From the NCBI GenBank assembly GCA_029862205.1, contig JAOTXT010000019.1, forward strand, positions 284 through 64,283: 64,000 nt of DNA, read 5' to 3'. Positions within the stretch are counted from its first letter, which is position 1. Each line of letters begins with the position of its first letter. Source of the DNA: Paracoccaceae bacterium (lineage in GTDB: Bacteria; Pseudomonadota; Alphaproteobacteria; Rhodobacterales; Rhodobacteraceae). The position numbers were made by a program, and so were the translations under genes. Below are positions 1-64,000 of this stretch, piece by piece. The notes under the pieces are model-generated. The model was given only the letters and a program-made list of their open reading frames with translations, was not told where the DNA came from and ran no database searches.

Positions 1-261
1 CTTTACATTCCTCTCGTCCAGCAAGGGTGCCTCGGCACGCCTGCGGCGCAAGTGCCTGACGCCAGGTACCGAGAAGCTGACCCAATTGACGCCGTCGTGC
101 ACGAACGTTTCCTCGTCCACAGCGTGCAGAGCCGATGTGCGTGCACCGGTGTCAATCTTTGCCCGCACGGTGTGGATGTCGAGCTCGGGCAGGGCGACAA
201 TCTCTCGCCAGCCGATAAGCTCAGGATCGATATTGAAATCTGTCTTCTGCGCAGGACTCAT
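1..261 (-). CDS. RimK-associated putative ATP-dependent zinc/aspartic-type protease, 5' part only (runs off the left edge)
   Basis: Not in the ORF track. Manual translation from the ATG at 261, which overlaps the TGA of the 258-551 ORF (ATGA): MSPAQKTDFNIDPELIGWREIVALPELDIHTVRAKIDTGARTSALHA. The GWRE...KIDTGARTSALHA motif is typical of this family. Confidence 0.85.
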   Translation of the reverse strand, partial: MSPAQKTDFNIDPELIGWREIVALPELDIHTVRAKIDTGARTSALHAVDEETFVHDGVNWVSFSVPGVRHLRRRRAEAPLLDERNVK

Positions 262-551
262 TCCAAGAGGCTTTCCGGCGGTCGGCGATAGTTCACGAAC
301 GAGTTGGAACTCATCACGACGTAGAAACTGTCCATGTCGATCAGCACGTAGCCGCGCTCGAAAAGGGCTCGCGCAAGCTGGCGAATGTCATCCTCGTAGA
401 GACGATGGCGGTCGGTGAGTGCGCGCAGCAGCTTTGCTGAAATCCGGTATCGGCCGCGCGGCTTGCCGCCAAACGCTTCATCGTAGAGCTGCGCAAGGCG
501 ATCCGCGGCGATGGGAATCCAGTCCATTTCATCAGGCATGAGTTCGTTCAC
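258..551 (-). CDS. Hypothetical protein (97 aa), translationally coupled to the protease gene
   Basis: ORF with natural amino-acid composition; ATGA overlap with the downstream gene. Confidence 0.7.
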   Translation of the reverse strand: MNELMPDEMDWIPIAADRLAQLYDEAFGGKPRGRYRISAKLLRALTDRHRLYEDDIRQLARALFERGYVLIDMDSFYVVMSSNSFVNYRRPPESLLE

Positions 552-626
552 AAGTTTGTTTGCTTTGGTCCTGCGACAGCCTTCTGCTCGCGGAGGCGAG
601 TGCCACAGCGCGTGAGAGAAGCCGAC

Positions 627-1079
627 TCACTTGGAGGGGACTCCACGCCCAGCGATCATTCCAAGCTCCGTCATCTTCCGGAGGATCGTCCAGTAGGCCT
701 CATCTGCATAGGCAATACGCGCACCCTCGTGATCTCCCATAAAATCCAGAAAGAGCGTGGCATCGCAGCGCGCTGCTGCGTTGGCCCCGGGGCTAAGTTG
801 ACTGCGGCCGGCGACGTCAACTTGTCCGATATATGAAAGGACCAATGTGCCGCGCAGCCACGGCAGCGACGGTAACTCCATGATACGTTCAAACGCAGGG
901 TTACAGATCGCGCCACGTCCGCACACGAGAAGAAACGGACCCATTTCCTTTCCGTCAACGCGATAAGCTTGAACGATCTGATCCGAAGAAACCTCAAGAG
1001 ATGAGGCCCGTTGCACCTCTCGGCCAAGCGTGGTCCGCGTGTCGCCCACAACTGAAGTGCCATTTGGATCGCTGGACAT
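627..1079 (-). CDS. Hypothetical protein (150 aa), uncertain
   Basis: ORF co-oriented with the 258-551 gene; no recognisable motif; competes with an overlapping frame (671-1099). Confidence 0.35.
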   Translation of the reverse strand: MSSDPNGTSVVGDTRTTLGREVQRASSLEVSSDQIVQAYRVDGKEMGPFLLVCGRGAICNPAFERIMELPSLPWLRGTLVLSYIGQVDVAGRSQLSPGANAAARCDATLFLDFMGDHEGARIAYADEAYWTILRKMTELGMIAGRGVPSK

Positions 1080-1445
1080 GGCGCTTTCATAATGAGCAAA
1101 AGTAAATTTGTCTATAGACAGATATTATGCGCCTATATCTGAGAAACTTTGCCGACTTCCTTCGGAGCTCAAACGGATCACTCCATTTAGGCTTACGAGC
1201 ATCCACTAAATGATCGACCAGGAGTCGTTCTGATTTTGTTGAGAACTTGGAAGTGCTCGCAACCATTGGCTCGGCAGCTCGCGGATACGAATGATCTTCA
1301 GCAGCACCCAGAATTCTTGCTGCGACGCCAATTCCTTTTCCGATGCATGTATGGATTTGGGAACGCGTGCTGGTGGCGCGTTCCCGGAAAAAATCTCGAA
1401 GGCGGCGACCGCAATCAAAGCGGACATTAAATAGTTTGCCCAGAC

Positions 1446-1564
1446 GGCAGGTTTGTCCGCGTAGCCGCCGTTCTGCACAACCAATGTGAAGGGACGCTTC
1501 GGGTCAGAACTGGACACTCGCGGATCGTAGAGTGAATGTCCGCTTAGTCCGCACAGCAGTCGTT
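1446..1564. repeat. Cluster of degenerate ~27-bp GTCCGC-core elements
   Basis: ggcaggtttgtccgcgtagccgccgtt (1446-1472) and gtccgcttagtccgcacagcagtcgtt (1538-1564) match at 19 of 27 positions. Related pieces at 1491-1518 and, inverted, aaagcggacatt at 1417-1428. Confidence 0.45.
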
Positions 1565-1729
1565 GCCCGATATCGCCTGAAATATTGAAAGCCCCCGCCC
1601 AGCGCGATCTCGATCCAGAGGGCAGGTGAACCCTGCCGGAACCCCGCTTCTGCATGTCGGCGCCGTCGGTTGGAACTAAGGGTGGAATTCGATGGCAAAC
1701 GCTCGATGGTTAGCCAAGGCGCCCGATTA

Positions 1730-1756
1730 TGGAACCCCAGTGGAACCCCAGTGGAA
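1730..1756. repeat. Tandem 11-bp direct repeat (TGGAACCCCAG x2 plus partial), possible integrase arm-type sites
   Basis: tggaaccccag-tggaaccccag-tggaa, about 50 bp beyond the tRNA CCA end. Confidence 0.55.
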
Positions 1757-1806
1757 AAATGCGCCCGCCCATATGGGGACTATCTCTCTTAACCCTCTGA
1801 CAAGAT

Positions 1807-1881
1807 TGGCTCCGGCGGTAGGATTCGAACCTACGACCAGCGGATTAACAGTCCGATGCTCTACCACTGAGCTACGCCGGA
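1807..1881 (-). tRNA. tRNA-Asn (GTT)
   Basis: Minus strand TCCGGCG-TA-GCTCAGTGGTAGAGC-A-TCGGA-CTGTTAA-TCCGC-TGGTC-GTAGGTTCGAATCCTAC-CGCCGGA-G-CCA: full cloverleaf, GTT anticodon, encoded CCA. Confidence 0.97.
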
Positions 1882-1943
1882 TTGGCCGATCTTGGTGAGG
1901 TGAGAGGGCGTATAACAAAGGCGGCGGTTTGCGTCCAGCGGAT

Positions 1944-2807
1944 TTAGGGGCGCGACGGGCCGCCCTCACTGCGGGCGCCTTTCGCGAGGCCGGCATTGCC
2001 GCGCGCCTCGGGTCCACGTCCGGCGGGGGGTGAACCGCCGTAGTCGCGGGTTGCCTCGCTGGCCGCCTGCGCGACCATGCGGCCCAGCATGGGCAGGCGC
2101 TCGGGCGGAATGCGGGCGCCCGGACCCGAGACCGAGATCGCAGCGACCGCGCGGCCAAGCTCGTCGAAAACCGGGGCGGCTACGCAGCGCAGGCCCAGCG
2201 CGTGCTCTTCGTCATCGACGCCAAATCCTTGGGCCAGAATCTCGTCGAGGGCCGCTTCCAGCCGGGCGCGATCGGTGATCGTGCGCTGAGTTTCCCGCGG
2301 CAGGGCCATCGTGCCCACGATCCGTTGCCGCCGGGCCGGCTCCATATGCGCGAGCAGCACCTTGCCGGCGCCCGAGGAGTGAAGTTGCACCCGCCCACCG
2401 ACGCCGGTTAGCGCGCGCATGGCGTGGCGCGACTCGATCTGGCCGATGCAGATCGCCTCGCCATCGCTCTCGACGAACAGGTTCGCGGTCTCCCCAGTCA
2501 TCTCCATCAGCCTGCGCAGATAGGGCCGGACCAGGCTCAGTTTGTCTCGGCTGCGCGCGAACGCCGTGCCGACGAAGAACGCCGCAACGCCGATCCGCCA
2601 CAACCCGCCCTGGGCCTCGGGACGCACGAAACGCTCGGACTCGAGCGTGGTCAGCAGGCGATGGGTGGTCGAGGGCGGCAGGTTGGCCGCCTCTGAAAGC
2701 TCGGTCAGCGACATGCCGTCACCGCTCTCGGCAAGGTGGCGCATCAGCCGTAGCGCACGCGTCAGCGAACGTACCTGGCCGGAAGACTTCGCCTTGTTGT
2801 CATTCAT
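1944..2807 (-). CDS. IclR-family transcriptional regulator (AllR/BhcR-like)
   Basis: N-terminal HTH (VRSLTRAL...LPPSTTHRLLTTL); C-terminal IclR motifs GETANL, LHSSGAGK and DDEE...GLRCVAAPV...AISVSGP. Confidence 0.92.
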   Translation of the reverse strand: MNDNKAKSSGQVRSLTRALRLMRHLAESGDGMSLTELSEAANLPPSTTHRLLTTLESERFVRPEAQGGLWRIGVAAFFVGTAFARSRDKLSLVRPYLRRLMEMTGETANLFVESDGEAICIGQIESRHAMRALTGVGGRVQLHSSGAGKVLLAHMEPARRQRIVGTMALPRETQRTITDRARLEAALDEILAQGFGVDDEEHALGLRCVAAPVFDELGRAVAAISVSGPGARIPPERLPMLGRMVAQAASEATRDYGGSPPAGRGPEARGNAGLAKGARSEGGPSRP

Positions 2808-3036
2808 TCCAACCCCCTCGCCTCTGCATGGCGCAAGAGCGATCTATCCGCTCTGCGAAAACGCTTTCCATATGGTTTATTGCAAATCCCGGCGGGGAAA
2901 AGGGTTGATGCGCTGAAAAATGAAAATATTTCGGGCATCCAGGCCGGTAGCTCCGTGATTTGCCGGGTTGGTTACAGCCGTTTCACCACCTTCTTCCACC
3001 GTTCGTGAACGTCATTCCCGCTAGCCTGAGGTCTGG

Positions 3037-4377
3037 GTGGCTGGAGGTTCGATGATGGTGTTGCCGGAGCAGTGTTCCGTATCCGAGGACGTGTCAGACA
3101 GGGGCCGACCGCCGCCGGCGCCAACATCGATCGCCGGGACCGGTCTGGAACAGGGCTTCCTGTTGGACCTATTGGTCAAGACGATCTACCGGACGGGGCT
3201 CGAGACGGCGAGCGACATGAGCCGGGCGATGAAGCTGCCGGTGCCCATCGTCACCACGCTGATCGAAGCCGGCCAAGCGTTGAAAACAATCGAGACGCTG
3301 GGCCAGCTCGGCGCCTCGATGACCGCCGAGATGCGCTATACGTTGACCTCGAAGGGCCGGGAATGGGCACTGGAGGCACTTGAACAAAGCGAGTACTTCG
3401 GCGCCACGCCCGTCACCGTGCAAACCTATTCGGACCAGGTGACAAATCAGTCGATCCGGCGCGAGACGCTGACCCGGCCAATGCTGGGCCACGTCTTCTC
3501 GGAACTGACCCTGTCTGCGAACCTGATGGAGCAGATCGGACCGGCCGCGAACTCAGGCGCGTCGATGCTGCTCTACGGCCCGCCCGGCAACGGCAAATCG
3601 TCGATCGCCGAGGCGATTTGCGCAGCATTTGAGGGCACGATCTACTTCCCCCACGCGCTGATGATCGACAAGCAGATCATCACCATCTACGACCCGACCG
3701 TTCATCACGCGATCGGCGCCGGTGAGGCGGAGGGCATCAGCCTGCGGCGCGAGAACTCCTACGACCGCCGCTTTGTCCCCTGCCGGCGTCCGGCGGTAAT
3801 CACCGGCGGCGAGTTTACCTTGGACCGGCTCGACCTTGCGCTGAACACGATCAGCCAGATCTACGAAGCGCCGATGCAGATGAAGGCCGCGGGCGGCGTC
3901 TTGGTAATCGACGATTTCGGTCGCCAGCGCCAAAGCCCGCAAGAGCTCTGCAACCGGCTGATCATCCCCTTGGAGAACGGCACCGACTACATGGCGCTGC
4001 AAACGGGACGAAAGTTCGAGGTGCCGTTCGACGCCCTGGTGGTCTTCTCGACCAATATCGCGCCAAAGGAATTGGTGGACGGCGCGGCACTCCGGCGCCT
4101 GCGCTACAAGATCCTGGTAGACAAGCCGGACCGCGAGACCTTTATCGAGATTTTCGCGCGCACAGCGAAGAAATAGGGCGTGGATCTGACCGAGGACACG
4201 TTGGTCTTCATTCTGAACGAGCTCTATGCAAACCAGAGAGACGCAGAGTTTCATGCCTTCCACCCCCGTTTCCTGATCGACCAATGCAAGGCGATCAGCG
4301 CGTTTGAGGGCGTCAGCCCCCGCTTGACGCCGGATTTCCTGGCGCGGGCCTGGGGCAACCTGTTCGTCGAGGACTAG
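3037..4377 (+). pseudogene. AAA+ ATPase interrupted by an in-frame TAG at 4174-4176 (379 aa + 65 aa ORFs in one frame)
   Basis: Walker A GPPGNGKS and Walker B VLVIDDFGRQ. Reading AAG AAA TAG GGC GTG GAT, the frame continues without a shift to 4377. Confidence 0.7.
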
Positions 4378-4389
4378 ACCAAAACCGGA

Positions 4390-6540
4390 TCAGGCCGCGC
4401 GCCCGCCGCCCTCGCTGGGCTCCACCGGCATCCAGGATGGAGCGTCCTGGCCGAATTCGCGGTCGAGGGCCGCCAGATCCGCCTCGTGCTGGGCGATCTC
4501 GGCGGACAGCCAGTCGGGCGGCACCGGTTCCTGGGCATTGACGGACCCGGCCGGCGCCGGCGGCGCCTGGCCGCGCGTCGTATCGCGAAATATGCTGGTC
4601 AGCAGCTTGAGCGTGATCTCCAGCGCATCGTCATTTTGGACGGTGTTGTCGCAGCCGCCGGTGTAGACCTTGCGGATCACCCGGTCGCGGGTGCGCGACG
4701 GCGGCAGACTGAATTGCAGCCGCAGAATGCCCCCCGCGGAATGCACGACCCGCGCGGCGATCCGGCCCACATCGGCGACAGTGACCACCAGCCAATCGCC
4801 CTTCACCGGCGGATCGGCGCCAGCATAGCTCGCCGCCATGCCACCGAGCGAAATGTCGCGCAGTTGCGCCTGGTGGGTGCCGCCATGCTCTCGGCGGATG
4901 AGGACCGGTTCGTCCATCTCGAAGCGCACTTCGCGCCGGCGCGCACCAACGCTGAAGGCTGTCACCAGGACAACCAGCAGCACCACTGAATTAAAACTGC
5001 ACCAAACCGCAACGACCGGCACCAGTGAAACATCACTAATGATCCGCGCATCGAAGCTACTGTTGAGCAGGAAGCCCAATGCGGTCGCCGCCAGAAGGCC
5101 GGTTGCCATGAAGACGGTGAAGCGGTCATAGGACCGGACCCCGGCTTCGCTTCCCTTGGGAGTGACATGGAACTTGTGCCCGTAAGGCCGGACCAGCGTC
5201 TTGAACAGGCCCGGCAGGAGCCGGAACGCCTGCAACGCCCCAAGCACCGTGGCGGCCAGGGGAAAGTACTGCCCCGGGGCAAAGAACCTGAGCGCCGATA
5301 TTGCCGCCAGAATCGCTGGAAACTGGTAGGAGAGCAGCCCCTCGGGCGTCGTGTTCGCCATCGGCAGCAATCCGGTCAGCAGATAGATGCAGGGTGCGCT
5401 CATTGCCGCCACATGGGTCAGCGACTGGGTCAGCCAATGGGTCGGCAGGAACATCAGCCGCTGGATCAGGTTCAGCCCCGGTCCAAACGGCCCTTCGCGC
5501 AAATAGAGGATCTGTAATGCGCCCTGCGCCCACCGCGCACGCTGGACGAAGAAGGCATCGAGCGATTCCGGCGCCAGACCGATTGCCAGGCGCTCGTTTA
5601 GATAGCGGGTCACATAGCCTTGACGGAGAAGCGCCAGGGTCAGCAGCATGTCCTCGGTGATCGAGCCGGACGGCATGGCATTCCCGATCGCCTGAATGGC
5701 GCTGCGCCGGGTGATCGAGTTCGAGCCGCAGCAGAAGGCGCAATCCCATCCGTCGCGCCCGGGCATGATTTGGTCGAAGAACAATGCCTGATCGCCGGGC
5801 AGCGTACGCCGCAATGCCAGGTTGGACTGCATCGGGTCATGGTTGAAGAACCGGTGCGGCGCCTGGACGATCCCGACCTTCGGGTCGCCGAAAAAGCCAA
5901 TCATGCGGTAGAGGATCGTGCGCTGGGGAATGAAATCCGCGTCCAGAACGACGAAGAATTCGCCCGCGGTGCGCGGGATCGCGGCGTTGATATTGCCGGC
6001 CTTGGCATGGGCGTTGTCCGGCCGGGTCAGATAGCCGATGCGGCGTTCGGCGCAATAAGCGCGCAGGAACTCGCGCCGCCCGTCGTCCAGTACCCAGACC
6101 TTGAGCTTTTCCGGTGGCCAATCGATCGAGGCAGCGCCAATGATCGTGCGTTCGAGCACGTCCAAGGGCTCGTTGTAGGTGGCGATCAAGACATCGACCT
6201 CGGGCAGGTCCTCGGGCTCGACCGCGCGCAGCCGGGTCTCGTGCATGTCCGCCTCACCCGAGCGATCGGTCCGGCGGCAGAGCGCGGCGAAAAGGATCGC
6301 CGCGTCGAGCCAGGCCAGGCATTCGATGATGAACAACGTCCAGACCAGCGCCGATTGAAGGTCCAACCGGTTCGCGGGCAGGACCGTCACGGGGATGCGC
6401 CAGGCCATGTAGCGCACCACCAGAAAGCCCAGCGTTCCCGCCACCGCGTAACGCGCGAGCCGATTGTTTTTTAGTCTATCTGGATGGGCCAGAGCGAAGA
6501 TCGCCACCAGCCCCAAGGGCACCAGGATGATCGGCTCCAT
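4390..6540 (-). CDS. GT2 cellulose-synthase-like glucan synthase with C-terminal PilZ-type domain (BgsA-like)
   Basis: Motifs DDG, HAKAGN, DAD, QAPH, TED and QRARW; multiple TM helices; C-terminal RREVR...DISLGG (RxxxR/DxSxxG). Start set at MEPIIL (6540). Confidence 0.9.
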   Translation of the reverse strand: MEPIILVPLGLVAIFALAHPDRLKNNRLARYAVAGTLGFLVVRYMAWRIPVTVLPANRLDLQSALVWTLFIIECLAWLDAAILFAALCRRTDRSGEADMHETRLRAVEPEDLPEVDVLIATYNEPLDVLERTIIGAASIDWPPEKLKVWVLDDGRREFLRAYCAERRIGYLTRPDNAHAKAGNINAAIPRTAGEFFVVLDADFIPQRTILYRMIGFFGDPKVGIVQAPHRFFNHDPMQSNLALRRTLPGDQALFFDQIMPGRDGWDCAFCCGSNSITRRSAIQAIGNAMPSGSITEDMLLTLALLRQGYVTRYLNERLAIGLAPESLDAFFVQRARWAQGALQILYLREGPFGPGLNLIQRLMFLPTHWLTQSLTHVAAMSAPCIYLLTGLLPMANTTPEGLLSYQFPAILAAISALRFFAPGQYFPLAATVLGALQAFRLLPGLFKTLVRPYGHKFHVTPKGSEAGVRSYDRFTVFMATGLLAATALGFLLNSSFDARIISDVSLVPVVAVWCSFNSVVLLVVLVTAFSVGARRREVRFEMDEPVLIRREHGGTHQAQLRDISLGGMAASYAGADPPVKGDWLVVTVADVGRIAARVVHSAGGILRLQFSLPPSRTRDRVIRKVYTGGCDNTVQNDDALEITLKLLTSIFRDTTRGQAPPAPAGSVNAQEPVPPDWLSAEIAQHEADLAALDREFGQDAPSWMPVEPSEGGGRAA

Positions 6541-6550
6541 GTCGGCGCCG

Positions 6551-7870
6551 TCAACCGCCTGGTTCGAGTGCCGCAGCCTCGCCAAAGAACACGGCGCCAG
6601 AGAACACGGCGCCAGAGAACACGGCACCAGAGAACACGGCGCTCAAGCCGCGCCCGGCCGCGATCAGCAGGCGCCGGAGGTGACCCACATCGGCGCGCTC
6701 GAAGCGGACCTCGGCCGTGCGGCCCACATGGCAGAAGGCGCCGGGCGCGTCGTCGATCCGGCTCTCGGCCAGCGAGACCAGGACCCGGAGTTGATCGGGC
6801 TTGGCCTCGGTAACCGCGGCGGCCAGCCTGGGATGGTCGAACTTGGCGCCCGCGCCCAGCACGGCCGATATGCGCGCACCCACCGGCTCGCCCCCGCCCT
6901 TCAGCCGGACCCAGGCGGTGCCGCCGAGCTCGATGCTGTTGAAGTGGCGCTCGTTCAGGGTCACCTCGACAAAGCGGGACTCGCAATTGACCATCTGGAC
7001 CAGGACATCGCCCGGGACCACCGTCTCGCCGACCGCGCCGCTCTGCTTCCAAATCACGCCACCGGAGGCGGCTTCAGCGGCGAAGACCTCGCGCTCCTCG
7101 ACCAGGCGGGTCTCGCCCGCGATCTGGTCGGTCAATGCCAGGCGCTCGCCCTCAAACCGGCGGCGCTCGGTGGCAAGGCTCGCCAGTTGCAGCGTGATCC
7201 CGTCAAGCCGTTGCTGGCTATAGGGCACGTCGTTCCAGCCGTCCTGGACGAAGACCCCAGCCTCGACCGCCGCGCGCTCGACGGCGATGCGTTCGAGCCG
7301 GGCCCGGGCGCGTGCGACCTCGGCAGTCGCACCGGCATGGGCGGCGGTATCGGCATCCGTCCGGGTGGCGGTCGCATGACCTCGGCTCCTGAGAGCCTCG
7401 GCACGTTTAAGATTGGCAAAGGAATTGTCGCGCTGGGCCTCGGCGGATTCCAAGGCGGCCAAGGCCTCGCGCGACTCGGCGTCCAGGCGCTCGATCACCC
7501 GCGTTTGGTAGCTTGCGATCCGCTTGGACATGACCTGTTCCAGGGCACTGAGCTCGGCCATCTCAGCATCGATCGAAGCGAGACTCTCCTCGACAAGCGC
7601 CAACCGGGCGCGCAATTGCTCGAGATAGCGCCGATCCCGCTCCTCGATCTCGACGGTGACCAGGGCCTGACCGGCCGCGATTCCGGTTCCGGGGGGCGGT
7701 GATCTGCGGGTGATATGGCCTTGAAGCGGGCTGCGCACGGTGTTCAACGGCGCATTCACCACCGCCTGGGAAGAGACGTAGTTGGCCGCATATGGCACGA
7801 TGGTCCACAGCACCGCCGCCGCCAGGGCAAAGGCCAGGAGCAGGCGAAATTGTTGCGCGGTGATCCGCAT
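6551..7870 (-). CDS. HlyD-family membrane-fusion-type protein (BgsB-like)
   Basis: N-terminal TM anchor, lipoyl-like segments (VRSPLQGHI, GETVVPGDVL) and a long coiled coil; ends 10 bp upstream of the GT2 gene. Confidence 0.85.
   Translation of the reverse strand: MRITAQQFRLLLAFALAAAVLWTIVPYAANYVSSQAVVNAPLNTVRSPLQGHITRRSPPPGTGIAAGQALVTVEIEERDRRYLEQLRARLALVEESLASIDAEMAELSALEQVMSKRIASYQTRVIERLDAESREALAALESAEAQRDNSFANLKRAEALRSRGHATATRTDADTAAHAGATAEVARARARLERIAVERAAVEAGVFVQDGWNDVPYSQQRLDGITLQLASLATERRRFEGERLALTDQIAGETRLVEEREVFAAEAASGGVIWKQSGAVGETVVPGDVLVQMVNCESRFVEVTLNERHFNSIELGGTAWVRLKGGGEPVGARISAVLGAGAKFDHPRLAAAVTEAKPDQLRVLVSLAESRIDDAPGAFCHVGRTAEVRFERADVGHLRRLLIAAGRGLSAVFSGAVFSGAVFSGAVFFGEAAALEPGG
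6584..6643. repeat. 15-bp tandem repeat x4 in the 3' end of the HlyD gene, encoding (SGAVF)n
   Basis: aaagaacacggcgcc / agagaacacggcgcc / agagaacacggcacc / agagaacacggcgct. Confidence 0.9.
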
Positions 7871-8002
7871 CGCTCACGTCCAAGGGGATTGAAGCCGTTC
7901 TCTCGGGCCGAGAATGCGCCGTTAGCCTTAAAATTGGCGTATATATACCTTGCAAACCCAGTAAGGAGTGCTTACATATAAGGCTCAGAAACGGAGTCTG
8001 TT

Positions 8003-8950
8003 ATGTCGATCCTGGGCAAAGCCTACTTCCACAACGAGGAAGCCGCGTTTGAGCATGTAGAGGCGGTGCTTTGGCCGGATGGTCCGTATTGCCCGCATTG
8101 CGGTGCTGTGGACCGCATCGGCAAGATCAAGCCCAACCCGGAAAAGCGGGTGCGCCTTGGTCTGCACAAGTGCGGCCACTGCAAGGGCCAGTTCACGGTT
8201 CGCGTCGGCACCGTCTTTGAGGCCAGCAAGGTTCCGCTGCACAAGTGGTTGCAGGCGCTACACCTGATGACCAGCAGCAAGAAGGGTATCAGCGCGCACC
8301 AGCTACACCGGGTGCTGGAAGTGACCTACAAGACCAGTTGGTTTATGTGCCACCGCATTCGCGAGGCTATGCGGTCGGATGAACTAACCCCGTTCGGCGG
8401 CAACGGCGGCATCGTGGAAGTGGACGAGACGTTCATCGGCCACGACAAGACGGTTAAGCCGCATCGGAGCAAGAAGGGTCGCGGCCACCACCACAAGCAC
8501 AAGGTTCTGTCGCTGATGGATCGCGAGACCGGCAAGGCCCGCAGCATGGTCGTGGATGATCTAAAGGCCGCGACCTTGGCCCCGATCCTTCGCGATAACA
8601 TTGCCAAAGAGGCCACGCTTCTAACCGACGAGTTCCGCGTCTATCAGGGCGTGGGCCGCGAGTTTTCGGATCACCATCAGGTTCGCCACAAGATGGGCGA
8701 GTATGTGAACCGCAAAAATCCGGAAATCCACACCAACACGATTGAAGGCTACTTCTCCATTTTCAAGCGCGGCATGAAAGGCGTCTATCAGCATTGCGCG
8801 AAGAAGCACTTGCACCGTTACGTGGCCGAGTATGACTTCCGCTACAATAACCGCTCGGCCAACGGCATTGAGGATCAGGAGCGGGCGGCGATTGCGCTCG
8901 CCGGAGCGAGCGGGAAAAGGCTCAAATATGCTTGTAACCGACCTAATTGA
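8003..8950 (+). CDS. IS1595-family DDE transposase
   Basis: N-terminal Zn ribbon (CPHCG...CGHC), HTH, and catalytic motifs VEVDETF, TDE, HTNTIEGYFSIFKRG, YVAEYDFRYN. Confidence 0.95.
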   Translation: MSILGKAYFHNEEAAFEHVEAVLWPDGPYCPHCGAVDRIGKIKPNPEKRVRLGLHKCGHCKGQFTVRVGTVFEASKVPLHKWLQALHLMTSSKKGISAHQLHRVLEVTYKTSWFMCHRIREAMRSDELTPFGGNGGIVEVDETFIGHDKTVKPHRSKKGRGHHHKHKVLSLMDRETGKARSMVVDDLKAATLAPILRDNIAKEATLLTDEFRVYQGVGREFSDHHQVRHKMGEYVNRKNPEIHTNTIEGYFSIFKRGMKGVYQHCAKKHLHRYVAEYDFRYNNRSANGIEDQERAAIALAGASGKRLKYACNRPN

Positions 8951-9021
8951 GTCGGAAACTGTCAATACCTAGTGTGCAAATCGCGATAAAAGTGTATATA
9001 TAGCGCAAACGGAAGGATGGT

Positions 9022-9573
9022 GTGATGGACCGTCTAGAATGGCTAACGTTCGGAAACAACACGCCCGCCAGCCAAGAGAGGCTTGGCGAGCTTGTGCTAT
9101 ATATTGCCGAAAAAACAGAGGACTATGCTGATTTTGGGTCCACCAAGATCAACAAGACACTCTACTACTCCGACTTCGAGAACTTCCGAATTCGCGGCAA
9201 GTCGATCACGGGCGCCCAGTATCAGCGCATCACGCACGGCCCCGCTCCTAAGCACATCGTTTTTGTCGAGGGCCGCCTTAAAGAACACGGTGAGCTTAGG
9301 ATCGACGCGCAGCAAATGACACACAAGAGAGTTGCACTGCGCAAGGCGAATACAACGATCTTTAAGCCTTCGGAATTAGCGCTCATTGACAAGCATATTG
9401 AGCGCCTTAACAGGCAAACAAGCACAGAGGTGAGCAAGGAAAGCCACGACGTTCGCTGGAATATCGTGAACGATGCCGATCTTCTGCCCTATGAGTTCGC
9501 GTTCCTTGACGACACTTATACGAGCGAAGATGAGGCAGAAACCAATCGGCTTGCTAGTGAATTCGAGTGGTAA
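9022..9573 (+). CDS. Panacea/DUF4065 (SocA-like) antitoxin-domain protein
   Basis: KINKTLYYSDF...GKSITGAQY...HGPAP...ESH pattern characteristic of DUF4065. Confidence 0.8.
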   Translation: MMDRLEWLTFGNNTPASQERLGELVLYIAEKTEDYADFGSTKINKTLYYSDFENFRIRGKSITGAQYQRITHGPAPKHIVFVEGRLKEHGELRIDAQQMTHKRVALRKANTTIFKPSELALIDKHIERLNRQTSTEVSKESHDVRWNIVNDADLLPYEFAFLDDTYTSEDEAETNRLASEFEW

Positions 9574-9842
9574 TGGATTATCAGGTCGTTCACGAACAAA
9601 CCTACGATTATGCAATTTCTAGCCTTCCAACCGTCACTTTGCAGCAGGCGGAAGAGGCGGTTGGAGCGATTAGCTATGCACTGAGCCGAAATCCGAAAGG
9701 CTTCCGCAAAGTGCGCGATCCAGATGTTTATCTAGCTAAAATCGCCCCTCGCCCGAGAGATCATTTACCAGGTTTTCGTGTTTGGTTCCGGGTAAGTTCT
9801 GACGATAAACACGTTTACTTACTATATATTAATGAATACTGA
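9573..9842 (+). CDS. Small RelE/ParE-like putative toxin (~89 aa)
   Basis: TAATG overlap with the antitoxin stop. Size and the C-terminal FRVWFRV...VYLLYI pattern resemble RelE/ParE proteins. The ORF track starts it at GTG 9567. Confidence 0.55.
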   Translation: MDYQVVHEQTYDYAISSLPTVTLQQAEEAVGAISYALSRNPKGFRKVRDPDVYLAKIAPRPRDHLPGFRVWFRVSSDDKHVYLLYINEY

Positions 9843-10005
9843 CAAGAAAGATAAGAAAGAACGGTCTCAGCTTGAAAAGTTCAAGCAAGCTGCCCGCGAG
9901 CTTGGCGCGGATCAGGATGAGGCGACCTTCGACCAGGTCATCTGGAAGATGAAGCCCCCGCCCGACAAGGCGGACAAACCGAAGAAGAAAAAGCCCGGTC
10001 AGTGA
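9832..10005 (+). CDS. Small basic IS1595-associated protein (57 aa)
   Basis: Below the ORF-track size. Manual translation MNTDKKDKKERSQLEKFKQAARELGADQDEATFDQVIWKMKPPPDKADKPKKKKPGQ; overlaps the toxin stop by 11 bp. Confidence 0.65.
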   Translation: MNTDKKDKKERSQLEKFKQAARELGADQDEATFDQVIWKMKPPPDKADKPKKKKPGQ

Positions 10006-10015
10006 GCCGGGCTTT
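9990..10015. terminator. Probable bidirectional intrinsic terminator inside the transposon
   Basis: aaagcccgg-tcagtgag-ccgggcttt, with an A-run on the left and a T-rich run on the right, between convergent passenger genes. Confidence 0.7.
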
Positions 10016-10037
10016 CTCTTAGGAGGTAAGGCAAATG

Positions 10038-10322
10038 CTAGTGAGATGTCGGTCGCTTTGGAGGGTTCTTGCGGATGTCTTCGAAAATCTCGTCAACGAC
10101 ACGCGAAAGTCCGCCGTGATAAAATCCCCGGAGCAGTTCCACTGTATTTCGGGCTGCACCGTCGAAGGTGAAATACGGTTTCTCGAACCCGCATCCCTTA
10201 AATCCCGTAAAAGCTCCGCCGCTGTAAATGAAGGTGCATGATCTGAAAATGGTATCCTCGTACTTCATGTCGTCCATCTCGATTTCGCAGTTCTCAAGTT
10301 CGTTCTTGAATTTCTTCGCCAT
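10038..10322 (-). CDS. Hypothetical passenger protein (94 aa)
   Basis: Purine-rich RBS (aggaaggag) upstream; natural composition with periodic Phe/Cys (FRSCTFIYSGG, GCGFEKPYFTF). Confidence 0.7.
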   Translation of the reverse strand: MAKKFKNELENCEIEMDDMKYEDTIFRSCTFIYSGGAFTGFKGCGFEKPYFTFDGAARNTVELLRGFYHGGLSRVVDEIFEDIRKNPPKRPTSH

Positions 10323-10424
10323 CTCGCAAACTCCTTCCTGTCAATACCCATGTAGGTATCTCGGGTTGGGTTTGCAAAGTACATAATCGCCTTAAAATTG
10401 GGTTTGCCAAATATTGCCAAAGGG

Positions 10425-11828
10425 TTACACGATCCGATAGGGCAGGATCCCGCGCCGGTTCGGATCGATGCTCAGCGCCTTCTCGACCGGGGGCACCGAG
10501 CGCTGGTGGCAATTGGTGCGCTCGCAGATGCGGCAGCTGACCCCGATCGGCTCGAAAGCCGCGGCATTCGTTGTGTCCAGATCATCCGCATAGACCAATT
10601 GATCGGCGTATTTCACCTCGCAGCCGAGCGCGATCGCATAGCGCCTTGCGGGCGCGCGGAAATGCCCGCCCGGCTTGATCACATCGCGCGCCAGGCAGAT
10701 GTAGCGAACCCCGTCCGGCGTTTCAGCCAATTGGCGCAGGATGCGGCCTGGCGTCTCGAAGGCCTGATGCACGTTCCAGAGGGGACAGGCGCCACCAAAG
10801 CGCGCGAATTGCAGCCGGGTCGAAGAATGGCGCTTGGTGATGGTGCCTGCCTGATCGACCCTGGCGAAGAAGAACGGGATGCCCTTGTTGCCAGGCCGCT
10901 GCAGGGTCGAGAGCCGGTGCCCGGTCTGTTCGATCGAGGTGCCGAAACGGCCCGCCAGCGCATCCAGATCGTGACGAAGCTCGCGCGCGGCCGTCAGCGT
11001 CGCCTCGTAGGGCAGGATCGCGGCGCCAGCAAAATAATTGGCCAGCCCGATCCGGGCGATCGCACGGGCTTCGGTGCTGCGAAAACGGGCGAGGTCCAGC
11101 GTCGCCTCGATCAGCCCCTCATGGGCGATCAGCGCCACCTGATGGGCAAGCTGGAAGGCGTTGGTCTCGACACTGCCTTCGGCCGGAAGGGTCAGAACTT
11201 TAGCCAGTGGGTCGTAGCGTCGGATCGCGTCGCCCGCGAACTCGGTGCGCACGCCGTGGGTCTCGGCCAGCCAGGCGGTCCCGGCGGCAAGCTTGTCGCG
11301 CCCCTCGAACTGGGCGTTCCGTGAGAACTGCTCGGCGGCGCGGTCGACCGCGTCGATATAATTGTCGCAATAGTGAAAGAAGTCGCGCACCTCTTCCCAA
11401 GGCATCGGCGTCAGGCCGCCGGAGGGGCGGTCGAGCGCCTCGTCCAGGCTCGCGAACCGCTCCTGCCCCGCGCGATAGGCGCGGTGGAGCGCCAGGAAGG
11501 CATGCGCGAGGCCCGGCGCGTTGGTCGCCAGGATCTGCAACTCCGCCCGGCTGTGGGCGGTCTCGCGGAACAGGGGATCGGCCAGGGCCTCGCGCAGGTC
11601 CGCCATCAGACGGTCACCCTCGTCCATCGAGAAGACGGCGACATCGACCCCGAACCGCTCGGCAAGGCCCTGGACCACATCGCGGCTTACGGGTCGGTTG
11701 TTGTTCTCCATCTGGTTCAGATAGCTGAGGCTGACCCCCAGCTCGCGGGCGAATGCGGTCTGGGTCAGGCCCAGGCCGCGGCGGATTTCGCCAAGGCGGG
11801 CGCCAGCGTAGATTTTGCGGGTAGCCAT
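10425..11828 (-). CDS. pccR: Short-chain fatty acyl-CoA regulator (ScfR/PccR family): XRE HTH, IrrE-like domain and C-terminal Cys motif
   Basis: MATRKIYAGARL...GVSLSYLNQMENN; GGACPLWNVH; C-terminal IGVSCRICERTNCHQRS; divergent from pccB. Confidence 0.88.
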   Translation of the reverse strand: MATRKIYAGARLGEIRRGLGLTQTAFARELGVSLSYLNQMENNNRPVSRDVVQGLAERFGVDVAVFSMDEGDRLMADLREALADPLFRETAHSRAELQILATNAPGLAHAFLALHRAYRAGQERFASLDEALDRPSGGLTPMPWEEVRDFFHYCDNYIDAVDRAAEQFSRNAQFEGRDKLAAGTAWLAETHGVRTEFAGDAIRRYDPLAKVLTLPAEGSVETNAFQLAHQVALIAHEGLIEATLDLARFRSTEARAIARIGLANYFAGAAILPYEATLTAARELRHDLDALAGRFGTSIEQTGHRLSTLQRPGNKGIPFFFARVDQAGTITKRHSSTRLQFARFGGACPLWNVHQAFETPGRILRQLAETPDGVRYICLARDVIKPGGHFRAPARRYAIALGCEVKYADQLVYADDLDTTNAAAFEPIGVSCRICERTNCHQRSVPPVEKALSIDPNRRGILPYRIV

Positions 11829-11857
11829 GGGTGTCGCCCCCCAATCCATAACGGCTA

Positions 11858-11904
11858 TTCGCAGTTTCGCAAAAAACTTTCGCAAATTCTATAGCCTTTG
11901 CAGG
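11858..11904. promoter_or_regulatory. Probable PccR operator (repeated TTCGCAAA/TTTGCA)
   Basis: TTCGCAAA at 11866-11873 and 11879-11886 plus weaker copies, between pccR and pccB. Resembles the TTTGCAAA-Xn-TTTGCAAA motif known for this family. Confidence 0.55.
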
Positions 11905-11950
11905 CCCGTCCCGCCAAAACAGCGTTAACGACATCCCTGGGGAGGGAATC

Positions 11951-13483
11951 ATGAAGGACATCCTCGACCAACTGGAGACCCGGCGCGCCGGGGCGAAGGC
12001 CGGTGGCGGCCAGCGCCGGATCGAGGCGCAGCACGCCAAGGGCAAGCTGACCGCGCGGGAACGCATCGAGCTGCTGCTCGACGAGGGCAGCTTCGAGGAA
12101 TTCGACATGTTCGTCGCCCATCGCTGCACCGATTTCGGCATGGACGAGGTCAAGATGCCCGGCGACGGCGTGGTGACCGGCTGGGGGACGGTCAACGGGC
12201 GCCAGGTCTATGTATTCAGCCAGGATTTCACGGTCTTCGGCGGCTCTCTGTCGGAAACCCATGCCCAGAAGATCTGCAAGATCATGGACATGGCGATGAA
12301 GGTCGGCGCGCCGGTCATCGGCCTGAACGATTCCGGTGGCGCGCGCATCCAGGAGGGCGTCGCCTCGCTGGCCGGCTACGCGGATGTCTTCCAGCGCAAC
12401 ATCCTGGCCTCGGGCGTCATTCCGCAAATCAGCGTCATCATGGGGCCCTGCGCGGGCGGCGCGGTCTATTCGCCCGCGATGACCGACTTCATCTTCATGG
12501 TGCGGGATTCCAGCTACATGTTCGTGACCGGACCGGACGTGGTGAAGACGGTGACGAACGAGATCGTCACGGCCGAGGAACTGGGCGGGGCCAAGACCCA
12601 CACCTCGAAATCGTCGGTCGCCGACGGTGCCTTCGAGAACGATGTCGAGGCGCTGGCCGAGGTCCGGCGGCTGATCGACTTTCTGCCCTTATCCAATCGC
12701 GAGGGCGCGCCGGAGCGGCCGTTCTTCGATGCGCCCGATCGGGTGGAGATGTCGCTGGACAGCCTGATCCCGGAGAACCCGAACCAGCCCTATGACATGC
12801 ACGAGGTGATCCGGAAAACCGCGGATGAAGGCGATTTCTACGAGATCCAAAAGGACTTCGCGAAGAACATCCTGACGGGCTTCATCCGGCTGGAGGGGCA
12901 GAGTGTGGGCGTGGTCGCGAACCAGCCGATGGTGCTGGCCGGCTGTTTGGACATCGACTCAAGCCGCAAGGCGGCGCGGTTCGTGCGCTTCTGCGACGCC
13001 TTCTCGATCCCGATCCTGACCCTGGTGGACGTGCCCGGCTTCCTGCCAGGGACCGGCCAGGAATATGGCGGCGTGATCAAGCACGGGGCAAAGCTGCTGT
13101 TCGCTTATGGCGAGGCGACGGTGCCGAAGGTGACTGTGATCACCCGCAAGGCCTATGGCGGGGCCTACGACGTGATGAGCTCGAAGCACCTGCGCGGCGA
13201 CATCAACTATGCCTGGCCCACCGCCGAGATCGCGGTGATGGGCGCCAAGGGGGCAGTCGAGATCCTTTATCGCGCCGAGCTGGGCGATGCCGACAAGATC
13301 GCGGCGCATACGAAGGAATACGAGGACCGCTTCGCCAACCCCTTCGTCGCCGCCGAAAAGGGCTTCATCGACGAGGTGATCACGCCGCACTCGACCAGGC
13401 GCCGGGTCGCCCGGGCGTTTGCGGCGCTAAGGGGCAAGCAGCTCGAGAACCCGTGGAAGAAGCATGACAATATTCCATTGTGA
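11951..13483 (+). CDS. pccB: Propionyl-CoA carboxylase beta subunit
   Basis: [49 protein letters not shown]-terminal KKHDNIPL. Confidence 0.97.
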
Positions 13484-13490
13484 GGGCCTG

Positions 13491-13910
13491 ATGCGCACAC
13501 CTGCTCTCGTCTTGGTCAGCCTGTTCGTGTGTGCCGCTCCCGCGGTCGCCGAGGTCTCCGACGATCAGATCGCCGGCTGGGCCGATGTCGTGCTGGACGA
13601 CATCGCCATCACCAGTGCCGAGGATATCCAGCGCCGGGTCAGCGCGTGCTATGCGGAGGTCTATGACGGCGCCAGCGATCTGGTCGAGCGGTGCACCACC
13701 ATGCATTTCACCGCCTCGATCATCGAGCAGGAGATGGCGCGCACGATGAACATGGAAGTGAGCGAGCTCTACCGGAACGAGATCATGGCCGGGATCATTG
13801 CCACCCATTTCGAGCGGGCGGGTAAATCGGTCGAATACCGCAATGCCTTCGCGCCGCGGGCGATCGGGATCATTCACGGGCGGATGCGCGCATGGATGGA
13901 GCGGCAATGA
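13491..13910 (+). CDS. Secreted hypothetical protein
   Basis: Signal-peptide-like N terminus MRTPALVLVSLFVCAAPAVA. Confidence 0.7.
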   Translation: MRTPALVLVSLFVCAAPAVAEVSDDQIAGWADVVLDDIAITSAEDIQRRVSACYAEVYDGASDLVERCTTMHFTASIIEQEMARTMNMEVSELYRNEIMAGIIATHFERAGKSVEYRNAFAPRAIGIIHGRMRAWMERQ

Positions 13911-14048
13911 GACCAGAGCGACCAATTTGCGAATGCCGTGCAGGAATGTTTCAATGAATCAACAAGTTCCGGGCCTCAACTGTTTTTCTGGTTCGATCCC
14001 CCCTATCTTTGGTAAACTCGAGGGAATATTGAGCGAGGAGAAACTGAG

Positions 14049-14270
14049 ATGCGACTTACTGTTCTGCTTACGGCGGGCGCGCTTACCCTGGCGGCCTGTA
14101 GCTCGGATCCGGGCACCCGCGCGCTCGAGGGGGGCGCCATCGGTGCCGGTGTCGGTGCGCTCGGCACCGCTGTTGTCGGTGGGCCGGTGGTCGCCGGCGC
14201 GGTCGTCGGCGCGGCGGCCGGTGCGGTTACCGGTGCCATCACCAGCGAGAACCAGATCGACCTCGACTGA
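14049..14270 (+). CDS. Small glycine-zipper lipoprotein
   Basis: Lipobox LAAC; GxxxG repeats (GGAIGAGVGA...GAVVGAAAGAVTG). Confidence 0.85.
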   Translation: MRLTVLLTAGALTLAACSSDPGTRALEGGAIGAGVGALGTAVVGGPVVAGAVVGAAAGAVTGAITSENQIDLD

Positions 14271-14327
14271 TCGCCGCGAGGCGGTCTCTGGGGCGACCAG
14301 TCAAATCACTGATACGGGGGGCCGCCC

Positions 14328-14735
14328 GTGAGCGGCCCCCTGTTCCATATGATCTCGGGCGGGCCCAGGCCGGTCGCGCCCTTCTCTCACGCGGTCGAGA
14401 GTGACGGCTGGGTACTGCTGACCGGGCAGATGCCCACTGACCCTGCCGCACCCGACGCCCCCCTGCCCCATGGCATCGAGGCGCAGACCCGCCGGGTCAT
14501 CGAGAACTTGGAAGTTGTGCTGAGGGGCCTGGACCTGGACCTCTCCCACGTCCTGCAATGCCGCTGTTACCTGACCGAGTTCGAACGCGACTACGCGGTC
14601 TTCAATGAAACCTACCAAAGCTATTTCCCGCCCGACCGCCGCCCGGCGCGCACCACCGTGGGCGTGACCGCGCTGGCCGTCGGCGCGCTGGTCGAGATCG
14701 ACATGGTCGCGAAGCGGCCGGGGGGCGGACGATGA
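14328..14735 (+). CDS. RidA/YjgF family protein
   Basis: PFSHAV, LLTGQMP, FNETY..YF...RPARTTVGV..L..GALVEID. Confidence 0.92.
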   Translation: MSGPLFHMISGGPRPVAPFSHAVESDGWVLLTGQMPTDPAAPDAPLPHGIEAQTRRVIENLEVVLRGLDLDLSHVLQCRCYLTEFERDYAVFNETYQSYFPPDRRPARTTVGVTALAVGALVEIDMVAKRPGGGR

Positions 14736-14847
14736 GGGTGTATGCAGACCAATGCCCCGGCCCCCGAGCCGGGGCCTCGCGCCGCTGCGCGCTGTCCGCC
14801 GAGGCCCCGGATCAGGTCCGGGGCATTAGGCAACAGGGAGTAGGATC

Positions 14848-15261
14848 ATGAACAAGCTCTGGAAAGGCCAGGCCTTCACCATCGCCCATGCGGACGAGGG
14901 CAAGTTCGAAGGCCAGGGCCTGCGCGCCTTTTTCGAATACCGGCAATTGGGCATCCGCGAGGCGACTGGCGGCAAGTATGGTGCCCATGTGATCCGCGCC
15001 GTGCCCGGGCGGCACTCCGAGGGCGCCTGGCACACCCACGATCTGGACTTCCAAATGGTCTACGTGACCCGCGGCTGGGTGGTCTTCGAGTATGAGGGGC
15101 CTGAAAACACGACGCACGAGCATATTCTGCGCGCCGGCTCCTGCGTGTTGCAGCCGCCCGGCATCCGCCACCGCGAGGTCAAGCATTCGGACGACATGGA
15201 GCTAATCGAGATCACCTCGCCCGCCGAATTCGCGACCGAGAGCGTGGACGCACCAGAGTAA
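14848..15261 (+). CDS. Cupin-domain protein
   Basis: WHTHDLDFQMVYV and QPPGIRHRE cupin motifs. Confidence 0.85.
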   Translation: MNKLWKGQAFTIAHADEGKFEGQGLRAFFEYRQLGIREATGGKYGAHVIRAVPGRHSEGAWHTHDLDFQMVYVTRGWVVFEYEGPENTTHEHILRAGSCVLQPPGIRHREVKHSDDMELIEITSPAEFATESVDAPE

Positions 15262-15279
15262 AACGAAAAGGGACAGGGC

Positions 15280-17280
<2,001 letters not shown>

Positions 17281-17315
17281 CCCCTACCCTGGCATATTCC
17301 CCCGCACTCGCGTTT

Positions 17316-17933
17316 TCATTGGACGGCCAGCTTTTCGGTCTGCCGCAAGACCATCGTGACCCGGGACTGGAGCGCGAGGGCGGAATAGACCGCCGTTGCC
17401 AGCGCGACCATATAGACGGTGACCAGCAGCGCGACCAGTGTCGGCCAATCCGCCGTCTTGAAGGTCACGGAGGCGCCCAAGAGCAGGGCCAGGCTCCAGC
17501 CCGACATGGACATCGCCGCGCAGACCGCCAGCACCAGCTTGTCGCCGAGGCTGGTTTCCATCAGGGTCACTCCCTCGGCCCGCGCGATGATCGGCATGAC
17601 CTGCCATTTGACCACCACTGCCGTGATCGTCAGCAGCGAGACGACGGTCAGCTTTGCCGCCAGTTTGGGCGTGAAGTTGGCCGGGTCGAATCCGGTCCTG
17701 ATTGCGATCAGAACGATCCCGGTCACCCAGGCGGCCAAGATCGCGGGCATCATGATCCGGTGCGCACTCTCGATCGCCCTGCAGTATTCGCTGCTGATCC
17801 GGCGCTCGACCCGCCTGAGCGTCATGATGTCGGTCGAAACCATGGTGCCGAGGCCGACGGCCATCGCCATCAGATGCGCCAACCGCACCAGGTCGGTTCC
17901 CATGGTCAGGACGGATTCGGGGATGCCGAACAT
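17316..17933 (-). CDS. Hypothetical multi-pass membrane protein (205 aa)
   Basis: About five hydrophobic segments; GC3-rich codons. Confidence 0.7.
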   Translation of the reverse strand: MFGIPESVLTMGTDLVRLAHLMAMAVGLGTMVSTDIMTLRRVERRISSEYCRAIESAHRIMMPAILAAWVTGIVLIAIRTGFDPANFTPKLAAKLTVVSLLTITAVVVKWQVMPIIARAEGVTLMETSLGDKLVLAVCAAMSMSGWSLALLLGASVTFKTADWPTLVALLVTVYMVALATAVYSALALQSRVTMVLRQTEKLAVQ

Positions 17934-18217
17934 GATCGCGTCTCCTCCTTATTGCGGCACATTGGCCGGTCTCGCCGGATGACCCGGCTTGTCGTTTTAC
18001 GGGAAGGCCAAGTAGCGCACCGCGGGGCGGAAGAATTGGCGCGACAGCGCCAGGCCCCAGGATCGACACGACGTAAGGGATACGCGAACCCTGATGTCCG
18101 GATCATACCCTGGAATCGTTGTTCTGCAAAACGGGATTTTACATTTTTATGTGATAAATCATATGTTTACTCACGTAACGGTTGTATTAGGTCAGGCCAC
18201 GAAACGCGGAGGAAGAA

Positions 18218-19057
18218 ATGACCAATGCCGCTGACCTGCAGGCCGCCGCGACAGTCCGTTTCGGCGAAGGCCCGGCCATCAGCGCTGAGGGGCTCGATGG
18301 CGCCGCGCGCGATGGCCTGCACCGACTGATCGACCGGCGGTCCTGTCGTGACTATGCAGAACGGGCGGTGCCGGAGGGACTGGTCAGCTTGTTGATCGCG
18401 GCGGGGCTGTCGGCACCGACAAAGAGCGACCTGCAGCAGGCGGATGTGGTCTGGGTCCGAGACCGGGCGCTGCGTGCTGAGTTGATGACCGACGTGCCCG
18501 GTGCCGATTGGATCGCGAAGGCTCCCGTCTTTCTTGTCGTCTGCGGGAACGGCGCGCGTTTCGCCTCGCTCTTCGAAGGCAGGGACTTCGTGAACAACCA
18601 TTTCGACGCGTTGTTCAATGCCATCGGCGATGCGGCCATCGTACTCGAAGGGATCGTCGCGGCGGCGGCCATAGCGGGGCTCGGCACTTGCCCGATCAGC
18701 CAGATCCGCAATAGGGCGCGCGAGGTGAGCCGGCTGCTCGATCTACCTGACCGGGTCTTCCCGTTTGCCGGTGTTTGTCTCGGGCACCCTGCCCATGAAG
18801 CCTCCGTCAGTCCGCGATTGGATTTGGGCATGACAGTTCACCAAGACCGCTACGACACGGACGCCTTCCAGCGCCTGGCCCCGGGCTACGACACCCGGCG
18901 CAACGTGGCCAAGCCGTTCGCGCGCCAGCGCGCGGCCGAACGCTTTGGCACCGACCCCGACTACGGCTGGCGCGAGGACAAACGCCGGCAATACAGCACA
19001 CCGGAACGCGCCGATTTCGGCGCCTATCTGCGAGACTTAGGCTTCGCGTTCGACTGA
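18218..19057 (+). CDS. Nitroreductase family flavin oxidoreductase (NfsA/Frp-like)
   Basis: [50 protein letters not shown]. Confidence 0.88.
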
Positions 19058-19085
19058 CCGCAGCCGGACGCCTGTGAAGGAGGCG

Positions 19086-21236
<2,151 letters not shown>

Positions 21237-21320
21237 GTGGCGCTTCTGACTCAACGCAACGGCCGGGTCCGCTATGCTGAGACGGAATAACGAGAAAAGC
21301 CGGTCGGGGAGGCCAGCAAG

Positions 21321-23615
<2,295 letters not shown>

Positions 23616-23696
23616 GGTCCAAATGGGCCCAAGGAAAATCGAGGGGAAATCCTCGGACGATCACGGGGCGGCGCCCCAGGGACAGGAGACGAAGTG

Positions 23697-25595
23697 ATGA
23701 CGAGCTACAAGGAGATCTACGAGGGCTGGAGGGCGGATCCAGAGGCCTTCTGGATGAGGGCGGCGGAAGCGGTCGACTGGATCGAGAAGCCAACCCGTGC
23801 CCTCGACGACAGCGCAGCGCCCATGTATCGCTGGTTCTCGGACGGGGTTTGCAACACTTGCTACAACGCGGTCGACCGGCATGTAGAGCGCGGCCGCGGC
23901 GACCAGCCGGCGCTGATCCATGACAGCCCGATCACCGGCTCGAAATCGGTCCTCACCTATGCTGAGTTGAAGGACAAGGTCGCCCGGCTCGCCGGGGCGA
24001 TGACCCGGGCCGGCATCGAGAAGGGCGACCGCGTCATCGTCTACATGCCGATGGTGCCCGAAGCTGCAATCGCCATGCTTGCCTGCGCCCGGATCGGCGC
24101 GATCCACTCGGTGGTGTTCGGCGGCTTCGCGGCAAACGAATTGGCCGTGCGCCTGGACGACGCGACGCCGAAGGCGATCCTGGCCGCCTCCTGCGGGATC
24201 GAGCCGGGACGGGTGGTCAAATACAAGCCCCTGATCGATGCCGCGATCGAGCAAGCCAGCCACAAACCGGGCTTGGTCGTCATGCTCCAACGTCCGCAGG
24301 AAGAGGCATCCTTGGTTGAAGGCCGCGACGCGGAATGGGAGGCGTTCCAGGAAGGCGCCGAGCCCGCGGATTGCGTGCCCGTCAGGGGCGACGACCCGCT
24401 CTACATCCTCTACACCTCCGGCACCACGGGCCAGCCCAAGGGAGTGATCCGCCCGAACGCGGGCCACATGGTGGCGCTGATCTGGACCATGAAAAACCTC
24501 TACGGCGTCGACCCGGGCGAGGTCTTCTGGGCCGCGTCGGATGTGGGCTGGGTCGTCGGCCATTCCTACATCGTCTACGCGCCGCTTCTGACCGGGAACA
24601 CCTCGATCCTCTTCGAGGGCAAGCCGGTCGGCACGCCGGATGCCGGCACGTTCTGGCGCGTCATCTCCGAGCATGACGTCAAGGCGCTGTTCACCGCGCC
24701 CACCGCCTTCCGGGCGATCAAACGCGAGGACCCGAACGGCGAATTCGTGCGCAAATATGACCTGTCGGGCTTTCGCACCCTGTTCCTGGCGGGCGAGCGG
24801 GCCGATCCGGCGACCATCGAATGGGCCGAGGCTCAATTGGGCGTGCCGGTGATCGACCACTGGTGGCAGACCGAGACCGGCTGGGCGATCGCTGGAAACC
24901 CAATGGGGATCGAGCACATGCCTGTAAAGCTGGGCTCACCCACGGTGGCGATGCCGGGATACGACATTCAAATCCTCGACGACGGAGGAAATCCGGTCGC
25001 CGCGGGTGAACTTGGTGCCATCGCTGTGAAGCTGCCCTTGCCTCCAGGCTGCCTGCCGACGCTCTGGAACGCTGACGAGCGGTTCCTCAAGAGCTATCTC
25101 GACACCTTCCCCGGCTATTACGAGACCGGGGACGCGGGGATGATGGACGAGGACGGCTACGTCTACATCATGGCGCGCACCGATGACGTGATCAACGTCG
25201 CCGGGCACCGCCTTTCGACTGGAGGGATGGAAGAGGTCTTGGCCGGGCACCCCGATGTGGCCGAGTGCGCCGTGATCGGGATCTCGGACGATCTGAAGGG
25301 GCAGCTTCCGCTCGGGTTGCTCTGCCTCAATGCCGGCTGCAACCGGCCGCACGATGAGATCGCCAAGGAATGCGTTGCCCGGGTGCGCCAGGAGATCGGC
25401 CCTGTGGCCGCGTTCAAGCTGGCCTGCGTTGTCGACCGGCTACCCAAGACCCGGTCGGGCAAGATCTTGCGCGGGACCATGGTCAAGATCGCCGATGGCG
25501 AGGCGTACAAGATGCCCGCGACGATCGACGACCCGGCGATCCTGGACGAGATCACGCAAGCTCTTTCCGGGATCGGATACCCCGCGAAAGCGTAG
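23697..25595 (+). CDS. prpE: Propionyl-CoA synthetase
   Basis: YTSGTTGQPKG, DHWWQTETG, RLPKTRSGKILRG; lies in the propionate cluster. Confidence 0.9.
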   Translation: MTSYKEIYEGWRADPEAFWMRAAEAVDWIEKPTRALDDSAAPMYRWFSDGVCNTCYNAVDRHVERGRGDQPALIHDSPITGSKSVLTYAELKDKVARLAGAMTRAGIEKGDRVIVYMPMVPEAAIAMLACARIGAIHSVVFGGFAANELAVRLDDATPKAILAASCGIEPGRVVKYKPLIDAAIEQASHKPGLVVMLQRPQEEASLVEGRDAEWEAFQEGAEPADCVPVRGDDPLYILYTSGTTGQPKGVIRPNAGHMVALIWTMKNLYGVDPGEVFWAASDVGWVVGHSYIVYAPLLTGNTSILFEGKPVGTPDAGTFWRVISEHDVKALFTAPTAFRAIKREDPNGEFVRKYDLSGFRTLFLAGERADPATIEWAEAQLGVPVIDHWWQTETGWAIAGNPMGIEHMPVKLGSPTVAMPGYDIQILDDGGNPVAAGELGAIAVKLPLPPGCLPTLWNADERFLKSYLDTFPGYYETGDAGMMDEDGYVYIMARTDDVINVAGHRLSTGGMEEVLAGHPDVAECAVIGISDDLKGQLPLGLLCLNAGCNRPHDEIAKECVARVRQEIGPVAAFKLACVVDRLPKTRSGKILRGTMVKIADGEAYKMPATIDDPAILDEITQALSGIGYPAKA

Positions 25596-25619
25596 GAGAG
25601 CGCGTCCGGACAATGGGGC

Positions 25620-25648
25620 TTGCGCCGGCGGGTAACCCGCCGGCGCAA
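25620..25648 (+). terminator. Intrinsic terminator after prpE
   Basis: ttgcgccggcggg-taa-cccgccggcgcaa (13-bp stem) followed by tttcatttt. Confidence 0.75.
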
Positions 25649-25907
25649 TTTCATTTTGCATGCAACGATCCGGGCTGCTGGCGCGTTGGTCTAGGCACGG
25701 CCCGTCGCTTCACGCTGGGCGGCGGTGATCGGAAGAGGGAAAGCGTTGTTTTGGCGCACCATTTAGAATTTATAAACCTTCCTTCCAATAGGATGGTCTG
25801 GTGCATGAGAGCCGCCTACCGGCAGCACCCGCGCCGACACGTCCATCTGCTCAGCGGCTTCCGGGCCCGTGTCATGGTGTTTCAGTGGCTAAAAAGCGAG
25901 ACGTAAC

Positions 25908-26405
25908 ATGAAGGGACGGACTTTTCTGGCTTTGGCCGCGGTCGTCTTGGCGATCGCTGGTTTGACATTCGATACTCACGCGTCGTCGGACTCGGAATTG
26001 CTCGTTGTGCGCCTCAGTGGCGGCGACGATCGGCCGAAGTTCAGCTTCACCGAGGAGGAGCTGCGCGCGCTGCCGCAGGTGAAGGTCGCCACAGCGACCG
26101 AATTTACCGACGGGGTGGTCGAGTTCGAAGGGCCTCTTGCGCGCGACGTGCTCGCGGCGGCGGATCTGGGACCAGCAGAGCTTGCGCGCCTTGTGGCCGC
26201 CAACGACTATTCGATCGAGGTGCCTGTCACTGACTTCCAAAACTACGATGTGATCATGGCGCTCGAGGCGGACGGCAACAAGCTGTCGCGGCGCGACAAG
26301 GGCCCAATCTGGGTGATCTATCCTCTCGACGACCATACGGAACTTCAGGATCCGTCCTACACGATCCGCCTCGTCTGGCAGTTGACGACCGTCGAGCTGC
26401 GTTGA
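25908..26405 (+). CDS. Periplasmic PruR-like pterin-binding protein (SUOX/MsrP molybdopterin-binding fold)
   Basis: Signal peptide; EFEGP..RDVL, AANDY, RRDKGPIWVIYP and VWQL motifs; the protein contains no cysteine. Confidence 0.8.
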   Translation: MKGRTFLALAAVVLAIAGLTFDTHASSDSELLVVRLSGGDDRPKFSFTEEELRALPQVKVATATEFTDGVVEFEGPLARDVLAAADLGPAELARLVAANDYSIEVPVTDFQNYDVIMALEADGNKLSRRDKGPIWVIYPLDDHTELQDPSYTIRLVWQLTTVELR

Positions 26406-28072
26406 AGATACCCATCAGCATCACGCGCGGCCTCGCTGCGGTCGCGCTGGTGGGCTTGATGATGCTCGCGATCCTGGGCTTTCGGGCGCAGGAGCAGGAT
26501 ATGCAGAACCTGAGCGACTACAGCCAGGAAGTGATCTATTGGAGTACGGCACAGGCGGAAGCCGAGCATGGGCGATTCGTCTCCGTCCTGGGGCAATTCG
26601 CCGTCGGCACGCCCAACGTCACCGCCGAGGACGTAAATCGGCGCTTCGATATTTTCTGGAGCCGGATCGCGCTGTTTCGCGAGGGCGATGTGGGGCGCCG
26701 GATCCGCGACTACGACAGTGAACTAAATGCGGTCGGAGTGATCCAAGAAGCCCTGAAAAAGCACGAGGACGCGGTCGTCAACATCTCGAGCGACACCCCG
26801 CCGGAAGTCTTCCAGGCGATCCTGAAGGACTTCAATGAAGCCGGGCAGAGGTTGCGCGCGCTATCGGTTAAAACCCTTGCCGGCGAGGAGAACCGTCTCG
26901 CCCGGGCCCGTGAATCGGTCCGCGACAGTGCCAGGCTGACCTGGATGTTCTCGATGGCCGCGCTCGCGCTATCGTTTCTCCTGATGGGGATCATGCTGAT
27001 CGAAACTCGGCGCTACCGGCGCATGGCACAGGAGAGCGCTGACCTTGCGGCACGCGCCGAGGCCGCAAGCCAGGCGAAGTCGCGGTTCTTGACCATGATG
27101 AGCCATGAATTGCGCACGCCGATGAACGGCGTGCTGGGGTTGCTCGCCCTGGTCCGGCAGACGGCGCTCAACGATCGCCAGGTGCGCCTGGTCGATCAGG
27201 CGGAGCGATCGGGGCGTCAGATGAGCCTGTTGCTCGCCGACATTCTGGACTTCTCCGACCTGCAGAGCGAAAGCCTGGTGATGTCGCGCGAGCTGTTCAG
27301 CCTGGCGGAACTGGCGGACTCGGTGAAGGAAGCTTTCGGCCCGATCATCGAGCGCGAGGGTGTCGAGGTCATGATCGACGCCGATCGCCAGACGACCCGC
27401 CGCGCCGCGGGCGACTTGGTGCGGTTGCGCCAGGTTCTGGGGCATTTCCTCACCTTCCTGGTCGATGTGGTCGGCACGCGCGACGTGCGGTTGACGCTCA
27501 CTTGGGGTGAGAGCGGCATTGAAATGGCGATCGACGCCGCGGTGCGCAGCAGCGATCAACCCGGCTGGCAGCCCGAGGCGATGTTCGGCCGCGGCTCGGC
27601 GGAATATGACGATTTCGCCTCCGACTCGCTGGGACCGATGATCGCGCGCGGACTGATCAGCCTCATGGGTGGATCGGTCTCGCTCAGCCGCCCGGTCTCC
27701 GGCCGCGCGAAGGTGTCTGTTTCGGTGCCGATGGACCTGACCCGCGAGCGCACGAAGTGCATTCGCATCGAGGCGGATACCATCACGGTCGAGGCGATGC
27801 TGGCGGCGCTGCTGCGCAAGCTCTCTTGGCCGGTCTACGAACCCGGGGTCGCCAATCAGCAGGTATCAGCGATCCTGATGGAGGCCGGAGGTGATTCCGA
27901 GCCGGCGCGCGCCGCGCGGCTTCGCGCCGAGAACCCCTCGGCACGCCTGGTAGCGATCGGTTCGCCGCTCAGGCCCGATGTCTTCGATGCGGTCTGCACG
28001 CCGCCTCTGACCGCCGATCTGTTGGCAGAGTCTCTCAGGCGCGAGAACCAGCAACTGACGGAGGCCGTTTAG
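26402..28072 (+). CDS. Membrane sensor with intact HisKA H-box, degenerate ATPase domain and C-terminal pseudo-receiver
   Basis: Two TMs around a periplasmic domain containing WSTAQAEAE (W-X7-E). H-box FLTMMSHELRTPMNGVLG intact. N-box reads RLRQVLGHFLTF (no Asn), there is no DxGxG, and G2 reads DSLGPMIA. Confidence 0.85.
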   Translation: MKIPISITRGLAAVALVGLMMLAILGFRAQEQDMQNLSDYSQEVIYWSTAQAEAEHGRFVSVLGQFAVGTPNVTAEDVNRRFDIFWSRIALFREGDVGRRIRDYDSELNAVGVIQEALKKHEDAVVNISSDTPPEVFQAILKDFNEAGQRLRALSVKTLAGEENRLARARESVRDSARLTWMFSMAALALSFLLMGIMLIETRRYRRMAQESADLAARAEAASQAKSRFLTMMSHELRTPMNGVLGLLALVRQTALNDRQVRLVDQAERSGRQMSLLLADILDFSDLQSESLVMSRELFSLAELADSVKEAFGPIIEREGVEVMIDADRQTTRRAAGDLVRLRQVLGHFLTFLVDVVGTRDVRLTLTWGESGIEMAIDAAVRSSDQPGWQPEAMFGRGSAEYDDFASDSLGPMIARGLISLMGGSVSLSRPVSGRAKVSVSVPMDLTRERTKCIRIEADTITVEAMLAALLRKLSWPVYEPGVANQQVSAILMEAGGDSEPARAARLRAENPSARLVAIGSPLRPDVFDAVCTPPLTADLLAESLRRENQQLTEAV

Positions 28073-28950
28073 TGGACGCGCGCAATGCAAATGTACCAGG
28101 GAGTATACCGGGGGGACTACCAGGGGGATTAGACGTGATGCTCGACGGCTTGCGCGTTCTGCTCGCCGAGGACAATCCCACCAATCAAATGGTGGCGACC
28201 CAGATGCTCGAAAGCCTTGGCGCCTCGGTTACCATTGCGAATGATGGCGCCGAGGCGCTGGAAATCGTGGAGACCGGTGATTTCGATTTGATTCTGGTCG
28301 ACATCGAAATGCCGCGGGTAAGCGGGATCGAGCTCTTACGCCGCTTGCGCGCGCGTGGCGATTCGCTCGCTGAGAAGCCAATGGTCGCGCTGACAGCCTA
28401 TGTCATGCGTGAACACCGCGCAGCCATCGCGGCCGCGGGGGCGGACGGCGTGATCGCCAAGCCAATCCTTTCGATCGAGCAGTTCGGATCGGAGATCCGC
28501 CGGTATATGCACAAGCGCCCGGCACCGTCCGCCAAGCCGCCGGGTCATCCGGGCGCAAGCGTCCACGGCACCGATGCGGCAGGTCCCAATGCGGACGCAT
28601 TGGCTGTGCCGGTGATCGACAGGGGCATCTACGACACCTTGGCCGAGACGATTGGCCCGACTGCCATGGACGAACTGCTAGAGAAGGTCGTGTCAGACAC
28701 CCAGAACGCGCTGGACCGCCTGATCCATGCGGAGGATCCTTTGGACCTGGATGAGATCCGCGCGGTCAGCCACATCTTGATTTCGGTCGCCGGCGCGATC
28801 GGCGGCCAGCGCGTTCAGGATGCGGCCAAAGCGGTCAACGCAGCCGCGCAGCAGGCGGACAATGCGGCAACCGCCGAACACCTGCCTCGCCTTACCGGCA
28901 ACATCCGTGACATGCTGGCCCAGATCAGTGAGCAGGCCTCTGCCCGCTGA
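28072..28950 (+). CDS. Response regulator, REC + Hpt-like domain
   Basis: LLAEDN, LVDIEMP (phospho-Asp), LTA, KP; C-terminal helical domain with SHILISVAG (His retained). Confidence 0.88.
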   Translation: MDARNANVPGSIPGGLPGGLDVMLDGLRVLLAEDNPTNQMVATQMLESLGASVTIANDGAEALEIVETGDFDLILVDIEMPRVSGIELLRRLRARGDSLAEKPMVALTAYVMREHRAAIAAAGADGVIAKPILSIEQFGSEIRRYMHKRPAPSAKPPGHPGASVHGTDAAGPNADALAVPVIDRGIYDTLAETIGPTAMDELLEKVVSDTQNALDRLIHAEDPLDLDEIRAVSHILISVAGAIGGQRVQDAAKAVNAAAQQADNAATAEHLPRLTGNIRDMLAQISEQASAR

Positions 28951-29143
28951 GGGGCATACCCACCATTTCCTGAAAGGCCTCCTCTCGGCCTGATCGGCGT
29001 TCAACTGGCCCGAGCACGCAGCACCGCGTTCGGGCACGAGGACATTCGCAACATACGATCACGCCTCAGCGGCGGGTGGAACAATCGCAACCCTCCCGGC
29101 GGAGCCAGACCCTGTTCAGGCCTGCAGGGGCGAATTGCCAGTC

Positions 29144-29259
29144 CTAAACCAAAACCGTTTCAGACTGAATCAGTCTGAAAAAGGATTTTGGTCCAGACTC
29201 ATATGTTTGAGCAAATGCCTCAGATCAGACTGGCTCAGTCTGATCCGGTTTTGCTCTAG
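29144..29259. repeat. 116-bp palindromic intergenic element (RIME/Bru-RS-like MITE)
   Basis: Imperfect TIRs: ctaaaccaaaaccgt versus revcomp ctagagcaaaaccgg (12/15). Two internal palindromes: ttcagactgaatcagtctgaa (29159-29179) and gatcagactggctcagtctgatc (29223-29245). Confidence 0.7.
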
Positions 29260-29298
29260 CGACCAGACGGCGCAGGACGTCACCACCTACACACGGGC

Positions 29299-29330
29299 AA
29301 AAAATCCGCCCCGGCCGAAACCGGGGCGGA
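29299..29330 (-). terminator. Intrinsic terminator on the minus strand
   Basis: Minus strand TCCGCCCCGG-TTTCGG-CCGGGGCGGA-TTTTTT. Confidence 0.88.
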
Positions 29331-29435
29331 CTACCCGCCAGGGGTAAGTAGACTTGCCCGCGAGAACCGCCACGGAGCGGTTGTGATAACGGGGGAGATA
29401 CCGCGCCGCACCGACCCTGCGAGAAAGACAAGTTT
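29299..29435 (-). ncRNA. Candidate small RNA (~130 nt)
   Basis: ORF-free segment between a CtrA-like box and a strong terminator, with internal hairpins (AACCGC-TCCGTG-GCGGTT) and a C-rich tract (CTCCCCC). The 5' boundary is an estimate. Confidence 0.4.
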
Positions 29436-29452
29436 CTGATAGACGATACGTG

Positions 29453-29468
29453 GTAAAGGAATGGTTAA
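29453..29468 (-). promoter_or_regulatory. CtrA-like binding site
   Basis: Minus strand TTAA-CCATTCC-TTTAC versus the TTAA-N7-TTAAC consensus. Confidence 0.5.
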
Positions 29469-29515
29469 GCGCACCGAGGTTTCTCGCGGTCCTTGCGGCA
29501 CAGCGCCGGGCCGGC

Positions 29516-29854
29516 TCAAAAGATCGACAGATCGAGCGGCCGCGACTGGCCCAGCCAGATCACATGTTGCGTATGGTCTGCCAGATGCTCCCCCGTTTCC
29601 GCATGGGCGAAAACGGTTAGCTCACCCCGGTTCAGCGCCAGCCAGGGGATGACCTCGGCAAACGCCCCGGGTGGCACCGAAAGCTGGCAGCTGCCCGTTG
29701 GGTGCGGACCGACCGGATCGTCGTGCATCCGGCCCATCGCAACGCCGAAACGCCCGGCCGAGGCTTCGCACAGGGCGCGTGCCGCCTCCTTCCTTTCGGC
29801 GTCGAAGTAGACGTGGGCATGCCAGCCCGTGATCGTGTCGATATCGCCCATCAC
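29516..29854 (-). CDS. DOPA 4,5-dioxygenase family protein
   Basis: WHAHVYF, VGPHP, WLALNRGEL.VFAH, DH..H..WLG. Confidence 0.9.
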   Translation of the reverse strand: MMGDIDTITGWHAHVYFDAERKEAARALCEASAGRFGVAMGRMHDDPVGPHPTGSCQLSVPPGAFAEVIPWLALNRGELTVFAHAETGEHLADHTQHVIWLGQSRPLDLSIF

Positions 29855-29920
29855 TTCCTCCTTGGTCTGTCACTATCCCATCCCAAGGCCGGCTCCGCGG
29901 CGCCGGCCTCGGGATGGCCC

Positions 29921-31582
29921 TCACCGGTCCGAATCCCGCCAGCGCGGATTGATCCAGGCTTCCCGGTTCGCGCGCGGCAAGGGTACACGTCCCAATATAT
30001 GGTCCGACGCCTTTTCGCCCACCATGATCGAGGGCGCGTTCAGATTGCCATTGGTGATGCGCGGGAAGATCGAGCTGTCGGCCACCCGCAGCCCGTCCAC
30101 CCCGATCACCCGGCATTCCGGGTCGACCACCGCCATAGGGTCCTCGGCTTGGCCGATCCGGCAGGTGCCGCAAGGGTGATAGGCGCTTTCCGCGTGCTGG
30201 CGCACAAAATCGTCCAACTCGTTGTCGGTCTCGACATCGCTGCCCGGTTGGATTTCCTCGCCCCGGAAGGAATCGAAGACGCGTTGCGCGAAAATCTCGC
30301 GGGTGACCCGGATACAATGCCGGAAATCGATCCAATCCTGCTCCTCGCTCATGTAGTTGAACAGAATCGACGGCTTCTCGCGCGGATCGGCCGATTTCAG
30401 CGCCACCCGACCGCGCGAGGGAGAGCGCATTGGCCCGACATGGGCCTGGAAACCATGACCGTTGGCGGCGGTCTTGCCGTCATACCGCACCGCCATCGGC
30501 AGGAAGTGAAACTGGATATCCGGATACTCGACCCCCGGCGCCGAGCGAATGAAGCCCGCACTTTCGAAATGGTTTGATGTGCCAAGCCCCCGCTTCAAGA
30601 ACAGCCATTCGGCCCCGATCAACGCCTTTCCGAACAGGTTCCAGTATTTGTAGAGCGTGATCGGCTGAATGCAGGCCTGCTGAATATAGAGCTCCAGATG
30701 ATCCTGCAGGTTCTGGCCGACGCCCGGCCGGTCCGCGACCACCCCGATCCCATGCTCGGCCAGGTGATCCGCCGGACCGATCCCGGAAAGCATCAGGATC
30801 TTCGGCGCGTTGATCGCCGAGGCGGCAACGATCACCTCGCGCCGGGCACGCACGGTTTCGACCGCCTCGCCGCGCAAAATCTCGACGCCAACCGCGCGGC
30901 CATCCTCGATCACAACCCGCCGGGCGAAGCAATTGATCAGGTCGCAATTGGGCCGGCTCAGCGTCGGGCGCAGATAGGCATTGGCGGTCGACCAGCGCCG
31001 GCCCTGCCAGACCGTCTGGTCCATCGGGCCAAAGCCCTCTTGCTTTTGGCCATTATAGTCGTCCGTCAGTTCGAACCCCGCCTGGCACCCCGCCTCGACA
31101 AAGGCCTTGTACAGCGGATTGGTCCTGGGCCCGCGCTGCACATGCAGCGGCCCGTCCTTGCCGCGCCAGTCCGGATCGCCTCCATGGCCGCTGGCGTGCC
31201 AATTTTCCTGCCGGTCGAAATAGGGGGCCACGTCAGCGTAGGACCAACCCTTGGCCCCCTGCTCGGCCCAGTGGTCGAAATCGCACGCATGGCCGCGCAC
31301 ATAGACCATGCCGTTGATCGACGAGGACCCGCCGATCACCTTGCCGCGCGGGCACGGCAGGCGACGCCCGCCCAGATGCGGCTCCGGGTCCGACCAGAAC
31401 CCCCAATCATAGAGCGGCATGTTCATTGGATAGCCCAGTGCCGCCGGCATTTGAATGAGGGGGCCGATATCCGTGCCGCCATATTCCAGAACCAGCACCG
31501 AATGCCGCCCGTCCTCGCTGAGGCGATAGGCAAGCGCCGAGCCGGCCGAACCGGAACCGATGATGACGAAATCCACTTCCAT
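29921..31582 (-). CDS. betA: Choline dehydrogenase
   Basis: GMC oxidoreductase motifs [45 protein letters not shown]; start set at MEVDFV. Confidence 0.95.
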
Positions 31583-31601
31583 GAGTGAGAGGCGCCTTCG
31601 C

Positions 31602-32240
31602 TCAATCCACGCGCAGGCTGTCGTAAGACACCATGGCGTGCTCGCGGAAGGCGGGGCGCTCCTGCAGCCGCGCGTAGTAAGCGTCGAGGTTGGGCGTCTC
31701 CCCGCGCTCGAAGTCAAGTGTGTAATAGCGGTAGAGCACATGGCCCAGCATGATGTCGGCGAAGCAGAGGTGCGCGCCGTTCAGATAAGGCCCATCACCG
31801 ATCCGGACATCCGCCAAGGCGGTCAGCTGCTTCAGTGCCGCGGCGCCCTCGGTCACCAGCCCGTGATCCCGCTCGGCTGCCCGGGTGCGCACCAATTGCC
31901 AGAAAACCTTGAGCGTCAGGACGGGAGCCAGACTGGTCTTGACCCATTCCGCCCACATGTCCAACGGTGCGCGGGCCGCCGGGTCGGTGGGCCAGAAATC
32001 ACCGTCCCCGTAACGCGCGCCCAGGTAGCGCAGGATCGCCGCGCTTTCCCAAACCACCAGATCTCCATCCTTGACGGTGGGAATCAGCCCGTTCGGGTTC
32101 ATCGCACGGTAGTCCGGCTCGTCATTGCCGCCAAAGGCCCCGCCCCAATCGATGCGCTCGTGCTCGAGCCCCAATTCCCCGATCGCCCACATGGCGATCT
32201 GCACATTGGACGACGTCTTGCGCCCCCAGACGGTGATCAT
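31602..32240 (-). CDS. Glutathione S-transferase family protein
   Basis: [26 protein letters not shown]. Confidence 0.92.
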
Positions 32241-32863
32241 CGTTTCCCTCCCTTTTTGCCCGGGCGCGCGACGGCACCCAGTTCCGAATTCACGTAGCGC
32301 TCGACCAGCGCGATCGCGCTGGCGGGATCTGCCGGCCCATCATGAATCGCCCGGGAATGCAAAGCCTGGCGGATATAAAGCCCATCGATCAGGGCCGCGA
32401 TCCCCTCGGCGATCCGTTTTGCGTCATCGCGGGCGCAGAGCTGGCCCAGCGCATCGACCAGGTTGGAATTGAGGCGCCGCGCATAGATGCCGAGCAACCG
32501 GCGCGCCTGATCGTCGCTTTGGGCGCGGACATAGAAGGCGAGCCAGGCGGCGATGGTCGATGGGGCGAACTGCTCCGTGCCAAAGCTTACCCTGATCACG
32601 GCGCTGATCCGGCCGCGCGGGCCCTTCGCCTCGGCAAGGGCACCGCCGACATTGTGGCTGTACACGCGCAGCAGGTGGCGCATCGTCGCCAAGAAGATCT
32701 GGTCCTTGCCGCCGAAATAGTGATGCGCCAGCGCCGCCGAGACCCCGGCCGAGCGCGCGATCTGGCCAACCGTCACGTCCAAGTTACCGCGCTCGCCGAT
32801 GGTCGAGATCGCCGCCTCGATGATCGCCTTGCGGCGGATCGGCTCCATCCCTGTACGCGGCAT
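32237..32863 (-). CDS. betI: Choline-responsive TetR-family repressor
   Basis: [46 protein letters not shown]. Confidence 0.92.
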
Positions 32864-32901
32864 CGACGATTCTCCCCAGCGGCCGGTGCAGGAGGTTATT
32901 T

Positions 32902-32921
32902 TTGATTGATCGATCAATCAA
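32902..32921. promoter_or_regulatory. BetI operator
   Basis: Perfect 20-bp palindrome TTGATTGATCGATCAATCAA, 39 bp upstream of the betI start. Confidence 0.8.
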
Positions 32922-33054
32922 CAAAAAAGCCCGGGGTGCGGCGCGGAGGTCATGGTGCGGATCGGATGGCTTTTGCCGCCCGCGCCGGTAGACAGGGCGG
33001 AAAGATTACAGCTACCATCGCGCCGCCGGTCGGACACCTCGGAGAGAGATTCCC

Positions 33055-33594
33055 ATGGAAATGCAGGGCGAGCGCTTGATCGAGGCCAGCCGCAACGAGG
33101 TCTGGACCGCGCTCAACGACCCGGAGGTTTTGAAGAGCTGCATCCCCGGCTGCGAGGAGATGGAAAAGACCTCCGCGACCGAGTTCACCGCGACCGTCGT
33201 CCAGAAAGTCGGGCCGGTCAAAGCGCGGTTCAAGGGCGCGGTCGAGCTCTCGGACATCGTGCCTGGCGAAAGCTACACGATCAGCGGCGAGGGCAAAGGC
33301 GGCGCCGCGGGCTTCGCGCGCGGCGGCGCAAAGGTGACCCTGGCAGATCAGGACGGCGGCACGCTGCTCAGCTACGCGGCCGAGGCACGGGTTGGCGGCA
33401 AGCTGGCACAACTCGGCAACCGGCTGATCAACGGCTTCGCGAAAAAAGTGGCGGCGGATTTTTTCGACCGCTTCCAGGCCGTGGTCCAGGGCGACACGCC
33501 GGAAGCCGAAAAGGCGGATGCGGACGCGGCAGAGGGCGGCGACGCCCCGCCCGAAGAACAGAAAAAAGGCTGGCTCAAGCGCATGATCAGCTGA
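33055..33594 (+). CDS. coxG: CoxG (SRPBCC) family protein
   Basis: [42 protein letters not shown]. Confidence 0.9.
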
Positions 33595-33631
33595 GCCGGC
33601 GATCAGGATCACGATCAGGGAGGAGACAAAA

Positions 33632-34099
33632 ATGCCATCCATCAGCATGACCGTGAACGGAAAATCCGTTTCCGGCGAGGTCGAGGGCCGCACACTGCTT
33701 GTGCAGTTCCTGCGCGAGGATCTGGGCCTGACTGGAACGCATGTGGGCTGCGACACCTCGCAATGCGGCGCCTGCGTCGTGCACGTGAACGGCGAAAGCG
33801 TGAAGGCCTGCACCATGCTGGCCGCCTCGGCCGACGGCGCCGAGGTCGCCACGATCGAGGGCATGGCCAATGCGGATGGCTCGCTGGGCGTGATCCAGCA
33901 GGCCTTCCAGGACCATCACGGGCTTCAGTGCGGCTTCTGCACACCCGGCATGGTGATGTCGGCCGCGGACCTCCTGCAGAAGAACAAGAACCCCTCCGAG
34001 GGCGAGATCCGCGAATGGCTGGAGGGCAACATCTGCCGCTGCACCGGCTACCATAACATCGTCAAGGCGATCCAGGCCGCCGCCGCTGCTGGCGCCTGA
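33632..34099 (+). CDS. coxS: [2Fe-2S] small subunit of xanthine-dehydrogenase-family enzyme
   Basis: [10 protein letters not shown]...[15 protein letters not shown]. Confidence 0.93.
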
Positions 34100-34113
34100 G
34101 GGAGGATATCGCG

Positions 34114-36483
<2,370 letters not shown>

Positions 36484-36497
36484 GGGAGGGAGAACAG

Positions 36498-37277
36498 ATG
36501 TATAGCTTCGACTATGTGAAACCGGGCTCGATCGACGAAGCGGTCGCGGCCCTTCAGGCCGAGGACGCACAGGCGTTGGGTGGCGGGCAGACGCTGATCC
36601 CGACCCTGAGGCAACGGCTGGCCCAGCCCTCGGTCCTGGTGGATCTGGGCGGGTGCCTGGATGCGGGCGTCGCCTCGCAAGATGGCGGATGCCGGATCGG
36701 CGGCGGAGCGACCCACGCCTCGGTCGCGGCATCGGCGGATGCGCCGAAATGGCTGCGGGCGGTTGCCGATGGCATCGGCGACCCGCAAGTGCGCAATCGC
36801 GGCACCATCGGCGGCAGCCTCGCCAACAACGACCCGGCCTCGGACTATCCGGCGGCGGTGCTGGGTTCGGGCGCCGAGATCAGCACCAATGCGCGCACGA
36901 TCGCTGCGGATGACTACTTCCAGGGCATGTTCGAGACGGCGCTCAATGAGGGCGAAATCATCACCGGAGTGACCTTCCCGAAGCTCGAGGCGGCGAACTA
37001 TCAGAAGTTCGACCAGCCGGCCTCGCGGTTCGCCTTGGTCGGCGTCTTCGTCGGCAAGGGCGCGGGCGGGGTGCGGGTCGCAGTGACCGGGGCTTCTGAA
37101 AGCGGCGTCCACCGCTGGGCGGACGCCGAGGCGGCGCTCGCAGGCAACTTCTCGACGGATGCTGTGCCGGGCGCGCCGTCGGCGGACGGCGTGATCAGCG
37201 ATCTGCACGGCTCGGCCGAGTACCGGGCACATCTGGTCGCGGTCTTGACCCGCCGCGCCGTCGCCGCCGCAGGGTGA
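36498..37277 (+). CDS. coxM: FAD-binding medium subunit
   Basis: Start MYSFDY after a GGAGGGAG RBS; LGGGQTLIP, RNRGTIGGSLANNDP, GSAEYRAHL. Confidence 0.92.
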   Translation: MYSFDYVKPGSIDEAVAALQAEDAQALGGGQTLIPTLRQRLAQPSVLVDLGGCLDAGVASQDGGCRIGGGATHASVAASADAPKWLRAVADGIGDPQVRNRGTIGGSLANNDPASDYPAAVLGSGAEISTNARTIAADDYFQGMFETALNEGEIITGVTFPKLEAANYQKFDQPASRFALVGVFVGKGAGGVRVAVTGASESGVHRWADAEAALAGNFSTDAVPGAPSADGVISDLHGSAEYRAHLVAVLTRRAVAAAG

Positions 37278-38011
37278 GCGCGGGTATCGCAGTGATCGCG
37301 GAGGCGGATACCGCCTCCGCTTCGGCCCCACCAACCGATGCCACGATCGAGGTCGCTGGCAGCCGGGTGGTGTTGCGGCCGTCGGGCGCATTCTTCTGGC
37401 CCGAGCGGGCGTTGTTGGCTGTGGCGGATCTGCACCTGGGCCGGGCCGAGCGGACGGCTCGCGAGGGCGGCGATCTGCTGCCGCCCTTTGAATCGATCGA
37501 CACGCTCGACCGGCTCGAGGCCGAGATCATGGCCCTGGCCCCGCGCATGGTGGTTTGCCTGGGCGACAGTTTCGACGACCTGGCCGCGGCGCGGAACCTG
37601 TCGGAGGATGTGCTGCTGCGGATCGGGCGGCTGGCCGCGGGACGGAAGTGGTGCTGGATCGCCGGCAATCACGACCCAGGACCCGTGGAATTGCCGGGCA
37701 CCCATTTGGCCGAGCTCCGCCTAGGCCTGTTGAATTTCAGGCATATCGCGTTGTCGCGTCTCGGCGCCAGCGGGGGCGAGATTTCAGGCCACTATCACCC
37801 AAAGGCAAAACTGATCCGGCGGGGCACCAGCGTGACACGGCGCTGCTTCCTCAGTGACGGGCGCCGGGTCATCCTGCCTGCCTTCGGCACCTATACCGGC
37901 GGGCTCGACGTGATGGACGGGGCTTTCGATCCTCTGGTCGGGCCAGACGGAACTGCCTGGCTGCTGGGAAAACAGGTGACAGGGATCGCCCGGTCCCACC
38001 TTAGAAAATGA
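37274..38011 (+). CDS. pdeM: Ligase-associated DNA damage response endonuclease (metallophosphoesterase)
   Basis: ADLHLG, LLPPF, CLGDSFDD, IAGNHDP, ISGHYHP, ILPAFGTYTGGL. Confidence 0.85.
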   Translation: MSAGIAVIAEADTASASAPPTDATIEVAGSRVVLRPSGAFFWPERALLAVADLHLGRAERTAREGGDLLPPFESIDTLDRLEAEIMALAPRMVVCLGDSFDDLAAARNLSEDVLLRIGRLAAGRKWCWIAGNHDPGPVELPGTHLAELRLGLLNFRHIALSRLGASGGEISGHYHPKAKLIRRGTSVTRRCFLSDGRRVILPAFGTYTGGLDVMDGAFDPLVGPDGTAWLLGKQVTGIARSHLRK

Positions 38012-38460
38012 ACGGCTTCACGCCCCGTGACCCCGATTTCGAGGCAAGGGTGCGAGCTAATTTTGACCAGCAAAACTTCATGGAGCTCTTGGGCGCGCGG
38101 CTGGTCTCGGTCGCGCCAGGAGAGGTAGAGATCGCGCTTCCAATCCGGCCGGCGCTGGAGCAGCAGCACGGCTATGCCCACGCGGGCGCCGCCTGGTCGA
38201 TCGCCGACAGTGCCGCCGGGTTCTCGGCACAAAGCCTGATGGCGGCGGACGAAGGCGTGCTGACTGTCGAGTTGAAGATCAACCTGCTGGCGCCGGGCCA
38301 AGGCGAACGGCTGATCGCGCGCGGCCGGGTCGAACGTGCTGGACGGCGCCTGATGGTCGGCCGCGCGGATGTCTATGCGGAAGCGCAGGGCCGCGAAACC
38401 CATGTAGCCATTGCCACCGGCACGTTCATGGTGCTGCCGGGACTGGCCGACAAGGCCTGA
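38008..38460 (+). CDS. PaaI-family thioesterase
   Basis: QQHGYAHAG...ADSAAG, TVELKINLLAP. Confidence 0.9.
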   Translation: MNGFTPRDPDFEARVRANFDQQNFMELLGARLVSVAPGEVEIALPIRPALEQQHGYAHAGAAWSIADSAAGFSAQSLMAADEGVLTVELKINLLAPGQGERLIARGRVERAGRRLMVGRADVYAEAQGRETHVAIATGTFMVLPGLADKA

Positions 38461-39177
38461 TCAGTCCCCCGCGATAAAGGTCTTCAGAACCCAGGGCCCG
38501 CCCTCGGCGCTCTGGATGAAGATCGCCCGCCAGTCGAGCGGGCTGCGCACCTCGTCGGTGCGGGCGAAACCGCATCCCGCCTCGGCCAGGCAAACGTGAT
38601 ACCAGCCCTCTTCGTAGAGCCCGGGGAACCGGGTCAGATAGGGCCCACGGGCCAGGACCCGCCCTTCGATGCCTTCCCAGAGGATGGACGCATCCACTGC
38701 CGGCGTTGCGCGCAGCACGGCGCCGGACCGAAATCCGTAATAATATTCGAAGGGATCGAGGTCGGCAGGCCAAAGCTGGAATACGACCGGAAAAACTGCG
38801 CCACGACCCTCGGCCCAGTCGGTCACCAGCAAGCCGCCACCCGCGAGCACCGTCTCGAATTCCGGCCAGAACCAGGGCTCGGCGATCATCTCGCGAAACG
38901 CGGCGAGGCCATAGGCGCCGCCGAAACTGAGCTTGATCTCCGTATCGGCGAGCGCGATCAGGGCATCGCCGTCTTGGGTCTCGGCAATTCTTGTCAGTTG
39001 ATCTGTCAAGGCGATCAGATCGGGATCGGTGGGCGCGGGTGCGGTCGGCACCTGGCGCCCGCGTGCTGCCTCCATTAGCCGCCCTAGATCGGCATCGTCA
39101 CTCTGAGCCCGCAGCGGGGGTGGCGCAAGCAGAGCGCCAAGGACAATGGCGACGGTTGGGAAGAGAACACGGTGCAT
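38461..39177 (-). CDS. Secreted hypothetical protein, possibly SH3-like
   Basis: Signal peptide; VLRATP...GWYHV...GF segment; C-terminal FIAGD. Confidence 0.7.
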   Translation of the reverse strand: MHRVLFPTVAIVLGALLAPPPLRAQSDDADLGRLMEAARGRQVPTAPAPTDPDLIALTDQLTRIAETQDGDALIALADTEIKLSFGGAYGLAAFREMIAEPWFWPEFETVLAGGGLLVTDWAEGRGAVFPVVFQLWPADLDPFEYYYGFRSGAVLRATPAVDASILWEGIEGRVLARGPYLTRFPGLYEEGWYHVCLAEAGCGFARTDEVRSPLDWRAIFIQSAEGGPWVLKTFIAGD

Positions 39178-39188
39178 CGCTTCGACCC

Positions 39189-39632
39189 TCATACCGGACG
39201 CAATTTTTCGAGGAGATCTGCGAGCAGTTGTACCTCCTCGTCGTCTAGCTTGTCCGAAAAATGCGCCGCAATCGCGCTCCCATAGGCAGGCCACATGGCA
39301 TCGATCAGCGCCCTACCCTTTTCGGTCAGGTAGATGATCTGGGCGCGTCCATCCTCGGGACAGGGGGTCCGGCGCACATAGCCCGCATGGTCAAGGCGAT
39401 CGATCAGACGCGACAGGTTGTATTGGGCCAGCAGCATCTTGGCCTGCAATTCGAACTGCCGCAGCCCCTCGGGCGCCACGCGTCTCAGCTCCAATAGCGC
39501 GTCATACCAGGCCAGCGGGGGCAGGCCGGCAGCCTTAAGGTCGGCCTCTACGGCCGCCAACACGGCCTGGCTGACCCGCATGAACCGGGCCCAAAGTGCT
39601 GTTTGATCATGGGTTTCGGCCATAATCGGCAT
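39189..39632 (-). CDS. MarR-family regulator
   Basis: WYDALLEL, QYNLSRLIDRL, DGR...LTEKG. Confidence 0.9.
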   Translation of the reverse strand: MPIMAETHDQTALWARFMRVSQAVLAAVEADLKAAGLPPLAWYDALLELRRVAPEGLRQFELQAKMLLAQYNLSRLIDRLDHAGYVRRTPCPEDGRAQIIYLTEKGRALIDAMWPAYGSAIAAHFSDKLDDEEVQLLADLLEKLRPV

Positions 39633-39721
39633 ATAGCGTAAACATGCATCTGCATCAACGTCCTTGAATTGTATGCGTTCGCATTTACTTTACATGCATT
39701 CGCATATTTAGGAGTTCTCCG

Positions 39722-40489
39722 ATGCCGAAACTCACCCTGATCAGCCACCATCTCTGCCCCTATGTGCAGCGCGCGGCGATCGCGCTCGCGGAGAAAGAGA
39801 TGCCGTTCGAGCGGGTCTACATCGATCTGGCGAACAAGCCGGCCTGGTTCCTGGCCATCTCGCCACTGGGCAAGGTCCCGCTCTTGAAGGTTGAAAACGA
39901 AGACGGGCGCGAGAGTGTCATCTTCGAATCCGCCGTGATCCTGGAATATCTGGAAGAGGTGCTCGACACGCCGCTCCATCCCGCCGACCCACTGGAGCGC
40001 GCGCGCCACCGGGGCTGGATGGAATTCGGCTCCGCCGCCCTGAACGGCATCGCGCGCTTTTATTCGGCGCCCGACCAGGCGGCGTTGGCGCGGGAGGCCC
40101 GCGCCCTCTCGCTGATGTTCGACTGGGTTGAGGCGAAACTGGGCAACGGCCCCTTCTTCGCGGGGGACAGCTTTACCCTGGTCGACGCGGTCTTTGCCCC
40201 CGTCTTCCGCTACTTCGACGTCATCGACCGGATCGGCGATTTCGGAATCCTGGCGGGCAAGCCCAAGCTCGCCGCCTGGCGCGTGGCGCTTGCGGCCCGG
40301 CCCTCGGTGCGCAACGCGGTGACGGCGGACTACCCCGAGCGGCTGATGGCCTTCTTCGAGCGCAAGGGGACTGCGCTGACCGAACGGATTGGGCGCGAGG
40401 CGGCTCAACGGTGCGGGCCGCCCCGCGTCACCCTCCCCCCAGCGGGGAGGGACCTACGCGCAGCCCGGCTGGGCCAGCCATTTCAGTAA
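39722..40489 (+). CDS. Glutathione S-transferase family protein
   Basis: SHHLCPYVQR, SPLGKVP, FESAVILEYL. Confidence 0.92.
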   Translation: MPKLTLISHHLCPYVQRAAIALAEKEMPFERVYIDLANKPAWFLAISPLGKVPLLKVENEDGRESVIFESAVILEYLEEVLDTPLHPADPLERARHRGWMEFGSAALNGIARFYSAPDQAALAREARALSLMFDWVEAKLGNGPFFAGDSFTLVDAVFAPVFRYFDVIDRIGDFGILAGKPKLAAWRVALAARPSVRNAVTADYPERLMAFFERKGTALTERIGREAAQRCGPPRVTLPPAGRDLRAARLGQPFQ

Positions 40490-40517
40490 CCTCTGATTGG
40501 CGCGCGCAAAGATGAGA

Positions 40518-41051
40518 TCACCCTGCCCCCTTCGGCAGCAGGCGCGCCAGGCCGGCGCCCATGCGCAAGAGGGTCGTCTGAGTGCCCCGTGGCAGCTTGA
40601 TCATTTCCGAATACCAGCAGTCGAAGGTCTCCATGACCTCCAACGTCTCGCGCAGCCGCTTGACCACGTATTCCGGCGTCTCTCCGTCGGCCTCGGCGGC
40701 TTCCAGCGCATGGCGGACCGCGTCGATGGTCGGCGTGAATTCGCGTGCGCGGCGGCCTTCGACCACGGCGCGCGCCAGGTCGAACATGTCGTCGACGGAG
40801 GTGAAATGATCTCGCCGGTCGCCTAGTTTTCGGCTGACCCGCACCAGCTTCCAGGCCTGCAGCTCCTTAATCGCCGTCGAGACGTTCGAACGGGCGATCC
40901 CCAGCACCCCGACGATCTCATCCGCCGGCAGGGGTTTTGGCGACAAGTGCAGCAGCGCGTGGACCTGGGCGACCGAGCGGTTGACCCCCCAGCGCGCGCC
41001 CATCTCCCCCCAATGAAGGATGAAATCCTGCATGGCCGGGGTGAGTTTCAT
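40518..41051 (-). CDS. GbsR/MarR-like transcriptional regulator
   Basis: FILHWGEMGARWGVNRSVAQVHALL, ARSNVSTAIKEL, DRRDHF. Confidence 0.88.
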   Translation of the reverse strand: MKLTPAMQDFILHWGEMGARWGVNRSVAQVHALLHLSPKPLPADEIVGVLGIARSNVSTAIKELQAWKLVRVSRKLGDRRDHFTSVDDMFDLARAVVEGRRAREFTPTIDAVRHALEAAEADGETPEYVVKRLRETLEVMETFDCWYSEMIKLPRGTQTTLLRMGAGLARLLPKGAG

Positions 41052-41116
41052 CGACTTGTTCCTGTAATTTCTGTTATTACAGAAATATCCGAAGACTCGC
41101 GAACTGTCAACGCCCG

Positions 41117-41178
41117 CTAGGGTGCGCATTCATGCGCACCTTTCGTCGGCACATGGTGCGCATGAATGCGCACCCTAC
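41117..41178. repeat. Inverted pair of GTAG-type REP sequences
   Basis: ctagggtgcgcattcatgcgcacc (41117-41140) and ggtgcgcatgaatgcgcaccctac (41155-41178; revcomp GTAGGGTGCGCATTCATGCGCACC). Confidence 0.85.
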
Positions 41179-41182
41179 GGGA

Positions 41183-42085
41183 TCACGCGGTCAGCCCTTC
41201 CGGCTCGGGCAGGCCGTTCGCGCGGCAGCAGGCGGTCACGGTGTTTGCTAGGAGGCACGCGATGGTCATCGGCCCCACCCCGCCCGGCACCGGGGTGATG
41301 GCGCCGGCGATCTCGGCCGCGCCCGCGAAATCCACGTCGCCGACCAGCTTGTGCTTGCCCTCACCCTTCTCAGGCGCAGGGATCCGGTTAATGCCCACGT
41401 CGATGACCGTGGCGCCGGGTTTGACCCAGTCGCCCTTGATCATCTCGGGCCGGCCCACCGCGGCGACCAGGATATCCGCGCCCCGGCAGACCCCCGGCAG
41501 ATCCTGGGTCCGGCTGTGCGCGATGGTCACCGTGCAGCTATCCTTCAACAGCAGGTTCGCCATCGGCTTGCCGACGATGTTCGAGCGCCCGACCACGACC
41601 GCGTTCTTGCCCGAAAGACTGCCCAGATGGTCGCGCAGCATCATCAGGCAGCCCAGGGGCGTGCAGGGCACCATCGATTTCTGGCCGGTCCCCAGAAGCC
41701 CGACATTCGAGATATGGAACCCGTCCGCATCCTTCGCCGGGTTGATCGAATTGATCACCAGGTCGCTGTTCAGATGGTCCGGCAGGGGAAGCTGGACCAG
41801 GATGCCATGCACCGCCGGGTCGTTGTTCAACTGGTCGATCAGCGCCAGCAGGTCCGCCTCGGGCGTATCCGCGTCGAGCTTGTGCTCGAACGAGTTCATG
41901 CCGACCTCAAGCGTCTGCTTGCCCTTATTGCGCACATAGACCTGGCTGGCCGGATCCTCGCCCACCAGCACGACCGCGAGGCCAGGAGTGATGCCGTGCA
42001 CCTCCTTCAAATTCGCAACATGCTCGGCCACCTTGGCGCGCACGGTCGCGGCAAAGGCCTTTCCGTCGATGATCTCGGCGGTCAT
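41183..42085 (-). CDS. folD: Bifunctional methylene-THF dehydrogenase/cyclohydrolase
   Basis: [46 protein letters not shown]. Confidence 0.97.
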
Positions 42086-42116
42086 AAACGTCTCCCTGAT
42101 TCTCTTGTGCGGGGTG

Positions 42117-42575
42117 TCATCCCCTTCCGCGATAAGGGCTTACACCCTGATCGGGCAGCCAAACCCCCTCGGGCAGGACACCTGTTTGCCAAAAAACGTC
42201 AATCGGGATTCCGCCGCGGGGATACCAGTAGCCGCCGATCCTCAGGTAACGGGGCTGAATCGCCTCGACGATGCGCTTGCCGATCGAGACGGTGCAATCC
42301 TCGTGGAAGGCACCGTGATTTCGGAACGATGCCAGGAACAGCTTCAGCGACTTCGACTCGACGATCAGTTGGTCGGGCACATAGTCGATGACAAGATGCG
42401 CGAAATCCGGCTGGCCGGTGACCGGGCAGAGCGAGGTGAACTCGGGCGCGACAAACCGGGCAACGTAGTTCTGGTCCGGGTGCGGGTTCGCCACCGGATC
42501 GAGCCGCGCCTCGTCCGGGCTGGCGGGCTGGCCGGCGGGCTGGCCGAGGATCGTGGTCTGGACGGGGTCTGTCAT
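42117..42575 (-). CDS. queF: NADPH-dependent preQ0 reductase
   Basis: [36 protein letters not shown]. Confidence 0.95.
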
Positions 42576-42674
42576 GCCCTGCCCCATAGCGCGGCAGGGC
42601 CAAGCGCGCAATCCGGATTGACCCAGGGCGCGGGATCGCCGCAAGCTTTGTGCACAAGAGAATTGGAGGCGGCG

Positions 42675-43406
42675 ATGCGGGGGAGAGCGGCAGAGGCGAT
42701 CGCAGCAATCGCCGAGGAATTGGGGGCACGCGCGACCGGCGACGCGGCGCTGGCCTCGTTCTCAGATCTACTGAGCCAAGGTACAGGGGCGCGGAATGCT
42801 CCCCTGCCCGAAGCGCCGCCCGACCACCCGGCGCGGGCACATCTTCGCCCGGCATTCGCGGCGCTATCAGGGCCGGCGCCTCGGTTGATCGCCGCGATCG
42901 AGGCGATTGCGGGTGACCTGCGCTGGCGCCAGGTCTTCGATGGCACTGGGGCACCACCAACGGTGGCCGAGGGGATGCTGGCGGCGCAGATCGCCGGGCC
43001 GGTCGGCTTGATCGGCGCCAACGGTGATGGCTGCGCGGGACTTTTCCTGATCGCGCCGGGGGTGCATTACCCGTTCCATACCCACGAAGCGACCGAGATC
43101 TACTACTGCGTCCACGGGCGGTTGCTTTTGCAATACGGCACGCAAAGCAAGCCGATGGAGCTGACGCCAGGCCTCTACGGCCATACGCCGTCGAACCGGG
43201 TGCATTCTTTGACCACCGAAGCCGAGCCGGTGCTGCTGATCTATGCCTGGACCGGTCCCTTGGACCGGCCGAATTGGATCTGGGACACAGACGGACAAGG
43301 CGGCTGGACCCGCGCGAACTGGTCGCGGCGCGACGATGGGTCGTGGGTCAAGCAAGCCGAGGAGCCGGTCACCGCCGCCCTGCTGGCCGAGGCCGAGGGA
43401 AACTGA
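42675..43406 (+). CDS. DMSP-lyase-family cupin (DddQ-like)
   Basis: 3' part of ORF 41988-43406 with a GGAGG RBS; [45 protein letters not shown]. Confidence 0.7.
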
Positions 43407-43407
43407 T

Positions 43408-43872
43408 CTAGTCGAACTTGACGTTGTGTGCCCAGGTCTCGCCGTCCGAGATCACCAGATCCTCGAAACCCAAAAGCCGGGCCAGGTCGAACCAGGTTGC
43501 GAAATCCTCGATCCCGTTCTCGATGAAGAAATCGGTGCCCCGCGCATTCGAGGTCAGCTGGGCCAAAACCGCGCGCGCGCGATAGAGCGTCTTGAAGACC
43601 TCGTCATCCAGCGCGACGATGATCATGTGTTGTGCATCCGCGCCCTTGGCGAAAATCACGAAGCGCGGGTTCTCCGGAGCGGCGAGCTGTGCCTTGGTGA
43701 TTTGGGTAATGAAATTGACCCGCACCCGCCGGTCCGCAGGCGGCCCGCCAAGATCGCGGCTAAAGGACTCCTCCGAGGTGATCGGCGGATAGTAATAGCC
43801 CGCCTTTTCGGCGGCCTCGACAGGCACGGCCAGCGCCATGACGGCGAGGGCGAGGATCAACAGGCGGATCAT
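43408..43872 (-). CDS. Conserved secreted hypothetical protein
   Basis: Signal peptide MIRLLILALAVMALAVPVEA; GYYYP...; natural composition. Confidence 0.75.
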   Translation of the reverse strand: MIRLLILALAVMALAVPVEAAEKAGYYYPPITSEESFSRDLGGPPADRRVRVNFITQITKAQLAAPENPRFVIFAKGADAQHMIIVALDDEVFKTLYRARAVLAQLTSNARGTDFFIENGIEDFATWFDLARLLGFEDLVISDGETWAHNVKFD

Positions 43873-43954
43873 GGTCTCTCCTGGTCTCGAAATCAGGTCC
43901 GCCCATTCAAATGCCATGCCGGGCCCGGAAGTCAAACCGGACCCGGCGCTGGCC

Positions 43955-45217
43955 TCATGCTGCTACGATGTTGTGATCGGGGCCGTAGGGGAAGCCGGTG
44001 ATGTTCTCGGCCCCGGTCTCGGTCACCACCAGGATGTCGTGCTCGCGATAGCCGCCGGCCCCGGGCGTGCCTTCCGGGATGGTCAGCATCGGCTCCATCG
44101 AGACGACCATGCCGGGCTCGAGCACCGTGTCGATATCCTCGCGCAGCTCGAGCCCCGCTTCGCGCCCGTAATAGTGCGAAAGCACACCGAATGAGTGGCC
44201 GTATCCGAACGAGCGGTACTGCAGCAGGTCATGGCCAGCCAGGAGATCGTTTATCTCCGAACAGATCTCCGAGCAGCGGATGCCGGGGCGGATCAGATTG
44301 AGACCGCGTTCATGAGCATCCACATTGGCGCGCCAGATCCGCAGCGACGCCGGGTCAGGCTCGCCCAAGAACAGCGTGCGCTCGAGCGCGGTATAATAGG
44401 CCGAGATCATCGGGAAGGTGTTGAGGCTGAGAATATCACCCTGCGCCAAGCGGCGCGTCGTCAGCGAATTGTGGGCGCCGTCCGTGTTGATGCCGGACTG
44501 GAACCACACCCAGGTGTCGCGGATCTCCGAATCGGGAAAGGCCCGCGCGATCTCGGTCTCCATGGCGTCGCGGCCCGTTTGGGCAATCTCAAGCTCGGAA
44601 GCACCCTCGCGGATCGCGCCGCGGACCGCCTCGCCGCCCAGATCGGCGATGCGGGCGCCCTCGCGGATCAGCGCGATCTCCTCAGCGGATTTGACCATGC
44701 GCGCGGACATGATCGCCGGGGCCAGATTGACGGTGTGCGGCGCGGCCAGGAATTCGGCCAACTTCGCGCTTTGCGCCAGGGTTATGTGATCGCCCTCGAT
44801 CCCAACCGTTCGAGCGCCGCCGACCAAATCACACACCGCGCGCCAGAAATTATCGCGGCGCCAATCCGTATAGATGACGTTCTCGTCCACCGAGCGCCGC
44901 CAGGGCTGACCGCCATCGATATTGGCCGAGACCGTGACACACCTCTCGGGCGTCACGACCACCGCATAGGGCCGCCCGAAAGCGCAGTAGAGGAAGCCGG
45001 TGTAATAGGCCACGTTGTGCATCGAGGTAAGGAGCACCGCCCCGGCGCCCTCGGCGGCCATGATCCGGCGCAAGGTGGTGAGCCGGCCGGCATATTCGGC
45101 CTGGCTGAATGGCAGACGCGCTTTCGCACCGTTCTGCAGCGAAAAGACGTCCGGGCGGGTAAGCGATTTGAGCATCGAAGCCTCCATCCGTTTCCGGTGG
45201 AGGACCCCTGCCGCCAC
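43955..45217 (-). CDS. Creatinase (M24 fold creatine amidinohydrolase)
   Basis: FLYCAFGRPY, YTDWRRDNF, DTWVWFQSGINTDGAH, FGYGHSFG, HYYGREAGLELRED, GGYREHDIL. Confidence 0.88.
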   Translation of the reverse strand: MAAGVLHRKRMEASMLKSLTRPDVFSLQNGAKARLPFSQAEYAGRLTTLRRIMAAEGAGAVLLTSMHNVAYYTGFLYCAFGRPYAVVVTPERCVTVSANIDGGQPWRRSVDENVIYTDWRRDNFWRAVCDLVGGARTVGIEGDHITLAQSAKLAEFLAAPHTVNLAPAIMSARMVKSAEEIALIREGARIADLGGEAVRGAIREGASELEIAQTGRDAMETEIARAFPDSEIRDTWVWFQSGINTDGAHNSLTTRRLAQGDILSLNTFPMISAYYTALERTLFLGEPDPASLRIWRANVDAHERGLNLIRPGIRCSEICSEINDLLAGHDLLQYRSFGYGHSFGVLSHYYGREAGLELREDIDTVLEPGMVVSMEPMLTIPEGTPGAGGYREHDILVVTETGAENITGFPYGPDHNIVAA

Positions 45218-45454
45218 CGGAAGGAAATCCGGGCGTGCAGGATGCAGCGGAGCGGGCTCCGCGAGCTGACCGGGCGTTCGTGGTTCGGGCCAGGTTGGGG
45301 CGACGCCATCGCCCCATGCTCGGCTGAGAATATAGCGTAGTTCGGGCCATCAGGAAAGTGGCGCGAATGTCGCGCCTCGGCCTTGAGCCGGGGCCTCGCC
45401 GTGCACCGCACCGAACAGCCCCTCAAGGTCCCGGGTCAAGCCCGGGACATCGGG

Positions 45455-46933
45455 TTACCGCTCGAGCGCCCGCCAGGCGATGTCGCTTCGCCAGAACCCC
45501 TCCGGCCAATCGATTACGCTGATCGCCGCATAGGCTCGGTCGCGGGCCTCCTCCAGGGTCTCGCCACGGGCCGAGACGTTCAGGACACGCCCGCCATTGG
45601 CCAGGATCCGGTCGCCGCCGGCCTTGGTGCCCGCATGGAAGACGGTGACGCCCGGCACTTTAGCCGCTTCGTCCAATCCCTTGATTTCAGACCCCTTCTC
45701 ATAGGATCCTGGGTAGCCTTCGGCCGCCATAACAACGGTCAGGGCCGGATCCTCCGCCCAGTGCATCGGCACGTCGTCGAGAGTTCCCTTCGCGCAGGCC
45801 ACCAGCGCCGGGACGATGTCGGTCGCCAGGCGCAGCATCAACACCTGGCATTCAGGATCACCGAAGCGAGCGTTGTATTCGACCAGCCTGGGCCCGGTCT
45901 CCCCGATCATCAGGCCAGCATAGAGCACGCCCTTGTAGGGCGTCCCGCGCCGGGCCATCTCGACGATGGTGGGGCGCACGATCTCGTCCAGCGCACGGCG
46001 TTCCATCTCCGCCGTCATAACGGGTGCCGGAGAATAGGCGCCCATGCCGCCGGTGTTGGGACCCTCGTTGCCATCGAAGGCGCGCTTGTGGTCCTGAGCG
46101 GTGGCGAGCGGCACCACCGCTTCGCCGTCGGTCAGCACGAAAAAGCTCGCCTCCTCGCCGGCCATGAATTCCTCGATCACCACCTCGGCGCCCGCCTCGC
46201 CAAAGGCGCCGGAGAGCATGTCCTCGACTGCGGCCTCGGCTTCGGCCTCGGTCATGGCCACCACCACGCCCTTGCCGGCTGCCAGCCCGTCCGCCTTGAT
46301 CACGATCGGTGCACCTTCGGCGCGCACATAATCCAGCGCCGCAGCGCGGTCGGTGAACCGCGCATAGGCCGCCGTCGGCGCGCCGCAGGCATCGCAGATC
46401 TCCTTGGTGAAGGCCTTCGAGGCCTCGAGCCGTGCTGCCTCGCGGCCAGGGCCAAAGGCGAGGATACCGGCCTCCGACAGGATATCGACCACGCCGGCCG
46501 CAAGCGGGGCCTCCGGGCCGACGATCACAAAACCGATCCCGTGGGCCTGGCACCAGGCAGCGACCGCGGCCCCGTCCTCCGGGTCCAGCGCCGCGCACTC
46601 GGCCACCTGGGCGATCCCGGCATTGCCCGGCGCGGCATAGAGCTTGCCGCAAAGCGGGCTGCGCGCCACCGCCCAGGCCAACGCATGTTCGCGTCCACCA
46701 CCGCCCAGGATCAGGATGTCCATGCGCTCCCCCTTCGGCTCGGGCGCCTCACCGTCACCCGGATTCGAGGCGGCCGCGAGCGCAACTTCAAGCGCCAGCT
46801 TTTCGCGCTGAACCTCGGTCATTTCGCCTTTCAGCGCCCGCATCCGCAAGCGCAAGGTCCAGCCGCGCCAAAACACCGTTCCCGCAAGCACAATCAGCGC
46901 CAGCGCGATTAGGGTTGCGGGGAGAAGGTCCAT
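45455..46933 (-). CDS. purD: Phosphoribosylamine-glycine ligase, with an in-frame 70-aa N-terminal TM/coiled-coil extension (canonical start at 46723)
   Basis: ILGGGGREHAL, APGNAG, LEASKAFTK, KADGLAAGKGV, QDHKR, NTGGMGAY, NARFGDPE. Confidence 0.93.
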   Translation of the reverse strand: MDLLPATLIALALIVLAGTVFWRGWTLRLRMRALKGEMTEVQREKLALEVALAAASNPGDGEAPEPKGERMDILILGGGGREHALAWAVARSPLCGKLYAAPGNAGIAQVAECAALDPEDGAAVAAWCQAHGIGFVIVGPEAPLAAGVVDILSEAGILAFGPGREAARLEASKAFTKEICDACGAPTAAYARFTDRAAALDYVRAEGAPIVIKADGLAAGKGVVVAMTEAEAEAAVEDMLSGAFGEAGAEVVIEEFMAGEEASFFVLTDGEAVVPLATAQDHKRAFDGNEGPNTGGMGAYSPAPVMTAEMERRALDEIVRPTIVEMARRGTPYKGVLYAGLMIGETGPRLVEYNARFGDPECQVLMLRLATDIVPALVACAKGTLDDVPMHWAEDPALTVVMAAEGYPGSYEKGSEIKGLDEAAKVPGVTVFHAGTKAGGDRILANGGRVLNVSARGETLEEARDRAYAAISVIDWPEGFWRSDIAWRALER

Positions 46934-46980
46934 TGCGCCACTCTAGGACGGTCAGAGAACGGCCCATTCGAAGGACCGAG

Positions 46981-48426
46981 ATGCCGAGCAGCCTTATCGA
47001 CGATGCGCCAGAGGGCGTCAACACGCCGGAATTCACGGTCTCCGAGCTGTCTGGCGCGGTCAAGCGTATGGTCGAGGGCGAATTCGGCCATGTGCGGGTC
47101 CGTGGAGAGATCGGCCGTGTCTCGCGGCCCCGGTCGGGTCATATCTATCTGGATCTGAAGGACGACCGCGCGGTCCTGGCCGCCGTCGTCTGGAAGGGCG
47201 TCGGCGTGCGGCTGGACATCGAGCCCACCGAGGGCGACGAGGTGATCGCCGAGGGGCGGCTGACCACCTTCCCGGGTCAATCGAAATACCAGCTTGTGAT
47301 CGAACACTTGGCTTACGCGGGCGAAGGGGCGCTGTTGGCCAAGCTCGAGAGGTTGAGGAAAGCGCTCGCGGCGGAAGGCCTGTTCGACCAGGACCGCAAG
47401 CAGCCGATCCCCTATCTGCCCCGGGTGATCGGGGTCGTGACCTCGCCCTCGGGTGCGGTGATTCGCGATATTCTGCACCGGCTGGCCGAGCGGTTTCCGG
47501 TTCGGGTCCTCGTCTGGCCTGTTGCCGTGCAGGGCGAGAAATGCGTGCCCGAGGTGACCGCCGCAATCCGGGGATTCAATGCCCTTAAGGCCGACGGACC
47601 GATCCCGCGTCCGGACGTGATCATCGTGGCGCGCGGTGGCGGCTCGATCGAGGACCTTTGGGGCTTCAACGACGAGGCGGTTGTGCGTGCCGCGGCGGAA
47701 AGCCGGATCCCGCTGATCTCGGCGGTTGGGCACGAGACGGATACCACGCTGATCGACCACGCCGCCGACCGGCGGGCACCAACCCCGACAGCGGCGGCCG
47801 AGATGGCGGTGCCAGTGCGCGCCGACCTGCTGGCCACGCTGGCCGATCTGGGCGCGCGGCGCCTGCGTGCAATGAGCCGTGGACTGGGCGAGCGCAGACA
47901 GCGGCTGGGCGATCTTGCCCGCGCCCTGCCCCGTCCCGAGCAGATCCTGGCCGACCGGCGCCAGAGGCTGGATGTCGCGATCGCCCGGCTGCCGCGGTTG
48001 GAGCAGCTGATCCTCAACGCCCGGAACAATTTGGAGAAGCGTGCGCTGCGTCTGGGCCAATCCCTGCGCGAGCGCCTGCGCATCGAACAACGCAGGCTCA
48101 GCGACCGCACCGGCCGGTTCGGCCCCTGGCTCCTGACCGGCCGTATCCAGAAGAGCCGCGCCAGACTCGACGGGCTGGTCAGGCTCTTCGCCTCGCTGCA
48201 CTACGAGAGCACGCTGAAGCGCGGATACGCCGTCGTGCGCTCCGAAAGCGCAGTCCTGACCCGGGCGGCCCAGGTGCGCCCGGGCATGGGGCTGGAACTG
48301 GAATTCGCCGATGGGCGCGTCCGGGCCGAGGCCGGGGACGGCGGCGGGACGCCCGCATCCGACGAAAAGCCACGCAAGATAAAGCCGGCGAAGAAGAAGG
48401 ACGGCGGACAAGGCTCACTGTTCTGA
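46981..48426 (+). CDS. xseA: Exodeoxyribonuclease VII large subunit
   Basis: FTVSEL, SGHIYLDLKD, VVTSPSGAVIRDI, ARGGGSIEDL, ISAVGHETD, PTPTAAAE. Confidence 0.96.
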   Translation: MPSSLIDDAPEGVNTPEFTVSELSGAVKRMVEGEFGHVRVRGEIGRVSRPRSGHIYLDLKDDRAVLAAVVWKGVGVRLDIEPTEGDEVIAEGRLTTFPGQSKYQLVIEHLAYAGEGALLAKLERLRKALAAEGLFDQDRKQPIPYLPRVIGVVTSPSGAVIRDILHRLAERFPVRVLVWPVAVQGEKCVPEVTAAIRGFNALKADGPIPRPDVIIVARGGGSIEDLWGFNDEAVVRAAAESRIPLISAVGHETDTTLIDHAADRRAPTPTAAAEMAVPVRADLLATLADLGARRLRAMSRGLGERRQRLGDLARALPRPEQILADRRQRLDVAIARLPRLEQLILNARNNLEKRALRLGQSLRERLRIEQRRLSDRTGRFGPWLLTGRIQKSRARLDGLVRLFASLHYESTLKRGYAVVRSESAVLTRAAQVRPGMGLELEFADGRVRAEAGDGGGTPASDEKPRKIKPAKKKDGGQGSLF

Positions 48427-48448
48427 GTTGACCAAGAGGGAGGAGATC

Positions 48449-48739
48449 ATGGCCAAGGGCTATTGGATCGCGCATGTGCATGTGACCGATCCGGACGAAT
48501 ACAAGAAATACGTCTCCGGCGCGCGCGAGGCCTTCGAGGCCCATGGGGCGAGGTTCCTGGCCCGAGGGGGCGAGAACATCGAGCTGGAAGGCGCCATGGG
48601 GCGCGAGCGCCATGTGGTGATCGAGTTCCCCAGCTATCAGGCTGCGCTCGACTGCTACAACAGCGACGGCTACCAGGCCGCGCGCGCCTTCCGCACCGGG
48701 GCGGGCGTTGCCACCGTCGTAGTTGTCGAGGGGGCCTGA
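48449..48739 (+). CDS. DUF1330 family protein
   Basis: MAKGYWIA, GARFLARGG, VVIEFPS, Y.S..YQAA. Confidence 0.88.
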   Translation: MAKGYWIAHVHVTDPDEYKKYVSGAREAFEAHGARFLARGGENIELEGAMGRERHVVIEFPSYQAALDCYNSDGYQAARAFRTGAGVATVVVVEGA

Positions 48740-48742
48740 GCC

Positions 48743-49090
48743 ATGGAGGTCACCATCTACCATAACCCGAAATGCGGCACCTCGCGCACGGTCTTGAGCA
48801 TGTTGCGTGAGCGCGGGATCGAGCCGCAGGTCATCGAGTATTTGAACGCGCCACCGAACCGCTCGGATCTGAAGGCCCTGCTCGCCAAGATGAGGATTGG
48901 CCCGCGCGACTTGTTGCGCCGTCGCGGCACGCCCTATGACGAGCTGGGGCTTGATGACCCCAAGCTCAGCGATACGGTCTTGATCGGCCACATGGCCGAG
49001 CATCCGATCCTGATGGAGCGGCCGGTGGTCGTCACCCGCAAAGGGGCCAAGATCTGCCGCCCGGCCGAGGTGGTGAACACGCTACTCTAG
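48743..49090 (+). CDS. arsC: ArsC-family arsenate reductase (glutaredoxin type)
   Basis: IYHNPKCGTSR, HPILMERP. Confidence 0.9.
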   Translation: MEVTIYHNPKCGTSRTVLSMLRERGIEPQVIEYLNAPPNRSDLKALLAKMRIGPRDLLRRRGTPYDELGLDDPKLSDTVLIGHMAEHPILMERPVVVTRKGAKICRPAEVVNTLL

Positions 49091-49099
49091 CGCACAGCT

Positions 49100-50401
49100 T
49101 CAGCCGGCGCTGCCTTGGGGCATCTGCTTCAGGCGCAGCTTGGTGATCTGGTGACGGTTGCGCTCGAGCACCTCGAAGCGGACGCCGTGGAAGACGAAGA
49201 CCTGACCCTCGATCGGGATCATCTGGGCTTCGTGGATCATCAGGCCAGCCACGGTCGTCGCCTCCTCGTCCGGCAGATGCCACTCGCAGAACCGGTTTAG
49301 ATCGCGGATCGTCATGGTGCCGGGCACCACGACCGAGCCATCGGTCTCGCGCGCGACCTCTTCCTCGTCGACGTCATGTTCGTCGGTGATCTCGCCGACG
49401 ATCTCCTCGAGGATGTCTTCCAGCGTCAGCAGCCCCTGCAGCGTGCCATATTCGTCGACCACCAGGGCATAGTGCTGGCGCCGTGTCAGGAAGGCATGCA
49501 GCTGGTCGTCGAGCGACCTTGTATCGGGCACGAACCAGGGCGCCATGGCGACCGACATTACGTCCAGGTCGCCAGCACCATTGCCGCGCCTTGATTTGGG
49601 GCGGCTGCGATTGTGCTCGGCCCGCAGCAGGTCCTTGGCGTGCAGCACGCCGACGATGTTCTCGGGCTCGCCCTGCCAAAGCGCGACGCGCGTGTAGGGC
49701 GAGGCAAGGCAGAACTCGATGATCTCGTCCGAAGGTGCGTCCGCCGGGATCGCCGCGATGTCACGGCGGTGGGTCATCACCTCGGCGACCTCACGGTCCT
49801 TCAGGTCCAGCGAGGCGAGCAGTCGGTCGCGGGCATCCTTGTCCACCCCGCCCTCGGAGTGGTGCATCACAATCGTGCCCTTGATCTGCTCGACCGGCGC
49901 CAGCACATGGGCGTCCGGATCGACCTTGACCCCCACTGCCGCCAATGAGACGCGGACCAGGAACCGCACGCCCGTGACCAGCGGCGCAAAGACTTTGACC
50001 GCCCACTGAATCAGCGGCGCGACCCGGACGGCCGCACGTTCGGGGAAGGTGATCGCATAGGTCTTCGGCGCAACCTCGGCGAAGACCAGGACCAGGAACG
50101 TCATCACCAGGGTCGCGTAGACCACCCCCTCCTCGCCGAAGGCCCGCGTGAACAGCGCCGTTGCCAGACTGGCCGCCAGGATGTTGACCAAATTGTTGCC
50201 GAGCAGGATCGAGCCGATCAGGCGCTCGTTGTCCTCGGTGAGCTTCAGCGCGATCTTGGCACCATTCGAGCCCTTCGCCGAAAGCTGGTGCATCGAGCCG
50301 CGGCTGACCGCGGTCAAAGCGGTCTCGCTGCCGGAAAAGAAGGCGGACAGGCCGATCAATCCGAGGATCGCGCCGGAAATCCACAATGTAGAGGGGTCCA
50401 T
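49100..50401 (-). CDS. HlyC/CorC (CNNM-CBS-CorC) transporter-associated protein
   Basis: SAFFSGSETAL, GNNLVNI, AEVAPKT, VVDEYG...GLLTLEDILEEIVGEI.DEHD. Confidence 0.93.
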   Translation of the reverse strand: MDPSTLWISGAILGLIGLSAFFSGSETALTAVSRGSMHQLSAKGSNGAKIALKLTEDNERLIGSILLGNNLVNILAASLATALFTRAFGEEGVVYATLVMTFLVLVFAEVAPKTYAITFPERAAVRVAPLIQWAVKVFAPLVTGVRFLVRVSLAAVGVKVDPDAHVLAPVEQIKGTIVMHHSEGGVDKDARDRLLASLDLKDREVAEVMTHRRDIAAIPADAPSDEIIEFCLASPYTRVALWQGEPENIVGVLHAKDLLRAEHNRSRPKSRRGNGAGDLDVMSVAMAPWFVPDTRSLDDQLHAFLTRRQHYALVVDEYGTLQGLLTLEDILEEIVGEITDEHDVDEEEVARETDGSVVVPGTMTIRDLNRFCEWHLPDEEATTVAGLMIHEAQMIPIEGQVFVFHGVRFEVLERNRHQITKLRLKQMPQGSAG

Positions 50402-50470
50402 CGGTGTTCCCTGGGGGTTTAAAGGCGATTGAGGAAATTATGGGGTGTGCCCGGGTCCGGTGCAAGCGGG

Positions 50471-51388
50471 TCAGGCATTTGCCAGCGGATGCTTCTCCAG
50501 CACCAGGGCCTTCAGGCGGGCATCCAGCACATGGGTGTAAATCTCGGTGGTCGAGACATCTGCATGGCCCAAAAGCTGCTGGATCGCCCGCAAATCAGCG
50601 CCATTGGCCAAGAGATGGGTGGCGAAAGCGTGGCGGAGCGTATGGGGCGAGATACGTGCCGGATCGAGTCCCGCCGCCGCCGCGAGCGTCTTGATCGCGT
50701 TATAGAAGGCGATCCGGGTCAGGTGACCCGATTTGCCACGCGAGGGGAACAGCCAGGGCGAAGGCCGCCGGCCGCCACGTTGACCCTCGCCCTCGGCCTT
50801 GTCGCGCTGCTTCAGCCAGCCCGCCACGGCCGATCGCGCGGCATCCGACAGGGGCACCATGCGCTCGCGCCCGCCCTTTCCGGTCACCATAATCATGCGG
50901 GGATTGCCGCGCGCCGCCGCGGCCGGCAGGGTGACCAGCTCGCTGACCCGGAGACCGGTGGCATAGAGCAATTCCATCAGGCAAAGCATCCGCGCGCGCG
51001 CCGCGTCACCGCCGGGGCGCCGCCGCGCCGCGGCCAAAAGCCGATCCACCTCCACGACACTGAGCGTGCCCGGCAGCTTGCGCGCGGGCCTGGGCCCCGC
51101 GATCCGCGCCGCCGGATCGTCCTCGCGCAAACCCTCGGACAAAGCGAAACGGTAGAACTGCCGGATCGCCGAGAGCCGCCGCGCCCGCGTCGCCGGAGAG
51201 AGACCCTGGGCCTCGGCCGTGGCCAGATAGGCCTCGATCTCGGCGCGCCCGGCGCTTTCAGGCGCGGTACCACACGCCGCAAGGCAACGGGTGAAATCCT
51301 CGAGGTCCCGTCGATACGCGGCAAGTGTGTTCGACGCCGCCCCGCGCTCGGCGCCCATTGCCTCGAGGAAGGGCGCGATCCAGTTCAT
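50471..51388 (-). CDS. xerD: Tyrosine recombinase XerD
   Basis: ELLYATGLRVSELV, GKGGRER, SPHTLRHAFATHLL, LLGHADVSTTEIYTHV; start set at MNWIAPF. Confidence 0.92.
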   Translation of the reverse strand: MNWIAPFLEAMGAERGAASNTLAAYRRDLEDFTRCLAACGTAPESAGRAEIEAYLATAEAQGLSPATRARRLSAIRQFYRFALSEGLREDDPAARIAGPRPARKLPGTLSVVEVDRLLAAARRRPGGDAARARMLCLMELLYATGLRVSELVTLPAAAARGNPRMIMVTGKGGRERMVPLSDAARSAVAGWLKQRDKAEGEGQRGGRRPSPWLFPSRGKSGHLTRIAFYNAIKTLAAAAGLDPARISPHTLRHAFATHLLANGADLRAIQQLLGHADVSTTEIYTHVLDARLKALVLEKHPLANA

Positions 51389-51401
51389 CCAGGCCCCAAG
51401 G

Positions 51402-51539
51402 TCACTGCCCCTGAGGTAAGGGAACAGGAACCGTACGCTCGACCACCGGCGGCGGGAGATCCCACAACATCGCATAGGCCACGAAGGCGATCGCCAGAAG
51501 GAAGAGAAGCCGGAACAGGTATTTGAAGATCCTGCGCAT
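51402..51539 (-). CDS. Small single-TM protein (45 aa) upstream of xerD
   Basis: Below the ORF-track size. Manual translation MRRIFKYLFRLLFLLAIAFVAYAMLWDLPPPVVERTVPVPLPQGQ. Confidence 0.65.
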   Translation of the reverse strand: MRRIFKYLFRLLFLLAIAFVAYAMLWDLPPPVVERTVPVPLPQGQ

Positions 51540-51682
51540 GGGCTATCCGTGCTTACCTGTCTTTTCTGCCACGGCACCGTAGTCTAAAAGCGCGCATCAG
51601 TGCGGCACCGCGATTTTCTGCTCTAGTGCATGGTATCCGCGCTCAGATGCGAGAGCAATGGCCGCCGGAGGAGAGAGGCCCG

Positions 51683-52276
51683 ATGTCCGAGGCAAGCGCC
51701 GAGCCAAAGACGAAGCCGTCCCTTCGGCTGGTGCGCCCGGTGGTGCTGATCGGGCTTATGGGCGCGGGCAAGAGCTCGGTCGGCGTCAGGCTCGCGGATG
51801 CGTTGGGGGCACCTTTCAAGGATTCCGATGCCGAGATCGAGCGAGCCGCCAACCTGACCGTGCCTGAAATCTTCGGGCGTTACGGCGAGTCGGATTTCCG
51901 TGACGGGGAACGCAAGGTGATCGCCCGGCTGCTTTCGGGCGCTCCCTTGGTGCTCGCCACCGGCGGCGGCGCCTTCATGAATGCCGAAACCCGGGCGGTG
52001 ATCGCCGAACGGGCGGTCTCGGTCTGGCTGAAAGCTGATTTGGACGTTTTGGTGAGCCGCACCGCGGGCCGGAACCACCGGCCGCTGTTAAACAATGGCG
52101 ATCCGCGCAAGATCCTCGGCCAGCTAATTGACGAGCGGTATCCGGTTTACGGCCGGGCGGATATCCGCGTGACAAGCCGCCAGGGCCAAAGCCATGATCA
52201 CATGGCGAAAAGGATCGTCGCGGCGCTAAAAAAACATGCGGCCAAGACCGGTCGAGGGGCGGTGGAATGGACATGA
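51683..52276 (+). CDS. aroK: Shikimate kinase
   Basis: IGLMGAGKSSVG, DSDAEIE, FRDGE, ATGGGA, RPLL. Confidence 0.95.
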   Translation: MSEASAEPKTKPSLRLVRPVVLIGLMGAGKSSVGVRLADALGAPFKDSDAEIERAANLTVPEIFGRYGESDFRDGERKVIARLLSGAPLVLATGGGAFMNAETRAVIAERAVSVWLKADLDVLVSRTAGRNHRPLLNNGDPRKILGQLIDERYPVYGRADIRVTSRQGQSHDHMAKRIVAALKKHAAKTGRGAVEWT

Positions 52277-53391
52277 ACCCAGCCGAAACTGTCCCGGTCG
52301 ACCTGGCAGGACGGGCCTACGACATCCATATCGGACCGGGGCTTCTGGCGCGTGCCGGCGCGCTGGTCGGGCCCCTGCTGGCGCGCCCCCGGACCGCGAT
52401 CGTAACCGACGAGACTGTCGCCCAGCTGCACATGGAAGCCCTGACCGCTGGATTGTCGGCTGAGGGGGTCGAGGCCGAGGCGATCGTCCTGCCGCCCGGC
52501 GAAGCGACCAAATCGATGGCCAAGCTCACCGAGGTCGTGGAATGGCTGTTGGACCAGAAGATCGAGCGCGATGATTTGATCATCGCATTCGGCGGCGGGG
52601 TGATCGGGGACTTGGCTGGCTTCGCCGCCGCTGTGCTGCGGCGCGGCATTGGGTTCGTCCAGGTGCCCACCACGCTTCTGGCCCAGGTTGATAGCTCGGT
52701 CGGCGGCAAGACCGGGGTAAACGCGCCCCAGGGCAAGAACCTGATCGGCGCTTTCCACCAGCCACGCCTGGTCCTGGCGGATACGGACGTCCTGGCCACC
52801 CTGCCCCAGCGTGATTTCTTGGCCGGCTACGGCGAGGTCGCGAAATACGGTTTGCTGGGGGACGCAGAGTTCTTCGCCTGGCTCGAGCAGAACGGCCCCG
52901 CAATGCTGGCCGGCGACGCGGCGGCGCGGATCAGGGCTGTCCGGCGGTCCTGCGAAATGAAGGCCGAGATTGTCGCCCGCGACGAATACGAGCGCGGCGA
53001 TCGGGCGCTTTTGAATCTGGGACACACGTTCGGCCACGCGCTTGAAGCGGCGACCGGCTATTCGGACCGATTGCTGCATGGCGAGGGGGTTGCCATCGGC
53101 ATCGCGCTCGCATTCGAGATCTCGGCACGGATGGGCTTTTGCGCCCAGGAATGCCCCAGCCGGGTCCGGGCCCATCTAGCGGCGATGGGAATGAAGAAAG
53201 ACCTGGCCGATATCCCAGGTGAGCTGCCCGGGATCGAGGGTTTATTGGAGCTCATGGCTCAGGACAAGAAGGTGCGCCAGGGCCGGCTGACCTTTATCCT
53301 CGCGCGCGGAATCGGAGAGGCTTTCGTGACCCGCGAGGCAGATCTGGGCGCCGTCCGCCAGGTCCTGGGCGACGCCCTTTCGGCGCGGTAG
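52267..53391 (+). CDS. aroB: 3-dehydroquinate synthase
   Basis: GEATKS, FGGGVIGDLAG, PTTLLAQVDSSVGGKTG, LNLGHTFGHALE, LHGEGV, DKK. Confidence 0.97.
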   Translation: MDMNPAETVPVDLAGRAYDIHIGPGLLARAGALVGPLLARPRTAIVTDETVAQLHMEALTAGLSAEGVEAEAIVLPPGEATKSMAKLTEVVEWLLDQKIERDDLIIAFGGGVIGDLAGFAAAVLRRGIGFVQVPTTLLAQVDSSVGGKTGVNAPQGKNLIGAFHQPRLVLADTDVLATLPQRDFLAGYGEVAKYGLLGDAEFFAWLEQNGPAMLAGDAAARIRAVRRSCEMKAEIVARDEYERGDRALLNLGHTFGHALEAATGYSDRLLHGEGVAIGIALAFEISARMGFCAQECPSRVRAHLAAMGMKKDLADIPGELPGIEGLLELMAQDKKVRQGRLTFILARGIGEAFVTREADLGAVRQVLGDALSAR

Positions 53392-53507
53392 ACCAGCCTC
53401 GGCGCCAGCCCGCAGCGTTCCGGATTCGTTCGTCGCCGGACTCACCTTGGAAGCGAAAAAATCGTCCTTTTCTCGAACGCTATACCCCACTTTCGAAACC
53501 TTCAGTC

Positions 53508-53523
53508 TTAATCCACGACTAAG
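53508..53523 (+). promoter_or_regulatory. CtrA-like box upstream of the pilin gene
   Basis: TTAA-TCCACGA-CTAAG in an AT-rich intergenic region about 185 bp upstream of the flp start. Confidence 0.4.
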
Positions 53524-53705
53524 ATTATCAAGAATACTAGAAAAATTTCAGTGGCTGTCGTGTCAAATTCAAAGTCTTGCCGCATTCCAGGCATGATCCA
53601 GACGCATTTCGAGCCGAGTGTCAGGCAATCAACGTCAGGTTGTGCCGATCGACCTGACTTGTAACCCGGCACCGGGGGTGCGTCAGTCGCGTATAGGAGG
53701 ACACC

Positions 53706-53927
53706 ATGGGTGTTTTACGGCATATCTCGACCTTTCTTGACGATACCGACGGCGCAATCACCGTCGATTGGGTCGCGCTTACGGCCGGTGTGCTTTTGGT
53801 CGGGATCATGGTGGTCTATGCCATCGCCAATAATGGCGTCAGTGACCTCGTGAGCGGAGTCAACTCCACGCTCGATGGTCAGAACTTCGCCGCAGATATT
53901 GGCACTGCCGAGCAGATAAATCAGTGA
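53706..53927 (+). CDS. Flp/Tad type IVc pilin-like protein
   Basis: FLDDTDGAITVDWVALTAGVLLVGIMVVYAI resembles a prepilin G-A cleavage site followed by a hydrophobic helix; GGAGG RBS. Confidence 0.8.
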   Translation: MGVLRHISTFLDDTDGAITVDWVALTAGVLLVGIMVVYAIANNGVSDLVSGVNSTLDGQNFAADIGTAEQINQ

Positions 53928-53941
53928 TTTCTCATCGGTAA

Positions 53942-53964
53942 GGCCGGGCCCCCTGGGCCCGGCC
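53942..53964. terminator. Hairpin between the convergent flp and oxidoreductase genes
   Basis: ggccgggccc-cct-gggcccggcc (10-bp stem). Confidence 0.55.
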
Positions 53965-53984
53965 GCGTCCATTTCCCGATTGCG

Positions 53985-54944
53985 TCAGAGTGTGATCACG
54001 ACCTTCCCGGTCGCCTGACGATCCTCCAATAGCGCCAAAGCCTCGTTCGCCCGTTCCAAGGGCAGTTCGTGGGAAATGTGGGGCCGGATCCGGCCTTGCA
54101 CGAACCACTCGGTCAGGGTGTGGAAGCTCTCGGCCAGAACCTCGGGCTTGAACCGGGCATAGGCCCCCCAATAAAGGCCGATCACCGTCAGGTTTTTGAC
54201 CAGCAGGATATTGGCCGGGATTTGCGGGACGTCGCCGCTGGCAAAGCCGATCGGGATCAGTCGTGCCTCCGGATTGGCGGCGCGCAGAGCCGCCTTCCAT
54301 TGATCGCCGCCGACCGGGTCGTAGACCACGTCGGCTCCACCCAAGGCTTTGACCTCCTCGCGGATGTCCTGGGTTTCACTGTCGATCAGGTGATCGGCGC
54401 CCATCGCCTTGGCCTGGACCAACCGTTCGCGCCCGCGGGCGACGGCAATCACCTCGGCCCCCATCAGTTTGCCGATCTCAACCGCGGTCAAGCCAACCCC
54501 GCCCGCGGCACCCAGGACCAGAAGCCGCTCGCCGGTCCGGAGCCGCGCCTTGTAGTCCAGCGCCACATGGCTGGTGCCGTAGGCGACCTGGAACGCCGCT
54601 GCTTGCGTGTCGCTCATGGCGTCCGGCACCGGCGCGCACGAGGCCGCGGGCGCCAGCGTGTAGTCGGCAAAGCCGCCCGCGCCGCAATTGGCCGCGACCC
54701 GGGTTCCGGGTTCGGGACCATCGGCCCCCTCGCCCAGCGCCTCGATGGTGCCGCAGACCTCCATGCCTGGCGCGAAGGGCAGGTGCGGCTTTTCCTGGTA
54801 GCGGCCCTTGACGATCAAGGTGTCCGCGAAATTCACCCCGCAAGCGTGGACCCGGATCAGCGCCTGACCGGGGCCGGGCTCCGGCCGCTCGACCTCGTCC
54901 AAAACCAGGGGCTCGCCCAGTTCGTGTACCCGCATCGCCCGCAT
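53985..54944 (-). CDS. NADPH:quinone oxidoreductase (MDR family, Zn-independent)
   Basis: GVNFAD, PG.EVCG, LGAAGGVGL, DPVGG, IGFASG, GKVVI. Confidence 0.92.
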   Translation of the reverse strand: MRAMRVHELGEPLVLDEVERPEPGPGQALIRVHACGVNFADTLIVKGRYQEKPHLPFAPGMEVCGTIEALGEGADGPEPGTRVAANCGAGGFADYTLAPAASCAPVPDAMSDTQAAAFQVAYGTSHVALDYKARLRTGERLLVLGAAGGVGLTAVEIGKLMGAEVIAVARGRERLVQAKAMGADHLIDSETQDIREEVKALGGADVVYDPVGGDQWKAALRAANPEARLIPIGFASGDVPQIPANILLVKNLTVIGLYWGAYARFKPEVLAESFHTLTEWFVQGRIRPHISHELPLERANEALALLEDRQATGKVVITL

Positions 54945-55027
54945 CACCGCCCTCCTCGCTGGTATCGGCAGCCTTGCCGACATCGCCTCCTGCTATAGCT
55001 TTGCCTGCAAGGCAAGCGGGGAGTGGG

Positions 55028-56074
55028 ATGGCGGACTGGCAAGAAATAGCGGTGGCTTTCGAGCAGCAAGCGGTGGCGTGCGACCGGTTGGGCTCGCCCT
55101 TCACCGCTTATCTTTGCACGTGCCTGCCGTCCCTTCTCGCAGACGATCCGGTTCTAGGCGCGGCGCTGGCGGCCTGGCCGGCTGATCCGGTGGAGTCCGC
55201 GCTGGCGCTGCGGCTCTGCGGCGCGCTCCATCGGCTGGTTCGCTCGGGCCGAGTGCCCGATCTCGCGGCGCTCTACCCTCCTGCGGCGAGTACCGGGCCT
55301 GCGCTCGACCGGGCGCTGGCGGCGTCGGCCGAAACCCATGGCGCCCTGCTGGTCGAGTGGCTGGCCAGCGCGCCGCAGACCAACGAGGTGGCGCGCTCGG
55401 GCGTGCTGCTGGGCGGGCTGCTGACAATCGCTGCGAAAACCGGGTTGCCGCTGACGCTGCTGGAGATCGGGTCGAGCGCCGGGTTGAACCTTTATCCGGA
55501 TGCCTATGCCTACGATCTGGCGCATGGGCGGACCTGGGGCCGTGCCGACGCAGAGGTCAGGATCGCGAGCGACTGGCGCGGGAGCCTGCCGCCGTTGGAT
55601 GCATCTTTGCAGATCGTAGCGCGCGCGGGCGTAGACCTGGCGACGGTCAATGCGGCTGACCGGGATCAGCGCGAGCGGATGCTGGCCTATATCTGGCCGG
55701 ACCAGCCCGAACGGCTGGCCCGCGCCGCCGCCGCGCTGGATCATGTGGCGGCCCATCCGCCGGACCTGGCGCGCGGCGACGCGGCCGAGTGGCTGGAGGC
55801 GCGGTTGGCCGAGCCGGCTGAGGCGGGCACCACCCGGGTGCTGATCCATTCGATCATGTGGCAGTATCTGCCAGCAAGGACTCAAGCGCGGATCGAGGCG
55901 GCGATGGACAGGGCGGGCGCCGCCGCCACGGGCGAGGCGCCGCTCGCTTGGCTTCGGCTCGAGCCGGATGGGAAAGCGGGCTCGGCGGCGATTCCGTTGA
56001 CCCTCTGGCCAGGTGGCGGGACCCGGGAGCTCGGCCGGGGCGACTATCACGGCCGCTTCGCCGAATGGGTGTGA
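55028..56074 (+). CDS. DUF2332 family protein
   Basis: CDRLGSPF, QTNEVARS, LEIGSSAGLNL, AYIWPDQ.ER, HSIMWQYL, HG....W. Confidence 0.88.
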   Translation: MADWQEIAVAFEQQAVACDRLGSPFTAYLCTCLPSLLADDPVLGAALAAWPADPVESALALRLCGALHRLVRSGRVPDLAALYPPAASTGPALDRALAASAETHGALLVEWLASAPQTNEVARSGVLLGGLLTIAAKTGLPLTLLEIGSSAGLNLYPDAYAYDLAHGRTWGRADAEVRIASDWRGSLPPLDASLQIVARAGVDLATVNAADRDQRERMLAYIWPDQPERLARAAAALDHVAAHPPDLARGDAAEWLEARLAEPAEAGTTRVLIHSIMWQYLPARTQARIEAAMDRAGAAATGEAPLAWLRLEPDGKAGSAAIPLTLWPGGGTRELGRGDYHGRFAEWV

Positions 56075-56195
56075 GAGGGTGAGGCTCTCACATGTGAGAT
56101 TCTTTTTAAACTATTGATCCATAATATATTTATTCAGCGATTTACCGATCATTTACAAACGGCGCGCGGCGTTGCGCCAATCCGCGCAACGGGCT

Positions 56196-56270
56196 GTAGG
56201 GTGGGCTCGACTGAGCCCACCAGCTGCGGTGATTTGCTGAAATCGGTGGGCTCTCGCGAGCCCACCCTAC
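56196..56270. repeat. Inverted pair of GTAG-type REP sequences
   Basis: gtagggtgggctcgactgagcccacc (56196-56221) and ggtgggctctcgcgagcccaccctac (56245-56270). Confidence 0.85.
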
Positions 56271-56929
56271 CCGAGGTTTTCCGGCTCCGGGATACCCATC
56301 TGGTCGGCGAGGAGTTCGTCGTTGGCGAGGCGCGCCAGCGCCGCCTCTTCCTGGGCGATCTTGGCCTGGCACTCGGCGAGCAGATGGCCGGCCCGGGCCA
56401 GCGGAACAACCGCCACCCCGTCGTCGTCTCCGAGCACGATATCGCCGGGCACCACCGGGCAGCCACCGCACGAGATCACGCCGTCTATCGTGCCGCCGAA
56501 ACCCTTGTGCGGACCGGCTGGCGTCACCCCGGCGGCGAAGCAGGCAAAACCCATTTCGCGGATCTCGGCTACGTCGCGGACCGCCCCATCGGTGATCAGC
56601 CCGGCCACGCCGCGCGCTTGCGCAGACTGCGCCAGCAGTCCGCCGAAGAGCGCCACGCCCGTGTGACCGCCGGCGGCCACCACCAGAACCTCGCCCGCAC
56701 GAATGAGGCGCATCGCCGCGTGGATCGCCATGTTGTCGCCAGCCATGCAGGCGATGGTGCGGGCCTGGCCCGCGAGCCTGGTACCCGTCGCCAACGGTTT
56801 GACCTGCGCCCCCATGGCCTGGGCACGGTTCATGCAATCGGAGGCGATGGCGGGCGGGATCGCCCGCCACGCGTCCAGGGTTTCGGATGGGAGCGCGGCA
56901 AATTCGGCGTCGTGGCGGTAGAGCGGCAT
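56267..56929 (-). CDS. RraA/HMG-CHA aldolase family protein
   Basis: GDNMAIH, ALFGGLL, TDGAVRD, PGDIVLGDDDGV. Confidence 0.9.
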   Translation of the reverse strand: MPLYRHDAEFAALPSETLDAWRAIPPAIASDCMNRAQAMGAQVKPLATGTRLAGQARTIACMAGDNMAIHAAMRLIRAGEVLVVAAGGHTGVALFGGLLAQSAQARGVAGLITDGAVRDVAEIREMGFACFAAGVTPAGPHKGFGGTIDGVISCGGCPVVPGDIVLGDDDGVAVVPLARAGHLLAECQAKIAQEEAALARLANDELLADQMGIPEPENLG

Positions 56930-56946
56930 GGATTGGAACTCCGGAA

Positions 56947-56969
56947 GGTGGGGTGAAACCCCACCCTAC
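56947..56969 (-). repeat. Single GTAG-type REP
   Basis: Revcomp GTAGGGTGGGGTTTCACCCCACC. Confidence 0.75.
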
Positions 56970-56991
56970 CGATGCGGCTCCACCCGCCCAA

Positions 56992-57024
56992 AGAAAAAAC
57001 CCGCCAGGCTGGGCCCGGCGGGTT
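56992..57024 (-). terminator. Intrinsic terminator after carD
   Basis: aacccgcc...ggcgggtt stem preceded on the plus strand by an A-run, which is a T-run on the minus strand. Confidence 0.7.
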
Positions 57025-57046
57025 CAATCACATCTACTGAGGGAGA

Positions 57047-57562
57047 TCAGGCGGCCTTGGCCAACAGCACCGCGTCCACCCTCTCGGCCGCGTTGCTCTC
57101 GTCCACACGCTCGACCGCCGCGACTTCGCGGGTCAGCCGCTCGAGCGCAGCTTCGTAAAGCTGACGCTCGGAATAGGACTGCTCCGGCTGGTCGCCGCCG
57201 CGATAGAGATCGCGCACCACCTCGGCGATCGAGATCAGATCGCCCGAATGGATCTTCTGTTCATACTCCTGCGCACGGCGCGACCACATGGCACGCTTCA
57301 CCTTCGCGCGGCCCTTCAGGGTGTCCAAAGCCTTGGCCACCAGGTCGGGGCTCGACAGCGAGCGCATGCCGATCGACGACGCTTTCGCAGTCGGCACCCG
57401 GAGGGTCATCTTGTCCTTCTCGAACGAGATCACGAAGAGCTCGAGGGACATGCCCGCGATCTCCTGCTTTTCGATCGAGACGATCTTGCCGACTCCATGC
57501 GCCGGATACACGACATACTCGTTCGCACGGAACTCGTACGCTGTGGGGTTCTTCTTCGACAT
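57047..57562 (-). CDS. carD: CarD/CdnL-family RNA-polymerase-binding regulator
   Basis: VVYPAHGVG, LRVP, MWSRRAQEYEQKI.SGDL, QSYSERQLYE. Confidence 0.95.
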   Translation of the reverse strand: MSKKNPTAYEFRANEYVVYPAHGVGKIVSIEKQEIAGMSLELFVISFEKDKMTLRVPTAKASSIGMRSLSSPDLVAKALDTLKGRAKVKRAMWSRRAQEYEQKIHSGDLISIAEVVRDLYRGGDQPEQSYSERQLYEAALERLTREVAAVERVDESNAAERVDAVLLAKAA

Positions 57563-57850
57563 GCTCTCTCCAGTCCGAGTCATTCCAGCCGCGGATTCGG
57601 TCCCCCGAGTCACGGTTGAAATTGAGCTACCCGGCGCAATGCCAGGCTTTTATAGTTTTTTTGCGTCACAAAAACAGGGCCGCCGAATGCCAGTCCCCCG
57701 GCGGCTTCCGTCACTTGTGCAACAATTGTGTAACAGATTCTGGCCCAAAATTCTACTCCTAGCGGTATCGGATCGATTCCACTCGAGTTGTGCCATGCAA
57801 CTTACGGTAAAACTGAGAGAATTTCTCCTTAAAGCTGAGTGACGTTAACG

Positions 57851-58189
57851 TCAATCACCCTTGCCAGGCGCTTCGGAGAAATATTTTTCCAGCTTTCCCG
57901 ATTCGCCATCAAATTTCTCGGCATCGTCCGGGGACTCGCCCTTGATGGTGATATTCGGCCAAAGCTCGGAATATTTCAGGTTGAAGCCGACCCATTTCTC
58001 CATATCGGCCTCGGTATCGGGGCGGATCGCATCGGCGGGACATTCCGGCTCGCAGACGCCGCAATCGATGCATTCGTCCGGATGGATCACCAGCATGTTC
58101 TCGCCCTCATAGAAGCAATCCACTGGGCAGACCTCGACGCAATCCATGTATTTGCACCGGATGCAATTGTCGGTCACCACATAGGTCAT
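57851..58189 (-). CDS. fdxA: 7Fe-type ferredoxin
   Basis: [26 protein letters not shown]...[12 protein letters not shown]. Confidence 0.96.
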
Positions 58190-58363
58190 TGATCAGATCT
58201 CCGGGATCGGGTGGAACCACGGGCGTTACACCGGGGGCTGGGTGTGGTTTCGGTTGGATTACGTCGTTGATGGTGTTGTAGGGAGCGGACCCGGCCGCTT
58301 CAAGGGCTGCAAGGCCACAGATGAGCGCCTTAGCGCCGCATGGTGGGGCCGCGCGGGAGTCAT

Positions 58364-58795
58364 CTAATCCGGGACGTCGCGCAAGGCGTCCGTGCGCCGG
58401 CGTTCCTTCTTTGTCGGCCGGCCCGAACCCGCGGCGCGGCTGGCGGGCGTTGACGGTACGGAGCCGGCGGCCGGTTTGGTTCCGGCTTCGTCGAGATCCG
58501 TATAAAGCGCCTGGGCCTCGGATGCCGGGCCGCGGCGATCGCCCAGCGCCTCGATCTGGATCACCCGGATGCGGCTGGCTTGCGGAAAGGTCAGTACATC
58601 GCCGGGCCTGACCGGTTGCGAGGGCTTGGCCACATGGGTGCCGTTGAGGCGCAGACGGCCCGAGCCCGCCAAAGCCGAGGCCAGCGCGCGCGACTTGAAG
58701 AAGCGCGCCTGCCATAGCCATTTGTCGACGCGGATTTTCGCCCCGGTCTTCGCCGGGATATTCTCTGGGGTGTTGACCAGCGAGGCGCCGGACAT
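58364..58795 (-). CDS. S4 RNA-binding protein (Hsp15/HslR-like)
   Basis: RVDKWLWQARFFKSR, RRGPASEAQALY, GRPTKKERR. Confidence 0.92.
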   Translation of the reverse strand: MSGASLVNTPENIPAKTGAKIRVDKWLWQARFFKSRALASALAGSGRLRLNGTHVAKPSQPVRPGDVLTFPQASRIRVIQIEALGDRRGPASEAQALYTDLDEAGTKPAAGSVPSTPASRAAGSGRPTKKERRRTDALRDVPD

Positions 58796-58801
58796 CCGCC
58801 G

Positions 58802-61765
58802 TCACTTGTCCTTCAGCTGCTGGAGAACCGCGAAAGGGCTATTCGGATCGGATTCGCGCTCGGCGCGTTTGGGCTTGGCCGACGCGCCCTCGCGGGGCGG
58901 GCGTGGTCCCTTGCCCTTCGGGCCGGCTTTCTTGCCGGAGAACTTGCGTTTCGTGCCGGGGCCACCGGCACCGCGCCGGGCCCCCTGCCCGCCCGGACGC
59001 GGACGGGGCTTGAGACGGAAGGTGTAGAAGATCTCGGCTTCGGGCTCGGCGGGCTCGGCAGGCTCGGCGGGCTCGGCGGGCTCGGCAGGCTCGGCGCCTG
59101 ACGCCGCCGCAGGATCACCCTCGGAAGGCGCTGCCTCTGCGGTCTCCGCGACGCTGGTCTCCGCGGCGCTGGTCTCCGCGGCGGCGGCGTCCCCGGCGTC
59201 CGGCGCGGGCTCTGCCGCCGTCTCCACCGGTTCATCCGCAGGTTCATTCGCCCCGGTTTCCGGCTCGATGGCCGGTGCGCCGGCGTCCGGTTCGGGCACA
59301 GGCGGCGGGGCCGCATCAGTCTCGGCATTGGACGGCTCCGGCACCTCGTCAGCCTTTGTGCGTTCGGGTTTCGGCCGTTCGCCCCGCTCGCCCTGGAAGC
59401 CCAGCGAGTCGAGGATGTCCGCGAATTGCTCCAGCGTGCAGCCGGTAATCGACAGCATATCCGGCGTCGCCTCGAAGCCGCCACGCACGTCCATCGGGCG
59501 CAAGAGATCCGCCAGCCGCTCGAGCATGTCGATCCTCAGCGCACGCTGGCCGCAGAGGCGGTAGCCGACCCTTTCGTAATACCCCTCTGGCGCGTCCTCG
59601 GCGGCGGGGATTGTGACCAGGCCAGGAGGCGGTGCCTCCGGGAACACCTCGAAGCCTTCCCAGAGGCTCCAGAGGATCAACCGCAGCCTGGTCGGCGCGG
59701 GCTTGAGCAGGAGCGGCATGAAGATGTTGTGCTGGCCAAACCGGACCCCGTGCTTGCGCAGGAGCCCGCGCTCGTCCTGGCCCAGCGCCTTGACGTCGTC
59801 GGCGACCTGGCGGCGCGGCACCACGCCCATCGCCTCGGCGATCTGGAATGCGACACCGCGGGCGAGCCCGGTCACAGTTTCGTCGGCCTGCATGGCGAGC
59901 AGCGGCTCGAACTGAGTGTTGATCCGCCGGGTAATCCAGTGGCTGAGGCGGCGCTCGACCTTCTCGGCGACCGTGGGCTCGGCAATGTCGTCTACGAAGA
60001 CCTTGACCTTGGGCGCCAGCGGGCTGTCGCCCTTTTCCAGCCGGCCGATGGCGTCGGTGCCCCACATCAGGCCGCCCTGCTCGGTCACTTCGAGCTCGGT
60101 ATCTGGGCTGATATAGAGCTTGTCGGAGCGGCGGGCGAACCCGGCCCGGGGCGCCGCCAGCGAGGCCATCCGCAGCGTCTTGACCTCCTCCTCGGAGGCG
60201 GATTCGTCGACGGTGAAGCGAAACCCGTCGATGCGGCCGACGAAATGGCCCTCTACGCTAACCTCGCCCTTGTCGTTCACTTCGGCCACAAGCCGTTCCT
60301 TCTGTTTCAGGCGGCGCAACAGCACGCTGGTGCGCCGGTCGACGAAGCGCTGCGTGAGCCGTTCGTGCAGCGCCTCGGACAGCCGATCCTCGACCTCGCG
60401 CGTCGTATCGCGCCAGCCCTCCGCGTCATCCAGCCACTTTCCACGGTTCGCCACATAGGTCCAGGTACGGATGAAGGCGAGCCGCTTGGACAGCGCGTCG
60501 ATGTCACCGTCGACCTGGTCGATCCGCCTGACCTGCCCAGCAAACCAGTCGGCCGGTATTACGCCAGGATCGGATAGCAGGAAACGGTAAATCCGCGCCA
60601 GCAGTGTAGCATGATCGCCGCTCAAGGTCTTGCGGAAGTCCGGGATCTGGCAGACGTCCCAAAGGAGGCGCACCCGGTCGCCGCGGGTGGTGAGATCCTG
60701 GATTTCGGGTTCGACCCAGATGCGTTTGAGGGCCGCCAGGTCGTCGGCCTCGCGGGCGCGGGTCAGGTCGGGCTCGCTCGGCCCCGCTTCCAGGCTGGCG
60801 ATCAGGGCTGGAACCGAGCCGAATTCCAAGTCCGAGTTGCGCCACATGACGCGGGCGAGCGGCTTGAACCGGTGGTTCTCGATCGCCTCGACTGTTTCGG
60901 GCGCCAGCGGCGCGGCCTCGCCCGTGACCCCGAAGCTGCCGTCCTTGGTATAGCGTCCGGCGCGCCCGGCGATCTGGGCCAGTTCGTTCGGTTCCAGCCG
61001 CCGGTGGCGGTGGCCGTCGAACTTTGTGACGCCAGCGAAGGCCACATGGTCGACATCCATGTTCAGCCCCATGCCGATGGCGTCTGTGGCGACGATGTAA
61101 TCGACATCGCCGTTCTGGTAGAGCGCGACCTGGGCGTTGCGGGTGCGCGGGGAAAGCGCGCCCATCACCACCGCCGCCCCGCCCCGCTGGCGACGGATCA
61201 ACTCGGCGATGGCGTAGACCTGGTCGGCGGAGAAGGCGACGACGGCGGTGCGGGGTTTCAGCCGCGAGATCTTGCGCGACCCTTCGTAGCTGAGCGTCGA
61301 GAACCGCTCGCGCGCGTCAAAACGCGCCCGCGGCACCAGGCTGGCGATCCGCCCGCGCATGTTGTCCGAGCCGAGGAACAGGGTCTCGTGGCGTCCCCGG
61401 GCATAGAGCAGCCGGTCGGTGAAGACATGGCCGCGCTCCGGATCGGCACAAAGCTGGATCTCGTCGATGGCGACGAAATCGGCGCCGACCTCCAGGGGCA
61501 TCGCCTCGGCAGTGCAGATGTAATAGCGCGCCCGCGCCGGCTGGATCTTCTCCTCGCCGGTGATCAGCGCGGCTTCGTTCGGCCCTCGCAGCTGACAGAC
61601 CCGGTCGTAGATCTCGCGCGCCAGCAGCCTCAGCGGCAGGCCGATTATCCCTGAGCCGCGCGACAGCATGCGCTCGACCGCGTAATGGGTCTTGCCCGTA
61701 TTCGTCGGGCCCAGGACGGCTGTGACCGGACCCTGTTGTTCGGGCGAGGAGAAACGGTGGTTCAA
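58802..61765 (-). CDS. SUV3-like SF2 helicase
   Basis: LGPTNTGKT, IDEIQ, VATDAIGMGLN, QIAGRAGR; low-complexity Ala/Glu/Pro tail. Confidence 0.93.
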   Translation of the reverse strand: MNHRFSSPEQQGPVTAVLGPTNTGKTHYAVERMLSRGSGIIGLPLRLLAREIYDRVCQLRGPNEAALITGEEKIQPARARYYICTAEAMPLEVGADFVAIDEIQLCADPERGHVFTDRLLYARGRHETLFLGSDNMRGRIASLVPRARFDARERFSTLSYEGSRKISRLKPRTAVVAFSADQVYAIAELIRRQRGGAAVVMGALSPRTRNAQVALYQNGDVDYIVATDAIGMGLNMDVDHVAFAGVTKFDGHRHRRLEPNELAQIAGRAGRYTKDGSFGVTGEAAPLAPETVEAIENHRFKPLARVMWRNSDLEFGSVPALIASLEAGPSEPDLTRAREADDLAALKRIWVEPEIQDLTTRGDRVRLLWDVCQIPDFRKTLSGDHATLLARIYRFLLSDPGVIPADWFAGQVRRIDQVDGDIDALSKRLAFIRTWTYVANRGKWLDDAEGWRDTTREVEDRLSEALHERLTQRFVDRRTSVLLRRLKQKERLVAEVNDKGEVSVEGHFVGRIDGFRFTVDESASEEEVKTLRMASLAAPRAGFARRSDKLYISPDTELEVTEQGGLMWGTDAIGRLEKGDSPLAPKVKVFVDDIAEPTVAEKVERRLSHWITRRINTQFEPLLAMQADETVTGLARGVAFQIAEAMGVVPRRQVADDVKALGQDERGLLRKHGVRFGQHNIFMPLLLKPAPTRLRLILWSLWEGFEVFPEAPPPGLVTIPAAEDAPEGYYERVGYRLCGQRALRIDMLERLADLLRPMDVRGGFEATPDMLSITGCTLEQFADILDSLGFQGERGERPKPERTKADEVPEPSNAETDAAPPPVPEPDAGAPAIEPETGANEPADEPVETAAEPAPDAGDAAAAETSAAETSVAETAEAAPSEGDPAAASGAEPAEPAEPAEPAEPAEPEAEIFYTFRLKPRPRPGGQGARRGAGGPGTKRKFSGKKAGPKGKGPRPPREGASAKPKRAERESDPNSPFAVLQQLKDK
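59043..59096. repeat. 9-bp tandem repeat x6 encoding (AEP)n in the helicase tail
   Basis: ggctcggc(g/a) x6. Confidence 0.9.
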
Positions 61766-61849
61766 GAACGGATCCCTTGATCGGGGTCGGTTTACGTCGG
61801 CCGGCTCATTCTGACTGGCTTATATTGGCCGGGGCACCCGCACCTAGGC

Positions 61850-62563
61850 TCAGAGCTCGCGCCCGTCAACCTCGGGCGCCAGGCGTTCGACCCCCTCGGC
61901 CGCGCCGGGCAAGTTGGGATGGATCTCCAGCCCGCGCCGGTAGGCACGCATGGCGCCCGGCTTGTCGCCCAGGCGTTCCAGAATGATCCCCAGCCCCGAC
62001 AGCGCGCCGAAATGGCGCGGCTCGAGCGCCAGCGTCCGCTGGATGTCGGCAACCGAGTGGCCGTATTCCTCGAGCAGGTAATAGACGGTGGCGCGCTTGT
62101 TCCACCCCTCGGCGAACTCCGGGGCCAGGCGGACAAGGTCGTTCAGGAACCTCAGCGCCAGTTCGTATTCGCCCGCCTCCATGGCCCGCGCCGCGCGGAC
62201 CAGAAGCAGGTCCATCGAGGGCGATCCGCTGCGCGCCCAGACCGACCAGATTTCCTGCTGCACGTTCTCCCAGGATGGGTTTTCCCTCTGGGCGAGCTGA
62301 CCGAATAGCTGGTCGAGCCGGGCCCGGCGCTGGGCCACCTCTTCCTCGGGCGAACGCGGAGTGGCGCGCGCGGCCGTCCCTTCACCGCCGCCCTCGGGCG
62401 CCGTCTCGGGCGCAATCCCGGTGGCGGCAGGCCCGTTCGGGTTCTGCGCGTCGGGATTCTGGGCCTCGGGGTCGTTGGCCGAGGGTTGCGCAGGCGCCAC
62501 GCCTGCACCAAGTGACAGCCACAGGGCAAAGGTTAGGGCAAGCAGGCGATTCCATTCGGTCAT
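61850..62563 (-). CDS. Exported TPR-repeat protein
   Basis: Signal peptide; P.FAEGWNKRAT, LEPRHFGALSGLG. Confidence 0.9.
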   Translation of the reverse strand: MTEWNRLLALTFALWLSLGAGVAPAQPSANDPEAQNPDAQNPNGPAATGIAPETAPEGGGEGTAARATPRSPEEEVAQRRARLDQLFGQLAQRENPSWENVQQEIWSVWARSGSPSMDLLLVRAARAMEAGEYELALRFLNDLVRLAPEFAEGWNKRATVYYLLEEYGHSVADIQRTLALEPRHFGALSGLGIILERLGDKPGAMRAYRRGLEIHPNLPGAAEGVERLAPEVDGREL

Positions 62564-62643
62564 TGCCTAATGATAGGCGCCAAGGATACCTCTGCAAGCG
62601 CGATCCCGTAGCGGGTGTCGCGATGATTATAGGAGAGATGTCT

Positions 62644-62934
62644 ATGAGCGAGGCAGTGGCCGGGGCGATCGAAGCCCTTAAGGAAAAGCTGGACGGCACG
62701 GATATCGAGGAAACCGTCAAATTCGACATCGAGGACGAGGGCACGATCCTGGTCCAGAACGGCGAGGTCGCGGCCGGTGACGGCGATGCGGAGGTGACGA
62801 TCAGCGCCAGCCTGGACACGTTCCGCGAGATCTTCGACGGCGAATTGTCGCCGACCGCTGCCTACATGTCGGGCCGCATGGCGATTGAGGGCGACATGGG
62901 TGTCGCGATGAAGCTGAGCCAAGTGCTGGGCTAG
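62644..62934 (+). CDS. SCP2 sterol-carrier-domain protein
   Basis: TVKFDIEDEG, ADVT-like AEVTIS, PTAAYMSGRM.IEGDMGVAMKL. Confidence 0.9.
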   Translation: MSEAVAGAIEALKEKLDGTDIEETVKFDIEDEGTILVQNGEVAAGDGDAEVTISASLDTFREIFDGELSPTAAYMSGRMAIEGDMGVAMKLSQVLG

Positions 62935-62941
62935 TAGGGCC

Positions 62942-63865
62942 ATGCCCGCGGTTTCCCTTCCCCCGGGCGGCATCCCCTGGGATCAGGAACTGCCACTGGA
63001 GACCGCCGAGGGCGTGCGGCTGCGCGGCGCGCTGTGGCGCGGCGGCGACCGGGGTCTGGCGCTGCTGTTGAACGGGCGAACCGAGTTCCTGGAGAAATGC
63101 GCGGTCCCGGCGGCGGAATTGGTGAAGCGCGGCTTCTCGGTCGCCAGTGTCGATTGGCGAGGGCAGGGCCTGTCGCAGCGGCTGCTGGACAACCCCCGGA
63201 AGGGGCATGTGAGCGCCTTCACCGATTTTCACCTGGACTTGCAGGCGCTGACCGAGGCCCCGGCGGTCCGCGAGATCGGCGCCCCGCGGCTGATGCTGGC
63301 CCATTCGATGGGCGGGGCGATCGGGCTGGGTGCCATCGCACGCGGGGCCGTCGCACCGGACGCGGTGATCCTGTCGGCGCCAATGTTGGGCATTTGCCTG
63401 GGCGTGACCGGCCGCCTGGCAACCGGTATCCTGCTGCCGCCCGCCGGGGCGCTGGGGCTGCTGGAGCGGTGGCCGCCCTTCGCGCCCAAGACGCCTTATG
63501 TGTTCAAGGGCTACCGGAAGAACGTGCTGACCGGCGACCAGGCGATGTTCGACTGGATGGCCGATGCGCTGCGTGACGAACCGCGGCTGCAATTGGCCGC
63601 GCCGACCATGGGCTGGATGCGCGCGGCGCTGGATGAGGGTGCCTATTTGGCCAATCACGGACCACTCGGCTGTCCGGCGCTGATGCTGCTAGGCAGCGCC
63701 GAGGCGGTCGTCGACCCGGCCGCGATCCGCACGGGCGCCCCGCGCCTGGGCGCTGAACTGGTCCAGATCGACGGAGCCCGGCACGAGGTGCTGATCGAGA
63801 CCCCGTCCCTGCGGGATCAGGCTTGGGCGGCGATTGATGGGCTGCTTGGACGGGCGGGGGTGTGA
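62942..63865 (+). CDS. Alpha/beta hydrolase (lysophospholipase L2-like)
   Basis: GRTEFLEK, DWRGQGLS, AHSMGG nucleophile elbow, GARHEVL.E. Confidence 0.9.
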   Translation: MPAVSLPPGGIPWDQELPLETAEGVRLRGALWRGGDRGLALLLNGRTEFLEKCAVPAAELVKRGFSVASVDWRGQGLSQRLLDNPRKGHVSAFTDFHLDLQALTEAPAVREIGAPRLMLAHSMGGAIGLGAIARGAVAPDAVILSAPMLGICLGVTGRLATGILLPPAGALGLLERWPPFAPKTPYVFKGYRKNVLTGDQAMFDWMADALRDEPRLQLAAPTMGWMRAALDEGAYLANHGPLGCPALMLLGSAEAVVDPAAIRTGAPRLGAELVQIDGARHEVLIETPSLRDQAWAAIDGLLGRAGV

Positions 63866-64000
63866 GGAGATCGTTTGCGCGAAAATACGGTGTACGATGC
63901 CACTGCAAGAGTGTGAACAGGGTCGGTCTTGCGCCGGTTGTCAGACAATCCTGAGCACGCCTCTGGGCGTCCGGTTCGTGCCACTGGCAGACATTCGCCT

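Follow-up and report, generated by a model that had tools for sequence, protein, structure and literature searches.

A Passenger-Carrying IS1595-Family Element with a Panacea/RelE-Fold Toxin–Antitoxin-Like Cassette and a Conserved Small Protein in a Paracoccaceae Bacterium

Introduction

An insertion sequence (IS) is commonly pictured as carrying a transposase gene alone. In the 64,000-nucleotide stretch of contig JAOTXT010000019.1 from a Paracoccaceae bacterium that was analysed here as a whole (hereafter, the window), an IS1595-type element holds passenger genes between its ends, and the question raised by this locus is what such genes do there. An earlier reading of the letters (hereafter, the original prediction) took them for a Panacea antitoxin/RelE-like toxin operon accompanied by two orphan open reading frames (ORFs), that is, for a mobile addiction or defence cassette with a possibly new antitoxin–toxin pairing. 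Comparison with related elements shows that, over ~40–85% protein divergence, an entire IS lineage has retained between its ends a toxin–antitoxin (TA)-like cassette together with a small conserved protein, while swapping cassette types.

The Element and Its Boundaries

Positions 7936–10391 of the window form a 2,456-bp IS1595-family element, apparently intact, with 25-bp inverted ends. The features of the locus are as follows:

7928–7935, no strand: left target-site duplication, TTAAAATT, 8 bp, the same letters as 10392–10399
7936–7960, + strand: left terminal inverted repeat (IRL), GGCGTATATATACCTTGCAAACCCA, pairing at 21 of 25 positions with 10367–10391
8003–8950, + strand: IS1595-family DDE transposase, 315 aa, with N-terminal zinc ribbon (Pfam, NCBIfam)
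8965–9006, + strand: promoter-like motif of the cargo operon, TAGTGTGCA ... TATATATAG (spacer conservation)
9025–9573, + strand: panA, Panacea/DUF4065 (SocA-like) putative antitoxin, 182 aa (PF13274)
9573–9842, + strand: RelE/ParE-fold protein, 89 aa, putative PanT toxin (AlphaFold2 and Foldseek)
9832–10005, + strand: p57, small basic protein, 57 aa, with a Lys/Pro-rich tail and homologues in all related elements
9985–10020, no strand: bidirectional intrinsic-terminator-like hairpin, 14-pair stem with a GCCCGG/CCGGGC core
10038–10322, − strand: convergent 94-aa ORF in a variable cargo slot (phrog_26297, 3e-16)
10367–10391, − strand: right terminal inverted repeat (IRR), GGCGATTATGTACTTTGCAAACCCA read inward
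10392–10399, no strand: right target-site duplication, second copy of TTAAAATT

The two terminal inverted repeats (TIRs) are 84% complementary over 25 nt, with four mismatches; this is the repeat that had been proposed as 20/24, one base longer, and the perfect 8-bp duplication and the IS1595-family element with passengers were likewise borne out, with their features essentially where they had been placed. The ends start with GGCG and are thus GG-initiated, and the IRL resembles the consensus GGCGATTGTATAYTTGACAAACCC of the ends of related elements. No other match to the IRL 25-mer, with up to three mismatches allowed, was found in the window (0 expected). The element has a G+C content of 53%, against 65–67% in its flanks, and lies in an A/T-rich 8-mer between a gene for an ScfR-type regulator and one for a HlyD-family (efflux-adaptor) protein. 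In a classical IS the transposase gene is the only ORF, whereas here four further ORFs are found within the IRs, and the element therefore falls into the category of passenger-carrying "transporter IS" (tIS) that is recognised for IS1595, still within the family. Only IS1595 and IS66 are reported as families with such tIS (10.1101/2021.05.26.445724).

Transposase and Family Assignment

The transposase matches DDE_Tnp_IS1595 (PF12762; 5.8e-34, 117.7 bits against a cut-off of 27), Zn_ribbon_IS1595 (PF12760; 1.5e-09, 38.1 bits, cut-off 25.4), with the CPHC...C..C motif conserved, and the NCBIfam model transpos_IS1595 (NF033547; 1e-63, 215 bits, cut-off 75). Residues D141, D209, E248 and K255 are invariant in an alignment of the window copy with five relatives, and the window copy is full length and keeps every invariant residue, in agreement with its earlier description as intact; dN/dS among relatives is ~0.1. 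The signature of the ISNwi1 group, which we take to be D..D..E with a K seven residues on and ends of the form GGnnATTAT, fits E248/K255 and the end GGCGATTAT, and on these sequence features the element is probably a member of the ISNwi1 subgroup of IS1595; literature searches returned no definition of that subgroup. The 8-bp duplication and the GG-initiated TIRs fit the IS1595 family features as listed in PMC8101967. Like other IS1595 tIS, the element combines a zinc-ribbon and DDE_Tnp_IS1595 transposase with ~25-bp GG TIRs, an 8-bp duplication and passengers inside the IRs, whereas its passengers belong to a conserved lineage-wide module (TA-like cassette, p57 and variable slot) rather than to an idiosyncratic capture. 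For IS1595, the open-access and preprint full text searched yielded no account of a second gene that is small and conserved, such as p57, or of exchangeable TA cassettes.

The Cargo Operon

In the spacer between the transposase gene and panA, the pattern CTTGTGTGT-N17-19-TACTATAT is kept in six of seven aligned elements, while the spacer of element L022 retains only the −35-like part of the motif. A generic sigma-70 scan raised no flag at 8965–9006; from the conservation of the motif, we infer that it is the promoter of the cargo operon. The DUF4065/Panacea call made for the next gene is upheld by a match of residues 43–145 of its product to SocA_Panacea (49.5 bits, cut-off 25.7). PanA, with a pI of 5.4, has 47 homologues, and a tail motif, PYEFAFL...GW, is conserved C-terminal to the domain; no DNA-binding domain for autoregulation was recognisable in the protein. 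The panA and 89-aa ORFs overlap by one base (TAATG), and the 89-aa and 57-aa ORFs by 11 nt, so that the three-gene coupling is present as predicted. So, too, is the terminator: the hairpin, which sits between convergent genes, runs into TTTCTCTT on the + strand and into TTTTTCTT on the − strand; with T-runs thus on both strands, it looks like a bidirectional terminator.

A RelE/ParE Fold in a New Sequence Family

The 89-aa protein is predicted to have a RelE/ParE toxin fold. Its AlphaFold2 model, based on a 42-sequence alignment, has a pLDDT of 96.3 and a pTM of 0.85 (a single-sequence model reached a pLDDT of only 46.6), and all of the top 27 Foldseek matches in the PDB are RelE, HigB2, YoeB, PfiT or HP0892 toxins, with probabilities of 0.98–1.00. 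The best match is 3g5o_B, RelE2 (E 9e-5, TM 0.74/0.80), and the top matches (RelE2, RelE1, RelE, HigB2, YoeB and PfiT) span TM scores of 0.72–0.80. The RelE/ParE-like character claimed for this protein thus holds at the level of the fold, which is what the structure prediction and fold search proposed as its check recovered. Sequence searches gave no such signal. The protein itself has no match in Pfam, NCBIfam, PADLOC or PHROG; at E ≤ 1, no Pfam toxin model was matched by any of the 42 family members; phmmer and profile searches of the PDB gave nothing relevant, a word-index protein search returned the query alone, and hhalign of the family against E. coli RelE gave a probability of 0.9%. A fold search of BFVD gave weak unnamed matches only. 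Among 1.84 billion proteins, 18 representatives were found at E < 1e-3, two of which are spurious repeat-protein hits; the family is rare, with 16 genuine representatives. The models and searches together point to a new sequence family with a RelE fold that current sequence models miss.

With the RelE/ParE superfamily the protein shares a predicted beta1-alpha1-alpha2-beta sheet topology, with TM scores of 0.72–0.80 to M. tuberculosis RelE2 and RelE1; strand 2/3 bears a Lys, and the strand after it an Arg, as candidate counterparts of K52/K54 and R61 of RelE. K56, R69 and R73 are conserved in the family, in the equivalents of strands 2–3, as is an acidic residue on the sheet; in the window copy, N occupies a position that more than 90% of members fill with an acidic residue. 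The family differs from the superfamily in lacking detectable sequence similarity, the C-terminal helix, equivalents of RelE R81/Y87 and basic charge, and its partner is PanA rather than a RelB, HigA, YefM or ParD antitoxin. The chain ends straight after the last beta-strand, and for this reason the protein has no counterpart of the C-terminal catalytic helix of RelE. Its pI is 6.8, and those of two further members are 5.3 and 4.6, so that the three members computed are neutral to acidic, against 9.7 for E. coli RelE, the sole ribosome-dependent toxin computed.

Recurrence of the Pair and Published PanAT Systems

The pair formed by PanA and the 89-aa protein, always adjacent, recurs in eight independent IS1595 elements at 31–52% identity, each with its own ends and insertion site, and a RelE-fold homologue lies directly 3' of panA in all 15 PanA-bearing loci groups checked. 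It is found in Roseobacter, Roseovarius, Sulfitobacter, Bradyrhizobium and several metagenome-assembled genomes (MAGs), with and without an IS; the IS-free loci include parB-panA-relE-ABC-F, Bradyrhizobium CB82 and L018. Synonymous sites are saturated (pS 0.8–0.94), while pN is 0.10–0.36. Since the pair is present both in eight independent elements and at IS-free chromosomal loci, it is co-conserved, and its substitution pattern indicates purifying selection. The original prediction would have fallen if homologues of the pair were not kept together; they are adjacent in every relative examined, whether in an IS or in none. Neither the pair, searched as nucleotide and as protein, nor p57 had matches among plasmid and phage sequences.

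PanA is known to neutralise toxins of many unrelated kinds, and transposases are frequent neighbours of PanAT loci (PMC8832971). The suggestion that the pairing itself may be new did not survive comparison with Dataset S1 of Kurata et al. (2022), which already holds RelE-superfamily partners of PanA in clusters T14 (HigB-2-like) and T28 (YoeB/ParE-like); what is new is the sequence family of the partner, and the kind of pairing was known. The present loci resemble published PanAT systems (Kurata et al. 2022; Ernits et al. 2023) in that a standalone Panacea protein is encoded 5' of, and overlapping, a small conserved partner, in the A|T gene order, in the spread over many species, in the adjacent transposases and in the RelE-superfamily partners. 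They differ from them in their partner, for which neither Pfam nor NCBIfam has a model, whose pI is neutral to acidic and which lacks a catalytic extension at its C-terminus; the IS-borne versions add a third coupled gene, p57, after the pair. In the dataset of Kurata et al. (2022), IS1595 transposases beside PanA went unrecognised as components of a single element and had been discarded as "False Positive Cluster" pT35.

p57, the Variable Slot and Modular Relatives

Nine further elements with their own TIRs were delimited (L004/5, L011, L009/L010, L021, L022, L025, L026, L027 and L028), six of which have their own 7–8-bp A/T-rich duplications at different sites. The NP10 copies have TAACAAAG in common on two contigs, L027 lies in an A-run, and L028 is without a duplication. 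The lineage occurs in Rhodobacterales, Hyphomicrobiales and Acetobacteraceae, i.e., in marine and soil alphaproteobacteria. Its layout is modular: IRL, transposase gene, an optional two-gene TA-like cassette, p57, terminator, an optional convergent cargo gene and IRR. The Roseomonas and Methylobacterium elements encode an unknown protein X and a PIN/VapC protein ahead of p57, and the Pseudosulfitobacter element has p57 and no cassette; within the IS lineage, the two-gene cassette is exchangeable.

Both ORFs that had been called orphans turned out to have relatives. Because p57 is kept in all 11 related elements with identifiable ends, including those with a different cassette or none, it is a backbone gene and the most constant accessory gene of the IS clade. 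A p57 hidden Markov model (HMM) scores 63.8 bits in the TA-less Pseudosulfitobacter element, 68.2 in S. guttiformis, 22.1 in Roseomonas (the best of 5000 shuffles gave 12.6) and 18.2 in Methylobacterium. The protein is basic, as had been noted, with a pI of 9.6 and the motif QLxKFKxAARELGAD, and its dN/dS is 0.22–0.29; its profile found only chance-level matches among PDB sequences. The convergent 94-aa ORF belongs to phrog_26297 and weakly resembles a hypothetical protein from the Elizabethkingia phage EKP1. It sits in a variable cargo slot: this fourth-gene position holds unrelated genes or none in the relatives.

Transposase and cargo divergence follow a broad common trend (Mantel p 0.01–0.07). 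A strict co-phylogeny of the two was considered and dropped: the transposase of NP10 is nearest to that of S190 (84%), whereas its PanA and RelE-fold proteins are nearest to those of Roseovarius (79% and 86%), and these different closest relatives point to recombination between elements. A Fic gene once taken for cargo of L022 lies outside the IRR of that element.

Proposed Mechanism and Alternative Explanations

Taking all of the evidence together, we give a probability of roughly 0.65 to the reading of this element as a tIS of a modular IS1595 lineage that carries a PanA/RelE-fold, TA-like addiction cassette together with p57. The transposase acts on the ~25-bp ends and has inserted the 2.46-kb unit into an A/T-rich 8-mer, duplicating TTAAAATT; in the cassette, panA comes first and the RelE-fold gene, translationally coupled to it, second. 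A conserved promoter in the spacer would drive the cargo operon separately. The RelE-fold protein may inhibit growth as a PanT toxin, acting as an RNase or, in the manner of ParE, as an enzyme poison. PanA would neutralise it by direct binding, perhaps via the acidic tail that is conserved at the C-terminus of PanA; in PanA proteins, neutralisation can reside in a C-terminal extension (PMC10440598). The pair would then make loss of the element or of its carrier replicon costly, an IS-level addiction as proposed for Tn3-family TA, and phage infection may be aborted by it as well. For p57, which goes with the transposase and not with a particular cassette and which bears a Lys/Pro-rich tail, the likeliest role is that of a nucleic-acid-binding accessory or regulatory factor of the element.

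One alternative, a one-off capture of host DNA by an ordinary IS via a surrogate right end, the cargo being functionless for the element, drew on two observations that look different once relatives are compared. The G+C content of the cargo is lower than that of the transposase gene, which had suggested recent capture, but the same step is present in all six elements measured. An 11-nt match, CTGTCAATACC, common with the right end, and a motif, TATATATAC, lie 3' of the transposase gene and, with the IRL-like GTATATATAGCGC, at first resembled a vestigial internal IRR; alignment of seven spacers identified this as the −10 part of the conserved promoter-like motif. As the same gene order also recurs in eight independent elements, down to ~40% protein identity and each with its own TIRs, and all four genes are under purifying selection, the comparative data refute such a capture, which we hold to be extremely improbable. 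It is also unlikely, though less so, that PanA, the RelE-fold protein and p57 form an accessory module of the transposon, affecting, for instance, transposase activity, target choice or copy number, with the RelE-fold protein a catalytically dead scaffold and no TA function at all. The RelE-fold family is neutral to acidic, without the C-terminal catalytic helix and without a toxin signature at the sequence level; p57 goes with the transposase, cargo and transposase broadly co-diverge, and eight PanTs were non-toxic in E. coli (Kurata et al., PMC8832971). However, the pair is intact and overlapping at chromosomal sites without transposase, p57 or IS ends (L013–L020), and therefore functions without transposition; sister elements carry in the same slot a PIN/VapC cassette, a classic TA toxin; and K56, R69, R73 and the acidic sheet residue are conserved.

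The cassette might, on the other hand, be primarily an anti-phage abortive infection system spread by the IS, with PanA as a sensor that releases the toxin upon infection and IS stabilisation as a by-product. The phage-family or defence-flavoured genes in the variable slot (phrog_26297 here, a Cas2-like gene in the NP10 and Pseudosulfitobacter elements) and the match of the PanA domain to phrog_1281 speak for this, but the five proteins of the element gave no match to PADLOC models at E ≤ 1, and no defence-island context is evident at the insertion site, the flanks being a regulator and an efflux-adaptor gene; we judge it to be improbable as the main function. A further, more speculative extension of the addiction reading, doubtful in our view, is that the clade possesses an integral "establishment module", in which p57, as a DNA- or RNA-binding protein, and a plug-in TA slot (PanA/RelE-fold or X/PIN) are co-transcribed, so that the activity of the toxin would depend on whether the element is present or moves; this would amount to addiction on the scale of one IS. 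If true, it would explain the persistence of such IS and would make IS1595 elements both a vehicle and a recombination workshop for TA partner swapping.

The addiction reading has a precedent in the Tn3 family, in which TA pairs are integral to transposition modules (PMC7157771). As in those transposons (Lima-Mendez et al. 2020), the TA pair stands beside the transposition gene(s) and not among distal passengers, differing TA types in related transposons imply repeated acquisition or exchange, and a transposon-stabilising role is proposed. Here, in contrast, the vehicle belongs to another class, a small cut/copy IS that encodes a 315-aa transposase and lacks both a resolvase and a res site. 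A promoter-like motif precedes the cassette, separate from the transposase gene, and a small gene specific to the clade comes after it. Should the cassette work as a TA system, it would provide a concrete setting for the partner swapping typical of Panacea antitoxins, add a RelE-fold family that present sequence models overlook, and mean that the IS1595 transposases filtered out of the PanA census belong to the same mobile unit as panA. Both p57 and the 89-aa protein deserve family models for annotation.

Mobility of the Window Copy and Its Relatives

Current mobility of the window copy is uncertain, because its TIRs have four mismatches whereas the ends of most relatives are perfect or one position off. 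An empty target site, sought as a 26-nt junction pattern, was absent from the metagenome contigs, and no IS-less form was present in contigs from four sediment metagenomes covering both junctions (~4x depth). Metagenome contigs with the exact 89-aa protein match the window from end to end at 99.9–100% identity, and two of them extend past the element and also match its right flank; they represent the same genome and not independent copies. Elsewhere in the lineage, one Roseobacter MAG holds two copies of a 2,532-bp element that are 100% identical to each other.

Anatomy and Insertion Site of the Element

The element is a transporter IS (tIS) of the IS1595 family, and every part of it described in the original prediction was found by sequence reading and repeat search, in the following arrangement.

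7928-7935 and 10392-10399: target-site duplication (TSD), 8-bp direct repeat TTAAAATT (sequence reading)
7936-7960 and 10367-10391: terminal inverted repeats (TIRs; left end IRL, right end IRR), 25 nt, 21/25 complementary (repeat search)
8003-8950: IS1595-family transposase gene, tnp (Pfam DDE_Tnp_IS1595 5.8e-34, Zn_ribbon_IS1595 1.5e-09, NCBIfam 1e-63)
9025-9573: panA, Panacea/DUF4065 putative antitoxin gene (SocA_Panacea 49.5 bits, gathering score 25.7)
9573-9842: 89-aa ORF, one-base overlap with panA
9832-10005: 57-aa ORF (p57), 11-nt overlap with the 89-aa ORF, product pI 9.6
9985-10020: hairpin of 14 pairs, T-runs on both strands
10038-10322: 94-aa ORF, convergent
6551-7870, minus strand: HlyD-family gene, start codon 57 nt from the element, which lies upstream of it
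10425-11885, minus strand: ScfR-type regulator gene (HTH, M78 peptidase and ScfRs), stop codon 25 nt from the element

Since the TSD copies bracket both inverted ends, the element proper comprises 7936-10391 (2,456 bp). The transposase is full-length and, in an alignment with five relatives, keeps the zinc-ribbon cysteines as well as the invariant D141, D209, E248 and K255. G+C content is 53% within the element versus 65–67% in the flanks, and the IRL 25-mer has no second match in the 64 kb at three or fewer mismatches (expected 0). The whole unit was mobilised by DDE transposition, duplicating 8 bp.

The insertion interrupts an intergenic region of about 90 bp (7871-7927 on the left, 10400-10424 on the right) and could influence the HlyD gene through polarity or promoter activity. 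Promoter-like hybrids cross the right junction of the element in both directions. Directly past the right TSD, at 10400-10414, GGGTTTGCCAAATAT agrees with the family-consensus IRR (GGGTTTGTCAAATAT) at 14 of its inner 15 nt, and is the sole such site in the window at two or fewer mismatches (expected 0.03). This 15-mer could be a solo end left behind by an earlier sister element; alternatively, the element could have inserted beside IR-like DNA. Two further features were observed in the window: at the 3' terminus of the HlyD-family ORF (~6560-6620), a short tandem repeat of 15 nt is in frame and codes for ...SAVFSGAVFSGAVFSGAVFFG... (EHGAREHGAREHG on the opposite strand), and a tRNA-Asn (GTT) at 1807-1881 is the sole Rfam or ARAGORN match.

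Fold of the 89-aa Protein

The 89-aa protein has no match in Pfam, NCBIfam, PADLOC, PHROGs or the PDB sequences, and a word-indexed search of 5.8 billion proteins recovered only the protein itself. Exhaustive HMMER searching over 1.84 billion cluster representatives gave 18 matches at E<1e-3, namely 16 proteins of 78–115 aa and two spurious repeat proteins. A family profile search recovered 42 proteins. None of them bears a name or a Pfam domain, and none was matched by any Pfam model.

From the single sequence, AlphaFold gave a poor model (pLDDT 46.6), while the 42-sequence alignment yielded pLDDT 96.3 and pTM 0.85, with a beta-alpha-alpha-beta4 topology. Foldseek against the PDB placed Mycobacterium tuberculosis RelE2 first (3g5o_B, E 9e-5, TM 0.74/0.80), with further matches, in order, to T. 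thermophilus RelE, Mtb RelE1, E. coli RelE, HigB2, PfiT and YoeB. Because the first 27 matches are all toxins of the RelE/ParE superfamily, the RelE/ParE fold that had been proposed for this protein is supported by the predicted structure.

The resemblance to RelE is at the fold level alone. When the protein was compared by hhalign with E. coli RelE, the probability was 0.9%, and the same alignment pairs topologically equivalent strands (YLAKI...FRVWFRV with YKIKL...YRLVYQV). The family stops directly past the last strand, so that the C-terminal helix of RelE and the equivalents of R81 and Y87 are absent. The pI of three computed members is 4.6–6.8, versus 9.7 for RelE. Conserved polar residues of the family are K56, R69, R73 and an acidic residue closing the last strand, which is replaced by N (N87) in the window copy. 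The 89-aa protein is an atypical RelE-fold protein, both acidic and truncated, and this is the main caveat to the mechanism proposed below.

Co-Conservation of the PanA/RelE-Fold Pair

PanA homologues of 35–56% identity were followed to their source contigs and the downstream gene was inspected. In every traced locus, a homologue of the 89-aa protein lies directly 3' of PanA, mostly overlapping it, and some of these homologues had been overlooked by gene callers; the co-conservation on which the predicted pairing depends was thus observed throughout. Several loci carry the pair without any IS, which makes it an independent unit. In L013-L017 it is flanked by parB and the gene of an ABC-F ATPase, beside gidA-gidB-parA-parB, and the others are L018/19 and Bradyrhizobium sp. 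CB82 (L020). The position of the pair in L013-L017 is origin-proximal on the chromosome, and these loci come from at least five different metagenome samples. Among the Roseobacter-clade copies compared, synonymous sites are saturated (pS 0.80–0.94) while nonsynonymous values are just 0.10–0.36. The cargo is conserved, coupled and under purifying selection.

Related IS1595 Elements and Their Modular Design

The order tnp, panA, RelE-fold gene, p57 recurs within its own inverted ends at eight further loci. Their insertion targets are A/T-rich throughout and their ends share the consensus GGCGATTGTATAYTTGACAAACCC, the window element having the most degenerate ends of the set. The convergent fourth gene is not conserved among the elements; in the window it is a member of phrog_26297.

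Further elements: length; flanking repeat; convergent fourth gene
L004/L005: 2,979 bp; CTATTTTC, perfect 27-bp TIRs; in L004, 232-aa hypothetical protein
L009 and L010, one Roseobacter MAG (NP10): 2,532 bp, two 100%-identical copies; TAACAAAG shared across contigs; Cas2-like
L011, uncultured Roseovarius: 2,496 bp; TTCTGAAA; 91-aa hypothetical protein
L021, Sulfitobacter sp. S190 chromosome: 2,619 bp; CAAAATTG; DUF3892
L022: 2,378 bp; CCCGAAA; none
L025: 2,104 bp; AAAATTTT / AAAACTTT; none

Of the two NP10 contigs, one has TAACAAAG in its left flank and the other in its right, so that the TSD partners are split; either recombination between the copies or an assembly join would account for this. 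Pairwise identities of transposase and cargo are broadly concordant (Mantel p 0.01–0.07), with one clear exception that indicates inter-element recombination. Three loci (L006/7/12) hold a decayed element, with the transposase reduced to a 37-aa remnant beside the pair. At the p57 position of L006, the RelE-fold gene is overlapped at its end by an ORF of 72 aa (4852-5070), whose product is predicted to have two membrane helices. Immediately upstream of the S190 element (CP081120) lie two reverse-transcriptase (RVT_1) genes at 1-2355 of L021; possible contexts for them are a retron, a defence RT cluster and a group II intron.

A Lys/Pro-rich tail and the motif QLDRFKEAARELGxDDDE..F are common to the p57 homologues, which accompany every IS-borne copy and are absent wherever the pair stands without an IS. 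Searching plasmids with the transposase yielded relatives with other cargo.

Plasmid relatives
Roseomonas marmotae p1318-1: 2,604 bp, transposase 56% identical, TSD TATCTTTA, inserted in an IS30-like gene; 266-aa protein, PIN-domain protein, 61-aa p57 homologue
Methylobacterium oryzae pMOC1: tnp, 288-aa protein, annotated VapC toxin, p57-like protein, convergent gene
Pseudosulfitobacter pseudonitzschiae plasmids: 1,869-bp element; tnp, p57 (63.8 bits), convergent Cas2-like gene, without cassette
Sulfitobacter guttiformis pSD118 (L028), 2932-5816: different arrangement; convergent 88-aa ORF, 238-aa ORF, p57 (68.2 bits), 105-aa ORF

The p57 HMM gave 22.1 bits on the Roseomonas homologue, versus 12.6 for the best of 5,000 shuffles, and the overlap of its gene with the PIN gene is 11 nt, equal to that of p57 in the window. 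The Roseomonas 266-aa protein was also considered as a PanA and ruled out (hhalign probability 0.1%). The pSD118 element has intact TIRs and no TSD, its flanks being unlike (TAAATTTT vs. TAATCGAA), which suggests rearrangement between copies. Comparison of these plasmid relatives gives a layout that comprises, in order, IRL, tnp, a two-gene TA-like cassette that may be absent, p57, the terminator, a convergent gene that is likewise optional, and IRR. In this IS clade p57 belongs to the backbone, and the cassette is exchangeable. Among the hosts, Sulfitobacter sp. S190 and Pseudosulfitobacter pseudonitzschiae are cultured organisms.

Relation to Known Systems

Transporter IS are known in two IS families, of which IS1595 is one (10.1101/2021.05.26.445724). 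Kurata et al. reported PanA partners including ParE, HigB-2-like (T14) and YoeB/ParE-like (T28) proteins, and found that in Mesorhizobium and Novosphingobium the gene directly 5' of PanA encodes an IS1595 transposase; these transposases they set aside as a 'False Positive Cluster' (PMC8832971). Since IS1595 tIS, RelE-superfamily partners and IS1595-PanA neighbours are all published, both kinds of system are already known. PanAT loci are delimited by neighbourhood criteria (PMC8832971), and the present pair falls within them, PanA being directly followed by its partner gene as in those systems. No description of the clade-wide modular design, the p57 gene or the RelE-fold sequence family was found in searchable open-access or preprint full text, and the element may already bear a name in ISfinder. 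The finding is real and its original structural interpretation was largely right.

Promoter Region and Possible Function

The spacers between tnp and panA have CTTGTGTGT-N17-19-TACTATAT in common in six of the seven aligned elements, a motif that is promoter-like in sequence and lies at 8965-9006 in the window. This conserved motif accounts for the TATATATA box, whose reading as a relic inverted repeat is thereby ruled out.

A functional reading of the putative cassette as a TA or addiction unit is plausible. The spacer promoter would drive a joint transcript of panA, the RelE-fold gene and p57 that ends at the hairpin. The RelE-fold protein would be a PanT toxin, which might act by RNA cleavage, by ParE-like enzyme poisoning or by neither, and would be restrained by PanA, possibly via the conserved acidic C-terminal tail of PanA (residues 146-182); C-terminal extensions of other PanAs neutralise in such a manner (PMC10440598). 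The cassette would repay the element through addiction or stabilisation, by analogy with the TA pairs in Tn3-family transposons, which have been argued to serve this role (PMC7157771), and might also act in phage defence. For p57 we infer an accessory function in the element that involves binding of nucleic acids.

The panA start codon lies between the arms of a 13-nt inverted repeat (12/13), one at 8996-9008 within the -10 region and one at 9092-9104 within the coding sequence; the repeat might serve as an operator or form a structure in the mRNA.

Follow-up and report, generated by a model that had tools for sequence, protein, structure and literature searches.

The turnover of c-di-GMP by DcpA of Agrobacterium tumefaciens (Feirer 2015, PMC4488946; Greenwich 2024, PMC11194511) is the only output of PruR-mediated pterin signalling to have been elucidated. 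In this system, a secreted pterin-binding protein of the SUOX fold that has no cysteine shares its operon with a two-TM sensor encoded after it. The sensor joins a periplasmic domain of roughly 150 aa to a GGDEF-EAL output, and PruR docks onto this periplasmic domain, which carries the WX7E motif (both described in PMC11194511). PruR binds reduced pterin, with a preference for tetrahydromonapterin; its residues N102 and Y104 engage the pterin through hydrogen bonding and stacking, W160 closes the pterin sandwich from the other side, and a PW motif, “conserved in most homologs”, presents a Trp in place of the Moco cysteine (PMC11194511). A further class, in which PruR is encoded beside a kinase, has been named PruR-DTB (Greenwich et al. 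2024, PMC11194511); it accounts for 23-29% of more than 5,500 PruR-linked pairs (PMC11194511, PMC13259868) and is exemplified by Ruegeria pomeroyi WP_011045932.1 (PMC13259868). The class is defined by a DcpA-type periplasmic domain of about 140-150 aa, two TM segments and an invariant WX7E; the domain is fused to a TorS/BaeS-like transmitter, and response-regulator genes often lie nearby. About one-quarter of PruR-linked sensors are of the kinase type, and our search of the literature found neither a functional study nor biochemical data for any PruR-DTB system, nor a description of a kinase-dead, RetS-like subgroup. RetS of Pseudomonas aeruginosa has a degenerate HATPase without G-boxes and is unable to autophosphorylate; by means of HExxT it acts as a phosphatase towards the REC of GacS, and it additionally keeps GacS from autophosphorylating, regulating a separate unorthodox HK-REC-Hpt kinase via phosphatase, phosphate-sink and heterodimer mechanisms (PMC5992135).

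Here, we describe a three-gene PruR operon from a marine-sediment Rhodobacterales bacterium, studied within a window of 64 kb, by which we mean the whole stretch of DNA analysed. We propose, with a probability of about 0.55 and largely by analogy with RetS, that the locus is a kinase-dead module of the PruR-DTB type, in which a PruR/pterin-gated, RetS-like phosphatase or phosphate sink would act on a REC-Hpt protein. By ORF analysis, the genes g1, g2 and g3 are co-directional and tightly linked (Table 1), and the three ORFs of an earlier note on this DNA were recovered exactly as given there. Of the overlaps which that note reported, the 4-bp overlap of g1 and g2 (TTGA) stands. The 1-bp overlap of g2 and g3 exists only with the GTG start at 28072 and is uncertain, because a better Shine-Dalgarno sequence (AGGGGGA, 28120-28126) lies 5' of GTG 28135 and ATG 28138, and the lengths of g3 homologues (258-278 aa) likewise favour the later start. 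The same note had read g1 as an exported-type, cysteine-free protein of the SUOX/MsrP fold, g2 as a pseudokinase with a W-X7-E motif and an RFDIFWSR motif in its periplasmic domain, and g3 as a REC-Hpt partner, and had likened the first two to PruR and DcpA; all of these readings agree with the results given below, and none of the observations that the note would have counted as refuting it was made. Its view that the variant lacked functional characterisation is consistent with our literature search, while the class as such had already been published as PruR-DTB. Upstream, a hairpin with a T-run is likely a terminator separating prpE from the PruR operon; downstream, two palindromes, whose core gave 4 strand-matches against 0.04 expected, are probably bidirectional terminators that mark the operon end. 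No other kinase and no sigma-54 regulator was found within the 64-kb window. The pterin-responsive phosphorelay proposed in the note is incomplete at this locus, whose operon contains neither an ATP-binding kinase domain nor an output regulator, and pterin-responsive phosphotransfer is what we infer for it.

Table 1. Coordinates of the PruR operon, its flanking elements and the features of its products (window positions)
Feature	Position	Strand	Description
Hairpin with T-run, G+C-rich	25620-25648	+	13-bp stem, 11 G-C pairs; 3' of the propionyl-CoA synthetase gene
g1	25908-26405	+	165 aa, ATG start
g1 signal-peptide-like N-terminus	25908-25982	+	MKGRTFLALAAVVLAIAGLTFDTHA; from hydrophobicity scan and sequence
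g1 TEFT	26097-26108	+	occupies the site of the PW motif in PruR
g1 N99-D100-Y101	26202-26210	+	invariant in 13 PruR homologues; aligned with LNDY of 7kos
g1 W157	26376-26378	+	invariant; aligned with A. tumefaciens PruR W160
g2	26402-28072	+	556 aa, TTG start
g2 TM1	26429-26482	+	residues 10-27
g2 periplasmic domain, DcpA type	26483-26935	+	residues 28-178, 151-aa loop; all-helical (AF2 helices)
g2 WX7E motif	26540-26566	+	WSTAQAEAE (W47...E55); invariant in 22 and in 24 homologues (two alignments)
g2 RFDIFWSR	26642-26665	+	residues 81-88; invariant in the g2 family
g2 TM2	26936-27001	+	residues 179-200
g2 HisKA/DHp	27074-27268	+	Pfam HisKA, 62.6 bits
g2 H-box	27101-27121	+	S-H235-E-L-R-T239-P; phospho-His and HExxT transmitter-phosphatase motif intact
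g2 degenerate CA (HATPase_c-like)	27410-27736	+	no N-box Asn, no G1, no G2
g2 C-terminal pseudo-receiver (predicted)	27752-28036	+	residues about 451-545; AF2 pLDDT 91, pTM 0.83
g3	28072-28950	+	292 aa, GTG start at 28072; perhaps 270-271 aa from 28135/28138
g3 receiver	28156-28467	+	E33, D34, D77 (28300-28302), T108 and K130 canonical, invariant
g3 Hpt	28672-28932	+	H234 (28771-28773) in SHILISVAGAIG
Two palindromes, core CAGACTGnnTCAGTCTG	29158-29180, 29223-29245	.	between convergent g3 and a DOPA-dioxygenase-like gene

The first gene product is, by sequence comparison, a PruR homologue with a degenerate SUOX/Oxidored_molyb fold. Five PruR entries are its sole sequence matches in the PDB (phmmer; 7kp2, 3.6e-20; 7kos and 7kou, 1.1e-19; 7rkb, 1.2e-17; 7kom, 3.8e-12). 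Residues 1-25 comprise a basic n-region, a hydrophobic core and T-H-A, and suggest that the protein is exported. Of its NDY (99-101), DKGP (130-133) and VWQL (156-159) motifs, the first and last supply N99 and Y101, which correspond to N102 and Y104 of A. tumefaciens PruR, and W157; all three residues are invariant among 13 homologues that include DcpA-linked and kinase-linked proteins. At the PW motif, g1 reads E-F, and across its clade E or D stands for P and F, Y or W for W. This change, judged by sequence comparison, argues against a pterin input and would suit an alternative in which the ligand of g1 is not a reduced pterin of the monapterin type, or in which g1 is a redox enzyme. The same alternative could draw on the Pfam placement of g1 under Oxidored_molyb (PF00174, 26.9 bits, over the cut-off of 24) and on the NCBI name of its homologues, “molybdopterin-dependent oxidoreductase”. 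We consider it distinctly unlikely, given that g1 lacks any cysteine across its 165 aa and hence a Moco ligand, that its mature size of about 140 aa is that of PruR and not of MsrP or SUOX, that the N/Y/W triad is kept, and that its sequence matches in the PDB are confined to PruR proteins.

The second gene product carries a DcpA-type periplasmic WX7E domain. A PruR-linked PAS-GGDEF-EAL protein at another locus has a periplasmic module homologous to the one in g2 (L089; hhalign probability 97%, E 7.7e-11, 187 columns; BLASTP E 8e-7), with the WX7E in register with WTIAQAPSE of that protein, and the RFDI sequence is common to both, recurring as RFDILWSR in DTBs that are real kinases (L021, L029). 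Positions W47, E55, R81, F82, D83, W86, S87 and R88 are invariant in 22 homologues of 38-94% identity, a degree of conservation that lies far beyond chance. The g1-g2 pair broadly fits the published definition of PruR-DTB, and resembles PruR-DcpA in operon order, in the periplasmic WX7E domain and in the pterin-contacting residues. It differs from PruR-DcpA in that the output is HisKA/pseudo-CA/pseudo-REC instead of GGDEF-EAL, in the presence of a third gene for a REC-Hpt protein, and in the EF that replaces PW.

It is in the cytoplasmic part that g2 also departs from described PruR-DTB sensors. The domain order is TM, DcpA-like periplasmic domain, TM, HisKA, degenerate CA and pseudo-receiver. 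The transmitter is closest to the NCBIfam model of TorS (1.1e-33) and also matches that of LuxQ (5e-30), and H235, E236 and T239 are invariant across 22 homologues. The ATPase half is degenerate, scoring 16 bits against a Pfam HATPase_c cut-off of 26.4, so that the likeness to TorS is one of domains without “kinase”. An invariant H348 occupies the position of the N-box Asn, DxGxG (G1) is absent, and G2 reads FASDSLGP. These losses are family-wide: the N, G1 and G2 boxes are absent in every member of the g2 family (motif tables of 22 and 24 homologues), the G1-box Asp column holds S or G in several members, and, among the g2 homologues listed, Pfam HisKA is found in 120/120 and HATPase_c in 2/120 (P0098, P0110). 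Neither Pfam nor an exhaustive HMMER search ties the CA domain more than barely to ordinary HATPase_c, and the loss of its motifs predicts that ATP binding has been lost. In contrast, the published PruR-DTB example has an intact HATPase_c, as do the other DTBs inspected (L086, L021, L029, L019). The C-terminal domain is modelled as a receiver fold without a phospho-Asp. Its top Foldseek matches are almost all receiver domains (TM 0.6-0.7), among them Rec1 of ShkA, while by sequence it is not significant as a receiver (hhalign E 0.7); E494 occupies the phospho-Asp position, G520 replaces T/S, and the K-P pair has lost its K.

The best PDB sequence match of g2 is the kinase region of RetS (E 5.6e-20), which is also among its best fold matches (TM 0.72). 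The two proteins share a membrane sensor, an intact H-box/HExxT, a degenerate HATPase and appended receiver(s). However, the periplasmic sensor of RetS is of the 7TMR-DISMED2 type, one of its two receivers (REC2) can be phosphorylated, and its partner is unlinked, whereas g2 has a two-TM input of the PruR/DcpA type, a single non-phosphorylatable receiver and a partner in its own operon; we class g2 as an analogue of RetS that lies outside the RetS family. The second-best fold match, ShkA of Caulobacter crescentus, is a hybrid kinase that likewise has a pseudo-receiver after CA, but it is soluble and catalytically active and its pseudo-receiver binds c-di-GMP.

The third gene product is, by its domains and residues, a canonical soluble REC-Hpt phosphotransfer protein (Response_reg 85 bits; Hpt 23.7 bits, slightly under the cut-off of 24.6), with D77 invariant and the Hpt histidine H234 conserved in all of 20 homologues. 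It matches the C-terminal regions of TorS (1.5e-34) and ArcB (4e-32), and TorS is the best NCBIfam model for both g2 and g3. In Escherichia coli TorT-TorS-TorR, a periplasmic binding protein controls the all-helical sensor of an HK-REC-Hpt transmitter; unlike the relay in the window, which is split and has a dead kinase, TorS is one active polypeptide, and g1 is unrelated to TorT. More generally, the unorthodox kinases TorS, ArcB and BarA are single polypeptides that unite an active HisKA-HATPase with REC and Hpt, a form that exists as a soluble partner in relatives, whereas here the module is divided over g2 and g3 and g2 has an extra pseudo-receiver. The Vibrio LuxP-LuxQ/LuxU/LuxO system similarly places a periplasmic ligand-binding protein on a membrane transmitter that feeds REC, Hpt and a sigma-54 activator, but LuxQ is an active kinase/phosphatase, LuxP has a PBP fold, LuxU is a single-domain Hpt, and the window holds no LuxO-like gene.

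Kinase-dead DTBs form a compact Rhodobacterales family of about 100 clusters, and a pruR homologue lies immediately upstream of the sensor in 23 of 24 related loci (the exception being L008). In most relatives, the g2-type sensor is followed by a soluble hybrid kinase (HK-REC-Hpt) without an input domain but with a real HATPase_c (70-73 bits), to whose C-terminal half g3 is orthologous, and then by a sigma-54 regulator that scores 530 bits against the LuxO model vs 375 against NtrC. Because the N, G1 and G2 boxes remain intact in a Pelagibius outgroup of the same layout (L019), the dead state is a derived one.

How g2 acts on g3 can be read in two directions. In a forward four-step relay, of the kind known from TorS or LuxQ-LuxU-LuxO, H235 of g2 would be phosphorylated and would pass its phosphate to D77 of g3, then to H234 and on to a response regulator, with PruR/pterin tuning the balance of kinase and phosphatase; the phosphate on H235 would come from residual, non-canonical ATP use by the CA-like domain or from a split kinase in trans. 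Such a relay would account for the invariance of H235, which a pure phosphatase does not strictly need, and for the TorS/ArcB domain order of g2 and g3 taken together, and H348 could conceivably bind metal. Additionally, three loci (L002, L008, L084) have a short g3 and a LuxO-like gene with no other HK-like protein in the operon; their most direct wiring would run from g2 through g3 to LuxO, requiring a phosphorylated g2 and speaking against the phosphatase reading. A forward relay is nonetheless unlikely in view of the missing N, G1 and G2 boxes, the variable G1-box Asp column and the tenuous link to HATPase_c; the nearest relative of known structure, RetS, has no kinase activity, and the genuine kinase in the operon of most relatives makes a second one unnecessary.

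For the phosphatase or phosphate-sink reading, which we prefer, the invariant H235-E-x-x-T239, retained despite the family-wide loss of ATP-binding motifs, is a suggestive feature. Since g2 would be unable to autophosphorylate, we propose that it acts in the manner of RetS. Pterin-bearing g1 would bind the periplasmic domain and switch the conformation of the g2 DHp; under control of the ligand, g2 would then work on D77 as a transmitter phosphatase or take up its phosphoryl group, and might in addition pair with a genuine kinase and inhibit it, setting how much phosphate is left on H234 to be handed on to a response regulator. Among most relatives, a kinase core without a sensor, fused to g3, would donate the phosphate, and the neighbouring LuxO-like activator would be the output. 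In the window's clade the locus has lost both of these, so donor and output would have to be encoded elsewhere, in a multikinase network. The lack of a phosphodonor in the operon weighs against the same reading, which would need an unlinked kinase or a small-molecule donor for g3.

The loss of donor and output from the operon, together with a tree in which the operon is reduced stepwise, could also mean that g1-g3 no longer signal and are heading to pseudogenisation. We regard such decay as very improbable. All three ORFs are intact, every catalytic and ligand residue is kept, and the kinase-less layout recurs in other loci (L081, L082/L083, L085) and persists in lineages just 48-60% identical. 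All three genes are under purifying selection, with dN/dS against L081 of 0.083 (g1), 0.111 (g2) and 0.21 (g3) at a dS of about 0.3.

The Rhodobacterales family thus appears to represent a new PruR-DTB variant with a RetS-like pseudokinase sensor, and at least one sizeable branch of kinase-type PruR sensors would comprise a conserved pseudokinase with a pseudo-receiver instead of a kinase. If so, kinase-to-kinase regulation of the RetS-GacS type would take in an input and a phylum-level group that are both new to it. More tentatively, and with less confidence than we attach to the module itself, marine Rhodobacterales might possess a dedicated extracellular-pterin pathway that runs from a RetS-like dead kinase to a sensor-less hybrid kinase and a LuxO-like regulator, the window's lineage having become kinase-free in cis and tied to an unlinked multikinase network. 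Such a pathway would amount to a quorum-sensing-style circuit with an excreted pterin as its cue, and to the first case outside the Gac/Rsm system of a pseudokinase as the sole ligand-sensing entry of a two-component pathway. An explicit and testable wiring is suggested by the genes that accompany the sensor in relatives, those for the hybrid kinase without input and for the LuxO-like activator. Tractable cultured relatives exist for both layouts, Paroceanicella profunda D4M1 for the long form and Limibaculum sp. M0105, a close relative, for the short one. Finally, the current database names are misleading for both proteins, the oxidoreductase label given to g1-type proteins as well as “histidine kinase” for those of the g2 type.

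The first gene of the operon, g1, encodes a protein whose matches among all PDB sequences are confined to five entries of the pterin-binding protein PruR (7kp2, 7kos/7kou, 7rkb, 7kom; E 3.6e-20 to 3.8e-12) and which passes the Pfam Oxidored_molyb threshold. In crystal structures of Agrobacterium tumefaciens PruR, residues N102, Y104, and W160 sandwich or hydrogen-bond the pterin (PMC11194511); their g1 counterparts N99, Y101, and W157 are invariant in 13 diverse homologs, and beside this conserved set we regard it as quite improbable that g1 binds a different ligand. The ‘PW’ motif, which replaces the Moco cysteine in PruR, reads E-F in the g1 clade. With no cysteines, a signal-like N-terminus, and the retained N/Y/W residues, g1 fits its initial description as a PruR-like protein of the exported type, export being predicted. 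A Moco enzyme of the MsrP/YedY kind was ruled out, as the protein is cysteine-free, PruR-sized, and matched in the PDB only by PruR. A protein search with g1 returned the same clade only, with no PruR linked to DcpA, the PruR-controlled GGDEF-EAL protein of A. tumefaciens, among the matches.

The second gene, g2, encodes a sensor whose transmembrane segments (residues 10-27 and 179-200) bracket a 151-aa, all-helical loop. The DcpA-type comparator for this region, obtained by tblastn against plasmids, was a PAS-GGDEF-EAL protein encoded next to PruR on a Rhizobium plasmid (L089). BLASTP aligned g2 residues 1-215 with this protein at E 8e-7, with the W-X7-E and RFDI motifs in register, and a profile of 22 g2 homologs matched the first 200 residues of the same protein with a probability of 97% (E 7.7e-11). 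These alignments assign the periplasmic domain to the DcpA type; W47 and E55, the defining residues of W-X7-E, and the RFDxxWSR block are invariant among g2 homologs.

The cytoplasmic part of g2 combines an intact HisKA (DHp) domain (62.6 bits; invariant H-box S-H235-E-L-R-T239-P) with a degenerate ATP-binding (CA) domain: HATPase_c scores 16 bits, under threshold, an invariant His stands in place of the N-box Asn, DxGxG is absent, and the G2 box reads FASDSLGP. All 120 best g2 homologs (38-94% identity, ~550 aa) are annotated with Pfam HisKA, and just two of them (P0098 and P0110) with HATPase_c. An exhaustive HMMER search with g2 residues 301-556 against 1.84 billion representatives recovered 133 proteins (82 at E<=1e-10), nearly all of the same length and architecture as g2, and ordinary kinases barely register. 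At the level of sequence, the reading of g2 as a pseudokinase is confirmed, the N/G1/G2 motifs having been lost family-wide. The last 100 residues yield a confident AF2 model (pLDDT 91, pTM 0.83) whose Foldseek matches in the PDB are almost exclusively receiver domains; a Glu, E494, occupies the phospho-Asp position, and the receiver Thr and Lys are not retained. Aligned with the g3 receiver by hhalign, the g2 family falls in register at a nonsignificant E of 0.7. Judged only from the AF2 domain model and Foldseek, the C-terminal domain is a predicted receiver fold without its phospho-Asp. A split TorS-like gene, as an annotation artefact, was ruled out: every relative retains both the C-terminal domain of g2 and the boundary between g2 and g3.

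The third gene, g3, encodes the expected REC-Hpt protein, with the canonical receiver residues E33, D34, D77, T108, and K130 all present and an invariant Hpt histidine, H234. Comparison of sequences and structures establishes the homologies of the modules and the catalytic residues kept or lost, and these support the interpretation of the earlier note, a PruR-type input joined to a HisKA output and a REC-Hpt partner, the response to pterin being predicted.

Among PDB sequences, g2 is matched best by the RetS kinase region (E 5.6e-20), which also ranks near the top by fold (TM 0.72, 28% identity). RetS has a degenerate HATPase without G-boxes and is incapable of autophosphorylation; through its retained HExxT motif it serves as transmitter phosphatase of the GacS receiver (PMC5992135). 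Forming its own phosphoryl-histidine appears to be beyond g2, which therefore most likely acts like RetS, a model to which we assign a probability of roughly 0.55. Pterin-loaded g1 would dock on the W-X7-E domain of g2, as PruR does on DcpA, and docking would switch the DHp domain. By analogy with RetS, g2 may then dephosphorylate the g3 receiver or accept phosphate from it in a ligand-gated manner, and it might in addition pair with a genuine kinase and inhibit it; in either mode, g2 would set the phosphorylation state of H234.

The relatives of the locus belong to Paracoccaceae and other Rhodobacterales, and the loci are orthologous because the same pccA, mcm, maeB, and prpE genes precede the operon in all of them. 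Across most Rhodobacterales, the cultured Paroceanicella profunda among them, the pseudokinase gene is followed by a gene for a soluble protein of 510-545 aa (the long form) that lacks an input domain and is built from HisKA, HATPase_c (genuine, 70-73 bits), REC, and Hpt domains; it is to the C-terminal half of this hybrid kinase that the window g3 aligns. A sigma-54 activator gene follows the hybrid kinase gene, and the LuxO model fits it best (530 bits vs 375 for NtrC). In the outgroup, Pelagibius sp. Alg239-R121 (L019, 7574-13908), the same operon encodes PruR, a DcpA-type membrane sensor with intact N/G1/G2 boxes, a PAS-PAS hybrid HK-REC-Hpt protein, and a LuxO-like regulator; the sensor combines its intact kinase with a degenerate receiver bearing Asn at the Asp position. 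This looks like the ancestral form, with two kinases in series before one lost its ATP site.

A distance tree rooted on Pelagibius orders the forms as long partner with LuxO-like gene, then short REC-Hpt with LuxO-like gene (L084, L002, L008), then short REC-Hpt without it (the window, L081, L082, L085). Of these forms, that of the window is therefore the most reduced, an operon without an ATP-binding kinase domain or output regulator, and neither a kinase core nor a sigma-54 regulator was found in the rest of the 64 kb. Under the RetS-like model, the fused kinase core would be the donor and the LuxO-like regulator the output in long-form relatives, and both would be encoded elsewhere in the window organism. 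The main rival, a forward relay with H235 phosphorylated non-canonically or in trans, draws some support from the short-form operons in which a LuxO-like gene is retained; we consider this relay unlikely. That the locus is a dead remnant is least probable of all: dN/dS against the 94%-identical relative (L081) is 0.083 for g1, 0.111 for g2, and 0.21 for g3 (dS ~0.3), and the genes are not decaying.

The propionate/methylmalonyl-CoA genes (21321-25595 in the window; also in L081-L087) encode pccA, mcm, an NADP-malic enzyme with a PTA domain, and propionyl-CoA synthetase, and the operon directly follows them even on a 586-kb Paroceanicella plasmid; a speculative idea is that an acyl-phosphate serves as phosphodonor to the g3 receiver. 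Locus L008 (WNWL01000002.1, 8001-12156) encodes a pseudokinase of the Rhodobacterales type, a REC-Hpt protein, and a LuxO-like regulator at 69% G+C, on a contig that bears the name of a Firmicute, Oceanobacillus sp., and is probably mislabelled or a contaminant. Alone among the 24 loci, L008 lacks a neighboring PruR gene, with no PruR homolog in the 8 kb upstream.

Features of the operon and its boundaries
Feature	Position	Strand	Description
g1	25908-26405	+	ORF, 165 aa
g2	26402-28072	+	ORF, 556 aa, TTG start
g3	28072-28950	+	ORF, 292 aa, GTG start
Likely hairpin terminator	25620-25648		3' of prpE, 5' of operon
Two related 23-nt palindromes	29158-29180 and 29223-29245		3' of g3; common core CAGACTGnnTCAGTCTG, T-run after each on one strand

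The g1/g2 overlap is 4 bp, and the 1-bp g2/g3 overlap hinges on the choice of g3 start. Because alternative starts (GTG 28135, ATG 28138) are preceded by a strong Shine-Dalgarno sequence, AGGGGGA, and g3 homologs are 258-278 aa long, a gap of 62-65 bp is at least as likely. The terminator after prpE and the palindromes after g3 make the three genes look like one transcription unit. Palindromes with the common core gave 4 strand-matches vs 0.04 expected and are confined to this spot within the window; the pair is probably a bidirectional terminator between convergent genes, a repeated palindromic element being the alternative reading. An Rfam scan of 25400-29700 gave no match, and a sigma-70 promoter scan upstream of g1, uninformative at 64% G+C, gave none. 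Sigma-54 promoters (consensus GG-N10-GC, >=9/11 matches) were absent from the window and 19 related loci, and this consensus search identified no target of the LuxO-like regulator. Long ORFs at 25370-25906 (+) and 25872-26336 (-), overlapping the prpE-g1 intergenic region and the opposite strand of g1, are typical spurious high-G+C ORFs without counterpart in the L081 gene calls.

Among public sequencing runs, the locus occurs only in DNA of sediment or marine metagenomes, and in no RNA run. The nearest relative is GCA_905169065.1, at 94% identity; the closest among species-representative genomes is just 44% identical, and the organism is accordingly known from metagenome assemblies alone.

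The class of PruR next to a kinase is already known: an HMM search of genomes by Greenwich et al. 2024 found >5,500 PruR-linked pairs, of which 23-29% have a TorS/BaeS-type kinase in place of GGDEF/EAL and, named PruR-DTB, often lie near response-regulator genes (PMC11194511). A 2026 review repeats this account with an example from Ruegeria pomeroyi (PMC13259868), whose full HATPase and receiver Asp contrast with the degenerate CA domain of g2 and its Glu at the Asp position. We found no functional study of PruR-DTB systems in the literature. The main texts of both papers mention neither the family-wide pseudokinase state and pseudo-receiver nor the in-operon input-less hybrid kinase, LuxO-like output, and kinase-less reduced form. 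The locus is thus less new than the earlier note held, and novelty attaches to the pseudokinase variant, as far as those main texts go; it is a clean, conserved example in which a pseudokinase would receive the sensory input of a predicted pterin pathway.

About 4 kb downstream of the operon, synteny with the L081 gene calls identified a Moco-dependent cluster of the xanthine-dehydrogenase/CO-dehydrogenase family (33055-38011), comprising a coxG-like gene, a 2Fe-2S subunit, a MoCoBD large subunit (34114-36483), and a FAD-binding subunit; a connection between this cluster and pterin sensing would be speculation. PruR homologs also occur on 640 PLSDB plasmids, 398 of them conjugative (Klebsiella 264, Pseudosulfitobacter 62, Escherichia 57, Salmonella 29, and others). 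The neighbor is a kinase-type, HisKA-containing gene in all four annotated plasmid records examined (L087 and the tblastn matches H9, H21, and H5, i.e. L086, L088, and L090), and none of these first-examined matches is GGDEF-linked. PruR lies beside a hybrid HK on a K. pneumoniae IncFII plasmid, beside a HisKA-HATPase-REC-Hpt protein and an HD phosphohydrolase on A. tumefaciens pAtAF1_95, and beside a HAMP HK, an OmpR-type response regulator, and CsgG/HfaB on a Brucella plasmid. These plasmid occurrences mean that clinical Enterobacteriaceae contain mobile pairs of PruR and a kinase.
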